Shown in pieces: positions 1 through 64,000 of a stretch of 64,000 nucleotides of DNA. A program made the position numbers and the translations under genes. The notes beneath the pieces were generated by a model that made no database searches, was not told the origin of the DNA, and was given only the letters and a program-made list of their open reading frames with translations. How positions within the stretch are numbered: the stretch's first letter is position 1; every line of letters begins with the position of its first letter. Source of the DNA: Rhizophagus irregularis (lineage: Eukaryota); the NCBI RefSeq assembly GCF_026210795.1, contig NC_089433.1:2294001-2358000 (forward strand), given 5' to 3'.

Positions 1-151
1 CTGTTGTACGAGGAGTAAGTGTCTTTTGTTTTTCGGAGATAATTGGTGTAGTTACATGAGATTGTGTGGAAATTCTTGGAGTTTTAGTTGATAATTCTTC
101 AATAGTGGGTGCTTGTAAAGGAGGGGAATTTCTTCTGCTATAAGTTACCAT
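1..151 (-). CDS. 5' end of a gene of unknown function running off the window (MVTYSRRNSPPLQAPTIEELSTKTPRIS...)
   Basis: ATG at 151 preceded by A-rich context; frame open to the window edge; S/T/P-rich N-terminus. Confidence 0.55.
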   Translation of the reverse strand, partial: MVTYSRRNSPPLQAPTIEELSTKTPRISTQSHVTTPIISEKQKTLTPRTT

Positions 152-396
152 TTTTATAAACTTTCCTATAAAAAGTCTGCAAAGATTAAATAAAAAATTT
201 TTGCAAACCTAAGGTTCGTTTGTTTATTTTATCCTAATTTGTTTATTGTTACACAGTTACGCAATCGCGGTTAAGCGTATCACGTGAATTTAATTTTCTA
301 CATCACTCGCGTTATTTAAATTTGATTGGACTTAACACAGCTTGACTTACAAATTTATTAACAAATCGATAAAATTCGATTACTAGATTACTCAGA

Positions 397-3300
397 TTAC
401 TCTAATGTTGGAAATTCTTGATTCCCTCCTAATCCACTTATTCTTCCACTCGTCATATCCATTTCTCTACCGATCGGTCCTAATGCTGTTTTTCCAATTA
501 AATCCATAGTTAAACTACTCAAAAAACAAGGAATAGATCCACGTTCTACGACCCAATATTTGATTAAGTTATCCAAACTCTTGATATATTCAGTATTTCC
601 ACCATCAACAAGTTGCATGGTACCAAGATTATCCTCATCAGAGGTAAAAACTAATGAATGGTCATCCTGTTCTGAATACATAGAAGTTAATCGAACGCGA
701 CCGTTTTCAAGAAATTCTACCTTATAACCAAGAAGGCTATAAACAGCTTCACGGTATTCTTGAGCTTTAGCTTTCCAAACCTATTAATAACGAAATATTA
801 ATACATGATGCAGACTATCATTGATAATTTATATATTTTTAAACACCTCTTTAAGTCTTGTCATTCTCTTTTCCTTATCTGCAACCTGATCTATAAGTTG
901 CTTATTCTCTTCTTCCAAATTTAAATAACTTTGAATTGGAAAGACTCTAATTGTTTCTTTCTCAGAATCATTATCTTCGGTTAATTCTAATGTAATGGTA
1001 GGATGATTTTCAAGAATTTGATACAATTCTTTAAGTTTAGTTTTTAAATCCTGGTTTTCTGTTGCCAATCCCTGCAATCTATTCTCGCGCAATGAAAATT
1101 CCTTGGAAGCAGGATTATCTTTCATCTCCAGCACCTTTTTTAAAATTTGTAAGGTTAGTGTTAAAATTGTGATAAAACATTTAATTTGCAAAATAAATCA
1201 TATAACTCAAATTATGGAACTTTCAATAACATACCCGAATTGTTTCCTTATTGTATTCACCTCTACCTACTGCCCTCTCAAGAATATCGATTTGATTATC
1301 TAATAACATTATTTTTTCCTTCAAAGATGCATTTTCGGTTTTGAGATCTTTTACAGCTGAGAAAAATAAATTTACGTTAGAAAATATAACACGATTCTTA
1401 AAACAAAGATAATTAGTAAAATAAGAAAATGTTCATACTTTCTTGTAAAATTTCATTCTGTTTAATTAATTCTGATGAATGTACTTTCAATTCAGTTTGT
1501 TCGTAAATATTTATTTGGTTTTGTAAAGATGCTATTTCATTTTGTAGATTTGCCTTTTCATTCTCTAGTTTAAGAATATCTGTATATAAAATAGTAAAAT
1601 TAATGAACATTCGTCAATGTATATAATACTATGTATATTAGTGATAAAAAAATTGCTTGCCTTGTGTTAGTTGTTCATTACGTTGCATTACCTCAAGCGA
1701 ATGGAGATTTAATTCTGAGAATTCCGGATACTCTTCATGTTTTGGTTGAATGTTAGTTGCCTTATTTTCACATTGTTCTAAAGCTTCTTTGTATTCTGCA
1801 AGCAATTTTTCCAAATTCTGGATTCTTTCGGTTTTTTGTGGTTCAAAGTTTGATTGTAGTTGTTTCTCTTCTTCGTCGTATGATCTCTAAAATAAATATG
1901 TTGGTACAATAGGTCATTCTAGAAAATATCACTCGTATTTTTTACTTACCAAAGAATTCATTAACATTTCAACCTCCTTTTGAAGAAGTCTTTTACTTCC
2001 TTTAGATGCTTCAATTTCATTTAAAAATTTACTTTCCATAGCTTTATATTTGAATCTTAATTCTTTAATCTTAACATAATGAATAAAATTGATTGATGAG
2101 TTATAATATAACAACATATATTGCAAATTTTTTTTTAATACATACTTTAGACTCATGATCAACAATCACTAAGTCTTTATTCCTAACTTGTTCTTCCAAA
2201 GATCGGGTTCTTATCTGTAAAAGCTCTATTTCATTTCGCCTAGAAACAAGTTCCTTTACAACAGTATACGGAGTATTGCTATTAATATTGTCTTTTTCCT
2301 GATCAAGTAGACTTGTCCTGTAAAAAATTTAATACTAATAAATTTATGAAGCAAATAAAATTTTGAGAATAATATTTACGAATTAAACTACACAGTTACC
2401 ATGATACTTTTTCTTTTTTTAACGTTGTATTTTCAACTTCTAATTCTGCAGCTTCTCGGCGAAGTGTATTCATATTTAAAAGTTGATATTCCGCTCTTTC
2501 TAATTTATGCTGTAAAATCTGAATGCTAGGTGACAATTCTTTATTACGATTAATTTCCTTTGTTAAATAACGGTTTCTTAATTCGAGTTCTTGGATATGT
2601 TCAGATTGCTCTATTATTAGGATAATTGTTCAATTAATATTTAAAACGTTTAACCATCTAAGAATGACTTAATTTAATACCTTGGACTTTCTTATTATGA
2701 GTTTCGATTTGATCCAATTGAGTAGATAAATGATTAAACTCATTTAATTTTTCCTGAGTTTCATCCAAACGTTGCTGAGTTTCATTCAACAGTTTTTGTC
2801 TTGAAGCAGATATATCATGTTGCTGACGTATCTAATAATACATTTGAATTAAATAATTGAATAATATTTTTTTTTTTATGCCAAGAATACAAAATATGAT
2901 TACCTGTTCATTAAGATTTTCAACCTGATATTGAAGTTTTGATGCTTCTAATTCTGTAGACTGTACTTTACGTGTCAAATCATTTTCTTTAATAAGATTT
3001 TCAGTTTTAAGATCTTCCAGATTCTGTTGTAGCTCACGAATTTTATCTTTAAGCGTTTGGGTTTCACAAGCTGCTGCTTGCTAAATAATCGATAAATCTT
3101 TATTAATAAAATTTATTATTAAAAGGATAATTTCACTAATTTATCAACTAACCTTCAATTTGATATTTTCAAGTTCCAAATTTTCCAAACTTTTTAATGC
3201 GTCTTTCTCTCGATTGTAATAAAAGTCTTTGTCTTTTTCTAAACCCTAATAATTAAAATAACAAATGATACAATAAATACAACTTGAACAATTCTTACTT

Positions 3301-4004
3301 TCTGTGCACAAAATAAACATACAACGAAATAAAAAAAACCTCAATCTGAAGACCAAGTTCTCGGTTCTTGAGTTCTAAACTTTTATTTTCGGCCTCAAGT
3401 CTGCCAAATTTCAGATCTAAATTATCCTTTGATATTTCGAGAGATTTAATTTTTGTACGAGCCTCAATTAACTCTCGATCATTTTTCGGGCTAAAAGCTG
3501 TAAAATTTATAGTGGATTCTAAAAAAAAAAAATATATATATATATAGAATAAATATAAATTTACAAATTAAAAAAATAGATATTTGCTCTGTTTACATCT
3601 GATTAGACCATTATTATGTACTCTGTAAAGAACTAAAATCCGGCATGAAATTAAAAGGATCTCTCGATGGGGTTATCGATGGACTGGTAAACCGGATTGG
3701 ACTCTCCACATCTAACCTAGATCTCTATATAAAGAATGTTATAGTAAGTATCACTTGCAAAATTAAAATGAATCAATTTGACAAACAAGAAAATGACCCT
3801 TAAACTATAAATTGAAAATAATGTTACTTTAGAAGGCCGATCTCCAAGCCCAGAATGAAATATTTTAGTATTGTTATCTACTTTAAATATTGAAGGAACG
3901 TTACTACTTGTAGATGCCGTAGGTTTAAAAGGGTTATCATTGTGCTGATCGCTTTGTTGCGACTGATTCTTTTTTGCAGAGCGCTGGTAAGGAGGGTATG
4001 ACAT
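397..4004 (-). CDS. MAD1: Spindle assembly checkpoint protein Mad1 (multi-exon)
   Basis: Long coiled-coil exons; C-terminal exon reads VWKAKAQEYREAVYSLLGYKVEFLENGRVRLTSMY...LIKYWVVERGSIPCFLSSLTMDL, typical of the Mad1 C-terminal domain; many GT-AG introns and one GC-AG intron. Confidence 0.88.
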
Positions 4005-5448
4005 TTCGGAATTGTTATAATTTTATATCAAGGAATGTCCGATTTTTGTCTAGAAAAAAAATAACATTGCTTAATTGTATGTCTAAAAATGGAAATAATC
4101 TTATACGCGTTAATTTCGTAAATGGACTGCGGAGCTATGGCTGTTTTAGGATTAGGTTAGAGTTAGTATATTAAGTTTCACAATGCGTTACACTTCGATG
4201 TTCAGGAGAAGAAAGAAAATGCTATTCATTGCTGTCCCTGCATTTTACGCGGGTAAATGTAAAATAAAAAACCATAATTTTTTATCGGTTTTTACTATTA
4301 AAATATTAAAATCCGGTTATTTTTTTGATGATCGTTTTCTATTAATATCGAATACATCATTATGCATAAGATGCATCATTTCACATTGAATTTGAAATTC
4401 ATTTTGTGACGCAATTAACTGTTCTAGGATTTATGATAAAATCATGCTTACCTTTACATAAAGATTGCATTCACATTGACCGATCTTATTCATTTTCATA
4501 AAATTAATGACAACATTCTTTTCAAAAGAGAAATCTCACTTCAGATCTATTATTGAGAATTTACCAAAAATGGTTTCTTTGAACATATTTCTGTTGACGA
4601 TTCTCATTTTTGTTATTCTTTGTACAACAGCATGATAACTGTTGAATGAATATCTATTCCACATATGAGATAGTTCATTGTTTTTAATTGTTACCATCAT
4701 ATTTAAAGTTTAATTAGATTACTTGTAAGTATAAAAAATTTTCATTTAACCAGTTAAAAAAAAGTTGGATTGATTTTTTCTTTGATCTTTTTTTTTTACG
4801 TGACTCTTTTTTTCACACGTATCAATGGTTGGCTAAGCCATAAGCCATTGTGTTTTCCAATGCATAATGCATCGGGCCAATATTATATCAAAAAGTATTA
4901 ATTATATTTTGTTATTTTAAAAGGTATTTCTTAAATAGCTGTCATCTCGAATTTATTTTGAAATTCACTCGATTATCAAAAAAAAAAAAGGCTGAGGTAA
5001 CACCAAAAGACAATGTTTACATGCTGTATCCTCTATAATTGTGATTCGTTGGTGAATTGATCGAGAACGCAAAATAGTCCAACAAGGTAACAAGTTGCCG
5101 CGCCATTGTATTCCTTTAAATTTACCCAATAAGTCAATTGTATTGTAATCTTTATATATATATATATTCATTCATTTCCATATTTATTACGAATATCTCT
5201 ATAAAAAAAAAGGATATAAAAGAGAGCAATATCTTCCTAAATTCATTTTGAAATAAAAGTAATAAAGACATGACCAACACGAGATATGGCGATTAGTAGT
5301 AGTTCCGATCGGCATTTATCACATTTTGTGTTGGAATCGCTACCGCCAATGATGTCAGTATCATTTTTTGATTATAAATAATCAAAAAAAAAAAAAAAAA
5401 AAAAAATCAAAATTTTAGAGTTTGCTTCCGCTTTTAATTTTTTCAGTC

Positions 5449-6957
5449 ATGGCCTTTTTCCCGTATAACAATATTACAAAGTAACTAGAGATACTTGTTT
5501 CCTGTTTAAGTTTTACAGGTTAAGCATATAGTACTCTTAAATACAAACTACTTAAGTAGGGATAACTATTGTACTATTATGAATACTGTCATTGCTTATC
5601 GTGACAGTTTCGCTGACCGTCACTAGCTCATTTACATCAATTTTCTTCATCAAATTTCTATATAAACAACTTTTTTTTTTGTTTATTTCCCATACAGCTA
5701 TCGGTTGGAGGTTTCTCAACAACCTATCCGAGCAAGAATGTGTGGTTTTGGGGATAAAGATCGCCGTCCAATTGATCCCCCGCCTGTTGTTAGACTTCTC
5801 GTATCTACTGCCGATGGAACTCCTGTACCTGAAAGGTAAGATTCTATTATTTGGTTTTAATGTTATGTGTAATGCAAAACTTAATTCTAACAGATAAAGA
5901 TATTGCAATCCATGCCATTCGATCTTTTTTAAATACGTGAACTTTTTGGTCAATCCGATTTATATAATCTATTCTCCTAAATATTGGTTAGTTCTGTCGA
6001 TCATTCTATGATGATCGTACACGCTGGTCTATGGTCTGAAAATCGTACGGAAGAGCGCAGTCTTGTAATCAATCCTTCTTCAATTCCCACTCAATCGACT
6101 GGTCCTAGCTCAACCGTCATGTCATTAAATGCTCCTTCGTGTACTCGTAATCTCATGGGTCATTGTACTTCATCTGCATATGTTCTCAATAACAACTTGG
6201 GTCAACAAGGAATTTATTTTATATTTCAAGATCTATCCGTTCGCACCGAAGGAACGTTTACATTAAAATTTTCGTTTTGTGACGTCAAGGGTTTGTTAGT
6301 TCGGTAAGTATCATTTATGAATTTCTGGAAGCCTTCACATCACAAGAATTTAGAATTTACTAAAAAAAAAAACGTTTTTATTCTGGCGGAATCGATAGAT
6401 CACTTAGCGGATATACTAATAGTCGTGGAAGTGTAGCGGCTGAAGTATACAGTGCTCCTTTTAAAGTATATTCTGCAAAAAAATTTCCCGGGATGACAGG
6501 TACGAAAAGAGCGACATGATCTCATGTTGATCAGATGACTATTGATTTCAGGTTTTTGAGCTTGTTATAGGTTTGTATATTATAACTGTATATATTTTTT
6601 TCTTCTTAAACTATATATATATTATTATGTTATTTTATAATAGAGTCAACGGCACTGTCGAAAGCTTTTGCAAAACAAGGAATTAAAATTCCGATAAGAA
6701 AAGAAACGAGATATCGGAAAACAAATAACGAAGAAACACGCGACCCAACAAACGAAGAAGTTCCTGAGTCTTCATCTTCGGCATTACCGACATCAACTAT
6801 TAGTGACTCTAAAGTTTCCGAAACTACTGTTGAGAGTACGGGTAATGATGAGAAGCGTAATCATCATGATCTTTCTGATGACGATACAGATACGGTTCGA
6901 GATTCCGAGGAAGGAAAAGGCAAGTCTGCCGAAAAACGGCGACGAAAGTCTAAATAA
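5449..6957 (+). CDS. Velvet-domain transcription factor (multi-exon; start uncertain, ATG 5449 or 5286)
   Basis: Exons 5698-5835 ([33 protein letters not shown]), 5992-6303 (TRNLMG...[20 protein letters not shown]), 6399-6499 ([16 protein letters not shown]) and 6644-6957 ([19 protein letters not shown]) carry the canonical velvet motifs. Confidence 0.93.
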
Positions 6958-7546
6958 ATAAATAATTTAAGGAAGGAGATTGATCTTCGATTTGATTATG
7001 TCTTTTCGCTGAATTTTATTTTATGTTAGCATAATTCATTAATTTGAGTCAAAATAATTATGCAATAATGTAAGTTATTTTGTCATGATTTTTTAAGAGC
7101 CTTTTCCTATAATTTTCAGTAATTATCTAACTTTATAAATTAATTTATAGAATTACCCATATAAGTATTTAAAGTATACACGTAATTTATGTTGTTGTGT
7201 TTAATGAAATTTAATTATAATTTTAAAATTATAATTAGAAATAAGTTAAATAAATTTTAAGATTTTTTAATCATAATAATGAATTCTATTTATCTGGTAT
7301 ATTTAAGTGATTAGGAAAATGTAATACAATTTTAGAATTTAAATATCTAAATAAAAGGACTTCATAATTAAACAATAAGATTAAAACAAATATTTTGTTT
7401 TAATTATAAAAGATAAACTAAGCTATTTATTCGGTTATTTAGGAGGTTATATAAGTATAATTATAAATATATTGTAAAATATTTCATGGGCAATAAAAAT
7501 TGCTCAACTATAAAAAAATACCATATAATCGCTTGAATATGGTTAT

Positions 7547-8405
7547 TTAAATTTTTGGTATTTTTATAGTTTTACTAACCATGGTTATTCCCATTAATCC
7601 AAATAACAAAACAAAAGGATGAAAATCGAAATTTATAGGCAGTTTGATTATTCCACCGGGAAGATTATCCTCGATATATCCATTATTAGCAAGATAAGCA
7701 ACTAATGCCATTATGCACAGGGTCGTTGGTATTGGCGTACCTTCAAAATAATGAACTTTACCGGATTTATCCTTGGGAAGCGATGCTACAGTAGCGTTAT
7801 ATCGCGCCAGACGAGCAATTCCACAAGATATAAAAACTACCAAAACAATTGAATCCAAGAATGTGCGCATGCCAACTGCAAAGGCGCATACTGCCGGGGC
7901 AACACCGAATGATATCTAGGATGTTGCAAAATTAGTTACGATGATAGAACACTAAATTAAACATAAAATAAATTATACTTAATTTACCAAATCCGCTAAA
8001 GAATCTAACTCCTGTCCCAAAGTACTAGCAGTTCTTCTCCATCTTGCTACTTTTCCATCAAAAAGATCAAACATCATTCCCAATGGCATTAATAATAAGC
8101 TCATCCAAAGGAAATTTTTATCTTTCGTAATCATATACTGTATACTTAAAAAAATTGACGAAGAACCACATGCACCGTTTGCTAGTGTAATAATGTCTGC
8201 AAGATGAAAATTGCTAAATAAAAAATTAGAATTTTAAAAAGTCCAAAAATGACAGTTAGACCTTATAAAATTATACTTACCGCACTAAAGAAAAATGTTT
8301 ATCGTCATCAACGAATTGTTTTAATTCTTCGTTCATATTTTTTACATTACTTTTTGCAACTTCCTCAACTTTCTCTACTTTCTCTACTTTCGAGCGTTTA
8401 GACAT
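7547..8405 (-). CDS. CHO1: CDP-diacylglycerol--serine O-phosphatidyltransferase (phosphatidylserine synthase), 3 exons
   Basis: HFSLVRNFHLADIITLANG; CDP-alcohol phosphotransferase motif DLFDGKVAR...GQELDSLADLISFG; RLARYN and YFEGTPIP motifs. Confidence 0.93.
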
Positions 8406-8670
8406 TGTAATTATTTTTATTTTTTTTTTCACCCAGCCTGTGAACTTTATTTATATCATTTTATTACAGGAAATGATGCTATAATTTAATCATGATTCTG
8501 TCATAAATTTACAAAATGATCTGTTTGTATTTTTCCATATCTGTTATTATACTAACTATAGAACACTATTATAAAATTATACAGAAAAAAACATTTCTTA
8601 TATAGGATTTACTTTGAGAGTTAAAGAAATTTTTTATTTATTGCAACCATGAAATCACTTTTACTTTTTT

Positions 8671-11145
8671 TTACTTATCTAGATTGACTATTTTTGAACT
8701 GTAAGCCGGTTAAGATTTAATTACGAAAGTTAATAAAAATTACGAAAGTCAATAAAATTAAATCAATTCCCCCCAAAAATACAAACCGATATTGATCAAT
8801 ATTGTCCTTTGTTAAAATCACAAGTTCTCGTTTTGTCAAAGGCTTTTTGGTCAGAGGGCAGGTGTTCTTTTGAGCTTCGGAAGAAAGGCATCGAACCCAA
8901 TTATCATATCTATTAAGTGTAAAGTAAAGTAAAAATAAGGTTTTAAACAAACAAATTATATTTAAATAAAGTATAATACCCCATTACGTGTCCATATGGG
9001 GAAATTGCAGGTTTAACTACTGCTTCTAACGTTATTGGATCAATGAAACCGGGTAATGGATTGTCATCATCAACATCTTCCATTTCGATATCATGATTGC
9101 GTGGCCCTTTACTTGACGATGACTGAGACCTTGTTCTCTTTGTTGTATTCCATGATTTTAAAATATAGCTTCCTGAATCGTCGTAATCGAAATCCTCTTC
9201 TTCATCTTCATCATCAGAAGCAAAACCTCGCCTTTTTCCCGGTTTACGTTTCTTCTTGGCAGGTGTTGATTTACTGGTAGTTTGAGATGATGATCTCTTC
9301 CGAGAAGCACTACCATGCTTAGTATGTGTTCGGAAAGTTTTTTCGGTTTCACCAGTTTTTTTGTTCTTGGTGCTGAATAAGAAATGAGCTTTACCCTTTT
9401 CATCAAGCACGTAATTAGGATCTTTGACACGACCAGTTTCTATTAATAATCGATAAAAGTTTGAACACTAAAAAAGGAAAATTATAATTATACATGCATA
9501 CATTATACATATATAAATCATAATTCAATTTGGAATATCTTTAAACAAATAAATTAATTCATAATTTACCTGATAACCTACACGACCTGGAATTGCCATA
9601 GAAAATATCCCCCATTGGCCATCTGCTCCAATTTCTTTCAATCGTTTGAAAAATAGTTCCTCTTCTTCCTAAATTTCAAGGTTTAAATTTATTAATAGAA
9701 AATATATAACCTTTTTTTAAAAAAATGTACCGTACCTGTGTCCATTGTCCTTTTTTTTGCTCTTCGCCAGGAGCGTTGAATCGATAATAATAAGTGTTAG
9801 GTTTTGTATCAATTGCTTTATATGCTTTGATGCGAGCTTCTGACCAACCCTCAAATGCTTTTTCGAGATCTTTTGTATTATCTTGAACTTGCTTCAAAGC
9901 ATCGTCTAATGCAAGACGACCTTTCATACGATATTGTCTAAAGAATAGTTAGTTTATCCATATATAAAATGGATGCAGAAACTAAAAACCAAAGTACAAT
10001 GGTCTAAATATGTACTTTTTGGCAGTTTCTCCCGTCCATTTCTTCAGAGTTTCTTTCCGTTTCTTTAAGAGCTGTTCATATGCTTCTTTTTGTTCGTCAG
10101 TCATCAAATTTACTAGAAAACAGCGATAAAAGGATAGAAATAAAATGAGAGAAATGATGAATTGTAAGCATATATATGAGTAATTTTAAGATTAATCCGA
10201 AACGAAGACATACTATGATAAGAGCGCATGTTTCTTTCGGCTATTGTTTTACGAATTTCAATCAGATAACGTGGTTGTGTCATTCTTACAATAACTTCTT
10301 CCTGCAATTTTCAAAGATCATATCCTTATATTTTTGATAATAATATTCTAAAATATAAATTATGTCTATTTTATACCTCATCATTCTCACAATCTTTGAG
10401 CGCCTCTTCAATCTCTTCATCCGATACAAACTCAAACACAGCTCGAATTTTTTGTGACTTTCGTTCGCGTTCACGTCTCTCGAACTCTGCATACTACCAT
10501 ATGGTAGGGTTAACTTTTTTCTTTCTTTTTTTTTTCGATTGAAAACGGTTAAAAATAGGTTTACCTGGCGTTGTTGCAATGCTACACGTTTATCTATAAT
10601 ATCTTGTTCTGTTTCAGTGACATCTTGAGCAAACAAACTTTTTTTTCTGATTGTTTCGATTTCTTCACTATCAATTGATACATTAATTCAAAAGGATTCG
10701 GCCCAATTATCTCAATATTATATTAAAATTACCTCTCAGACATAAAAATCGGATCGATGTGATGATTTTCTTCCATTTGCTCGTTTTTCTCTTTTTCGTG
10801 CATATTATTTTTAAGTTTTTCCTAAATTACAACAATATATTTCATCAAATACTAAAGAAAATAATCGAGTTTTGATTAAAATAAATATATAACTTACCGA
10901 TAGGTCTGAGACAAATATTGATGTAGGAGGTTTTGCCTCTCTCCAACTGACAAAAGTCGACTTTGTCATGGCTTTGACGAAATCTTTAGTTGTTGACGAA
11001 AGTTAACAAGAACCAAATAAAAAGCCTTAAGTATAGCTTTAAAGACTTAATAATCTTTCTTACCTTCTGGAAAGAATTTCGTACGTTGTTTTTCTTCTTT
11101 ACAAGCCATAGAAGAGCTTCTTGTAGTATAGTGGCCACGAGCCAT
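8671..11145 (-). CDS. Myb/SANT-like domain protein with a C-terminal U-box/RING-like domain (multi-exon)
   Basis: GQWTQEEEELFFKRLKEIGADGQWGIFSMAIPGRVGYQCSNFYR is Myb-like; FIDPITLEAVVKPAISPYGHVMGYDNWVRCL...TCPLTKKPL is U-box-like; ATG at 11145 and stop at 8671-8673 inferred from splicing. Confidence 0.8.
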
Positions 11146-12298
11146 TGAAGCTACTTTCTAAAGTTTTCATACTAATAATATTATATAAAAGCTAAGTAAT
11201 AATTACGACAACGTTGCTAATACTCACACTTAATGATTAACAAACTTATTTATTTTAGTGGCTTGTAAGAGTTACTGCTAGCTGCTCTAATTTTTGTACT
11301 CGCGTGGCTCGCGTTATTCTTTACTTCTATGTAGCAAGAAGTACTTTCGTATGTAGACGCGTAAAGTTTATTGCTTTGGAAATTGTCACGTGATAAAGAT
11401 AAACGTATTTCATGTGACTTGATATTTTTCTAAAGAGAAACATGATTGGTTTAATAATCAGCCACAAAACAAAAAAACTAATTGGTTGTTTAAGCATGTT
11501 ATGCGTGATACGCAAATTTCCGATAGAATAATATCATATAGTTTCTAAAGTAGTAATTTGAACTTATCACTTTCTTCTTTAATCATCAATCAATTCAGAA
11601 TAACGACGAACATGTTGATGAGGAGCACTTTTATAAACAATCTATATGTACTATATTATTGATTGAAGAATTATTAATAGAAGGATTTATTACAGAATTT
11701 TTGAAATGAGAAGTATTCTTTCATGTATTTATATACAAAATCATTTTAATAGACTAAGCGCTTAAACAATTATTGTGATCCACGAAATAAAATCGTAAAA
11801 TATTGAATAAAATGTGTTTCAGTCTTTAAATGGGATTGTTTTCTAATACTACACTGTTCTCAACGCAATTGACATAAATGGGGTCGTCTAAAGCCGTGTT
11901 CGATCACGTGACTTAATATTTTATAAATAAGTCATTTTTTTATGAACTAAGATTAATGTAAATATGTAAGTAATAGAATAAGTGTATTTTGACAAAAATG
12001 GATGACGAAAAATGAAAAAAGTCAAATAAGTCAAAAACGGTATTCAAAACCCCATGTCGTGCACTAAGTAAACTTGCACAGCAGGCTAAAATACACATAC
12101 CATATGTAACTTTAAAGTTTTATATGTTGGCGAAAAGTTTTATTTGTAAAAAATAAATTTAAAAGCACGTAATCGAACCGTCCCCCTGGGAAAGAAAATT
12201 TTGATAATTTTCCTTGTGGTACAATGCAGATCGGGTGATCGGCACATGGAAAACTGGTCAGAAAATTTTTTGCGATAATCTAATTTTTGTTATTCACT

Positions 12299-15200
12299 AT
12301 GAAAGACAACACAATATCTAAGGAACTTAATTCTGGAGATGGGAAAAATCGTTATAAAGTAATTTATTTTTCATTAATCAACCATTTATGTAAATATAAT
12401 CTAATTTATTAAAATTTATTACAGTATCAACCTTTTAACGTGCGCGTAAAAAGTATCAAAATTGATATATCCCGCCGTGATAAAAATACTCAAGAAGACT
12501 CAGAGGTAACTAAATGCTTGTCTCGTTCTTTACTAATTCAATTAACTAACAATTTTCATAAATAATGTTCGAAATATTAATTAATTGAACAAGGATCTTG
12601 GTTCATTTTTTCAAGAATCATTGGAATCATGGAAAGAATTTAATTTGACAAGACATTTTGCAATTTTTGTTCACGAGGTGTCAGAATATTGTCAATCATT
12701 ACCTCAATTGTTATATCATAAAGAAAAGATTGTTGAGATTCTGGAGAGAAATCTTAAAGTTGAAGATAGTTTGGCATTGGAACCTTTATTAGAGTTAGTA
12801 ACTAAAAATCTATTAAATTATAATGAACTATTCAAATAATAATCTATTTCTGTTATTGATTCTTAGTTTAGTAACAAAACTTGCTAGGGATCTTGAAATT
12901 GAATTTTACTCGTATTTTGAACGAATATTTGCATGCATCATTCCTTTAACAAAGCATCGAGACATTAAAACTTTGGAAGTATGTATGATATGTTTAATAG
13001 TATTAAGAACTATTCTTTGACTTATATTTTTTTCTTCTCTTTTCATATTTAGTGCACTTTCAATTGCATTGCTTATTTATTTAAATATCTAATAAAACAA
13101 ATTATTAATGATCTATGTCCAACATACCGGTAAAACATCCTATTATAACTATGCTATTTTCTTTAACCTATTTGTTAATCATTTATTTAATTTGTAACAA
13201 AGCCTTATAGCTCCATTGCTTGGCAAAGAGTACCAGAAACCTTATATTCAACGGTTTGCTGCCGAATCGTTTGCATTTCTTTTACGCAAAGCTCGAGGAA
13301 ATAACCTTACAGAGATCATTAATTACATTATCGCTTCAATTTACGAATCTCCGTCAGAAATTTATTGCAGAGGGTTGAGCATGTTATTTAGTGAGGCTGC
13401 TAAAGTATATATATATTTACTATGTTATTTATCTATTTTTAAGTATTAATTTTATATAAATGTCATTTGTATAACCAAAGGCTTCCGAAAACAAACTTCA
13501 TCCGAGGGGATCAATATTATTAAAAGAATTATTATACACCTCGTATTCAAAATGTGAGAAAATCAATGAAATTGGTATGATATGTTCCGACTCAATTATT
13601 ATATAATAATCAAAATATGCATACTTTATTAATTGGTAATTGTTTCTTAAAAATATAATAGAAACATCTCCGTGTTATCATATTCTTAAAGAAACCACAA
13701 TTGCACTTCTTCATTATATCAAATGCGAGAATTTTGGTCTAATATTGGATTTGTATTTGCGGGAAATTGAAAACGAGATTCGTGATAATTTGAGTAAACT
13801 CGATCTAAATGAAAGTGATTCAATATCAGAGACTTCCGTATTAAAAATTGGATTGAATTTATCTTTGATTTATATATGTTTGGCTGTTCGGAAAGGAGAT
13901 CGAATTAATGGTAAGAATATGAAAATTAAATAAGATTTAATTTATCGCAAATTAATTTATATATTATTCGTACTAGATTTCAAACGTATTTTCAAGGTTG
14001 CGCAAATTATAGCTCCATATATATTTGTACCAGAATTATCTTTTCTTCGACAGTATTTTTTCAAAATGTGTGCTCCTTTGATCACATTGGCCAATCTAGA
14101 TGATATTCTTGTTGGCGGAAAAGTCATCTTGGATAAAATATTCGAGTATAATGTATGTCAAAGTTGAGATTACATTTATTTGTGTTTTATTGAAATCTAA
14201 TATTTTAATAATCTACAGGATGTTGACCTTGTATTATCATTCTCATTAAATCTATCAAATTTAAACTGGGAAGATTTTACTAAAATTATGCTTCCATACA
14301 TTATAAGGTAATCATTTAATGATTTGCCTGCTTTTAGTTTATATCTTTTATTTATGTCGCTTCCTTTTAGGTTTTCTACAACGCACTGGGAAATAAATAG
14401 TACGAAATTGATCCTCTTTTGCGCCAATTTATTTTCAACGAATACTATCTCAATCTCTTCTGGGACTATTTCTTCATTTGTTACGAAAGATGGATTAATA
14501 AAATTTCCTAATATACAAAGGAAATCTGAAGAATCGAAATCTATAACGCATCTGAGCATTATAGATGGATTAATAGATATATTTAAGCAGGACCGCGATT
14601 GGTTTTCAGATGCACAAAAATTAAGTTGGATTTACTTAAATGAGGTAATTTTTTTTAGTCGAATAGTATATATGATAACCTTTATTAATTTTTAATATAA
14701 TATTCAAATTTTTTTAGGAGTTCAGTTTTAATTCAGGGATAACTTTAGTTTCAGCTGCTCTTACTGTTATACCTCACTTGTTGACACAAACTGATTCAGT
14801 TATTGTTTCATTATCTTCATTAATAAAATCATTGTCACACTGTTTACAGTCATCTAAAATTCAAATTTCACCGCTTACAAGGAGACCGTTTATTGATGGA
14901 TCACCGCTTTTCTTGATACAAAATTTATTGGGCCAAGCAATTGAAACAATAACAATATTTGTGCGAACAAATTGTGGAAATGACGAAAATGGATTTATGT
15001 TCGAATTATGGAGTTTGATTGTTGATGAGATCTTGATTCAATATGGAACAAACGAAATGATTTTGAGAGGAATTGCAGGATATATGGAACATATGAAATC
15101 ATGGTATAACTTTACTATAATTATAAAGTTTTTTTATATTTCAATATCTTGACTTTTCTTATTTCATTGTAGCTATAAACGTGGTGATCTATTTAGTACA

Positions 15201-18200
15201 AACAATCTTAAAAAAATTTATCCTTATCTAAAGTCAAATTTTAGTTCATTTAAACACCGTCGTCGATTGTATTCATTTATGATTCTTAAACTTTTTGATC
15301 AATTTTATCTCCGATCTGAGGAGAAATTTAATGATAAAGAACCTTGCGAGATTTTTGCAATAGCTTTAAAAGTTGAGGAAATAAGTACAACAATATCAAC
15401 ATATCGTGAAAAAGCGATGCATCTACGGAAATTGAATGCTTTAATATCTTCAAAACGTGTACCCGAATTTTATTCTGAAGTTGTACCACTGTACTGTTTT
15501 GGTAAGTATTTATTAATTAATTTAATTTTATATTAATTAATCAAATATTTTAATTTTGAACCATTTCTGTCCTAGGTTTATTGACTATAAATTTTAGTGC
15601 TATATGGACGGATGCGATAAATGCCCTAGTAAATTTTTCACAAGTTGATTCTCATACATTTTGGAATTTGATTTATAACGAACTTTCGCGATTTGAGGAA
15701 GAATCGAAATTAGCAGAAAATGGATTCTCGAAATATACTCTTGAAGCGTATTTTGACAAATTAGATAAAACGTTGATTTCTTCAAAGATTAATGATAAAT
15801 CTTTCGAATGTCCCTACTTAAATAAATTTAATAAAGTAGCTAACGAGTCATTCAAGTTCTTTGAAAATAATGGTCAACCCAGTTTATTAATGCATTACAT
15901 TTTGGTGAATGAGAGCATTATTTTTTTAAAAATTTTGATTCAACATTCTTTGTTATTAATTTGGAAAGTGATTAATTTTTTTTTTTGATAGACGTGCGAT
16001 CCCCAAAACGAAAGGCTAGATTATTGGAATTATCATGGACTTCTTATAAAGACTCTTATTGAAGTACCACATATTGCCGAACAGCATTCTAAACAATTTG
16101 TTCCCTTCTTCCTTAATTCTGAATATGATGAGGAATTATCGAATAAAATGGATATCGATGAACAAATTCTAGAGGAAAAGCTGCAAGTATTAGGAAGTAA
16201 ATCCGAGAACGTTATAGAAGAAGTAAAAGAGGAAAGAATAATTATTCTTGAACCGTCTTCCAAGATAATAAAAACCAAAATGTCGCTTTTCTTAAAACTT
16301 TTTTCTAAATTTAAAAATCCTCGATCAGTTTATAAGTCAACTGAATTGCAAAATATTTACCTAGACTTGTTGACTATTGGAGATACCAAAACTCAAGCTC
16401 TTGCCTTGGAATGTCTTTTTACTTGGAAATATAAGGGGGTTACTCCTTATGAAGACAATCTCCGTAATTTTGTTAATGAGGTTAAATTTCGGGATGAGTT
16501 ATCAACCTTTTCTTTAAATAAGGAAAATGGTTCCATAGAATTCTCACATAGAGCTGAATTAATGCCTATTGTTATTCGACTTTTATATGGTCGAATGATA
16601 TCAAGAAAAGGTAAATCATCATCAAGTTCTGGAATGGGAACTCGTAGAGTTGCAGTATTGGCTGCTTTAGTAAATTGTTTAGAATCCGAATTAAAACTTT
16701 TGGTGGATTTACTACTTGGCCCTTTTACCATCATTCGTAACTTACCAGGCGTAGTTGATAATGAGTTTCAGTTCGAACCAGATTTAGAAGTATGCAAGTT
16801 TGTGACATACCGAAAACAACTTGGATATTTGAACTTTTTAGAAGATATGCTAAAACAATTAGGATTTTATCTATTGCCATTCATTCCTGATATGTTTAAA
16901 GTTGTTTTGTATATTGTTCATGATACTCAAAGAAAATTGATATCACAAGATCAGCGTCAAAACATTTCATCAGATGATAATGATAGGGAGAACGATAACG
17001 TTGAAATGAAAATCGAGGAAAATAAAGAAAATAGTCAGAAATTAAAAGTTATCAGACAATTAGGGCTGAAAAGAATAGTTGGATTTTTCAAAATTCGTAC
17101 AAGTTTTGACTATCAACCTTATATTAATTCTATGTTCAAATCCTTCTTGTCAATTAAAGTTCCCAAATTGGATATTGAAAGTACGCAAGCACCTTCAGCA
17201 ATAATGGAATTATTTGCTGTATGGGCCTTGCGTAAAGAGTACGTGCTATTCTTGGTCAATTACAATAAGGATGTTTTGCCTAAAATTTTTGCGTGTTTGT
17301 CTGCGAAAAAAGTTTGTGAGCACGTAATTTCAAAAGTTTTGGATATCGCTGATAGTATCTTAAAATTATGTGGAAATGAAATGGATATTGATGATGAAAT
17401 CCAAAAGGATGAAAACTCTTTAAAAAATCGAGTCCTAAGACCATATGTTTCATCATTACTAGATAATCTTGAATATGTGTTGTTGCAATCTAGCGAATCT
17501 ACTTCTTTTGGAAAAGATTACTTTTCTAAACGTGAAATTGCAATATTATCTCAGATTGCAGGTTTTATTGAAAATGGTGATCAAGCAAAAAAATTGGTTG
17601 ATTTACTTCTTCCATACCTTCGAAAGCGTTCACAAGTTGTTTCGGAAAAGACCAAAGCGGATATCTTACATATTGTTGCAAATTTCTTACATGTTATTCC
17701 AGGATTTCAACTTCGCAACGAATTGTTTTATAAATATTACAACTATATATCGTATGAATTTTCAACACTTCATTCCAGGGATTGTCGTTTATTTTTGGCA
17801 AAAATATATACTGAATTTTCCAAATATGATGAATCTTTGAAAGAAGTTGCTTCTATAATTGAAGATCTTAATGCGTTTTCAACAAAAAGGTTGGATGAAC
17901 CGGATTTTGATAGACGGTTAGATGCATTTAACCGAATTAATCAAAACTTGTATAAGAAATTTGACGCAGTACAATGGCTGCCAATATTATTTAATTGCTT
18001 ATTCTTTATTCAAGATCCGGAAGAGCTTTCAATCCGAAATAATTCGTCTTTTTGTATTATGAGATTTATTGATCGTGTAAAGGAAAATACTCAAATTCAA
18101 GAGGATTATCAAAACCTTTTGATTAAAGTCATTATCCCAGCAATCAAAAGAGGAATGAGAATGTCTTTAGAAATGGTACGGATAGAATTTCTTACAATTT

Positions 18201-21200
18201 TATCATATGCAATGAAGAAATGTCCGACAATAGCTCAATTTTCTGATATGGTCTGTTTGTTATTTGATGATGATGAGGCTAATTTTTTCAATAACATTCA
18301 TCACATTCAAATTCATCGTCGTATCCGTGCACTTAAAAGATTCTCTAATGAGTGTGCAAATGGGAAAATAAAGAGTAACAATTTAGCACAGATATTTATG
18401 CCACTTATTGGTCATTTTATTTTCGAGGCAGATAGAGTGGCCGACCATTTATTAATTAATGAGACTATTTCAACCATTGGGATTATTGCGGGCCAACTTC
18501 CCTGGGGTCAATACTATACTCTTTTAAAACAATACATGAAGTTGATTCCTAAGAAACCTATGATAGAAAAGGTCTTGGTTCGAACTGTTATCTCTATATT
18601 GGACAATTTTCATTTTGACGTTTCAGAAGCCCAAATCTCCGAGACTCAAATAATAAGTTCGCAAGAACCTGCTATTCCAAATGAGCAATTAACAAAGGTA
18701 ATAGAGCGGAATGATTTGTGCAATGAGGAATCCGATAAAAACATAGTTGTTGATGATGAGGTTGATGAAAACATGAATATGTTAGTAGAAGAATCTGAGG
18801 AATCACACCTATCTAAAGGTGAACAGTTTAGCGATGAGGCAAAAATAAAATCTTTAGCAAATCGTATTCATGATAAAGTTGTTAATAATTTAATTCCTGA
18901 TCTTAAGCAATACCTAACTCAACATGATAATGAAAGTGTCATTATTCGTGTTCCAATCGCATTGGCAATTACCAAGCTTTTAAAAGCTTTGCCTGAGAAG
19001 TCACTTCGACTTAATTTACCTGGATTGCTTACTACTGTTTGTCAAATTTTAAGAAGTCGTCAGCAAGATGCTCGTGACACTACTAGAGATACTCTTAGTA
19101 AAATTTCAACTTTTCTTGGACCTTTATACTTTTCTTTTATAGTAAAGGAACTACGAGGTGCACTCACACGAGGATATCAGTTACATATTCTTGGATTTAC
19201 AGTGCATACTCTTTTGGCCAATTTGGTACCAAATTTACAAGTTGGTGATCTCGATTATTGCCTTCAACATATAACTAAAATTATCGTAAATGATATATTT
19301 GGTAATGTTGGAGAAGAAAAAGATGCGGAGGAGATTACTGGAAAAATCAAGGAAATGAAATCCACTAAAAGTTTTGGAACGTTCGAACTTCTTGCCAAAA
19401 TTATTGAATTTAAGAACATTGGTATCTTGCTTGTACCACTTAAAGAGATTATGCGTGAAACACAAAATCCACAAGTCTTACGCAAGATTGATGAAATATT
19501 ACGGAAAATATCAGTTGGTTTGAATTCCAATCCACAATTCGACATCAAAGAAATGGTAACTTTTTGTCAAGGACTTATTTTACAAAATCTCAACATGTTA
19601 AAGTCGGAAAAAAAACTTAAGCCTAATAAAAGTGATATGGAGGCGAACTTTACAATTCAGCTCAAGCGAGATATTTCAGAGCCCGTGGATTATTATGACG
19701 CAAACTCTTATCGATTTGTGGAATTTGGTTTAACAATACTTTTGGCAGCATTAAAACGTGATAAATTTGATACCAAATCCGAGGAACAACTTAAATTATT
19801 GGAACCGTTTGTTAATACAATTGGAAATGCGTTATATTCAAAACATTTAAATATCAATATACTTTCGTTAAAGATTATGTGCATAATTTGCAAACTTAAA
19901 CTAAAATCTTTAGACAATGCTTTACCTGTAATTGTAAAGCAGACTTTTTCATTAATAAGGACTTCAAATACCACTAATTCTGAATTGGTCCAAGCGTGTT
20001 TCAAATTACTTACCGTTATAATTCGCGATTGTAAGCATGTTGATTTCAAGGAAAGTCAATTAACTTTACTCATTAATCTTATCCGTCCTGATCTTGAGGA
20101 ACCTCAACGTCAAGGAACGACATTCTCATTGATACGTGCTATCGTATCGCGTAAATTTGTAGTTCCTGAAATGTACGATTTAATGCAAACTGTTGCCGAA
20201 ATAATGGTTACTAGTCAAACAGATTTAACGCGTGATTTATCGAGACAACTTCTACTTCAGTTTTTATTGGATTATCCTCAAGGACGCGGTCGATTGAAGA
20301 ATCAATTGAATTTTTTGATCAAAAATATGAATTATATATTCGAAAGTGGACGACAATCAGTAATGGAAATGTTGAATTTAATGTTTGCCAAATTTAATGA
20401 TGATATTTTAATGGAATATGCAGAAATGTTTTTCTTATCATTAGTAATGTCATTAGTGAATGACGATTCAAATAAATGTAGAGAAATGGCTGGAGTATTA
20501 ATTAAAATTCTTTTGAATAGAATGGATGAAGTAAGACTTAGAAATGTATATGTCTTATTAAATAAGTGGTTTGAACAAAATGATAAAAGGAATTTACAGA
20601 GAATGGCAGTACAAGTCTATGGTCTTGTAATTGAAGTCTTTGGTGATAAATTTAAAAAACATATACCTGAATTATTGGATATCTTGGAGAAAGCTTTAAA
20701 TATAAGTCAACAAGTTTCAGAACAATTAAACCAACATGCTAATGAAGATGATCTTATAACAACAATAGATAGTGTTGATTGGGAAATCGGATATTATACT
20801 CTTAACACTTTCATAAAATTAGTTAAAAATTTCCCTTCAGTTCTTTATTCGGATAAATCAAAGAACATTTGGGTATTAATAGATCATCATTTACTTTTCC
20901 CTCATAGCTGGATAAGACTTTCAACATGCAGATTGTTAGGGTTGTATTTTTCAAATATTAATCCCGAGACTAAGATTATTAGTGTAATCAATGAACGTAA
21001 TGAATATTTATCAAAATCGGTGTTGAAAAAACTAGCAAATAAATTTTGTATTCAATTAAAGAGCGAACATTTAGGATCAGAACTTGCAACACAGATTGTA
21101 AAGAATTTATTTTTTATAGGAAAAAATCTTTACTATTTAACTTCTGATGAAGAGAATACATTAGAAGATGATGTCGAAGATGAGAATAATGATCAAGACA

Positions 21201-21977
21201 AAGAAGAGAACTATGAAATGAACGGCAATAATGAAGATGAAAAAAAACAAAATAAAATCAAAGCAAATCATTTGTTGATTTGGTTATTTAAGAAATTATC
21301 ATATCAAGCTAGATTTGCCCCAATTAAAAGAGAAGACAATGATTTACAGGTATGCTCATTTGGGTCATAAAATGTATTTTGGGCTTGAATGCGTTAATAA
21401 TTTTTGATCTATAAAATAGCGCACAAGCATATATCAATGGATTGCAGCAATGACAACATTTATCCCCTCATCAGACTTGATACCTTATCTTATATTCATA
21501 ATTTCTCCTATTTACCGATTCGTTAATGATGAAACCATTAAAGGAAAAGAAATTGGTAAATTTGTTTTACGATTTACTTACGTCCTTCGTCTTTTTTTTT
21601 TTTCGTTAGTAACTAACTTTATTAATATTAAATAGATGGTGTTAAACAACTCGGTAAAGAAATACTTGATCTAGTACAAGAACGCGTCGGTACAACACAA
21701 TTTCACATATCATATAATAAAATTAGACAACAAGTTTTGGAAGTTAGAAGAGAGCGTAAACATAAAAAAACAATTATGGTAAGGAAATATATTCTTTCTT
21801 TTGTACAATAATAATAAATAATTGATTTATCAATATCAAATTCATTTTTTATAGGCTCTTGTTGATCCAGAATCTGCAGCCAAACGTAAAATCCAAAAGA
21901 ATGAAATGAAAAAACAAAACCGTAAAAGAAAGAATGCAAAATTAAATGATTTAGCAAAGAAACGACGTATTTCATAG
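12299..21977 (+). CDS. UTP20: U3 snoRNP / SSU processome component Utp20 (HEAT-repeat protein; multi-exon with one ~5.3-kb exon)
   Basis: N-terminal SFFQESLESWKEFNLTRHF...CQSLPQLLYHKEKI; internal LDEPDFDRRL, HIQIHRRIRAL, LTRGYQLHILGFTVH and QFLLDYPQG motifs; basic C-terminus ending at TAG 21975-21977. Confidence 0.95.
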
Positions 21978-22132
21978 CTTTTAGATATATTTTTAATTAC
22001 CTATTATGTGTATGCTTAATAACAATAAAAAAAAAGTACATTATTAGATCATGTAACGTAGTACATCATATACGATATAATTAACCGTGGGAATGATTAT
22101 GATAGTAGTTATATTTTTTAATTTAGTTCATA

Positions 22133-24666
22133 ATGTCCACCTCAATTCCATTAAAACCAGTAGAGTTGTGGAGACCAAAAGATATTTCTAATACTGAAAT
22201 TGAAAATTTTCGTATTAAAGTCAATAAAAAGTATAATATTAATCTAGGTACTATTTTGATACTTAAAATTTCATGTATGACAATGTCAAACGCGTTAGTA
22301 ATTTATATAATTTTTTTTAAAAAAATTAAAACATATAGAGAATTATCAACAATTGTGGCAATGGTCGGTTGATAATATTCAAGAATTTTGGGCAGAAGTA
22401 TGGGATTATACGAAATTAATTTATTCAGTCCCTTATCAACAGGTAAAGAGAAAATTTGATTCATTTAAATTTAATGTACGAGTACAATTTTAACAAGGTG
22501 ATTATGCCTAAAATTAAAGGTGTTAGAAGATAAACCAATGGATCGAATACCAGCATGGTTTTTAGGAGCAAAACTTAATTTTGCAGAAAATTTGTTATGG
22601 TGTAGAGATAAAAACAGAGTAGCATTAATTTCAACAGGTACAATCGATTCATTTAATTATATTAATATTTATATTTTTGTAAAAAAAAAATACATCCCAA
22701 ATTCTTTCAATTTAACTTTATAAATCTAAAATTTGTAATTTTAAGGCGAGAAAAGATCACCGACAAGTATAACATATTATGAATTATATGTACTAGTAAA
22801 CAAATTATCAAGAGCCTTACGTAAAATAGGAGTATGTAAAGGAGATAGAGTAGGAGCATATATATCGAATTGTAGTGAAGCGATAATTGCAATGTTAGCA
22901 ACTACTAGTATAGGAGCAATTTGGAGTAGCACTTCAACAGACTTTGGAGTTACGGGAGTATTGGATAGATTTTGTCAAATTAGTCCTAAAATATTATTTT
23001 CGGTTAATTCCATAATATATAATGATAAAGAACATAATCATTTAGATAAATTAAAAATTGTTGTAGAAAAGTTGAAGAATGAAGGATTAGAAAAGGTTGT
23101 GATCATTCCTTTCGTGGGAAAAATTGGGGAAGAAATTCATGATATTCCATTAGCATCATCTTGGGACGAGTTTATTATTTCACAAGGAGAAGGTGCAGTA
23201 GAGGAGAAAATCCAATTTGAACAATTACCATTTGATCATCCAGTTTACATCCTATTCAGTTCAGGTACAACGGGAAAACCGAAATGTTTAGTACATAGAT
23301 CCGGATTATTATTACAACACAAAAAAGAACATATATTACATGGTAATATGAAAGAAGATGATGTATTCTTTTATTATACTACGACTGGATGGATGATGTG
23401 GAATTGGCTAGTTGCCGGATTAAGTGTTGGATCCAGTATTGTGTTGTATGATGGTAGTCCATTTAAGCCATCTCCATCCATACTTTGGGAATTAACTGAA
23501 AAATTAGGGTGAGTATTGGAAGAGAGAAAAATACAATTAATTTTTATTCAATAACTTTTTTTTTTAAAAAAAAAATCATATTTTTAGAATTACAATATTT
23601 GGTACTTCAGCAAAATATATACAAAGTTTAGAGGATGTAGAATACAAACCAAAACGACATCATAATTTAAATAAACTTCGTATGATATTATCGACAGGAT
23701 CACCTCTTAAACCAGAAAGTTTTGATTTTGTTTATAAAGAAATTAAAGATGATTTAGTATTGGGAAGCATTACAGGTGGTACTGATATTTGTTCATTATT
23801 TGCCGGACATAATGTCTCATTACCTGTTTATAGAGGTGAAATACAATGTATTTGTTTAGGTATGAAAGTTGAAGCTTGGAATGGTCAAGGTACGCTAATA
23901 TTTTTAACTATTGAATCTATCATGATAAAATTAGTAAGAAATTATTTTTTTTCTTTAGGTAATCCAGTATATGGACAATCAGCGGATTTAGTGTGTACGA
24001 AACCATTTCCATGTATGCCAATATATTTCTGGAATGATACACCTTCACGCGATCTATACCGATCAGCGTACTTATCGACATATAGTGGAGTATGGTATCA
24101 TGGAGATTTCATATTTATTAATCCTAATACAGGTGGAGTAATAATGTTAGGTAGAAGTGATGGAACATTAAATCCTGGTGGAGTAAGATTTGGTAGCGCA
24201 GAAATTTATAATATAATAGATGAATATTTTAGGAAAGATGGTATAATTGATAGTTTAGTTGTTGGACAAAAAACTAAGATGAATAATAATGAAAGTGAAC
24301 GAGTTGTATTATTTTTAAAAATGGGTTATAAACAAAAATATGATAAAGAATTAATAGAAAATATCAAGAAAAAAATTAAAGATCAATTAAGTCCCAGACA
24401 TGTTCCAACTTTTATTTTACCCATAGATGATATTCCAGTAAGTTCTATTTTTAAAAAATCCTTTTTTTTTTTTTAATAATAATTTTTTTTTTATTTATTT
24501 ATTTTTTTTTTTTCTTTAAAAAAAGTATACTATTAACGGTAAAAAAGTCGAACTTGCAGTAAAAAGAATTATTTCTGGTGAACCAGTCATTCCTTCTGGT
24601 ACTCTTGCTAACCCTGAAAGTCTTAAATTATATTATAATATACCTCAATTAAAATTAAAATTATAA
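22133..24666 (+). CDS. Acetoacetate-CoA ligase (acetoacetyl-CoA synthetase), multi-exon
   Basis: WFLGAKLNFAENLL; AMP-binding motif YILFSSGTTGKPK; YTTTGWMMWNW; SITGGTDICS; GRSDGTLNPGGVRFGSAEIY; YTINGKKVELAVK. Confidence 0.95.
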
Positions 24667-27600
24667 TTTAAGTACTAGATTTATGATTTTATTGATTTTA
24701 TGATAAATATCTAATATCTGAAATATGTAATATTATATTTTAAGAAAATCATGAGATTAATAATAATAATATAAACATATCAGTATATTTTACTAGTAAT
24801 AATTTTAAACCCCGAGTAAAATGTAAATTGATTTACTAAAGATGGTAGATAACTTAGTGTGAACTAAGTGTGTAAGGTATTATTGGTACTAATAATCAAC
24901 ACCTAATAATATTATATAATAAATATTTTGTTTTTAAATAACTAATTGAAGAATTCTAATTTAATTTTTTTACCAAATCATATTAATTAATAAACATTAT
25001 CTTACATATTTTTTTTTTACACGAGTAAAAAAAAAATAAAAATAAAAATAAATTAGGAATTTTATATAATAGTAACAAAACTATTTGATTTAAAAAAAAA
25101 ATATATATATATATTTATAAAAAGTAAACTCGAATCATAATTTTATTATTTGTTCGTTTTAAGTTTATCCTTTGGTTGATTAAAATAATCTTTTAAAACA
25201 TACATAATACTTAAATATAAAAGATATATTATTGTAATTGTATTGTTATTGATTTCATCCGACATAAACCGTTTGATTATTATCTCCTGGTTTCTTTTTG
25301 GTTCCGGTTGCGCATAATTAACGTATATAATGCATATCCTGATCTCTAACACATATAATGCATAACGCATAACGCATAACGCATAATGCATAATGCATTA
25401 CCGTATAAGGCATACAAGTGAAATTATATCAGTAATCATTGATTTTATTGATTTTGTTGATTTTATTGATTTTATTGATTTATTGGTCACGGAATGAATA
25501 TTTATTTATTGATCGCATTTTTTACGGAAAATTTAAAAATGAAATCATAAATATTATGCCTGAAATTTTAACCAAAATGATGATAGAAAATCATTGATAC
25601 CAAAAAAAGAATCAAAAATTACCAAGAGGATTTACAAAAAAAAGGATTTACTCAAGAGGATTTACCAGGAGGATTTACCAAGAGGCAAAAAAAAAAATCA
25701 TATGAAAATTTTTGTTTTTAAAATTAACCGAAAATCGGAATTCGGAATTCAAAATCGGGAATCGGAATTATGAATAATATGAATGGATACAAGAATTAAC
25801 CGATCATTTCATAATTTTTCCCCGAAAATCCCGAAAAGAAAAAAAAATTAAGAAAAAAACCTTTTTAAAAATCTTTTTTGAATGAACAATAAAGGGAAAT
25901 TTCTAAAAAGAAAAAAATCTAATAATAAATTAAAATAATAATAATAAATAATAATAATAAATAATAATAATAAATAATAAATTAATAATGAATAATAAAT
26001 TAATAATGAGATAAATAAAATAGATAGAACCAAAAAAAGTAAGTAAATGTTAATTAAAAAAAATTTTTTTTTTTTTTATGTATTTTTGATTCATGTAAAA
26101 AGTCGTTGTAAAAAAGTTGTTAAAAAAAAAAACCTTTTTTGAAATTTTTCATAATAATGATGCATATAATAATTACTTTTTGATCGAATAATTTATTATA
26201 TAGGTTATATAAGTTTCTATTTTGAAAAAAAATTTTTTTTTTTTAAATTTAAAAAAAAAAATATATTTTTAAACCTATTGAAAATATTTTTTTTAAAAAA
26301 GTATTCATTATAATGATAAATATGAAAATTTCTAGAAAAATATTATAGAAACCTATTTACTAAATAAAGGAATTCATTATACTCGTTAATTAATTAGATC
26401 GAATTTTTTTTAGATGATTAATTGATTAATTGATGAAACAATTAGAAAATATAAAAGTACTTTTAATTCAAAACTTTAGAAACATAAATCTCACATGTCA
26501 CAACTTCCTTATTCTATTTAAAAGTAAACAATTAAGATCAGATTCGCGTTATAGAATTGAAACGCGGTCTATTGTATTATTTCCATCTAATTTAATATTT
26601 ATTGACGCAAAGAAAAAAATTAGGAATAATTCAATGCATAATTTTATGAATTTTATGACGTAAGGAGAATGACGAATTCTTCACGAAATTGTTTTTTCAC
26701 GAATTCTTCATGAATTCTTTCACGTGATTTGAAAATTTTGAATTTTTAATAAAAATATCTTTATTCAAAAATAAAAATAAATTGATTTATTAATGATAAC
26801 CTTTAAAAGAATTAATTCATGTAAAAACTAATCAAATAAAAAGTGAACTTGTAACTTTAGAACAAAAAAAATTACTTAAAATGGATAATAATAATAATAA
26901 TAACAAAGGATCAAACACTTTAAAAAAAAAACTGACACAGGATCGACAAAAACCAGCCTCACATTTAGAAGTTGTCCTTTGTTTAATCCTTTTTTTACCT
27001 TGCATATTATATATTTCGTTAATGGTAATAAGATAGTAATGTTTACTTGATTTTGTTTCAGGATTTTTTAATAGAATAGAATTATTTTTAATAATTGTTT
27101 TTAATTGTTTTTAATAGAAATTTTTTTTTTTTAAAAAAAAAAAAATTCTATTTAAAAAAAAAAATAATAATTATTTCTTTTTATAACCAAAAAAATTTTT
27201 TCAATTATTATTATTATTTGAAACGTAATTTTTTTTTTTGGAGGCGTTAACATTCGACATTGACTATATTTTAGTTAACAGGTCGGCAAAAAAAAATCAA
27301 TTCTCATTCCTAATTGGTATACTATATATAAATTAGTGATTGTTTGTTAACAGATCTTTTTTTTTTTGATTATAATATGATTTACACATATTAAACGGTA
27401 GTAATAAAATACAATATCTCTATTGCATTATCTCGGTTATCAATATTTTTTTAAATATATATAAAAAAAAAATGGGGTCATCCCATATGATAGTTTAAAC
27501 CAAAAAAGTAAAAATTTAATTTATTTTTTTCTAAATTAGGATGAAAATACATGACATAAAACAATTATGATATTATTTATCTTGTTATAAAAGAAGTTGC

Positions 27601-29141
27601 AGCAGGACAGGAGTAACAAAGCACTTCCTGTAAGAAATGTACGAATTTGTAAAATAACTAATTATTTTTAGAATAAATAAAAATATAAATAAAAATATCA
27701 TTAATTTGCCACATCTATTTTCTGCATATTATAATTGCATGTTAATAATATTATTGGTTACTCAAATCATATAATAAATTACTGGATAATAAGTTGTTGG
27801 GAATAGTGGCAAATCAATTTGTTGTTTTTATTTTAAAAAAATTTTTCCTTTTTTTTCCTTTTGACAAATTATTTTATGTCATCGCATGAAATCTCCTGAC
27901 ATTATATTTAAAAAAGGTACTAAAAATTTTTTTTATTATTTTTAGAAATGAAAATCATGACAAAATTTTTTTACTCACCAAACCTGAAATAAACAATCAA
28001 TCACATCATAAATCACGTGTATAACAAAATTAACTAAAATCAAAAAGTTCTAGATAAAATTAAAGCTCAGCAGATCTTTGATAAAAAATTTTACTTCATA
28101 GTATCATGATATCATAGTGATACCAAATTCAGAGAATATGGAGAAAAGAAATCGAATATTCTTTAACCGAAAAAATTAATTTTTTTTTGGAACCAAAAGC
28201 TTTGACTATGATGTCGATCAACATATGAACATAAGATGAGGATGGCTTGGCAAAATAATTTGCCACATCGCCAAGGGAGGATAAGAAAGGATTTTCTGGA
28301 AAATAACCATTTTAAGGAGTTTCAACATAATATATTTTAATAATTGTATAATTGTATACGGTAATTTGCGAAATCCCTTTTAATCCCTTTATTATTTACT
28401 ATTATTGTAAAAAAATCTATTTTTGTTATAGAATTGTTACTAAAAAAAAAAAGTATCACATAAAAATAAAACTCAGACGCGTGTATTGAAATATTACCAA
28501 ATAAAGTGGTCATTCTTAATTATTTCATAATTTTTTTATGCAATTAATATAAAAGCATACGAGTAGGGTAAATCCGATTTTATCATATATAACAAACAAA
28601 AATATAAATTGTGTTCAACCACCACAGATTTTTTTTTTTTTTTTAAAAAAAAATTGATTTTCACATAATTTATATTAAAAAATTATAACAAAACGAACTT
28701 TCAAAAATCATATTTATATTTTTATATTTTTTCCTGTTAATATAATAAAGACCAGCAATACGCATGACTATGAATTTTTAAGTCGTAAATCTCTTTGTTT
28801 CGTTGTTTTTTCCGACATCTCTCAATAAAAGGATATTCCGAATAAAGATTTTTTTTTAGCATCATAGTTTTACAACAGCACTTGAATAACTTATATATAA
28901 ACCCCAAAAAATCTTTCTTAAATTTTTTTTCTTTACCTTTTTTTTTGGAATTTTTTTTTTATTAATTTAAATTTTAAGAAAAAGGTCTTATTTCTTTTAA
29001 CGAAAAAAATTTATATATTATTTTTTGAAAAAAGCAAAATCTTGAATTTTATCAATTTTATCGAACATAAAAGACTTTTTTTTAATTTTATACGAACAAT
29101 TCGATTTTTTTTACGAAAAAAAAAACGTTATATTATTAAGA

Positions 29142-29475
29142 ATGTTGACAACAATCAACAATTATTTTTCATTAATGAAATATCAAAGTGATATATCTAC
29201 TTCTAAATCACTTGAACCTTGGGAAAAAGCTTTATTCAGTAAGTATTAATTGCGCGTAAATTGCGTAAATTGCGTAAATTTTTTGTAAATTTTGTTATAT
29301 TTTATTTTATGAGAAATTAATTTTAAAACCTTCTTCTTTCTTTTTTTTTCTCTCAATAATAGATTCATGTATTATCGTTGGAATAACGCTTCTCGCCTAT
29401 ACAACATTCGCACAATCAAATAATATGTTTTTAACAAACTTCGATACAGATTTTCACTCGTCGTTATATTTATGA
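29142..29475 (+). CDS. Serine palmitoyltransferase small-subunit-like microprotein (69 aa; exons 29142-29238 and 29363-29475)
   Basis: Spliced product MLTTINNYFSLMKYQSDISTSKSLEPWEKALFNSCIIVGITLLAYTTFAQSNNMFLTNFDTDFHSSLYL; LEPWEKxxFNS followed by a hydrophobic helix is the ssSPT/DUF3317 signature; intron GTAAGT...TAG. Confidence 0.85.
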
Positions 29476-31907
29476 TTTTATTAATGTCTTTAGATTATTA
29501 TAAAGAACAATTAGTATAATTAAAACTCTAATAATAATTCTTTCAATGCTGCGGTGGTGTTGAAAAAAAAAAAAACTTTTACAAAACTTTTTCGTTTATT
29601 TTCAATTTATTTCATTTTTCTTCTTTTTTTTTAAAAAAATGTATCATAATATTTCAAAATTTAAATTTCTTTTTGTTTTTTTTAACGTGTTTTAAATGGT
29701 AGTTCATTTTTTTATTTTTGGGTTTTTATATAAAGCGTTTGAACTTTTTTTTTCTCTTTTTTATTCACATTTTTTTTACAAAACATAACCTTTTTTTCTT
29801 AGAAAAAATTATCCATTTTTTTTTTAATTAATTAATTATTACTTTTTGATAATTTTTTTTTTATATTTCTTCCTGTGCGGGTTAATCATTAAAGAAAAAA
29901 AATGTAGACATTTTTAATTATATTATTCTTTTTTTAGACATTTTTATCAGATTTTTTTTCTTTTTTTATATTCTTTCATAAAAAAAAATTTTTTTTTTTT
30001 TTTTTTCCTTTCTAATAATTAATTACACGGAGATTAGTATTTTTTTTTTTATATTATTTTTCAGTTTTTAAGAATAACCTTGAGGTTAAACAATAAAAAA
30101 AAAATATTAATTCAACATCCATGATAATAAACACTATATCAGGATCTTAACTAGAAATGACTTTTTCAATGACAAAACCAAAAATGGAAATAATATAAAT
30201 AAACAAGGGTGTTCCTCCCCGGTAGTTGTAATTTTATAACGGGCTAAATACTTTTTTTGGGAAGTATGATTAACAAACGTGTAAATGGTAATTATTGAAG
30301 CGGGCGTTCGCTTTTTACACTCGAATAGAAAGAGATGTTGATGACATTACCTTTTCCTTCTCCAATAAAGGTTTTCCCCCATTAATGTTCGTGAAACTAA
30401 AAATTTATTTGTATGATCTGTCCAAATTTACGCGCCTATAAAATATATTACCCTTCTTTTTTTTTTAAAAAAAAAAAATCGTTACGATTGTAAAAATCCA
30501 AAAAAAGATCTCATGTTTATATAAACAATTTATATATTTCTTGGCATGACCATTTTGGTTAAAATCGTTTTTAACATTTTATTTTTAGAGAAAAAAATCA
30601 TTGTACAGTCAAAATTTGCTCGTGAAAACAATTATTCATTATCATTTTAAAAGAAAAAGTGCACATGAATGAAAAAAATTGGGAAATCAAAGAATGAATG
30701 AAATGATACATACAAAACCTTTCTATTTACATAATATGTTGATTTGATAAGCTTTACCATGTTTACCGTAAAAGGTGATGGCAAATCAACTAAGTTTTCA
30801 TAATAAAGAATTCCTGTTCGAATACTACCTTTTAATATAAATGATCGACCAATTTAATTTGAGATAAAGAACGTTAGCCCTCTTTTTTTAACCAATCAAA
30901 ATTAATATTCAATGGATTTTAATGAATTTTTACTCCGGTAAATCAAATACTATCAATACTCCGGTAATATCGGTAATATCAGTGATATCATAAAGTAAAT
31001 ACCCAAGTAATCCATTTTTCATCTTTGATCTTTAAATATATTCCCATTACAATGCTTTTAAAAAATCAGTTCTCATTTTGTAAATTACACAACAACTTTA
31101 AATATTATGTAATTTACCTTACCTGTCTTTTTATTGCAGATTATCTATCTTCTATCATCACAATGGAATTAACCGTTTATTTGTTCCGTGAAAATGAGAT
31201 CATAGTACAAATCTTCCATTTTTTTTTTCTTTTCTCCTATTTTTTTTGCATGATCGTTAATGAAAAGAAGTCGGATACACAATCGATTCTCGTCAATTGC
31301 AGGGGTTAACCTACCGTATAAACTTAATGATCTTAGTTACAACAAACTAATAATCAATTAAATGAAATGATGATGACTTTTTAATGTTAATCCCAGTTTT
31401 GCAGGATCCCCCCAGTTTTTCTAACGTCAGAGACAAATTGGGTGATTCAGTTGGGGAGTCTGTGTAATGTGTAAACACATGTTATTCCGTGTGGAAACAT
31501 CGGGTGTAAATACAGTATAAAAATCATAAATTATATCAGATATTGAGAATTACTATTTTCATTTTCTGTTGCCTTTTTCATGGGATAAATGTGGTATATT
31601 CATATGAATTTGTAAATGTACAATTTGTACATATAATACAGCATTAAGTTACAGTGCATTAATAGAATTACTGATTATATGGAATTACTATAACAAGTTT
31701 CAAAGTTCAAACTGTTATTTGGTTTACACTGAGTCGTCTAATTTATTTATAAAATATATTTTTAAATTACATACTTTTTATTTCATGGGTATCAAATATC
31801 AATGAATAACTGAAATATTCACCGATGCCTTAGGCCCCGAAAAGGAGGGGACTCAGGGGAGTATCGGTGTATATGGAGTATTTATTAGATATGGAATAAC
31901 GGAATAA

Positions 31908-32107
31908 CACATTGTGCGGTTAAACGATATTGAGTATGATATATACCTCCGATGTTGTATAGTATAGTTGACGAAAATCTATACAGTATAATTTTTTATT
32001 TACTGTATACAGTATAGCTTTTATCTATACAGTATAGTTTTTTTACATTATACTATACAACATCGGAGGTATATATCATACTCAATAACTATATTATCCA
32101 CATTGTG
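31908..32107. mobile_element. 200-bp foldback MITE with bipartite terminal inverted repeats
   Basis: Perfect 39-bp inverted repeat 31928-31966 / 32049-32087, plus symmetrically placed outer CACATTGTG (31908-31916) and CACAATGTG (reverse complement of 32099-32107); internal TATACAGTATA repeats. Confidence 0.8.
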
Positions 32108-32317
32108 TATGACGTATACACCGATGGATTTTATACTTTTTTTTACTTTTTATATAATTTACAAAAAAAATACGTGATTGGTTAGTTGATCATTCTACAG
32201 TTAAAATTTATTGGTCGTAATTTTTAGTGTAACCGATCAAAAATCAAGATCACATACGATCAAGTCGATCAATCAATTCCTGAAGTATTTTTTAACTATA
32301 ATCACTCGAGCCAAATA

Positions 32318-34903
32318 ATGACCGAAACCACAACTTATTTTAATACGCCTTCCGAAGAATGGAACTTCCTTAGTTACTACAAGCACCGCCGTAATGAAAA
32401 CAACTTCACCTTTTCTTTCAGAAAGGAATCATTTTTACTCAAGAAAAATCTTGAATCCCGTCAAAAAATATCAAAGGCCAAACAGTTGTTAGAAGCATTT
32501 AAGGTTATTGTATTGCAAAGCGGTGCGGTATGAGGTTTTTGCAAAGTTGCTTGCGACTTCCACGACTATGAGGACGTTCTACGCGCCGTTCCTCTAATAT
32601 TCTACGTGAATGTGGTGGTGTGTGGGAACCTCAGAAGTCATTTATGACTCTCACAGCTATGAGGACGTTCTACGCGCCGTTCCTCTAATATTCTACGTGA
32701 ATGCTGTGGTCCGAACCTAGATATTCTTTCATCGGCACCATACAACATCGTCATTACAAATTTTTAATGTTTCCCTTTTCTTTTTTCTAGAATCATCGAC
32801 AGCATAACGAGGATGTCAACATTTTCTGGAACGAAATCGAGCTTATGTATTTAGAGTATGAGAAAAATTTGCGAACAGTAAGCATATTTTTTGCTGAAAA
32901 ACTCTTAGAGTTTTTACTAAATAGCTTTCTTGTGCAGAAACGATGTCATGTAAATATTAGTAGTAAGACGCAAGATATGATGGAGAACATGGCTGAAGAA
33001 ACTGTGAAAGCACATTTAGCTACAACAAAGGTGATTCTTTAAAAAACGTAAAACAGACTTCAAGTTCATAATACATCCAATGTTATTGACCTTGCATTTC
33101 TGTAGGATTCGAATGATGAAATTAATGATTTTTTCCAGAGTTCTTCCGAGCAACAACTTCCCACCTTGTTTTCTGATCGAGATCATTGTTCCAAATGTCA
33201 CATGGAGGTAAATGCATTAAATTTGTCATTGCAATGGATAACAACATTTACCTTTTATTTTGATTCTTTAGATTAATATTTCCGGACCAATGAGATTTTG
33301 TCCTTATTGCGGAAGTAAAGTTGCTTCGTCCGATGATATTGAGTTTGAGGAGTTTGAGAGTGACAGTGATGAACCAGTTGAAGTATGTTAATAACAGAAT
33401 TCTTATTATTTTATTTCACATATCTCACAGTTTAATTATGTTATTTAGTCGGATCATGAAACAGATGAAATTAAGGACGATGAAAATCCTCCTAAAATAG
33501 ACAAATTGGCTTTTCGCGAATCGCACCATGCTATTCCAGATAATGCGAAGATGCATTTGAAGTCAGGAAAAATAGTTGAAGATGTTCTTTTCGATTTCGC
33601 CAAAGATATGGAGCATGAACAGTCAGTTTTCTCAAAATTTGATCACTCTTTTTTTTATCTTATTATTCGTGATCCTGACATATGTTATCAGCCATGCCCA
33701 TTCCTACATTATAAATTATGACGACGAAAATGTCAAGGCATTGTTCACCCAAACGGAGTGGAACGAATTAACTGAGGATCGAATTAGGATTCCAGGTGTT
33801 CCGCGTGAAATTGGGGAGGAGCTGGTGAGATACGGGAAGAAAACATTAAGTGAGCTTCGTAATTCCGTGTTGACATCGTATTTACAAGATGGGACCATCT
33901 ATGATATCAACAAGCACTACAATCAGGAGTGGATACAAATGGCAGTGCGAACACTAGTAAATCTATATGAAAATATAGATGCCCCCTTAATTAGAAACCA
34001 ATACGAAAATTGGTTTACTGTCGCTTTTTTTGGGACGTGCATCGACCTTTGTATGAGGGATATTCAATTATGCACGGATATTAAGAGGTTTAACCATTTT
34101 TTCCACTGGTGTATATAATATATTCACTTTTAACATAATTTTATTTATCACTACTTGTAGGACCGACGCACCATCACTAGCTAGCGCCAACAGGAAAAAC
34201 CGCGGTCGGTCAGGAAACACAAAAACCAGAAAATTGACAGGACGCAAAATCGATGGGATAGTATACATAGTTGACAGAAATCTTGAAGTGGGTGTTATCG
34301 AAGCGGCGAGATCATTTTTGGGTGTTTCGGATCGAAAGTATCTTCTTGAAACGTTCAAAATGCCGAAAACGCTTCGAGATATGTATGCTGATCTTGTGAG
34401 AACAGCAAATTATGACGAACAAAAAGCTAATAATCTTCAGGTTTTCGGTATTTTGCATCTCGGTCTATGGATTCAGTTCACGAGATTATATCGTGCCGGA
34501 GGATCGATTTGTATTTTTAGGAAGGATGTTGTATCTCACCATGTAGATAGCAAATTCTCTGAAGATGGAATAAAATCTTTTCTAAAACTTATGGCAGCAG
34601 TATATCAACATAAGGTAAGACTTGTACTGTACATACGGTTTCATTCATCTTACTGTTTTCCTAATCATTTCACAGCTTATTATAAGGGATAACTTACGTA
34701 TACTGAATATCCGGAATGCAAATATTGAACCAGGAGATGATGATGATTTGCTAAATGATATATTAAATGTTGGAAATTATTCTTCTACGTCACAATCATC
34801 GATTGAACGTTTCGCCGATTCTTGGCCCACCCCAAGAAAGAAAAAGAGACCAAAGAGTGAAAATTCGAAGAAAAAGAGCGCAGTAAAAAAGAGAAGGTTG
34901 TAG
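32318..34903 (+). CDS. Zinc-ribbon plus PD-(D/E)XK (restriction-endonuclease-fold)-like protein, 9 exons
   Basis: Exons 32318-32503, 32791-32877, 32938-33030, 33106-33207, 33272-33383, 33449-33621, 33692-34087, 34161-34614 and 34676-34903 splice in frame with GT-AG; CSKC...FCPYCG zinc ribbon; GRKIDGIVY...LEVGVIEAA...DRKYLLETFKMPKTLRDM nuclease-like core; basic NLS-like tail PRKKKRPK...KKRRL. Confidence 0.8.
32504..32790 (+). ncRNA. Candidate intronic structured RNA (two tandem modules) in intron 1 of the nuclease-like gene
   Basis: 47-nt exact direct repeat 32566-32612 / 32657-32703 flanked by covarying stems and hairpins; G-U pairs indicate that the sense strand folds. Confidence 0.6.
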
Positions 34904-35481
34904 ATAAGCTTCTAACCTTCCTGCTAACTTCTTTTGCTTTATTTGCTTTCTATACCTACTTTCTATACCTTTGATTGGTGAGTCAATTTCTTTTCTCAAT
35001 TGCTCTTGCAAGTGACTAATTTTACTCTTGATTTGAGTTGTGATTCAGAATTTTGATCTATTGGTTTATTCGATAAAAATGTTTGCTGGGTCTTGCTATA
35101 AGAGACGGACACTTAATATAAGTTGCAAGGAACCTTTTTTAATATAGTGCGCTAAAATGAAAATGCAGTTCCCGATTTTTTTATTGTTCGCCTTGTATTT
35201 TTTAACGTGTATTTTACGATGTGGAGATGTAACATGATTGGAAAATAAAACAGGCTTTTATTGTATAGACGTCGGTATTTTTATCGGTGTTCCGAAACAA
35301 AACGCGCATGTGATTTTTTTTTATCTTAATAAAAACACAATTTGTAACGCCGGCAAGAAAAATTTTTATAATAAAATTTATTACACATATATATAAACTG
35401 ATAGTACTGCATGCATTGTGTGAAGAATCTCTCACGTATAGTTGTTTCCGAAATTTTAAAAATTTGTATAATAGTGCGAAA

Positions 35482-35895
35482 TTGCAAATATCTCAGGATC
35501 TAGTAATCAGATTTCGATGCTCTTACTATTCATTTGATTCGTCTCATCAAGACAAATCTAATGATATGTATATCATTTTTATAGCATCGATATTGATGGA
35601 GTAAAATTACTATAAACATTTAATGAATGTTGGTGTTGAAGCACGATCTAGTAATTGGATTTAAATGAATTTACCACCATTCGATTCATCATGATGAGAT
35701 AATTCTAATGGCGGTAAGATCATCTTTCTAATATTGAAATTGATGGAGCTATTATGCTATAAATATTTAAAAGTTATTGGTATCAGAGCGCGATCTAGTG
35801 ATTGGATTTAAATGATCATACTACCATTAGAATCGCCTTATCGAGATGAATCAAATGGTAGTAAGATCATCCAAAACGGATCACTGGATGCTGAG
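35482..35895. repeat. Three diverged ~147-148-bp units of a palindromic GATCTAGT repeat family
   Basis: GATCTAGT at 35497, 35645 and 35792; third unit is an imperfect palindrome; related copies at ~40383-40487 and ~41801-41921. Confidence 0.7.
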
Positions 35896-36089
35896 TTATT
35901 ATTTATTAAAGTTTTTATATATAAATCAGCCAAAATTAAGGCTAATTCTGGCCAAATATTTTCGTAATACAAAATTAATTACGGAGTCCGAAATTAATTA
36001 CGGAATACGGAGTTTTTCTAATGAATTACTTAATAATTACAGAATTACGTAATTACATATTTCTGTAATACTAAAATAATTTTGGATAT

Positions 36090-36420
36090 AAGTATACTTT
36101 AAAGTTCAGGTTGCTGAAAACTATCATACAGTCAGATCACAGTAAAGAGCTGTCCAAGTTCCTTCATTCCACAAATTCAATATCCTCTTGAAGAATCCTA
36201 TTGACAGTGTAACTGTCACATACTTCTTTTGCGTCTTTATTTTCATTACAATAACATAGCCCCAATCTTTAAAGCCATTAAGAATTTTGAATTGAATTTT
36301 TGTTGCAGGAATATCATATATTACAATCTCTTTAACGCTCTCTTTATTTTGAGGAGTATAGTTGGTTATAATTGTAGATATTCCTTTTTCTGAATCATGT
36401 TGCTTGGTCTCCTTAACCTT
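36090..36420 (-). pseudogene. Decayed ORF fragment resembling the ORF1 (RRM-like) region of Glomeromycota non-LTR retroelements
   Basis: Reads VKEIVIYDIPAT...KDWGYVIVMKIKTQKKYVTV...WNEGTWTALYCDLTV**FSAT*TLK; the stops fall where single transitions restore VRWF...WTLK; family assignment is from memory, not a search. Confidence 0.5.
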
Positions 36421-36529
36421 CTGCGCCTATTGTTTGTCCTTTGATGTACTGCTCTTTATAAAAGTATATTGAGTGTTTCATTTAGAGCCAATAGGTGATG
36501 GTGACATAAATCTATTATCATCAGTGGTA

Positions 36530-36750
36530 TATTTTTATATTAAATTATATAAAAATATGAATCAGTAATATCACAACTCACTTTTTTTATATAGAATCAA
36601 TATAAAAAAGTGAATCGCAATACTGCAACTCACTTTTTTTATATAAAATTAATATAAAATATTAAATTTCAATATCACAACTTACTTTTTTATATAGAAT
36701 TATTAATAAAAAAAGTAAAACCCAATACCCTAACTCACTTTTTTTTATAT
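36530..36750. repeat. Degenerate tandem array of ~51-bp self-complementary units
   Basis: About four repeats of CAATATCACAACTCACTTTTTTTATATAGAATCAATATAAAAAAGTGA-like sequence. Confidence 0.7.
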
Positions 36751-37494
36751 TTAGTTATTACTAGATCTATAAAATCTATAAATAATTTAGTTCAGAACCA
36801 AGTCCTGGGACTAGATCTAAGATTAATCCTAACAGAACCTGATTTATAGGTTCATTCAATAGGACTGATAGGTTTTGAGACCAGAATCAAATCAGGACTG
36901 ACTTAACCATTTCTATTTCTAAGATAAGTAGATAATATATTTTTTTTATTATATTATTTGAGATTAAAATTAGGCTAGAACAGCTAGATGAAATGGGTTT
37001 GTTCTTGGTATTTCAGGTTTAATTCTAATTTAATTTTAATACCAGAAATTTTAAATAGTAGAAAAATAGTCCAGCCTGATTTTAAGCATAAATTCAATAT
37101 AAGGGTTCTATATATTAAAATAGAATCAAGTAGGTCTAGAACTGAATGATAGAATTAATAAGTAGTTATTTTAAGCATCAGATACTTGCTAAACCTATTT
37201 TTTCAAAATTTTAGTTTAGTTAAAATTTAATTTAAAATTCTTTTATAATAAAATTAATTGCTTAAACTGTTTTTATATTTTTTTAAAACTATTATAATTT
37301 AGAAAAGTTTCAGATTTACCAATTTTTTCATTAAAAATAGATTTTGAGTTTCAGATTTTTGAATTTTATTGTTAAATGAGTTTCAGGCAGCAATACTATC
37401 AAAGAATTCTTGACTATATTATTTGTTATTTATCTTCTTTAAGTTCATAGTCAAATTATTTAAACCTGCTTATACCCTTTGCAGATGTCCTGCT

Positions 37495-38161
37495 GCTTAC
37501 TCTATATTTTTAGTAAAATTGTAAAAAATATCTTCAACTATTTTTTCTGACTTCAAATGCATTTTTACATTATCTAAAATAATATAGTATGCTCATAAAA
37601 AACTAATTTGTCTATTTTAGAAGGACTTTTATCATCCTTATTTTCATCTGCTGCTTTATAATTTAACTAAATAATATAATTAAACTGTGAAATATCAAAT
37701 ATATAAAATAAAAAAATAAGAATTCTATTATTAACATATTTAAACTGGTTTATCACTGTTATTTTCAAACTTCTCAAACTCAATAATATTAGATGAAGTA
37801 ATTTTACTTCCGCAATAAGGATAAAATTTTTATTAGTTTAAAGATATTAATTTAAAAAATCAAAAAAAATAAATGTTATTATCTATTGCAATAATAAATT
37901 TAATATATTTATTTTCATAATATTTGAAATAATGATTTTAATTAAAAAACAGATTGGGTAGCTGTTGTTCAGAAGAACTCTAAAAAAAATTATTAATTTC
38001 ATTATTTAAATCCTATAAAAATGCAAGGTTAATAATATTAAATATATTATAAACTTGAAACCTATTTTAAATATTCTTTCACAGTTTCTTTAACTATATT
38101 CTCTATCATATCTTATATTATACAATTTATATTGACATGATATTGCTTCTACATAAAAAAG
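37495..38161 (-). pseudogene. Inverted, transition-eroded relic of exons 3-6 (with introns) of the 32318-34903 gene family
   Basis: Reverse complement aligns by eye to ~32925-33615; e.g. TTTACTTCCGCAATAAGGA is shared exactly and TCTTCAACTATTTTT.CTGACTTCAAATGCAT nearly so. Confidence 0.88.
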
Positions 38162-39860
38162 TAAAAGGCAAAAAAAAAGTTGGCAACTATAGAAGATATT
38201 CATTTTAGTAAATCTAAATCAAATTCTATTTATTAGTTTAAATGCTTTTTGCATTATATTTTTGTCTTGCTTTTTTTCCTTTTGCAAGTTCAATAGAATG
38301 TTAAATTTTAGCTAAATTGTAAAAGAATTATCTTTTATTTACTGAAATCAAATACAATAAATTTATCCTTACAGAAGTAACTATTAATAATCATATAGAT
38401 ATATCCTTTACATCATCAGTATATTATTTAATAACTTTAACCAAATCTTATGTATTATTGCTAGCATTAAACTGCACTAGAAACATTAAATTTTCATAAA
38501 TGATCATTGATATATAATGGTACTTTTGAGTAGAATAGCAAGAAGAAATATTCTGATATTGCCTATATAAAAATAGTATAATTCAATTTTAAATAAATTC
38601 AAAAGTAATATATATATCCTCAAAAATGATTACAACTAATGTAAAAATGATTTTACACTAGAAATTTATTCTAATCTAATATTCTTATAATAGGGTTTAC
38701 TTGATATTATCTAACAAATATCTATTTTAGTTTATCAAAATGGTAAATACAAGATTTACCAGTAGATTGATTTTACTTGTACTATTTCTTTTACTAACTA
38801 TCATACTGAAAGACCATGTTATTGCTAGATGTTTAATATTTTGGATAATTTATGCTTTATGCTCTCATCTATATTTATAAGATAACTAAATCATTTTTTA
38901 TTTGTACTAATTTATTATTCTTTTTAATTAATGAATCTTCTAAATTCCTTTTTATCAATCTAAACTAATATTTTCAGTAGTTAATTTCCATTTTTCAGTT
39001 TCAATTTATATTTGAGAAAATCCATTTCTAATAACTTCTTCCATATTAAAAAAGCATTCTGCTCCAACTCTTTTACTCTTAATTGAAGTACTTGCATCTC
39101 TTCTTTCATTTTGAATTTAAGAACTAGTATTTTTTCTAATTTTATAAAAAATTCATTTTTAATATCTATAAGAAAAATATTTTTATAGGTAATTTAAAGT
39201 TTAAAATCTTTTATAATTGCTTTATCTTGTTTTCAAACTTAAGATTATTTATCTCTAAATATAACTGTATTATTTTCTCTTCAAGTTAATATATACAATT
39301 AGAAAGTTTTTCATTTTTTTTTTTAGATTTATTAAAGTCATCATCCTGTATGCATTTATTTTCTTTTTTTATTGGATTTAAAGAATTCTACATATGCTTA
39401 TTTTTTCTATTTAAGACATCATAACTATTTGCAAATTGACTTTTCCAATATATAGCAACTTCATGGTCTTTTTTTTATGTAAGAAAGCTCTTTTTTAAAT
39501 TCTATTTAGCTTAAAAAATATTAATTTACTAAAGAATCTTCAAGTTTATTACCATTATTTAAATTTTTAAAAGTATAAATTTGGATATTTTATTGATATT
39601 TTTTTTTATTTTGAAGAAAAATTCAGCCAGATTTTTAAATTAAATTATTTTTTTTTTTGGCAAATCTAATACCTATTGATATTTATTGAAAAAAAAAAAT
39701 CTCTAATATATACTGAAAAATACTAATATACATTCATACTTATTAATATATACTGAAAGAAAATATTGATTCATATTAAAGAATACTAATATGTATTGAA
39801 AAACACTAATTTGTACCAAAAGATATTGATATAATTATATTGAATTATCAGAAATAATAA

Positions 39861-40040
39861 GGGAGTTTACAGATATTATGTAATTATCAAAGGGGGAAGG
39901 GGGTAACCAAAATCTTACGTTACACTTAATAAAATATATAATTTATAAATATTATAATTTGATTGGTTATTAAATCTCGAAAGTGGGGGGGGGGGTAGGT
40001 TTATATTAAACTGAATATTACATAATATATGTAACTCCCC
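39861..40040. mobile_element. PIF/Harbinger (Tourist-like) MITE
   Basis: Imperfect TIRs GGGAGTTTACAGATATTATGTAAT / ATTACATAATATATGTAACTCCCC; TAA on both flanks; internal G-tracts. Confidence 0.7.
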
Positions 40041-41707
40041 TAATATATATTAAAAGATATTAAAAAAAATTATTAGTAGTTTTTTGCATATATATTCTGA
40101 CTAAAAATGGTTACCTATCTTCATGAAAAATTTTATTAATTCAATGCAACTTAATCATTATTAGAATTTGATATTAAAGAGATTTGAGAATTAAAAGGTA
40201 TAATATTCAATGCATTAAAAAAAATGGCTGAAAAATACTATATTGATATTTAATATATTTATGAAATATAAAACAATAGTGAATATCTTTAATAAGAGCT
40301 AATGTTCTACACAAATCAATTCATGATACGGTGTAACCCTAATTGCTTCTGAATAATAAAAACATATTTTACGAATAATTTTTGATCTAGCAGTCCGATT
40401 TTAATAATTTTTTTTTATTTTGATTAGGGCAATGAGACCTATCGATTAAAAAAAGATCATTGAAATTAAATCACTAGATCTTGAGATAATAATTTTTGGA
40501 GGTCGAATTGAGTCTGAATCAAATCTGAATCGAATCTGAATCGAATCGAATTTCAGAACTTTGAATAATAATTTTCAGACTGATAATATAGAGCTAAATT
40601 TTAAAATGATATTAGAAGTAATAGATATTCTCTCTTCAGCTATATGCTAATACTTAAAGTCAAATAGAACATTTCTTTGGTCTTTATAAGATGCTTTTTA
40701 AGCTTTTTATATTTTTTTTAAGTCTTCTTTACTAGTCAGATTAAAGAAATTGCTAGATACTTGAAGTGATAAATTTTATTTATCTTAATAAATCTCTAAT
40801 TACTGAAAAATTGTAATAATATATATCTTTCTATAATCCTTTATATAAAACTAATTTTTAGTTGAATTAGAAATATCTTTAACTTTTCAAGTTCTTATTA
40901 TATTTATTAATCATAGAATTGGCTTGAACTTACCATTATTAATACAAGTATAATTTTTAATAATAGTGATAATTAAATTTTCTTTCATGTTCTTTAGAAT
41001 AATTAGAAATAACTACTACATTTATATACTATTTTAGTGCTTTAAAAATATATTCAGAATTATCTTTTATAGTAAATTTAAAAGGTTTATTAACTTTCCA
41101 TCTAAGCGCTTTAGTAATAGTTAAATTAAATCCATTAAATTTGCTTTTATTATTTGAAAAAAATTCAGAGATTGGTAAATTATTTGTATTAGTATTTAAG
41201 TATTCAGTATTTAAAATTTTATTTATACTTAAAATATACTAAAATAAGCAAAATTTAATATCATTTAAGTATAATTTAAGTATATAATAATATACTTAAA
41301 ATATTCTTATTTTAAATATCCTTAAAATATACTGAAATAGACAAAATTTAAGTGTAAATTAAATATATTTTAAGTATATATTAAATACAAGTTAATTCAA
41401 ATTTTGCAAAAATTCAATTTTCAGTATATTTTAAGTGTAAAATAAGAAAATTAAATATATTTTAAATATATTTTAAGTAAAATTTTTTTTTATAAAGTAA
41501 ATTCTAATATGTAAATATGTAATCATATAAATTTCTGTAAGTATATGTATTAAATTAGGATTTTGCTTCTTAGATCTAAGGTAAAAATTATATATAAAAT
41601 TCTTTGCAGATCTTATTATAAAAGGAAATTTTATATTATATTATATTGATTTTTTTCCTTTTTAGCTAATTAACCAATAGAATTTAAGAAAAAAGTAAGG
41701 TAAAAAC

Positions 41708-42020
41708 TACCGTATATCGCGGGCCATAGCTCCCCCTATGCATAGCACCCCTTAAAAAATTTCATAGAATTGTATAAGTACCCGGGAGGATATTTTACAA
41801 TTATCTTGTAATCCAGTGATCAGATTTGAGCCATCTTTTTTTGTTTGATAGCTCTCATTGAGCTCTTCAAAATAAAAAAAAGATCGTTCAAATTAGACTG
41901 GTAGATCGTGAGATATTTGCAAAAAATGGAATTTTTGGACTTTGCCTTAGACTGGAAATACAGGGTCAAACCCCTGATTTTTGCAAGATACCAAAAGATT
42001 GCGGCCCACTATATACGGTA
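41708..42020. mobile_element. Tc1/mariner-pogo-like MITE
   Basis: TACCGTATATCGCGGGCC / GGCCCACTATATACGGTA (16 of 18 inverted match, including a putative TA target duplication); carries an internal palindrome of the GATCTAGT family. Confidence 0.75.
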
Positions 42021-42067
42021 TTAGTAAAGAGCTAATTTTCTATGGTGGGATCCTATTGAATTTTCAT

Positions 42068-42735
42068 TTAATTGGTGATCCGCGAGTCAAGTAGCGAAAA
42101 CGATAATAAAATTTGACGGAAATTTATTAATTAAAAGCCGCATTTCTGAATGTGGGGTTGTTACGAATTTCTTCTAGCCAAATGTTTAAATAACGCCATT
42201 TTTCTTTAATGAAATAGTTTTCCACAGTTTTCCCACCAATCTCATGCAAAAAAATCATAATGTAACATTGGAAAAAAGTCCAATTTCTAAGAGATCTGAG
42301 ATTCGAAAGACAAAAACTAGTTTTATCATACCATATCACTTGTATAATGAGTGTGAAAAAGTCTTGAATTTGTCGAGTTAAAAGTTATTACAGCATAGTT
42401 TACTAATAAAATAAATCAAAAATAAAGCAATATGCATGAAAGTTTAGTGAAATATAAAAAAATTTCCATAATTTGTACTTTTAAAACCTTAGTTTACCTA
42501 ATAACATAGTAAATGCCGCGTGCTCAAGGTAAACTTCGTCAAAAAAAAGTTTTACACTTTGTAGCTTTGAAAAATAAAAGTGCGACATTTACTTTATTGT
42601 TTGTGTTATTTTTAGTAAACTACGTTTATAAGCTTACATCAATCATTAAAGTTGGCGTATTATGACAAATTAGTATATGATTTGCGTCAAATTTTATATG
42701 TAATTTCTCTAGTTGACTCGCGGATCGTCAATTAA
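42068..42735. mobile_element. ~670-bp non-autonomous TIR element
   Basis: TTAATTGGTGATCCGCGAGTCAAGTAG / CTAGTTGACTCGCGGATCGTCAATTAA (24 of 27), with the imperfect match extending to about 60 bp (ATAAAATTTGACG); TTAA at both ends. Confidence 0.78.
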
Positions 42736-45005
42736 TTTACATGTTATTATATAGTTTATAGAGAAATTGTAAAAAAAGAAAATTGAATTAAAATTGCAAA
42801 AAATTTATATTATTATTGCAAATTATATATATTAAATTTTATATTATTTAAAAGTTATTGCTTTAAAGAATTAGTATATAAATTTTTACATCTTTATTTT
42901 TTTTAGAAATAGAAATCAAAAAAATATTGAGTATTGATATCAATTGTATTTTTCATTTTTTTAATTTAGTAGTTATTTACAAAAAAAAAATATTTTTTAA
43001 TTATTTAATTAATGAAATTATATAAAAGCTAACAATATAAAATTTTAAATACTGTATATAAGCACCTTCACAAATATAAGCATTCACAAATTTTTATATT
43101 ATCTGAAAGCAAAGTTAACGTTCCTTAACTTGAATGGCTATGATAATTTTGGTCAATCTCAAGGTGATTCCATTTTGAGAATAGCAAGTGATAGTTATTT
43201 TTAAACCTGATGTTCTAATGTCACGAACTTGTTTAATATCACAAAAAATTTTAGTTCATTTTTGCATCAAAGATCCCAGAAAAACTTTTTTTAAAATGGA
43301 CACATTTTATACCAAATATATAAATTTATCCAAATATAAGTACTCCTATAACAAAAAAAATGTTGCTTATATTCAAAACTTTACGGTATATGTTTTTTAG
43401 TGTTCATTTTATTATATATTAAAATTTTGAGTAATATTAATATATATATTTTTGAACAATTAAGTAAAATTAGGTATTTGCTACTTTTATCCAAGTAGTG
43501 TATTTTTAAAACAAGGTATAAATTACATTTTTAGCAAATTAGCTATTTGTAACTTTTTGAATTTTACAGTTTAAAGAAAATTTATTAAAATTGGACTACA
43601 AGATGCCAAAAAATTTGTAAAAAATGATTTTTTGAATTTTAGTAAGAAAAGGTAATTTTGATTAAAAGTCCATTATAACCTATATATTAGATGTTCAGGA
43701 TTCTATTACAATATATTTTTATTTTAAATACTAATAATTTTAGTTAAAATTATTAAAAAATTGTAAGATAAGTGTTAAAATAACTAAGTAATAAGATTAA
43801 AAAAAATGTTTGCAGAATATAAAAAAGGTTTTTACATTCTAATATTTTATATTATTATTATTATTTTACATTTTATATTACTATTATTAATTATTAACTC
43901 TTTTTTATAGTCTTTGAATACTTTCAAATACAGCTTTTTTCAGAAAATAAACAATTAAAGTTACTACTTGTAAATAGAAATTTATACAATTTATAGCCAG
44001 ATCATTTTTTATAGGTGCAAGATTTGAAAGTTGTAATGTAGTGTCCAACATTACAAAAAATAAACCTGCTGCTTACATTCAAAGTAAATGCTTGCTCATT
44101 CATATATTGTACTCTTCCCTTATCTAATATTATACAAATCTTAATGTCAGATGAAATATTAGCAAAACCATCTAAAATAATCTGCATTTTCAACATTGAT
44201 CTTATCCAGTTCTTTTTTATCTTTGATAAATTTCATAGATTTGAAGTCTCCAATATACTTTATTCAAAAATTCATCTCCCTATAAAAGAGATTGTTTTTG
44301 GCAAGAAAACATTGAACCAATTATTAGGGTTTTTAAACTTTTTATTAACATTTGATGAAATTCTTGAATGGGTTGAAGGAATTTCGATCAATACTTAAAA
44401 TTAGGTATTACTGCTATGCATGCTCTTTATGGGTCTTTGACTTGCCGTAACACGAAGATTGTCAATAGGCATTCTACGTGTAAGTATCTATAGATCTGTT
44501 GTGACATGATTTGACTGATGTACAGTACTTCTGGAATTTTCAACATAATTTGAATGATTTTTGAATTCGCAATTGAATGCGGCAGAAGCGTGTATAATTC
44601 TACATTTTCATGGATGAATATTCTGAATATCATAATAATTGACAAATTGTATCCTTTTAAGCAAAAAAATTAACAGTAATCCTATTCTGTTATAAAAGAG
44701 CATACTTACTCACCACAATTGAATTGCGGTATCAACGTATTTTATAAAAAGTTGATCCAATTTGAAACATTCGTTTTACTTACTTTTTGTGGTTGGAAGA
44801 TTTAAAATAGGGAAAACGTTTTTCCCAAATTCCCAAAACAAACGTGACTTAAAGAATTGACGACGCATGTGATTTTCATAATCTCAAGGCATTTTATTTT
44901 ACGCCCACAGAAAAGGATAATAAATAAAAACATAAATATATTCTTTTTCACATACACATATTTTTTTACGCAATACAAAAATTATTTTACAAAACAAACG
45001 GATGT

Positions 45006-46567
45006 TTAAGATGATTCATCGGTTTTTTTAAAATGATAAACTTTTTCTTCTCCGGTTCTTGGTATACCTAATTCTAAAAGCTTATGGAATGCAGCAGCGA
45101 AATCTTTGAAAAATAATTCTTCATCTTTAGCATATTTCTCTACCCATGGTCTAAAATTTTTATCCTAATCATTAAAATAACCATAATTAATACTGAGATT
45201 ACATTAATAATAACCAAATTTACATAAATTACCTGCATCAATGCCATGTCAGCGGGAAGCATCATAAGTTCACCTATAAAAGCAAATAAGTAAGTAAGTA
45301 AACGAATGAATAAGTAGCAAAATAATGTTTCTTGTATATTACACACCAGTCTCTTTGTCAATATATTGTTTTGGACCTTTCCATTTTTTTTCAACCCACT
45401 TTCTACCCAAAAGTTCGGTAAAGAAATTATTTGTAAACATTGTAGGACTAGCAGTCCATGGACCGTCAAAACCACTTCGATCAGGATGACAACGACCTAA
45501 AGCGTGAGCCCCAACAAGTGCTACAATTTCACTGCGTTGAATATTCATAAACAAATTTACGAGAATAAATTATACTGAAATGGCTGGAATAAATAGAAGT
45601 ATAAGAGTATATTAGTTACCGATCATCGAATCCCATTCGATAAAAAATATCCCGAATGTGAGATGGACCTTTAGTAGCATCGGGAAGACGACCATCAGGA
45701 GAACAAGCTGTTGCGGCGTCAGCATCCTTACTATAATAATTATAATACGAACATTACGCGTGAATTTACATTATCAATTAAAATTAGTAATATCCGACTT
45801 AAAATTGATTAACTTACCGTCCGGGAATCCATGGAATTGTAGGACCTCCCTAAAAAAATATATAACAAGTAAATTGTAAATAACCCACAATACGAGTACT
45901 AATTCAAGCAAATACGCATAAGATTAATTTATACCATTTCCTGAATAGCGGTAACACCAGCTAAACTCCATAAATCAGAATAAGATATTTCTGGATTTTT
46001 TTGTTTAATAGGTTCCAATTTATCTCTAGCAAACTTAAGTCCTGCATTAGCACCATGATCAGATTCGGGAGAAAATCTCATGGTAGCACCATTACTGCCA
46101 CCGGTCTTAGATACTTTATCATAAGTGCCGGCCGCATGCCATGCAAGACGAACAAAAACTGGTCCATTAGAACCATCATCCCAATCGTTATCTTCTAAAA
46201 TATCAGCTATTTGATTATAAATTTTTTGATAATCAATAGTTTTTGGTTTTATAGGCACTTGAGTTTTTTCTAAAATACCACCATTGTTGGTACTGTAAAA
46301 ATAGTATCCCACTCCTGCTCCTAAAAGACCAGCTGCTCCCAACCAAAGCATACCGCTGCTACCACCGCTGCTATCACCACCGCTGCTACCACCACCAGTT
46401 TTTTGCTCTGTTTGTTCAGTACTATAAGCACGTTTCAAATTTGGAATTGCAAAGGAGCGAAAATAAACTGAAGTATTCAAAACAGTTTTAGGGTAGGTTG
46501 CATTAGCGGCAAACTTTGCTGTGTTAGCACGTGTAGAAAAAGCGCGAAGAACTCGTAACGAAGACAT
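45006..46567 (-). CDS. CCP1: Mitochondrial cytochrome c peroxidase (class I heme peroxidase), multi-exon
   Basis: Presequence plus hydrophobic anchor; [76 protein letters not shown]. Confidence 0.96.
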
Positions 46568-48133
46568 TTTCTTTTTTATTTACAATAAAGTGGAATTTGT
46601 TATCCAAAGGTAAAAAGTACTCCTAGATTGAATGTGGAAATAAATTTTTTTTTTTTTGCATGTTGTGTTCAATTTGATTTTCCCATCAAACGCATTCATT
46701 CCCGATTATAAAAAATCTGATTTTATAAAAATGATTTCATAACCTATTAAGAACTAGTTTTAATTGCGTACCTATTACGAATTAGTTTTTAATTGCGTAA
46801 TTTCCAAAAATTAAAAATGTTTGGCCATAGAGAGTTAAAAATCCTACTAATACGTATTTAATAAAAATAATAATTTTTTAATATTTTTAATGGTTAATAC
46901 GTTTATCCGAAGTCGCGCGGACTGAGTTAACATTTTGCGAAAGATGATTATTACCTATCACGCCTATCACATCTCAAAAATAAGGTGTGGATCGTCATGA
47001 TTATCATCTCATATAAACCAAATTAGTCTATATTATTTTTTACAGAATGGCAAAAATCAATTTAATAAAGGGAATTGTACTATCGAAGCCTTAATAATAC
47101 TTACTATTAAAAAATAAATAGTAAAAAAATAATTGTACAAAGCATTTTTATACAAAATTTTTAAGTTATATAGCTAAAATTTTGTAATTGATTTGATTTA
47201 TTGAAATAAAGCTAATTAAGTATAAAAAATTTTACAAGTAAAAATAACAATTTAATTAAATTAAAAAAAAAAAACTTTTATTTTTGTAATCTTTTATATA
47301 ATGCTAAAGCAATACAAGATCCTTAATTTTCATATAAAATTATAAATATTTTAAATTAGAACTTATATTTTAAATTAATACTAAAAAAATAGGTTTATAA
47401 AATTCATTAATAAATTAATAATAACTAATATAAAATTATTATTAAATTATAAAATCATATAATTTTTACAAATTACTATATATATTAAGTAATTTAACTA
47501 TAATATTAATCATATAATTTTTACAAATTAAGTAATCTAAATTAATATTTATATAATTCAATAAAGTTTTCATATTTTAATTATATTAAATTACTATTAA
47601 TTAAAATAGCTTTTAACTTTAAAAATATTATTAATTTCAAATAATAGTTAATATTTTTTATTTATTTTATTTATATATATATTTGTATTATCCAGCTAAT
47701 TTTTTATATTTTAATTTCATTTTTTCAACTTAAACCTGATATTATTTGTTAATAATTAACATATAGTTTCTTTTATCACTTTTTTAATAATCAAAATTTA
47801 CATTTTATAAGTAAAAACAATAATACAGAATTACATCTATCTGCTATATAACTTAATAAATCTTTTTACAATTATATATATAAATAATTTAATATTATCA
47901 GTAAATTGAATAAAAATATTGATAAGAAATAATAATAAAGATATATTACCCACTCATTATCCTTTTATCTAGTATATAAAATAAAATATCTTATTATTGA
48001 TTTCAACTTTCAGCTGATCTGAGTTTTTTCGATATAGCCTTTCTTAAAAAATTCTCACTTGTCAAGATTTTAAAAAACTCGAAATTCCAAGAAAAAAAAG
48101 AAAGTATTTAAAATTCCTCTTGATGACTTTACA

Positions 48134-49267
48134 TCATTTCTGTTCAACATAATTAGCAGGAAAATTTCCTTCTTTTCCGTTACATTTACCGACCCACCAA
48201 TCATTAATACTATCGGTTTTCTTTATAATAATAATTATATCGCCCTTACTAAAACTTAGATCATCATCCTGTTCGCCTTGAAAATCATAAGCAGCAATAG
48301 CAGTTTCTAACTTTTTACGAGGTGGCATAGGAGGTTTGTTTGGTTTTGGAGCCAAAGGAGGTTTACTAGAAGCAGTATGATAAGAATGTGTTTTTTGTGA
48401 ATTCGATGTATTTGAAGTTATTGATGATTTCTTATCATTATAATTTTCTTCCTCTTTTTCAAAAGGATTGTTGGTAATTTTTGGAGTATAAGGAGGAGGT
48501 TGACTAAATCTATTTTGATGATTATGATTATTATTGATATTAGTACTAAGTCTTGATGAACGAGAACGAATCGCATCATCATTAGATGAATCATTATCTT
48601 GATGATCAATGATAGTTTTTCTTGAAGCTTTTGCATTTAAAGCTCTATATAAAACATCAGCTTGTGGGGGAGGTGTAACTTGACCTGAAAGTAATTCTTT
48701 TGCAGAAATTTTACGATTATAAAATTTTGCATTGGCATCTTTTCTTTCAAAAATAACACTACCTTCAACTGATACACCAGCAAATAAACCTTTTGATTTA
48801 CTATAAGAAAATATAGCAGCAGCGTGACCAAGTGATAAAGATCCAGCACCTTCAGCCGTACGTCCAACAGGACCAGCAGCAACAGATAAATTTCCTCCTA
48901 ATGTAACATTACCACCTTTCGTAAATGTTTTCACAGCATCCTTACTATTTAATACTATAACAAAATCCGTCATTTCAGCACCTATTTGACCTCCAAAACC
49001 CATACCTCCAGTACTTATTGCTGATGGTGCACTCCAAGTTCCATCTTCTAAACGTGCTACAACTAGACCTGCTCCCATTCTACCTGAAAATAAAAAACCT
49101 GCTTTAATAACTGTAAATATAGCAAAACCTTTAGCTTTTTGCAATACATTTGGAGGAATAACTTTATCGGGACCCTTTGCTGCAACAGGGTCAATAAAAC
49201 TATTGAGAATCTTTGCAGCTTTTTTACATTCCTCTGCAAGATCTTGTGGTAAAGGTGTATTAACCAT
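48134..49267 (-). CDS. LSB3: Ysc84/Lsb3 family actin-regulating protein (SYLF domain, Pro-rich linker, SH3), intronless
   Basis: KAGFLFSGRMGAGLVVARLEDGTWSAPSAI...GLFAGVSVEG; C-terminal SH3 AAYDFQGEQDDDLSFSKGD...WWVGK...GNFPANYV. Confidence 0.92.
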   Translation of the reverse strand: MVNTPLPQDLAEECKKAAKILNSFIDPVAAKGPDKVIPPNVLQKAKGFAIFTVIKAGFLFSGRMGAGLVVARLEDGTWSAPSAISTGGMGFGGQIGAEMTDFVIVLNSKDAVKTFTKGGNVTLGGNLSVAAGPVGRTAEGAGSLSLGHAAAIFSYSKSKGLFAGVSVEGSVIFERKDANAKFYNRKISAKELLSGQVTPPPQADVLYRALNAKASRKTIIDHQDNDSSNDDAIRSRSSRLSTNINNNHNHQNRFSQPPPYTPKITNNPFEKEEENYNDKKSSITSNTSNSQKTHSYHTASSKPPLAPKPNKPPMPPRKKLETAIAAYDFQGEQDDDLSFSKGDIIIIIKKTDSINDWWVGKCNGKEGNFPANYVEQK

Positions 49268-49952
49268 TATTTAGTGTGTTTTACAAAATAAAGGAAAAAA
49301 AAAAAGAAACGACGCTTTTTTTGTTAAGTGATTCTTTAATCTTCAGATCAACCTTTATATAATATTTATATCTGATCAGTCATTGTCAAGTATATGATCG
49401 TCGGCCGAAATTATATCAAAATAATTTTTAAATTTTTGTGATGCTTACTTAGCCTTTAGCTTGGTGTGTTATGATTATTGTATTACATAAAGACCGGTAA
49501 GGTAATACAAAGTAAAAAATTTTGACGTAAAATTTGAAAATGCATAATTATATCATTCATACCAAATAAATTATCGTTTACATAACAATTCGGTAAAGTT
49601 ATTAGCATAAACCAATTAACCGTATTATACGGAACTTTGTAATTACCGTATAAAGTTGCCGTATGATTAACATTGAATAATTTTGTGATAATTTATTTAA
49701 TAATATATTTAAATATATATATACGGAATTAAATAGTTCCAAATAAGGATTGTGAAACTTTGAAAGAGTTGATTATAAATTAGTAATTATTCTTTATTAT
49801 AAATTTCAAACGGCTTTTTTTTCTCTTTATGATTCTAATTTCTTTCCCAATTAATTGACAAATCTATCTTTAAAGAAGATTTGTAAACTAAATATACGTT
49901 TTTTTAAGTATAATAATAATAAAAAAAAAAAAAAATTAAACAATAATTAATT

Positions 49953-51053
49953 ATGTCTACTATTCCGGTTATGAAAGAAATAAGTCGAACATCATCAATT
50001 AATGACTCAATCATTGAGATTTCACTAACTTCGGATACCGATGAACTTAAATTACCAAAAAACAAAACTTCTAGCATATTAATAGTAAATTTTATGCCAA
50101 GAATAGTCTTCGTATTAGGGCTCGCATTTATATTATTATATGTTATATTATTATTAATACAAAGTATACCGAATTTATCATTGCCTAGATCTGTTGAAGG
50201 TGTTAAATACCAAGCCATCATATTGGAAAATTATTCTAATGAAACTTGGCAAGGCTATTTACATATTCTTGTTGTTTTTTCTTTGATTTATATTTGTAAA
50301 CAAACATTTTCCATTCCAGGAGCCATCTTTCTTGTAAGTATTAAAATATTCTTACCGTTACGTTAAAAAGAAAAAAAAAAGATCATTTTTGCTACATTTT
50401 TGCTAATTTTAAAAAATAAAATGTCGTTTTTTTTTTTTCAAAAAAGAATTTATTGGCAGGTGCTTTATACGGTACAATAATTGCTACATTGTTAACTTCT
50501 TTGTTGACTGCAATAGGGGCTTCTGGTGCATACCTTATAAGCAAATTTATTGGACAACCAATAATGAATCAATTTTTAAGTAATAAATTGAATTATTTAA
50601 GAAAACAGGTTAATGAAAATAGGGATGGATTATTCTATTATTTACTATTCATTAGAATGTTTCCTTTGTCTCCATGGTGGTAAGTAAATAAAATATGAAC
50701 CAATTAACATGATTCTCTAATGTTAATTTTAAATTTTATTTATTTTTAGGTTTCTTAATATAGCATCACCATTATTATACATTCCATTTGGAATATTTTT
50801 TACGACAATGTTTTTTGGATCAATATCATATAATTTAGCTTGTGCTCAAGCTGGTGATATTTTATCAGAATTATCTTCTACTACTGATATCTGGCAGCCA
50901 ATGCTAATTTTTAAAATGTTTTTGGTTTCTTTATTAAGCTTATTGCCTCCTTTATATACGAAAAAATTTAAAAGTAATAATACTATTATTAAATCAACAA
51001 AAAATTCTTTTAATGAACAATTAATTATAATTGAAACAGGTCAAATTATATAA
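49953..51053 (+). CDS. TMEM41/DedA (VTT, SNARE-associated) family membrane protein, 3 exons
   Basis: YICKQTFSIPGAIFLNLLAGALYG; FYYLLFIRMFPLSPWWFLNIASP; multiple transmembrane segments. Confidence 0.9.
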
Positions 51054-51997
51054 TTTTAATCTTAAGGTTTTGATTTTATTATTTTTTTTTTCTTAAAAAT
51101 AAAAAAATTAATATTTTATATAATAAATCCACGTGTTTATATTTTAAATTTCGGAAAATAAAATTAGTCTTTTCCTAATTAATGCGGCGAGTGAAAATTA
51201 TTTTGTGATTGACGAATCGTTTCTCCTTTTAGAGTCAAATTCAATGATTTCATTCTTTTTTTTCCTAAATTTATTTCATTGTAAATTTATAAAATAGAGT
51301 GCACTATTTATTTTTTTTAAATATGAATAGATATGGAATAGATATGGAAATTGATGACAAGGTCGCGATTATCCATTTTATGTGTTAAATAAACTTATCC
51401 CTATTATTGTCAAAATGCTTGACTGCTTGTAAATAATGATATATATATCAATATTTAACTATTTTTCCAAGAAATGCTAATATAATTAAGTTTGATAAAG
51501 TGAGCACGACACGAGAGAGCATTTAAAAGTTTACTTTTATTAAATGAGACAAAAAGTTGACCAAATTCTCCAAGTTGTTCTAGAATAACTATAATATATT
51601 GAGTTTTCAAACATGTCTTAGAACAATCCAATTCTTCATAGAGATACAGGGGCTATTTCTCAAGTCTATCCCGTTTCCAATTTTTTTTTTACTAGTGAAT
51701 TTAATCGAGTCAATTTAGTCTCGTTGGTCGGTCAATTTAATCGATCATTTGTTTGTTCGAGAAAAATTGACAAATGATCTACAAACAAACATATGATAAA
51801 TTTGAGAGAATGATCAAATTAATTCATTCCTTTTTTGATATGATTGGCAGATTAAAATGTAATGATTTGTTATATTAGTAGACTTTCATCATTCGATATT
51901 GTTATTAAATAAATACATCATTTATCTCCTAGATCGGTTTAGCTAATGTTAATTATTCTCTCTCTTTCCTTATTTCGTTTCATAATCATCCGGAAAT

Positions 51998-52984
51998 ATG
52001 AAAAATCGTATTTCCTCAAAGTCTAAACCTAAAATTACATCTTCAACAATGAAAAATTCTCAAAATAACGTCAAAGTTCTTAATATTAAACGTTCAGATT
52101 ATCTTTCTTATGATGATTTGAGGTCAATGAGAAAAAAAGTTAATGAATTAACTACATTAAATTACGATAATGAAGAATCAAATAATATTAATATTACTGA
52201 TGACACAGGAGATTTTATGCAAGATTTTAATAAAAATTTTGAAGAAAATTATTCAGGAGTTATTTCTATTGCTACATTATTCTGTACTATTAATAAATTA
52301 TTTGAAGATGTTGGATGGAAATTTTCTAATTATAATAAATTAGATGTTAGTAAATGTGAATTGACTAATCTTATAACCAAACAAAAATTTAAAATTAACA
52401 TATCTTTTGATGAAGGTTATGAAGCTGATATTAAAGAACATAGAATGAAAAAGAAAAATGAAAAACCTGAATATTTTCATGTTTATGATAACGATGAATC
52501 AAAATATTTGTATATGAATAATGATGATGATATTAAAAGTAAAGTTGTTGATTTAAATGATGTGAAGATTATTAATGGAGTTCATGATGAAAATACTATC
52601 GATGGAAAATTACATGCTTATTCCGCTGCAAGAACAAGAATTAAAAGAAATTTACCTGATCTTCAAGAAGAAATTTATGTTATTCTTGAAGAGGTTAGTG
52701 ATGAGATAAAAAATAGAGTAACACATTTTGATGATCCTTTCTCTCTACTTAAAATTTTTGAAGAGAATTCTCACGAAATTAAGAATTCAACGAAAGAAAA
52801 ATTCGATTGTGATGACGATCAAGAATATTTAACAAGAGAATATGAAAAAATTGAAAATAATAGTTATCATTTCGTATTGGTTGAAGGGATTAACAACGTT
52901 AATAGTGAAGAAAGGCAGATTACAATGCTACCGACAAACCAAAGTTTAATGACAACGAACCCTTCTAAAGATTTTTATTACTAG
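51998..52984 (+). CDS. Hypothetical acidic, Asn-rich protein, 328 aa, intronless
   Basis: 987-nt uninterrupted ORF in very AT-rich DNA; no domain recognised. Confidence 0.7.
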   Translation: MKNRISSKSKPKITSSTMKNSQNNVKVLNIKRSDYLSYDDLRSMRKKVNELTTLNYDNEESNNINITDDTGDFMQDFNKNFEENYSGVISIATLFCTINKLFEDVGWKFSNYNKLDVSKCELTNLITKQKFKINISFDEGYEADIKEHRMKKKNEKPEYFHVYDNDESKYLYMNNDDDIKSKVVDLNDVKIINGVHDENTIDGKLHAYSAARTRIKRNLPDLQEEIYVILEEVSDEIKNRVTHFDDPFSLLKIFEENSHEIKNSTKEKFDCDDDQEYLTREYEKIENNSYHFVLVEGINNVNSEERQITMLPTNQSLMTTNPSKDFYY

Positions 52985-53425
52985 CGCTTTCGATAATATG
53001 ATTATACCCTAAAAAAGTATTGAAATTTCAATTTGATAATAATGAAATAATGATGAATAAATAAATAGTTTGATCCATTCTTGCTTAATATTCAGGAGAA
53101 ATGTGTAATGCTTTTATGCTATGAATTAATATTATTTAAAAATTATTGCAAAAATAAAATAAATCAAGCGCACGTGCATTTTACTAAATTTATGTCTTAC
53201 AATGGTGCTTTACCAATTAAGCTGTTCATTTTTTTGATTAATATATATTAAGCTATCAAAGGGTAGGCGCTCTGTATTGTGTGACAATCTGTGTAATTAT
53301 AAATAACAACTACGTTATTTAATGAATAATAAATAACTTCCTCTACTACAAAAAAAATTTTTTTCAATTTTTATTTTTATTTAAAAGAAAAAAAAAATTA
53401 TTTTGTAAAAATTTAGAGGAAAATT

Positions 53426-55956
53426 ATGAGTAAAGAAAAAGTAAATAGGGACCTTCCTTCTCCTTCTGAGATAGTAATAGAAAAATATGGTAGGTCAAGA
53501 GAAGATAACTCCAGTGATACTAGTAGTGTAAGAGGAAGAGGAAGACTTAAAGCTTTAACTAAAAAAGTTATTGCTGCTAATCGTCTTCTTTCAGGTATAT
53601 AATTAAGCATTTCTTACTTTAATTTATTCCATTACAAGTTTATTATAATTTTTGCTTCTTTTTTTTCTTTTATTTATAGCCGAACAAATTCATTTAGCTG
53701 GTCAAGACCCAGGAATTGACCCAAAATCTGTTGATTATGATATTCATGTAAGTTAATTTAAATTTAACATGCACTCTTAAATACTTTTGATTAACAATTA
53801 CATTGCCACAAACCGTGAAATATTACAGACCAGATGTAAAATTTTTTGTGCGGATTTTAGCGAGAAAGATGCAACAACGGTTAAGAATTTAACTAATGAA
53901 TCACTAGAAGAATTTCTTCAAAAAGAACGTCCTCCAGAAAGTAGAGTTCGATGGATTAATATTGATGGAATTTCATGGGACGTTATTAAAATTCTTTCAA
54001 TCCATTACGGTATGTCAAGTTGGTAACACTACTGCGGATTTGGCTATGATTTGTTTTGATGGTGTCACAATAAAATTCGAATTTTATTGGTTAAAATAAA
54101 TTTATTCGAGTACCAATTAATTAGTAACATATTAAAGTTTTTTTTAATTTCAGATTTACATCCACTGGCTATTGAAGACAGTTTGCAGGGTGACCAACGT
54201 AAGAAGCAAATAAATTTTAATACTATCTGATATCTAAATTGTTTAATTTCTGACTTTTAGTCAATTCACCTTAAAGGAACAAAATTGGATCAATATCAAA
54301 ATCATCTTTACGTCTCGCTATTACTTCATTCCCTGGTTGAACCAACTGATAAAAAAAATGGTGAAAGAAATAGTGAAAGAAATAGTGAAAGAAATAGTGA
54401 AATAAATAGTGAAATAAATGATGAATCGGATGAAAAGACGAGAACGAGATATCGTAAAGACTTATTAACTATGAATCATCGTGAAGATAGTATATATTTG
54501 GAGACTCATAGACTCCTCAGAAAACAAAAATTACACGTTACTGTCGAACAAGTTAGCATTTTCTTACTAGAAAATCGTAAGTTTTATAATTTTAGATCTT
54601 TCTATTTGGTTTAATTATTGTATTAACATATTGTTCTTTTCGGAAATCATAAGATATTCTTATTACCATATTCAAGTGTAGCGGAAGCTCTGTTTATAGA
54701 CCCATCCTTGCGCGTATTAATCAACCTAAAACTTTATTAAGAACTGCTCAAGAAGCAAGTTTATTAATGGAAGCCGTAATTGATGGTATTGTGGATTTGT
54801 AAGTTTCCACTAGATCAACTCAAATGATTATTATAAGATTTGTAAATAAAAATTATTTATTTTCTTGTAGAGCTATTCCAATTAAGGATTCGTATCGACA
54901 TCAGATAGCTGAGTTGGAGGGAAAATTATTAATAAGGCCAAAAATGGATTATACGCGTGGTAAGCCATTTAATTAATCTAACTATTTAAGCTCTATTATT
55001 TGTTAATTGTTTATTTTCAGAGCTTCATATTATTTCGGGAGAATTGACTATTCTTAAAAGAACTTTGGGACCTGTTCAAGGTTTGGTTACTTTGTTGAGA
55101 GAACATAGTGATGAGAAAAATCTTATTTCTAATTTGGCTAGAACTTATTTTATGGACGTGTCGGTAAGTTTAAACATCTAATATTTATGACTTTTATGTA
55201 ATATTTCGATATAATTGTTCGTAACCTTATTTTGATGAATAGGATCATATTATAGAAATTGTAGATGATTTAGATACTATGACTAAAATAACAGAGAACT
55301 TAGTTAATATGGTTCGTATTATTAATTATTTAGTTAATAATTAAGTTTTTTGTTCTTAGATTATGATATTAATAAACATTTTTAAATTTCGCTTTAGATT
55401 TTCAATTTGATTGCTTATGAGGTATCGTGTTGGATAATATTCTTTTATTTATCTTAATATTCTTAAGATTAACATCTTTTCTTTTTAAAAATAGACAAAT
55501 GAAAACATGAGAATAATTGCAATATTTAGTATTGTTTTCTTGCCGATGACTTTCATAGCAGGATGTAAGTAGATATTGAAGATCGTGAAATTTGTTTATA
55601 CATGATAATAGACAGCTTAGCTTTTGTTCTTTCTTTTAGTTTTCGGAATGAACTTTTCAAAATTTCCTGAACTGAATTATGATATGAGGTATTTTGTCTT
55701 AATGGATATTCTGTAACATAAGTTTCTTGAGTAGATATTGTAAATAAATAATAATAATGATACCTTATTTTATAGTTACTTTTGGTGGGTTACTGGAGTT
55801 AGTACTGCAATAATGTTTATGGTAGGGACTTATTCCATATGGATAAAATGGGTTTCTAGATTTTTCAGGTATTTACAAAGGAAAAGGAATATGTCAGCTC
55901 GAAAATCTGATAGACGAGAAATAGAAAAAAGAAATCTGGTAACAGACGAGAAATAG
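53426..55956 (+). CDS. CorA-family Mg2+/divalent cation transporter (many short exons)
   Basis: VRWINIDGIS, LHPLAIED, VEQVSIFL; C-terminal NENMRIIAIFSIVFLPMTFIAGFFGMNF with the GMN motif and two transmembrane helices. Confidence 0.92.
54361..54420 (+). repeat. 12-bp coding minisatellite (SERN/SEIN repeats) inside the CorA gene
   Basis: Five copies of GTGAAAGAAATA / GTGAAATAAATA. Confidence 0.85.
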
Positions 55957-56330
55957 AAAAAAGCTTATAAAATTTTGATTGTGTTGTGGGTTTTCTTAAT
56001 CAATAAATTTATTTAATTTATTTAATTTATTATTAATTTGAAAAATAGACTTTGTAGAGAAAGTATTAATAATTTTATTAAATTTTATAAAAAAAAAATT
56101 ATAAAATATTGGGGTAATTATAGAGGTCTCGTGAACCGCAAACAGTTTACGTAATTGTCACAAGATCGCGATTCGCGAAGCGGAAGTTAATGACGTAGTG
56201 ATTTACAAATAAATATTTGTTCAGATGACGGATAAAATTTTGTTTTCCTGATTTCCTTCCTTTGATAGTATAATATCAATAAAATTTTTTGTGTATTAAA
56301 CGCCCTTTTTCAAACTCAAAAAAAAAGAAA

Positions 56331-57737
56331 ATGTCTCTCGGAATTAATAGTTATAGTTACAACCAATTAATCACCGAAATACAAATAAAAATGCAAAATA
56401 TATTTCGAACAATGAATACAAAATATTGGACAAGTGGAAATAATCAAATCGATGAAATTATAAGAGCGTCACAACGTAGAGCAACGGATAATGAGGATCG
56501 AAATCATTTCCTTGAATGGATAAATATTCATAGATTTTCCAACATAAGATATATTTCCAGCGGAGCTTTTGGAGACGTATCTTACGCTATTTGGTTCGAT
56601 GGGCCACCTATCGATGTTGAACGAGTTAAAAGAGGCCCACCATGTGATGTTGCAATCAAGTTCTTTGATTCGATTACAGAATTTATGAAAGAGGTACGCG
56701 TCAATTTTACGTGTATTTATTATGTTGAAGTTTGGGTTATGTAATTATTTTATTTTAAATAAAAAATTATAGCTAATACATAATCATAAAATGATCGAAG
56801 CCTGTTCAAGTGCATCCGGGTATTTTATTAATCGTAATTACCTTTTAAAATTTTAAATTTTAAAATCATTGAAGAAATAAAATTTTTATCTTTTATAGAT
56901 TTGGAAATCTCATTCACGTTTATGGGGTCACGAGAGGCTTAAATGGAAATTATGGAATTGTAATGCAATACGCGTCAGAAGGAAGTCTTGATTCATTTTT
57001 AAAGAATAATTGGAGATATATATCATGGGAAATCAAATTAGGAATACTTAAAGATATAGCACGTGGATTAAAAAATTTACATGATGCAGGATTAATTCAC
57101 GGAGATTTGCATTGTAATAATATAATGATAACACGAGATCGGGTGAATTATTCGATTACAGCATATATCGGAGATTTTGGATTTACAAGATCAGAAGAAC
57201 GTTATACAAATCGTACACAAATTGTTGGAGTAATTCCATTTATTGCACCAGAAGTATTGGCAGGAAAAAAATATACCAAAAAAGCTGATATATTTAGTTT
57301 TGGCGTTTTAATGTATCAAATCGTTTGTAACAAAAAACCATTTTTTGATCAAAATCATAATTTTCGACTGGCAAGATCTATATATGAAGGGTTACGACCT
57401 CAATTTAATAGAGATTTAATGCCTATATGTTATGAAACTTTAATGAGAAATTGTTGGAATTATTGTCAAAGAAGTCGTCCTAAATCCGAAAAACTGTATG
57501 AAAAATTTTCTGAGTGGGAAAGTAGTGTTTATGAAAGAGATTCTCCTTTTGAACAATATAGGTTAATAGCTGTTCCTTTACCTAATAAATGTGATCATCA
57601 GTTCGCTGTTTATACAACTCGTGTCTGGTGAGTTATTTATTTATTCTTGAATTTTTTTTAGTTAAATCTTTTGTTAATAATTATTTAAATATTTTAGGCA
57701 TTCACCACTTGCCCATTCATATTCAAAAAAAAAATAG
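56331..57737 (+). CDS. Tyrosine-kinase-like protein kinase (Glomeromycota-expanded type), 4 exons
   Basis: WTSGNNQIDEIIR, FLEWI, SSGAFGDV, VAIK, HGDLHCNN, DFG, PFIAPE and ADIFSFG motifs. Confidence 0.92.
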
Positions 57738-58176
57738 AAAACGTTAGCTGTAATGTATAAAATTTTTAAAAAAAGTACGAATTATCAGTTATGGAAACTT
57801 AAAAAATAAAGACTTTTTTTTTAAAAAAATTTCAAACTAAATAATTAAGTTTAAATAACTCTTAACCGGTCTTATCCGTCAGTCCGGACTCAAAAACGGT
57901 TGAGAAGAGAAATTGTATGAACTGGTCGTGCAAATCGTTTTTGTTTCCCAAATTAGATTAGAAATAGTATGTTAATTGCCGATTTCAGTTTATAAAAATT
58001 CATCAGTACAGAGAGAAATCTTTGATCGTTGAAAAAATTTCTTAGTTTAGAATATCATATGACTAAATCGAAAATTATTAAAATTATGATTATTTTTATA
58101 ATGTAATTTATTATATGCACTTTTGTATTGTAAAAATGAAGTGACTAATTTATTTATAATTCAATCATTTTGCGAT

Positions 58177-59430
58177 TTAAAAATAACCATTACCATTACC
58201 AGAAGGTTCAACTCTCTGAAGCCTAAAATTTTTAAAAGGAGAATTCCGTTTATAATAATTTTCTTCCCATTCACAAAATCTTGCATAAAGAGTTTCAGCC
58301 TTAGGACGATTTCTTTTCCCATTACTCCAACAATTTCTCATTAAACTTTCATAACAATGAGGCATTAAATCTCTATTAAATCCAGGTCGACGACCATTAA
58401 GAATATCATTAGCTAATCTATGTTTATAATGTCTATACCGCTCTGGTCTTGTATTGGTAGCTACTTGATACATTATTAATCCAAAACTATAAATATCAGC
58501 TTTTTTAGTATATCCTTCGCCCAACAATAACTCTGGAGCCATATACGGAATTACATTTTTTTGTATTCTTGAATTACTTTCATTACTTTCATCTGTTCTA
58601 CATAATCCGAAATCTCCTAAATATCCCGTAGGATGATCATAAAGATTTGTTGAAATCATTACGTTTCTGGTATGTAAATCTCCGTGAATTAATCCTGCAT
58701 CGTGTAATTTTAACAAACCATGCGCTGCATCTTTAAGAATTCCCAATTTTTCTTTCCAAGTTATAGATTCCCAATTATTTTCTAAATATTTTTCAAGATT
58801 TCCACTATTTAAGTATTCCATGACAATTCCATAATTTCCATTTTCATAATCTCTTGTTGCTCCGTAGATATGAACAAGATTTTCTAATCTATGAAATAAC
58901 GAAAAAAAAAAATATTAATATGTAAAAAAAAAAAATATTAGTATTTTATAAATATTTACCCGGAAGCTCTTGGACAAGTTCCAATAATCTTGTAAGTTTT
59001 TATAAGCTAATATAAAAAAAAAAATATGTATATATATATATAAAAAAAACTCGTGATACTTATTTTATTTTATATTTATTTTTTATGAGCGTACCTCATT
59101 AAAAAATTCTTTATCCTTTTTAAAAAATTTAACAACGATGAAACATTCTCCCTTCCTATTAAATAACCTATCAAATATATCAGCGCTATTTGATGGACCA
59201 TCTTTCCAGATAGCGGAATATATTTCACCAATTCCTCCTCTTGAAATATATTTAAAATTTACTAATTTATTAAATTCAATCCATTCAAGAAAATCATCAT
59301 CGTCAATTGAATTACGTTGTGATGCTTTTAAGATTTCATCAATTCGGTTGTTTCCACTAGATATATTATTATCATAAGGTCCCAAAAATCTTGCGAGAGC
59401 TTTCATTAAATCTTCATTAAATTGGGTCAT
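58177..59430 (-). CDS. Tyrosine-kinase-like protein kinase, paralog of 56331-57737, 3 exons
   Basis: SSGNNRIDEIL, FLEWI, SRGGIGEI, IVVK, HGDLHTRN, DFG, PYMAPE and ADIYSFG motifs; same first two intron positions as its neighbour. Confidence 0.92.
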
Positions 59431-60586
59431 TTTTTTTTTGACTTTAAAGAAAGACGGAGACAACAAAAATCATGCACGCACGAGTTTTAGAAAACGAATG
59501 TCACACGAGGCACAGAGATCACGCGAATTCAGTTTATTTAAGTATGCTGAATTACCAAATGCGGCTTAGTTAAACTCCATAAAATTTAGTAACATTTTAT
59601 TTTATCCGAAATCCTTAAATGATACTTTGAGAGAAATGATTGTATTGAGGAATGAAGATAATAATCGTAAAAAAATGCCAAAAAGAACTTATTGGAGAAC
59701 CAAATTTGGAAAAAGAACCTTTTTATTTACGGTTAATCCACTAAAAATGGGCTCGTTATTATTGGAAGAAACTTTTGATGAGGCCTAATCATTTAGATAA
59801 AGGAACAGATCAAAACTGACATATCAGGAGAGCACAACGGAATTTCTCTTGTTCTAAAAAGCCAATTAATTTTACATGCTAAACGACAAACTATTTATTT
59901 ATTATGATAAGGGTTTATTGTACAGGTGACTTACCCAATAAAATTAAACTCTATTGTGAATAAATTAGGTTATATTAATTACACGAATGGTAAATTCAGA
60001 GATCATACCGGTTATAAACGGCAGAATACAAAATGATCGAAACTGACTCATAATTTATTCTCGGAATGATTATTTATTCTTACTAATTTTTGTAACGGCT
60101 TGATTATCTTTAAATCTAGATTAAATACAATTTAGATTTTTCATTTAATTAATTTATACGTTACACAGATTTTTCTTATTTTTGGCGCAGAATTACGTAA
60201 ATAATGATCCGATTTTTCTCCACGAAAACAAATTAATAATCAGCATAAGAGATAAATAATTTTTCATACATTGATTTATTTACTAGAAAGTTCTATCATT
60301 TGATGAAAAAAATGTATATGTATTGCCAATTTTTGCCATCATTTACTAAAAAAGCGAAAAAAAAAACAATAATAGTAATAAAATAAAATCGTCATATATT
60401 CAGATTCGTTTGCCAATTTAAGAACCTTCGTTTGAACATACTTATATTTACTTACGCCTTATATTAAGAAGATTTTTACCCGAAAATTTTTTTTAAAAAA
60501 CTAAAATTTCATAAATAAACATAAACTTAATATTTTCTGATGAAAAGTAATTTCAAAAATACTAAAAAGATTCGATTAATTTTTTG

Positions 60587-60916
60587 TTAGTGAATTATTA
60601 GTCGATTCACTTGCGCCGCTAAATTTACGTAATCATCTTTTTCATTCGGATTTGCATTTTTCCACAAATAACTAGTTACCAAGCCAATTATATTTGAACT
60701 AACATTTTGACCTTGCAATGAAACAAAATATCGTAAAAGTCTACATCCATTAATACGTTGATTGGTGTTGTTGTTTAAAAGTCCGATCATAATGTTGGGA
60801 TTTATAATTGGTGGAGGAAAGACTAACAGTCTATTCGCATTAAACACTCCTAATAACGCTTCATATTGTTGATAACTATGGTTATTGTTTATTCGTAGGG
60901 GCGTATTTTGGTTCAT
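60587..60916 (-). CDS. Small divergent HMG-box (MATA-HMG-like) protein, 109 aa
   Basis: FPPPIINP lead-in, then RINGCRLLR...IIGLVTSYLWKNANPNEKDDYVNLAAQVN, matching the HMG helix pattern W..a...EK..Y..LA. Confidence 0.72.
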   Translation of the reverse strand: MNQNTPLRINNNHSYQQYEALLGVFNANRLLVFPPPIINPNIMIGLLNNNTNQRINGCRLLRYFVSLQGQNVSSNIIGLVTSYLWKNANPNEKDDYVNLAAQVNRLIIH

Positions 60917-62561
60917 ATTTTAAAATTTGAAATTTTTATCTTATATATTAAAAATTTATACAAACTTAACAAACTTAAGAAATCTTAAAAAAAACATTAG
61001 AAATTTTCTATAGAGCTAAGCATTATGCATATATATTTATATTTTAGTTATTATATTCAATTAATACATGTACGGAATAAATAGGGAATTTTCGGAACCG
61101 TGACAAAAAGCTTTAAATTATAGCAGGAGTCATAATGAGTCACTTGTTATTCTATCGCGTTAAAATCCATAAAAAGAAAATATTTTCCTCCGATTTTAAC
61201 ACTTATTAGCACAAAAGGTAGTTTGTATTACTTGATTAAAAATGATAGTATATAAAAAGAAATTTTTATTTGTAGTTTCTACTAGAAGTTCACGCAAAAA
61301 TACAAATTTTTTTACAATGACAGTAAATTATACAAAAAATTACTTGTTTTTTTTACTACCATAGATGCCTAATGTTGAAATCGAAATACATGGATAATAT
61401 AATATTTGCCGACCAGGAACAGATAAAAATTTGTGCCGTTTACATAATTGGCCAAAAGTGATCGGCGGTAATTCGGGCCAAATTTATAGCCCCCTCCCAG
61501 AATTACGAATTTCAGATTTAATGTATATATCACGTGACTTCCCGTCCATAATTTAAATTGAAAATAAATCCTATTCCTTGGTTACATTTTCAGTCAGATT
61601 TGAGTTTATTTTGATTGGGTTAATCAGTTTGTATAATGCAACTATTTTCCGAACTTTAGAGTCTAATCCAATCTTTTTGAGTCAAATGTCAAAAAATAAC
61701 CAATTACAATTAGATAATTTCTATTTACATGATATTTTAAAAAAATATATCAATATAAGAATATAAGAAGTTTAGTCAAACTAAATTTCAATTTAAAGCA
61801 ATTCATAATTTGTGTATAACAATATCTAATTGAAAAATATGACTGATTGGAAATGAATAGGGCTATTAAAGTTATATTTAAAGTTAAAATTTTTTCAATA
61901 CTAAAATATGAATATTTTATTCCAAATCATGTAATTTTATATGTATTAATATATAATTGAAAAAATTAAAAATTTAATAAATTAATTAATTATTAGTAAA
62001 CAGTTATTTTAAACCAGTTTTTATATTTTATATATTTTTTATATAATTTATATAAATTATATTTTATTTTACTTTTTTAAAATAATTAATATTTAATAAA
62101 ACATATATATATTTTTTTTTTTTGGCTGCAGTACATTCAGAATTTTATTAGAATTTAAATAATTCAATATATGAGTAAGACAAATGGTAAAAGAAAATAA
62201 AACCTAATTAATTAAAAAACTGAATTACTTGTTAATTCAGACCAAATAACCATGTATGCACTATCAGGAAAAGCTCTGAACTGATAAAGTAAGTTTAATG
62301 TGTAATTGTTCTTTTTTAGATGGGATCCTCTTTTCCAAATTTACACTTTAAGTACTTCTCAAAACTTACTGTAATTGCAACACAAAACTCACAGTTAATG
62401 AACAAAAAAGAAATAAAAGAAGCAATAAAATAAAAGCTGAGGTAAAAAATAAAATAAAAAAAGGGTTAGTAAAATAATTCAAAGTAAGTAACTACTATAG
62501 TATCCCATTCGTCTTGCCTATAGCTCTTTTAGCTTGCCCAGTCCTCCCATCAGTTAGCAAA

Positions 62562-62838
62562 CACTGGTAAAAAAATGGTCTATCCTATACATATCCTACA
62601 CATATCTTACATATATCGGGTACTCAAAATGTAGAAAATCATACACAAATAATACACATATACAGCATATCGGGTACTTATATATATAGTATACCTATTA
62701 GGTACCTGATATATGTATGATATATATATTAGTACCCGATATGTGTATGATATGTGTATTATTTGTGTATGATTTTCTACATTTTGAGTACCCAATATGT
62801 GTAAGATATGTGTAGGATAAATCATTTTTTTACCAGTG
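62562..62838. mobile_element. CACTA/EnSpm (CMC)-type foldback MITE
   Basis: Termini CACTGGTAAAAAAATG / CATTTTTTTACCAGTG; AAA 3-bp target duplication; long near-perfect internal inverted repeat. Confidence 0.88.
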
Positions 62839-63180
62839 AAATCTACTAAGTAAACTTCATATTTCAACTAAAAGTGTTAACTTTGAAGTACTGTCAAGAT
62901 TCTTTTTCATAGTTTTTATTATTTTAGTAACGTGTTTATTCCAAGATCTTCCCTTCTATTTCTTATCTTTTAAATTTTTTGATGCTACATTTGGATTCAC
63001 CTCTTGGTTCTACTGTAATGCAAGTTCTTATTCTTTAGTGACCTACAAAATCTATTTAACTTAAGTGTAAAATATCTTATCCAAACATCTTTAAAATTTT
63101 TGAAGTTGAATTCTGTATTAGTGATTTTATTCAAATCAGCTCACATTTCAAAATATGTAATCAACTTTGAGCATCTTCAT

Positions 63181-64000
63181 TAGTGATCCGATCCTATTTC
63201 TAAATGGTCATCCGGATCCAATCCCAAATCTCTTCAGCAGATCTGGATTTCCATCCGGATCTGAAATTTTACGAATTGATCCTTAATTTAGGATCTATCC
63301 GGATTAATCCTTATTTGCATTAATTTAAGATCTATCCAGATCTATCCCAATCCGAATTTTAGCAGATCATCTGTGATCCATAAATTTTTATTGGTCCATT
63401 TACTTGAAGCTTGCGCCTTCGGAGAATTTATTTATTTTTTTTAAAAAAAAAATTAGTCCGCTAATATATTATTATAGAAATTAGTAGTTTATATTTAATA
63501 TTAATGAATATTTCATTTATTCCATATATTCTTGTTATTTATTACAAATTTAAATACTAAAAAGTAAAAAAACGGTTTAACAAATAACAATTCATAAATT
63601 CAAGGTTAATATTATTCAACTTCGTCCCACTCTTTTGCAAAAACTTCCATTGAACGGATATTCCTCTTTAAAAACAATATCTGACCCACTAAACTTGTGT
63701 CTAAACGATTTCTTTTTGCTGAAATTAGTGAACCAGCGTGAGAAAATAACCTTTCGCTTGACACAGAAGTAGCTGGAATCCCAAGGTATTTGCGGGCAAT
63801 TTGTGATAACTTTGGAAAATTTCCTGCATGAACTCGCCACCAATCCAATGGATCTTCTGCTTTCAATGCAGCTGGCATTGCCAAATAACTATCAACTTCA
63901 TCAATAGTTACAGGTGTTAACGGTTTTTTAGTCTTACTTTGACGGCGCTGGCGGTATTCTTTTTGTGAACGCAATGAAGATTCTGCACCTGAAAAAGGTA
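63181..64000 (-). mobile_element. 3' end of a hAT-superfamily DNA transposon (truncated by the window)
   Basis: Probable terminus TAGTGATCCGATCC at 63181, dense GATCC/GGATC subterminal repeats to ~63380, followed by the transposase C-terminus. Confidence 0.8.
63612..64000 (-). CDS. hAT transposase C-terminal dimerisation domain (partial)
   Basis: DEVDSYL...DPLDWWR...FPKLSQIARKYLGIPATSVSSERLFSHAG...RNRL; frame open to the window edge. Confidence 0.93.
   Translation of the reverse strand, partial: PFSGAESSLRSQKEYRQRRQSKTKKPLTPVTIDEVDSYLAMPAALKAEDPLDWWRVHAGNFPKLSQIARKYLGIPATSVSSERLFSHAGSLISAKRNRLDTSLVGQILFLKRNIRSMEVFAKEWDEVE

Follow-up and report, generated by a model that had tools for sequence, protein, structure and literature searches.

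A family of structured intron RNAs, apparently undescribed, in header-nuclease genes of Mucoromycota

The host gene and its long first intron

The window, the whole stretch of 64,000 nucleotides of Rhizophagus irregularis DNA analysed here, carries a gene (Table 1) whose spliced frame is open over 609 amino acids. Exons 1 and 2 together encode an N-terminal header of about 115 residues, and the C-terminal part is likely, as judged from structure models, to be a PD-(D/E)XK-type domain. The main 3' exon matches Rhizophagus irregularis proteins at 100% identity; among its 61 relatives, all the named ones belong to Glomeromycotina. The C-terminal part, modelled at pLDDT 69, gave VIA-align Z scores of 8.3 to a mitoribosomal protein, 7.3 to DrdV, 6.7 to BpuSI and 4.7 to EcoRI, where the values of 6.7–7.3, to type IIG/IIL restriction enzymes, correspond to an rmsd of 4.1–4.5 across 131–146 residues; Foldseek returned nothing at E<0.001 for this model. 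D260, E276, K295 and K298 (P0001 numbering) are nearly invariant among the relatives, and in the catalytic motif the D and E are conserved while the third position is an alanine, with lysines further on. The header matches neither a Pfam family nor a known RNA-binding fold, its structure model is poor (pLDDT <50 across most of residues 1–147) and the ESM Atlas gave two Mucoromycota clusters only, under 0.8.

In other genes the header is joined to unrelated C-terminal parts, and the nuclease domain of the host gene is also found behind other headers. Proteins of the latter kind have different 5' peptides, and those of P0005, P0010, P0011 and P0043 may represent hammerhead ribozymes lying 5' of these genes. 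Shuffled headers joined to REase domains characterise the Crinkler/RHS-type (CR) proteins (Zhang et al. 2016, as summarised in the available text of PMC5289972), which resemble our family in that, in Rhizophagus and its kin, a helical header at the N-terminus is recombined with various C-termini of nuclease fold. However, a ubiquitin-like CRN header is absent here, and intronic RNA is not mentioned for CR proteins in that text. One header-nuclease gene (P0063, P0064, P0068, P0075, P0076 and P0098) is 90–96% identical across Dentiscutata, Gigaspora, Racocetra, Ambispora and Acaulospora, five arbuscular mycorrhizal genera, which suggests either horizontal spread or cross-contamination of assemblies.

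A decayed partial copy of the host gene, from intron 2 to exon 6 and ~80% alike, lies on the minus strand at 37490–38228; it differs mostly by C>T and G>A changes, contains many stops and is without intron 1. About 230 nt 5' of the start codon there is a MITE-like 160-nt inverted repeat (31928–32087, with 50-nt arms that are 90% complementary), which gave weak miRNA-model matches only. Directly 3' of the stop codon, positions 35055–35144 show 90% likeness to 3' peptides from the relatives P0007 and P0095, which indicates that the copies conserve this part as well. Short diverged direct-repeat arrays with 148-nt and 52-nt spacing follow 3' of the gene at 35494–35821 and 36532–36744.

Table 1. 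Features of the host gene and of the two modules in intron 1 (positions in the window)
Feature	Position	Strand	Description
Exon 1	32318–32503	+	first half of the helical N-terminal header, common to many genes with differing C-terminal domains
Intron 1	32504–32790	+	287 nt, GT..AG, phase 0
Leader and start of module 1 hairpin P0	32528–32553	+	1 difference from a diverged single-copy paralogue; 4/4 DNA runs
Module 1	32544–32618	+	P0 32544–59; P1 32560–66/32612–18 (one G.G)
Module 1 interior, P2 side			J1/2 32567–69; P2 32570–76/32587–94; L2 32577–86
Module 1 interior, P3 side			J2/3 32595–98; P3 32599–602/32608–11; L3 32603–07
47-nt core	32566–32612	+	exact copy at 32657–32703; same 7-mer in L2 and in P3/L3
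Module 2	32636–32709	+	P0 32636–49; P1 32651–57/32703–09
Module 2 interior, P2 side			J1/2 32658–60; P2 32661–67/32678–85; L2 32668–77
Module 2 interior, P3 side			J2/3 32686–89; P3 32690–93/32699–702; L3 32694–98
Exon 2	32791–32877	+	second half of the header
Exons 7–9	33692–34903	+	predicted restriction-endonuclease-like (PD-(D/E)XK-type) domain

An earlier note on this DNA, made from the letters alone, had drawn attention to two structured modules in intron 1, and its coordinates and sequences all check. The intron is indeed unusually long and GC-rich, with a GC content of ~0.43 compared to 60–75 nt and GC 0.20–0.34 for the seven others. The core that the note described as identical in the two modules is an exact repeat, although not of 45 nt but slightly longer (Table 1). 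A 19-mer taken from it is observed twice where 0.01 occurrences are expected by chance. In all four DNA runs the core unitig has about twice the depth of its flanks, giving about two exact copies per genome, and in the same runs one diverged single-copy paralogue retains the same intron layout. If intron 1 is retained, an in-frame stop is met at 32531–32533.

Folded alone, each module adopts as its minimum-energy structure the proposed three-way junction with a small hairpin next to it, at −16.7 and −19.6 kcal/mol, respectively. The strands joining the three helices are 3, 4 and 0 nt long. In the ensemble of the full intron module 2 is predicted to form the junction at ~0.6, and module 1 favours an alternative fold, with P1 at 0.0 and P2 at 0.15. 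In the closing stem of module 1 six of the seven pairs can form, the seventh being a G.G mismatch. An additional 12-bp helix proposed to enclose module 1 (32531–42 with 32622–33) is complementary at 12/12 positions with four G-U pairs, but its probability in the full-intron ensemble is ~0.01 and complementarity is its sole support. The intron as a whole folds with z = −2.33, and the folding energy of the sense strand is −77.9 versus −64.6 for the antisense strand. At 32594 and 32685 the pentamer of the junction is shaped like a branch site, similar to the one in intron 8; in distant modules the corresponding CUUAY is not a standard branch-site pentamer.

Homologous modules and covariation of their stems

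The letters of foreign modules can be recovered from annotated proteins in which the intron was mispredicted as exons: back-translation yields the codon positions that the genetic code fixes. Third codon positions stay unseen in this approach, gene models may be spliced inside a module, and several of the carrier proteins are near-identical and hence not independent. The core peptide was found between both header exons in Acaulospora morrowiae, Funneliformis geosporum and Racocetra fulgida, and as a tandem pair in Racocetra persica. The F. geosporum protein P0069 matches module 1 at 50 of 51 code-fixed letters, and R. fulgida P0098 differs from module 2 by five forced changes among 43 fixed letters. 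Four of these five form two compensatory pairs, T32638-A32647 becoming C-G and G32656-C32704 becoming A-T, and the fifth sits in a loop. The chance that five random changes cover two whole pairs is ~9e-4, with restoration of pairing not yet demanded.

A search with a header profile against 1.84 billion representatives revealed many further carriers, in Paraglomus, Ambispora, Acaulospora, Funneliformis, Cetraspora, Entrophospora and R. clarus and, among Endogonales, in Endogone and Jimgerdemannia. Examples of the named proteins are CAG8505417.1, CAG8616063.1, CAI2191719.1, RUS21965.1, RUS34302.1 and GES79199.1. We scanned 26 carriers for the P1-UAY anchor and selected, by their position, 21 placements that lie between the two exons of the header; four were dropped, being without a second anchor at the expected distance, and the remaining 17 together with the two window modules make a set of 19 from Glomeromycotina and Endogone. 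All share the constant geometry P1-UAY-P2-CUWAY-P3-P1' with nearly constant spacing, 26–28 nt from UAY to CUWAY and then 17–22 nt to the closing strand. The P2 and P3 pairs that were scored played no part in placing the anchors. A first count with registers set by hand (P2 pairs 2–4, P3 pairs 1–4) gave 42/51 paired positions; with the final registers, set by a fixed rule (P2 pairs 2–5, P3 pairs 1–3), 48 of 51 code-fixed pairs do pair, 45 of them Watson-Crick, and the 14 distant modules taken alone give 26/29. A-U, U-A and G-C alternate at the same P2 and P3 positions from module to module. When the partners are slid against each other, Watson-Crick pairs drop to 6–29 out of 45–59. Among 35 anchor-only matches from prokaryotes and viruses, 99 of 245 positions pair and none of the matches reaches at least six of seven pairs.

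This compensatory change in other species, both in P0098 and in the wider set, bears out the proposal of the earlier note that the fold of the RNA is under selection, along with the particular fold it drew, a small hairpin, a closing stem and a three-way junction, and leaves little doubt, as far as sequence comparison can tell, that selection keeps it. The companion claim of an invariant core does not extend across the family: only copies from one gene, or from closely related members, have the same core, and in distant members stems and loops are replaced, the junction letters and P1 being all that is kept. Distant members also have an extra 5' hairpin and a longer P0 with a possible small pseudoknot. 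The element does occupy the first intron of related genes, but it tracks the header rather than the nuclease domain. The anchor pair is found 5' of exon 2 in 14/45 header-bearing proteins, most header gene models splicing the intron out, versus 4/694 coding segments. The modules represent a structure that is conserved in pre-mRNAs of a single protein family, one of the two marks of an autoregulatory intronic RNA element; the other would be a change in splicing when the encoded protein binds.

The modules are usually tandem, near-identical within a gene and different between genes, with tandem near-identical modules in P0075, P0153, P0155 and P0163. In addition, L2 repeats the P3/L3 sequence of its own module: the likeness is greater within than across modules (14 modules, permutation p = 3e-4) and ranks in the top four in 11 of the 14, with three outside. 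Since L2 repeats P3/L3 and the modules are tandem, a typical gene carries four look-alike loops. The likeness could alternatively reflect an alternative pairing with the 3' strand of P3 or an old duplication of a hairpin. Kissing between L2 and L3 looked promising in two Paraglomus modules and failed across 14 (permutation p = 0.98), and the loop 7-mer has no complementary site within the window.

Other searches reached little beyond this set. A covariance model built from three sequences finds the two window modules only. The metagenome scan left one locus among 290 candidates, L001, which is a decayed header gene whose intron folds no better than its shuffles (z = +1.74) and has lost P3; a decayed module of the distant type is recognisable in this header pseudogene at L001:325–420 of the metagenome contig. 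Viral scans found the exact core nowhere and the header in 0/127; the gapped P2 pattern had 95 chance matches, 0/95 of which continue as the core, and the anchor pattern 28 matches, all without stems. Of two GTDB scans, one gave 0 matches and the other, with the anchor pattern, 7 without stems.

Known RNA classes and alternative explanations

The core had been judged by eye to match none of the consensus sequences of the TPP riboswitch and of the hammerhead, HDV, twister, pistol, hatchet and hairpin ribozymes, and Rfam 15 agrees, with no ribozyme or riboswitch match on the window up to E = 10, models of the twister, twister sister, pistol, hatchet and hairpin ribozymes included. The best hit was SNORD33 (E 1.3, 18 bits versus a cut-off of 44), and on L001 nothing came near threshold over the element. 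The sense strand is without box C or D and its sole H-like hexamer lies 3' of both modules, so that with the score of SNORD33 an intronic snoRNA was rejected. The purine riboswitch aptamer is a three-way junction of a size similar to the module. Its J2/3 strand resembles the window loop by eye, but here these letters stand in loops and are lost in distant members; as there is neither support for L2-L3 kissing nor an Rfam match, both a purine and a TPP riboswitch were set aside. HDV-like ribozymes form a nested double pseudoknot with P1.1, an L3 consensus and a catalytic C in J4/2. No HDV or CPEB3 model of Rfam matches, covariation backs a different, nested fold and the L3 letters vary freely. 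Hammerhead ribozymes have the core strands CUGANGA and GAAA around three stems. Neither strand occurs on the sense strand of the intron, whose junction has other joining lengths, and the core is well conserved among hammerheads (PMC3088659, in its available text). An HDV-like fold using the linker as P1 of module 2, a degraded hammerhead and a permuted purine or preQ1 aptamer were also tried by eye, and the letters they need are lost in distant members. With fungal HDV variants (PMC5640933) and hammerheads (PMC3088659), as far as the accessible parts of these papers go, the modules share a length of ~60–75 nt, constant junction letters, an often tandem arrangement and mobile-looking host genes. 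They differ in their predicted topology, a plain three-way junction whose joining strands count 3, 4 and 0 letters, with no nested pseudoknot and no hammerhead core.

RNA runs give a hint of the fate of the intron. Introns 3 and 5 are spliced, and intron 1 is seen only unspliced, in X15 and X16, or without exon cover, in X18. Contigs of X15 and X16 bridge exon 1 to intron 1 or intron 1 to exon 2 unspliced and traverse module 1 or 2 intact, with later introns of the gene spliced; these contigs are few, at depth 2–5, and may be DNA or ordinary pre-mRNA. The joint of exons 1 and 2 appears in none of four shallow runs, which is no proof of retention. X18 shows intron sequence 32583–32798 at a depth of ~25; this is one run, its contig passes the acceptor by 8 nt and it may be DNA. 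A 91-nt skip in X16 was set aside as the expected assembler product of the 47-nt repeat.

That the modules make up a new class of functional RNA in polymorphic nuclease genes of Mucoromycota, acting either as a self-cleaving ribozyme or as a stable intron RNA that partners the encoded protein, is conceivable though doubtful. In the latter case the gene-specific, fourfold-repeated loops would give each nuclease its cognate RNA, as a eukaryotic RNA antitoxin or guide scaffold. Cleavage on its own, by a ribozyme of undescribed class, we regard as unlikely: co-transcriptional cutting within intron 1 would allow only fast-spliced transcripts to yield nuclease mRNA. Small ribozymes are generally built, like the modules, of helices joined by short constant strands at fixed spacing (PMC6765202, in the part available), here with covarying helices; X18 shows intron sequence with no exon cover; and where the same nuclease family has other 5' peptides, the genetic code allows a hammerhead core in them, the first strand in 4/7 proteins tested and both strands, 32 nt apart, in P0010. 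However, no Rfam ribozyme model matches, neither hammerhead core nor GAAA stands on the sense strand, cleavage must be incomplete since X15 and X16 contigs are intact through module 1 or 2, and catalysis leaves unexplained why the look-alike loops differ from gene to gene. Type III toxin-antitoxin systems use a tandem-repeat RNA as antitoxin. An excised intron that similarly binds the encoded nuclease, or scaffolds it with variable loops selecting targets, would fit a nuclease gene that contains structured repeats in tandem, loops that are gene-specific yet repeated four times, the intron-only contigs of X18 and the near-identity of the P0063 group in distant genera, suggestive of mobile, selfish genes. 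We nevertheless consider it improbable, as the RNA tracks the header and not the nuclease domain, the X18 contig has the limits given above and the window offers the loop 7-mer no complementary site.

In fungi, TPP riboswitches control the splicing of introns. A tandem small-molecule riboswitch acting in this way on intron 1 agrees with the intronic position, the three-way junction with constant joining strands and the predicted alternative fold of module 1; it is very improbable given no Rfam riboswitch match, no metabolic gene, a tie to one protein header and only seven constant unpaired letters. Least credible is the idea that there is no RNA-level function at all and that the cores are cassette micro-exons, or a MITE or chance duplication. 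Each 45-nt core is in frame, flanked by AG and GT, and is an exon in several gene models. Since members read in frames 0, 1 and 2, the core is not a micro-exon; moreover, changes are non-synonymous and yet base pairs are kept. Nor is it a high-copy insertion, because core depth is about twice single-copy and the single-copy paralogue has the same layout. The objection that the element might be a plain MITE also fails, with two core matches in the window, about two exact copies per genome and modules without terminal inverted repeats. These explanations are largely refuted.

A possible splicing gate and its meaning

What, then, might the modules do? We tentatively favour the view that the two of them form a repeated protein-binding site which gates splicing, most plausibly for the gene's own header, and so limits the predicted nuclease. 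The RNA follows the header; its geometry, P1 and the letters of the junction are kept, while its loops are repeated and specific to each gene. A multivalent site for a protein that changes with the gene appears to fit this best, and the header is the obvious candidate for the binder. The unspliced intron 1 contigs of X15 and X16 are a hint in the same direction, and the branch-site form of the junction pentamer agrees with it. A protein-binding splicing element would fit the anatomy at least as well as a riboswitch or a ribozyme. If the modules fold in vivo as predicted, the header protein would bind the four look-alike loops, two per module in two modules, on its own pre-mRNA. Binding would stabilise the fold and slow the removal of intron 1; the retained message would terminate after 71 codons, giving less of what we presume to be an active and costly enzyme. 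Header and intron would then constitute a portable control cassette, shuffled onto different nuclease domains. Several points weigh against this splicing gate: for module 1 in the full intron the energy model prefers another fold to the junction, the header is without a Pfam family or known RNA-binding fold and is poorly modelled, the bridging RNA contigs are few and shallow, distant modules carry CUUAY, the foreign letters all come from back-translated gene models, and the loop likeness has the alternative origins given above.

Comparable arrangements are known. Plant 45ABC in RBP45 genes (PMC13485355) and intron motifs of fungal ribosomal-protein genes (PMC5640933; PMC8216456) share with our modules, according to the accessible text of these papers, a covarying pre-mRNA structure, its restriction to one protein family and an unproductive message as the alternative. 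The host here is instead a polymorphic nuclease family in Mucoromycota, with tandem three-way junctions and gene-specific repeated loops, and feedback would be a putative feature. The main text of the fungal RNA screens PMC5640933 and PMC8216456, in the part available, does not include these fungi, and their supplements could list them. We found no description of this RNA in the literature outside subscription journals. The structured RNAs in first introns of Mucoromycota header-nuclease genes form a genuine family, which appears to be undescribed.

Eukaryotic families of structured cis-acting RNA with comparably clear covariation are rare, and in the literature covered we found no account of one from arbuscular mycorrhizal fungi. 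The nuclease genes that carry the present RNA form a large family with a mobile look, in fungi that are the chief root partners of land plants, and the RNA offers a direct handle on how such nuclease genes avoid harming their host. The way in which it came to light also suggests that the false exons of fungal gene models are a source from which unrecognised RNA motifs can be retrieved. Should the module cleave, it would add one more class of ribozyme; should it bind the header, it would be a portable feedback cassette; and should the RNA partner the nuclease, it would represent a new kind of eukaryotic RNA-protein system.
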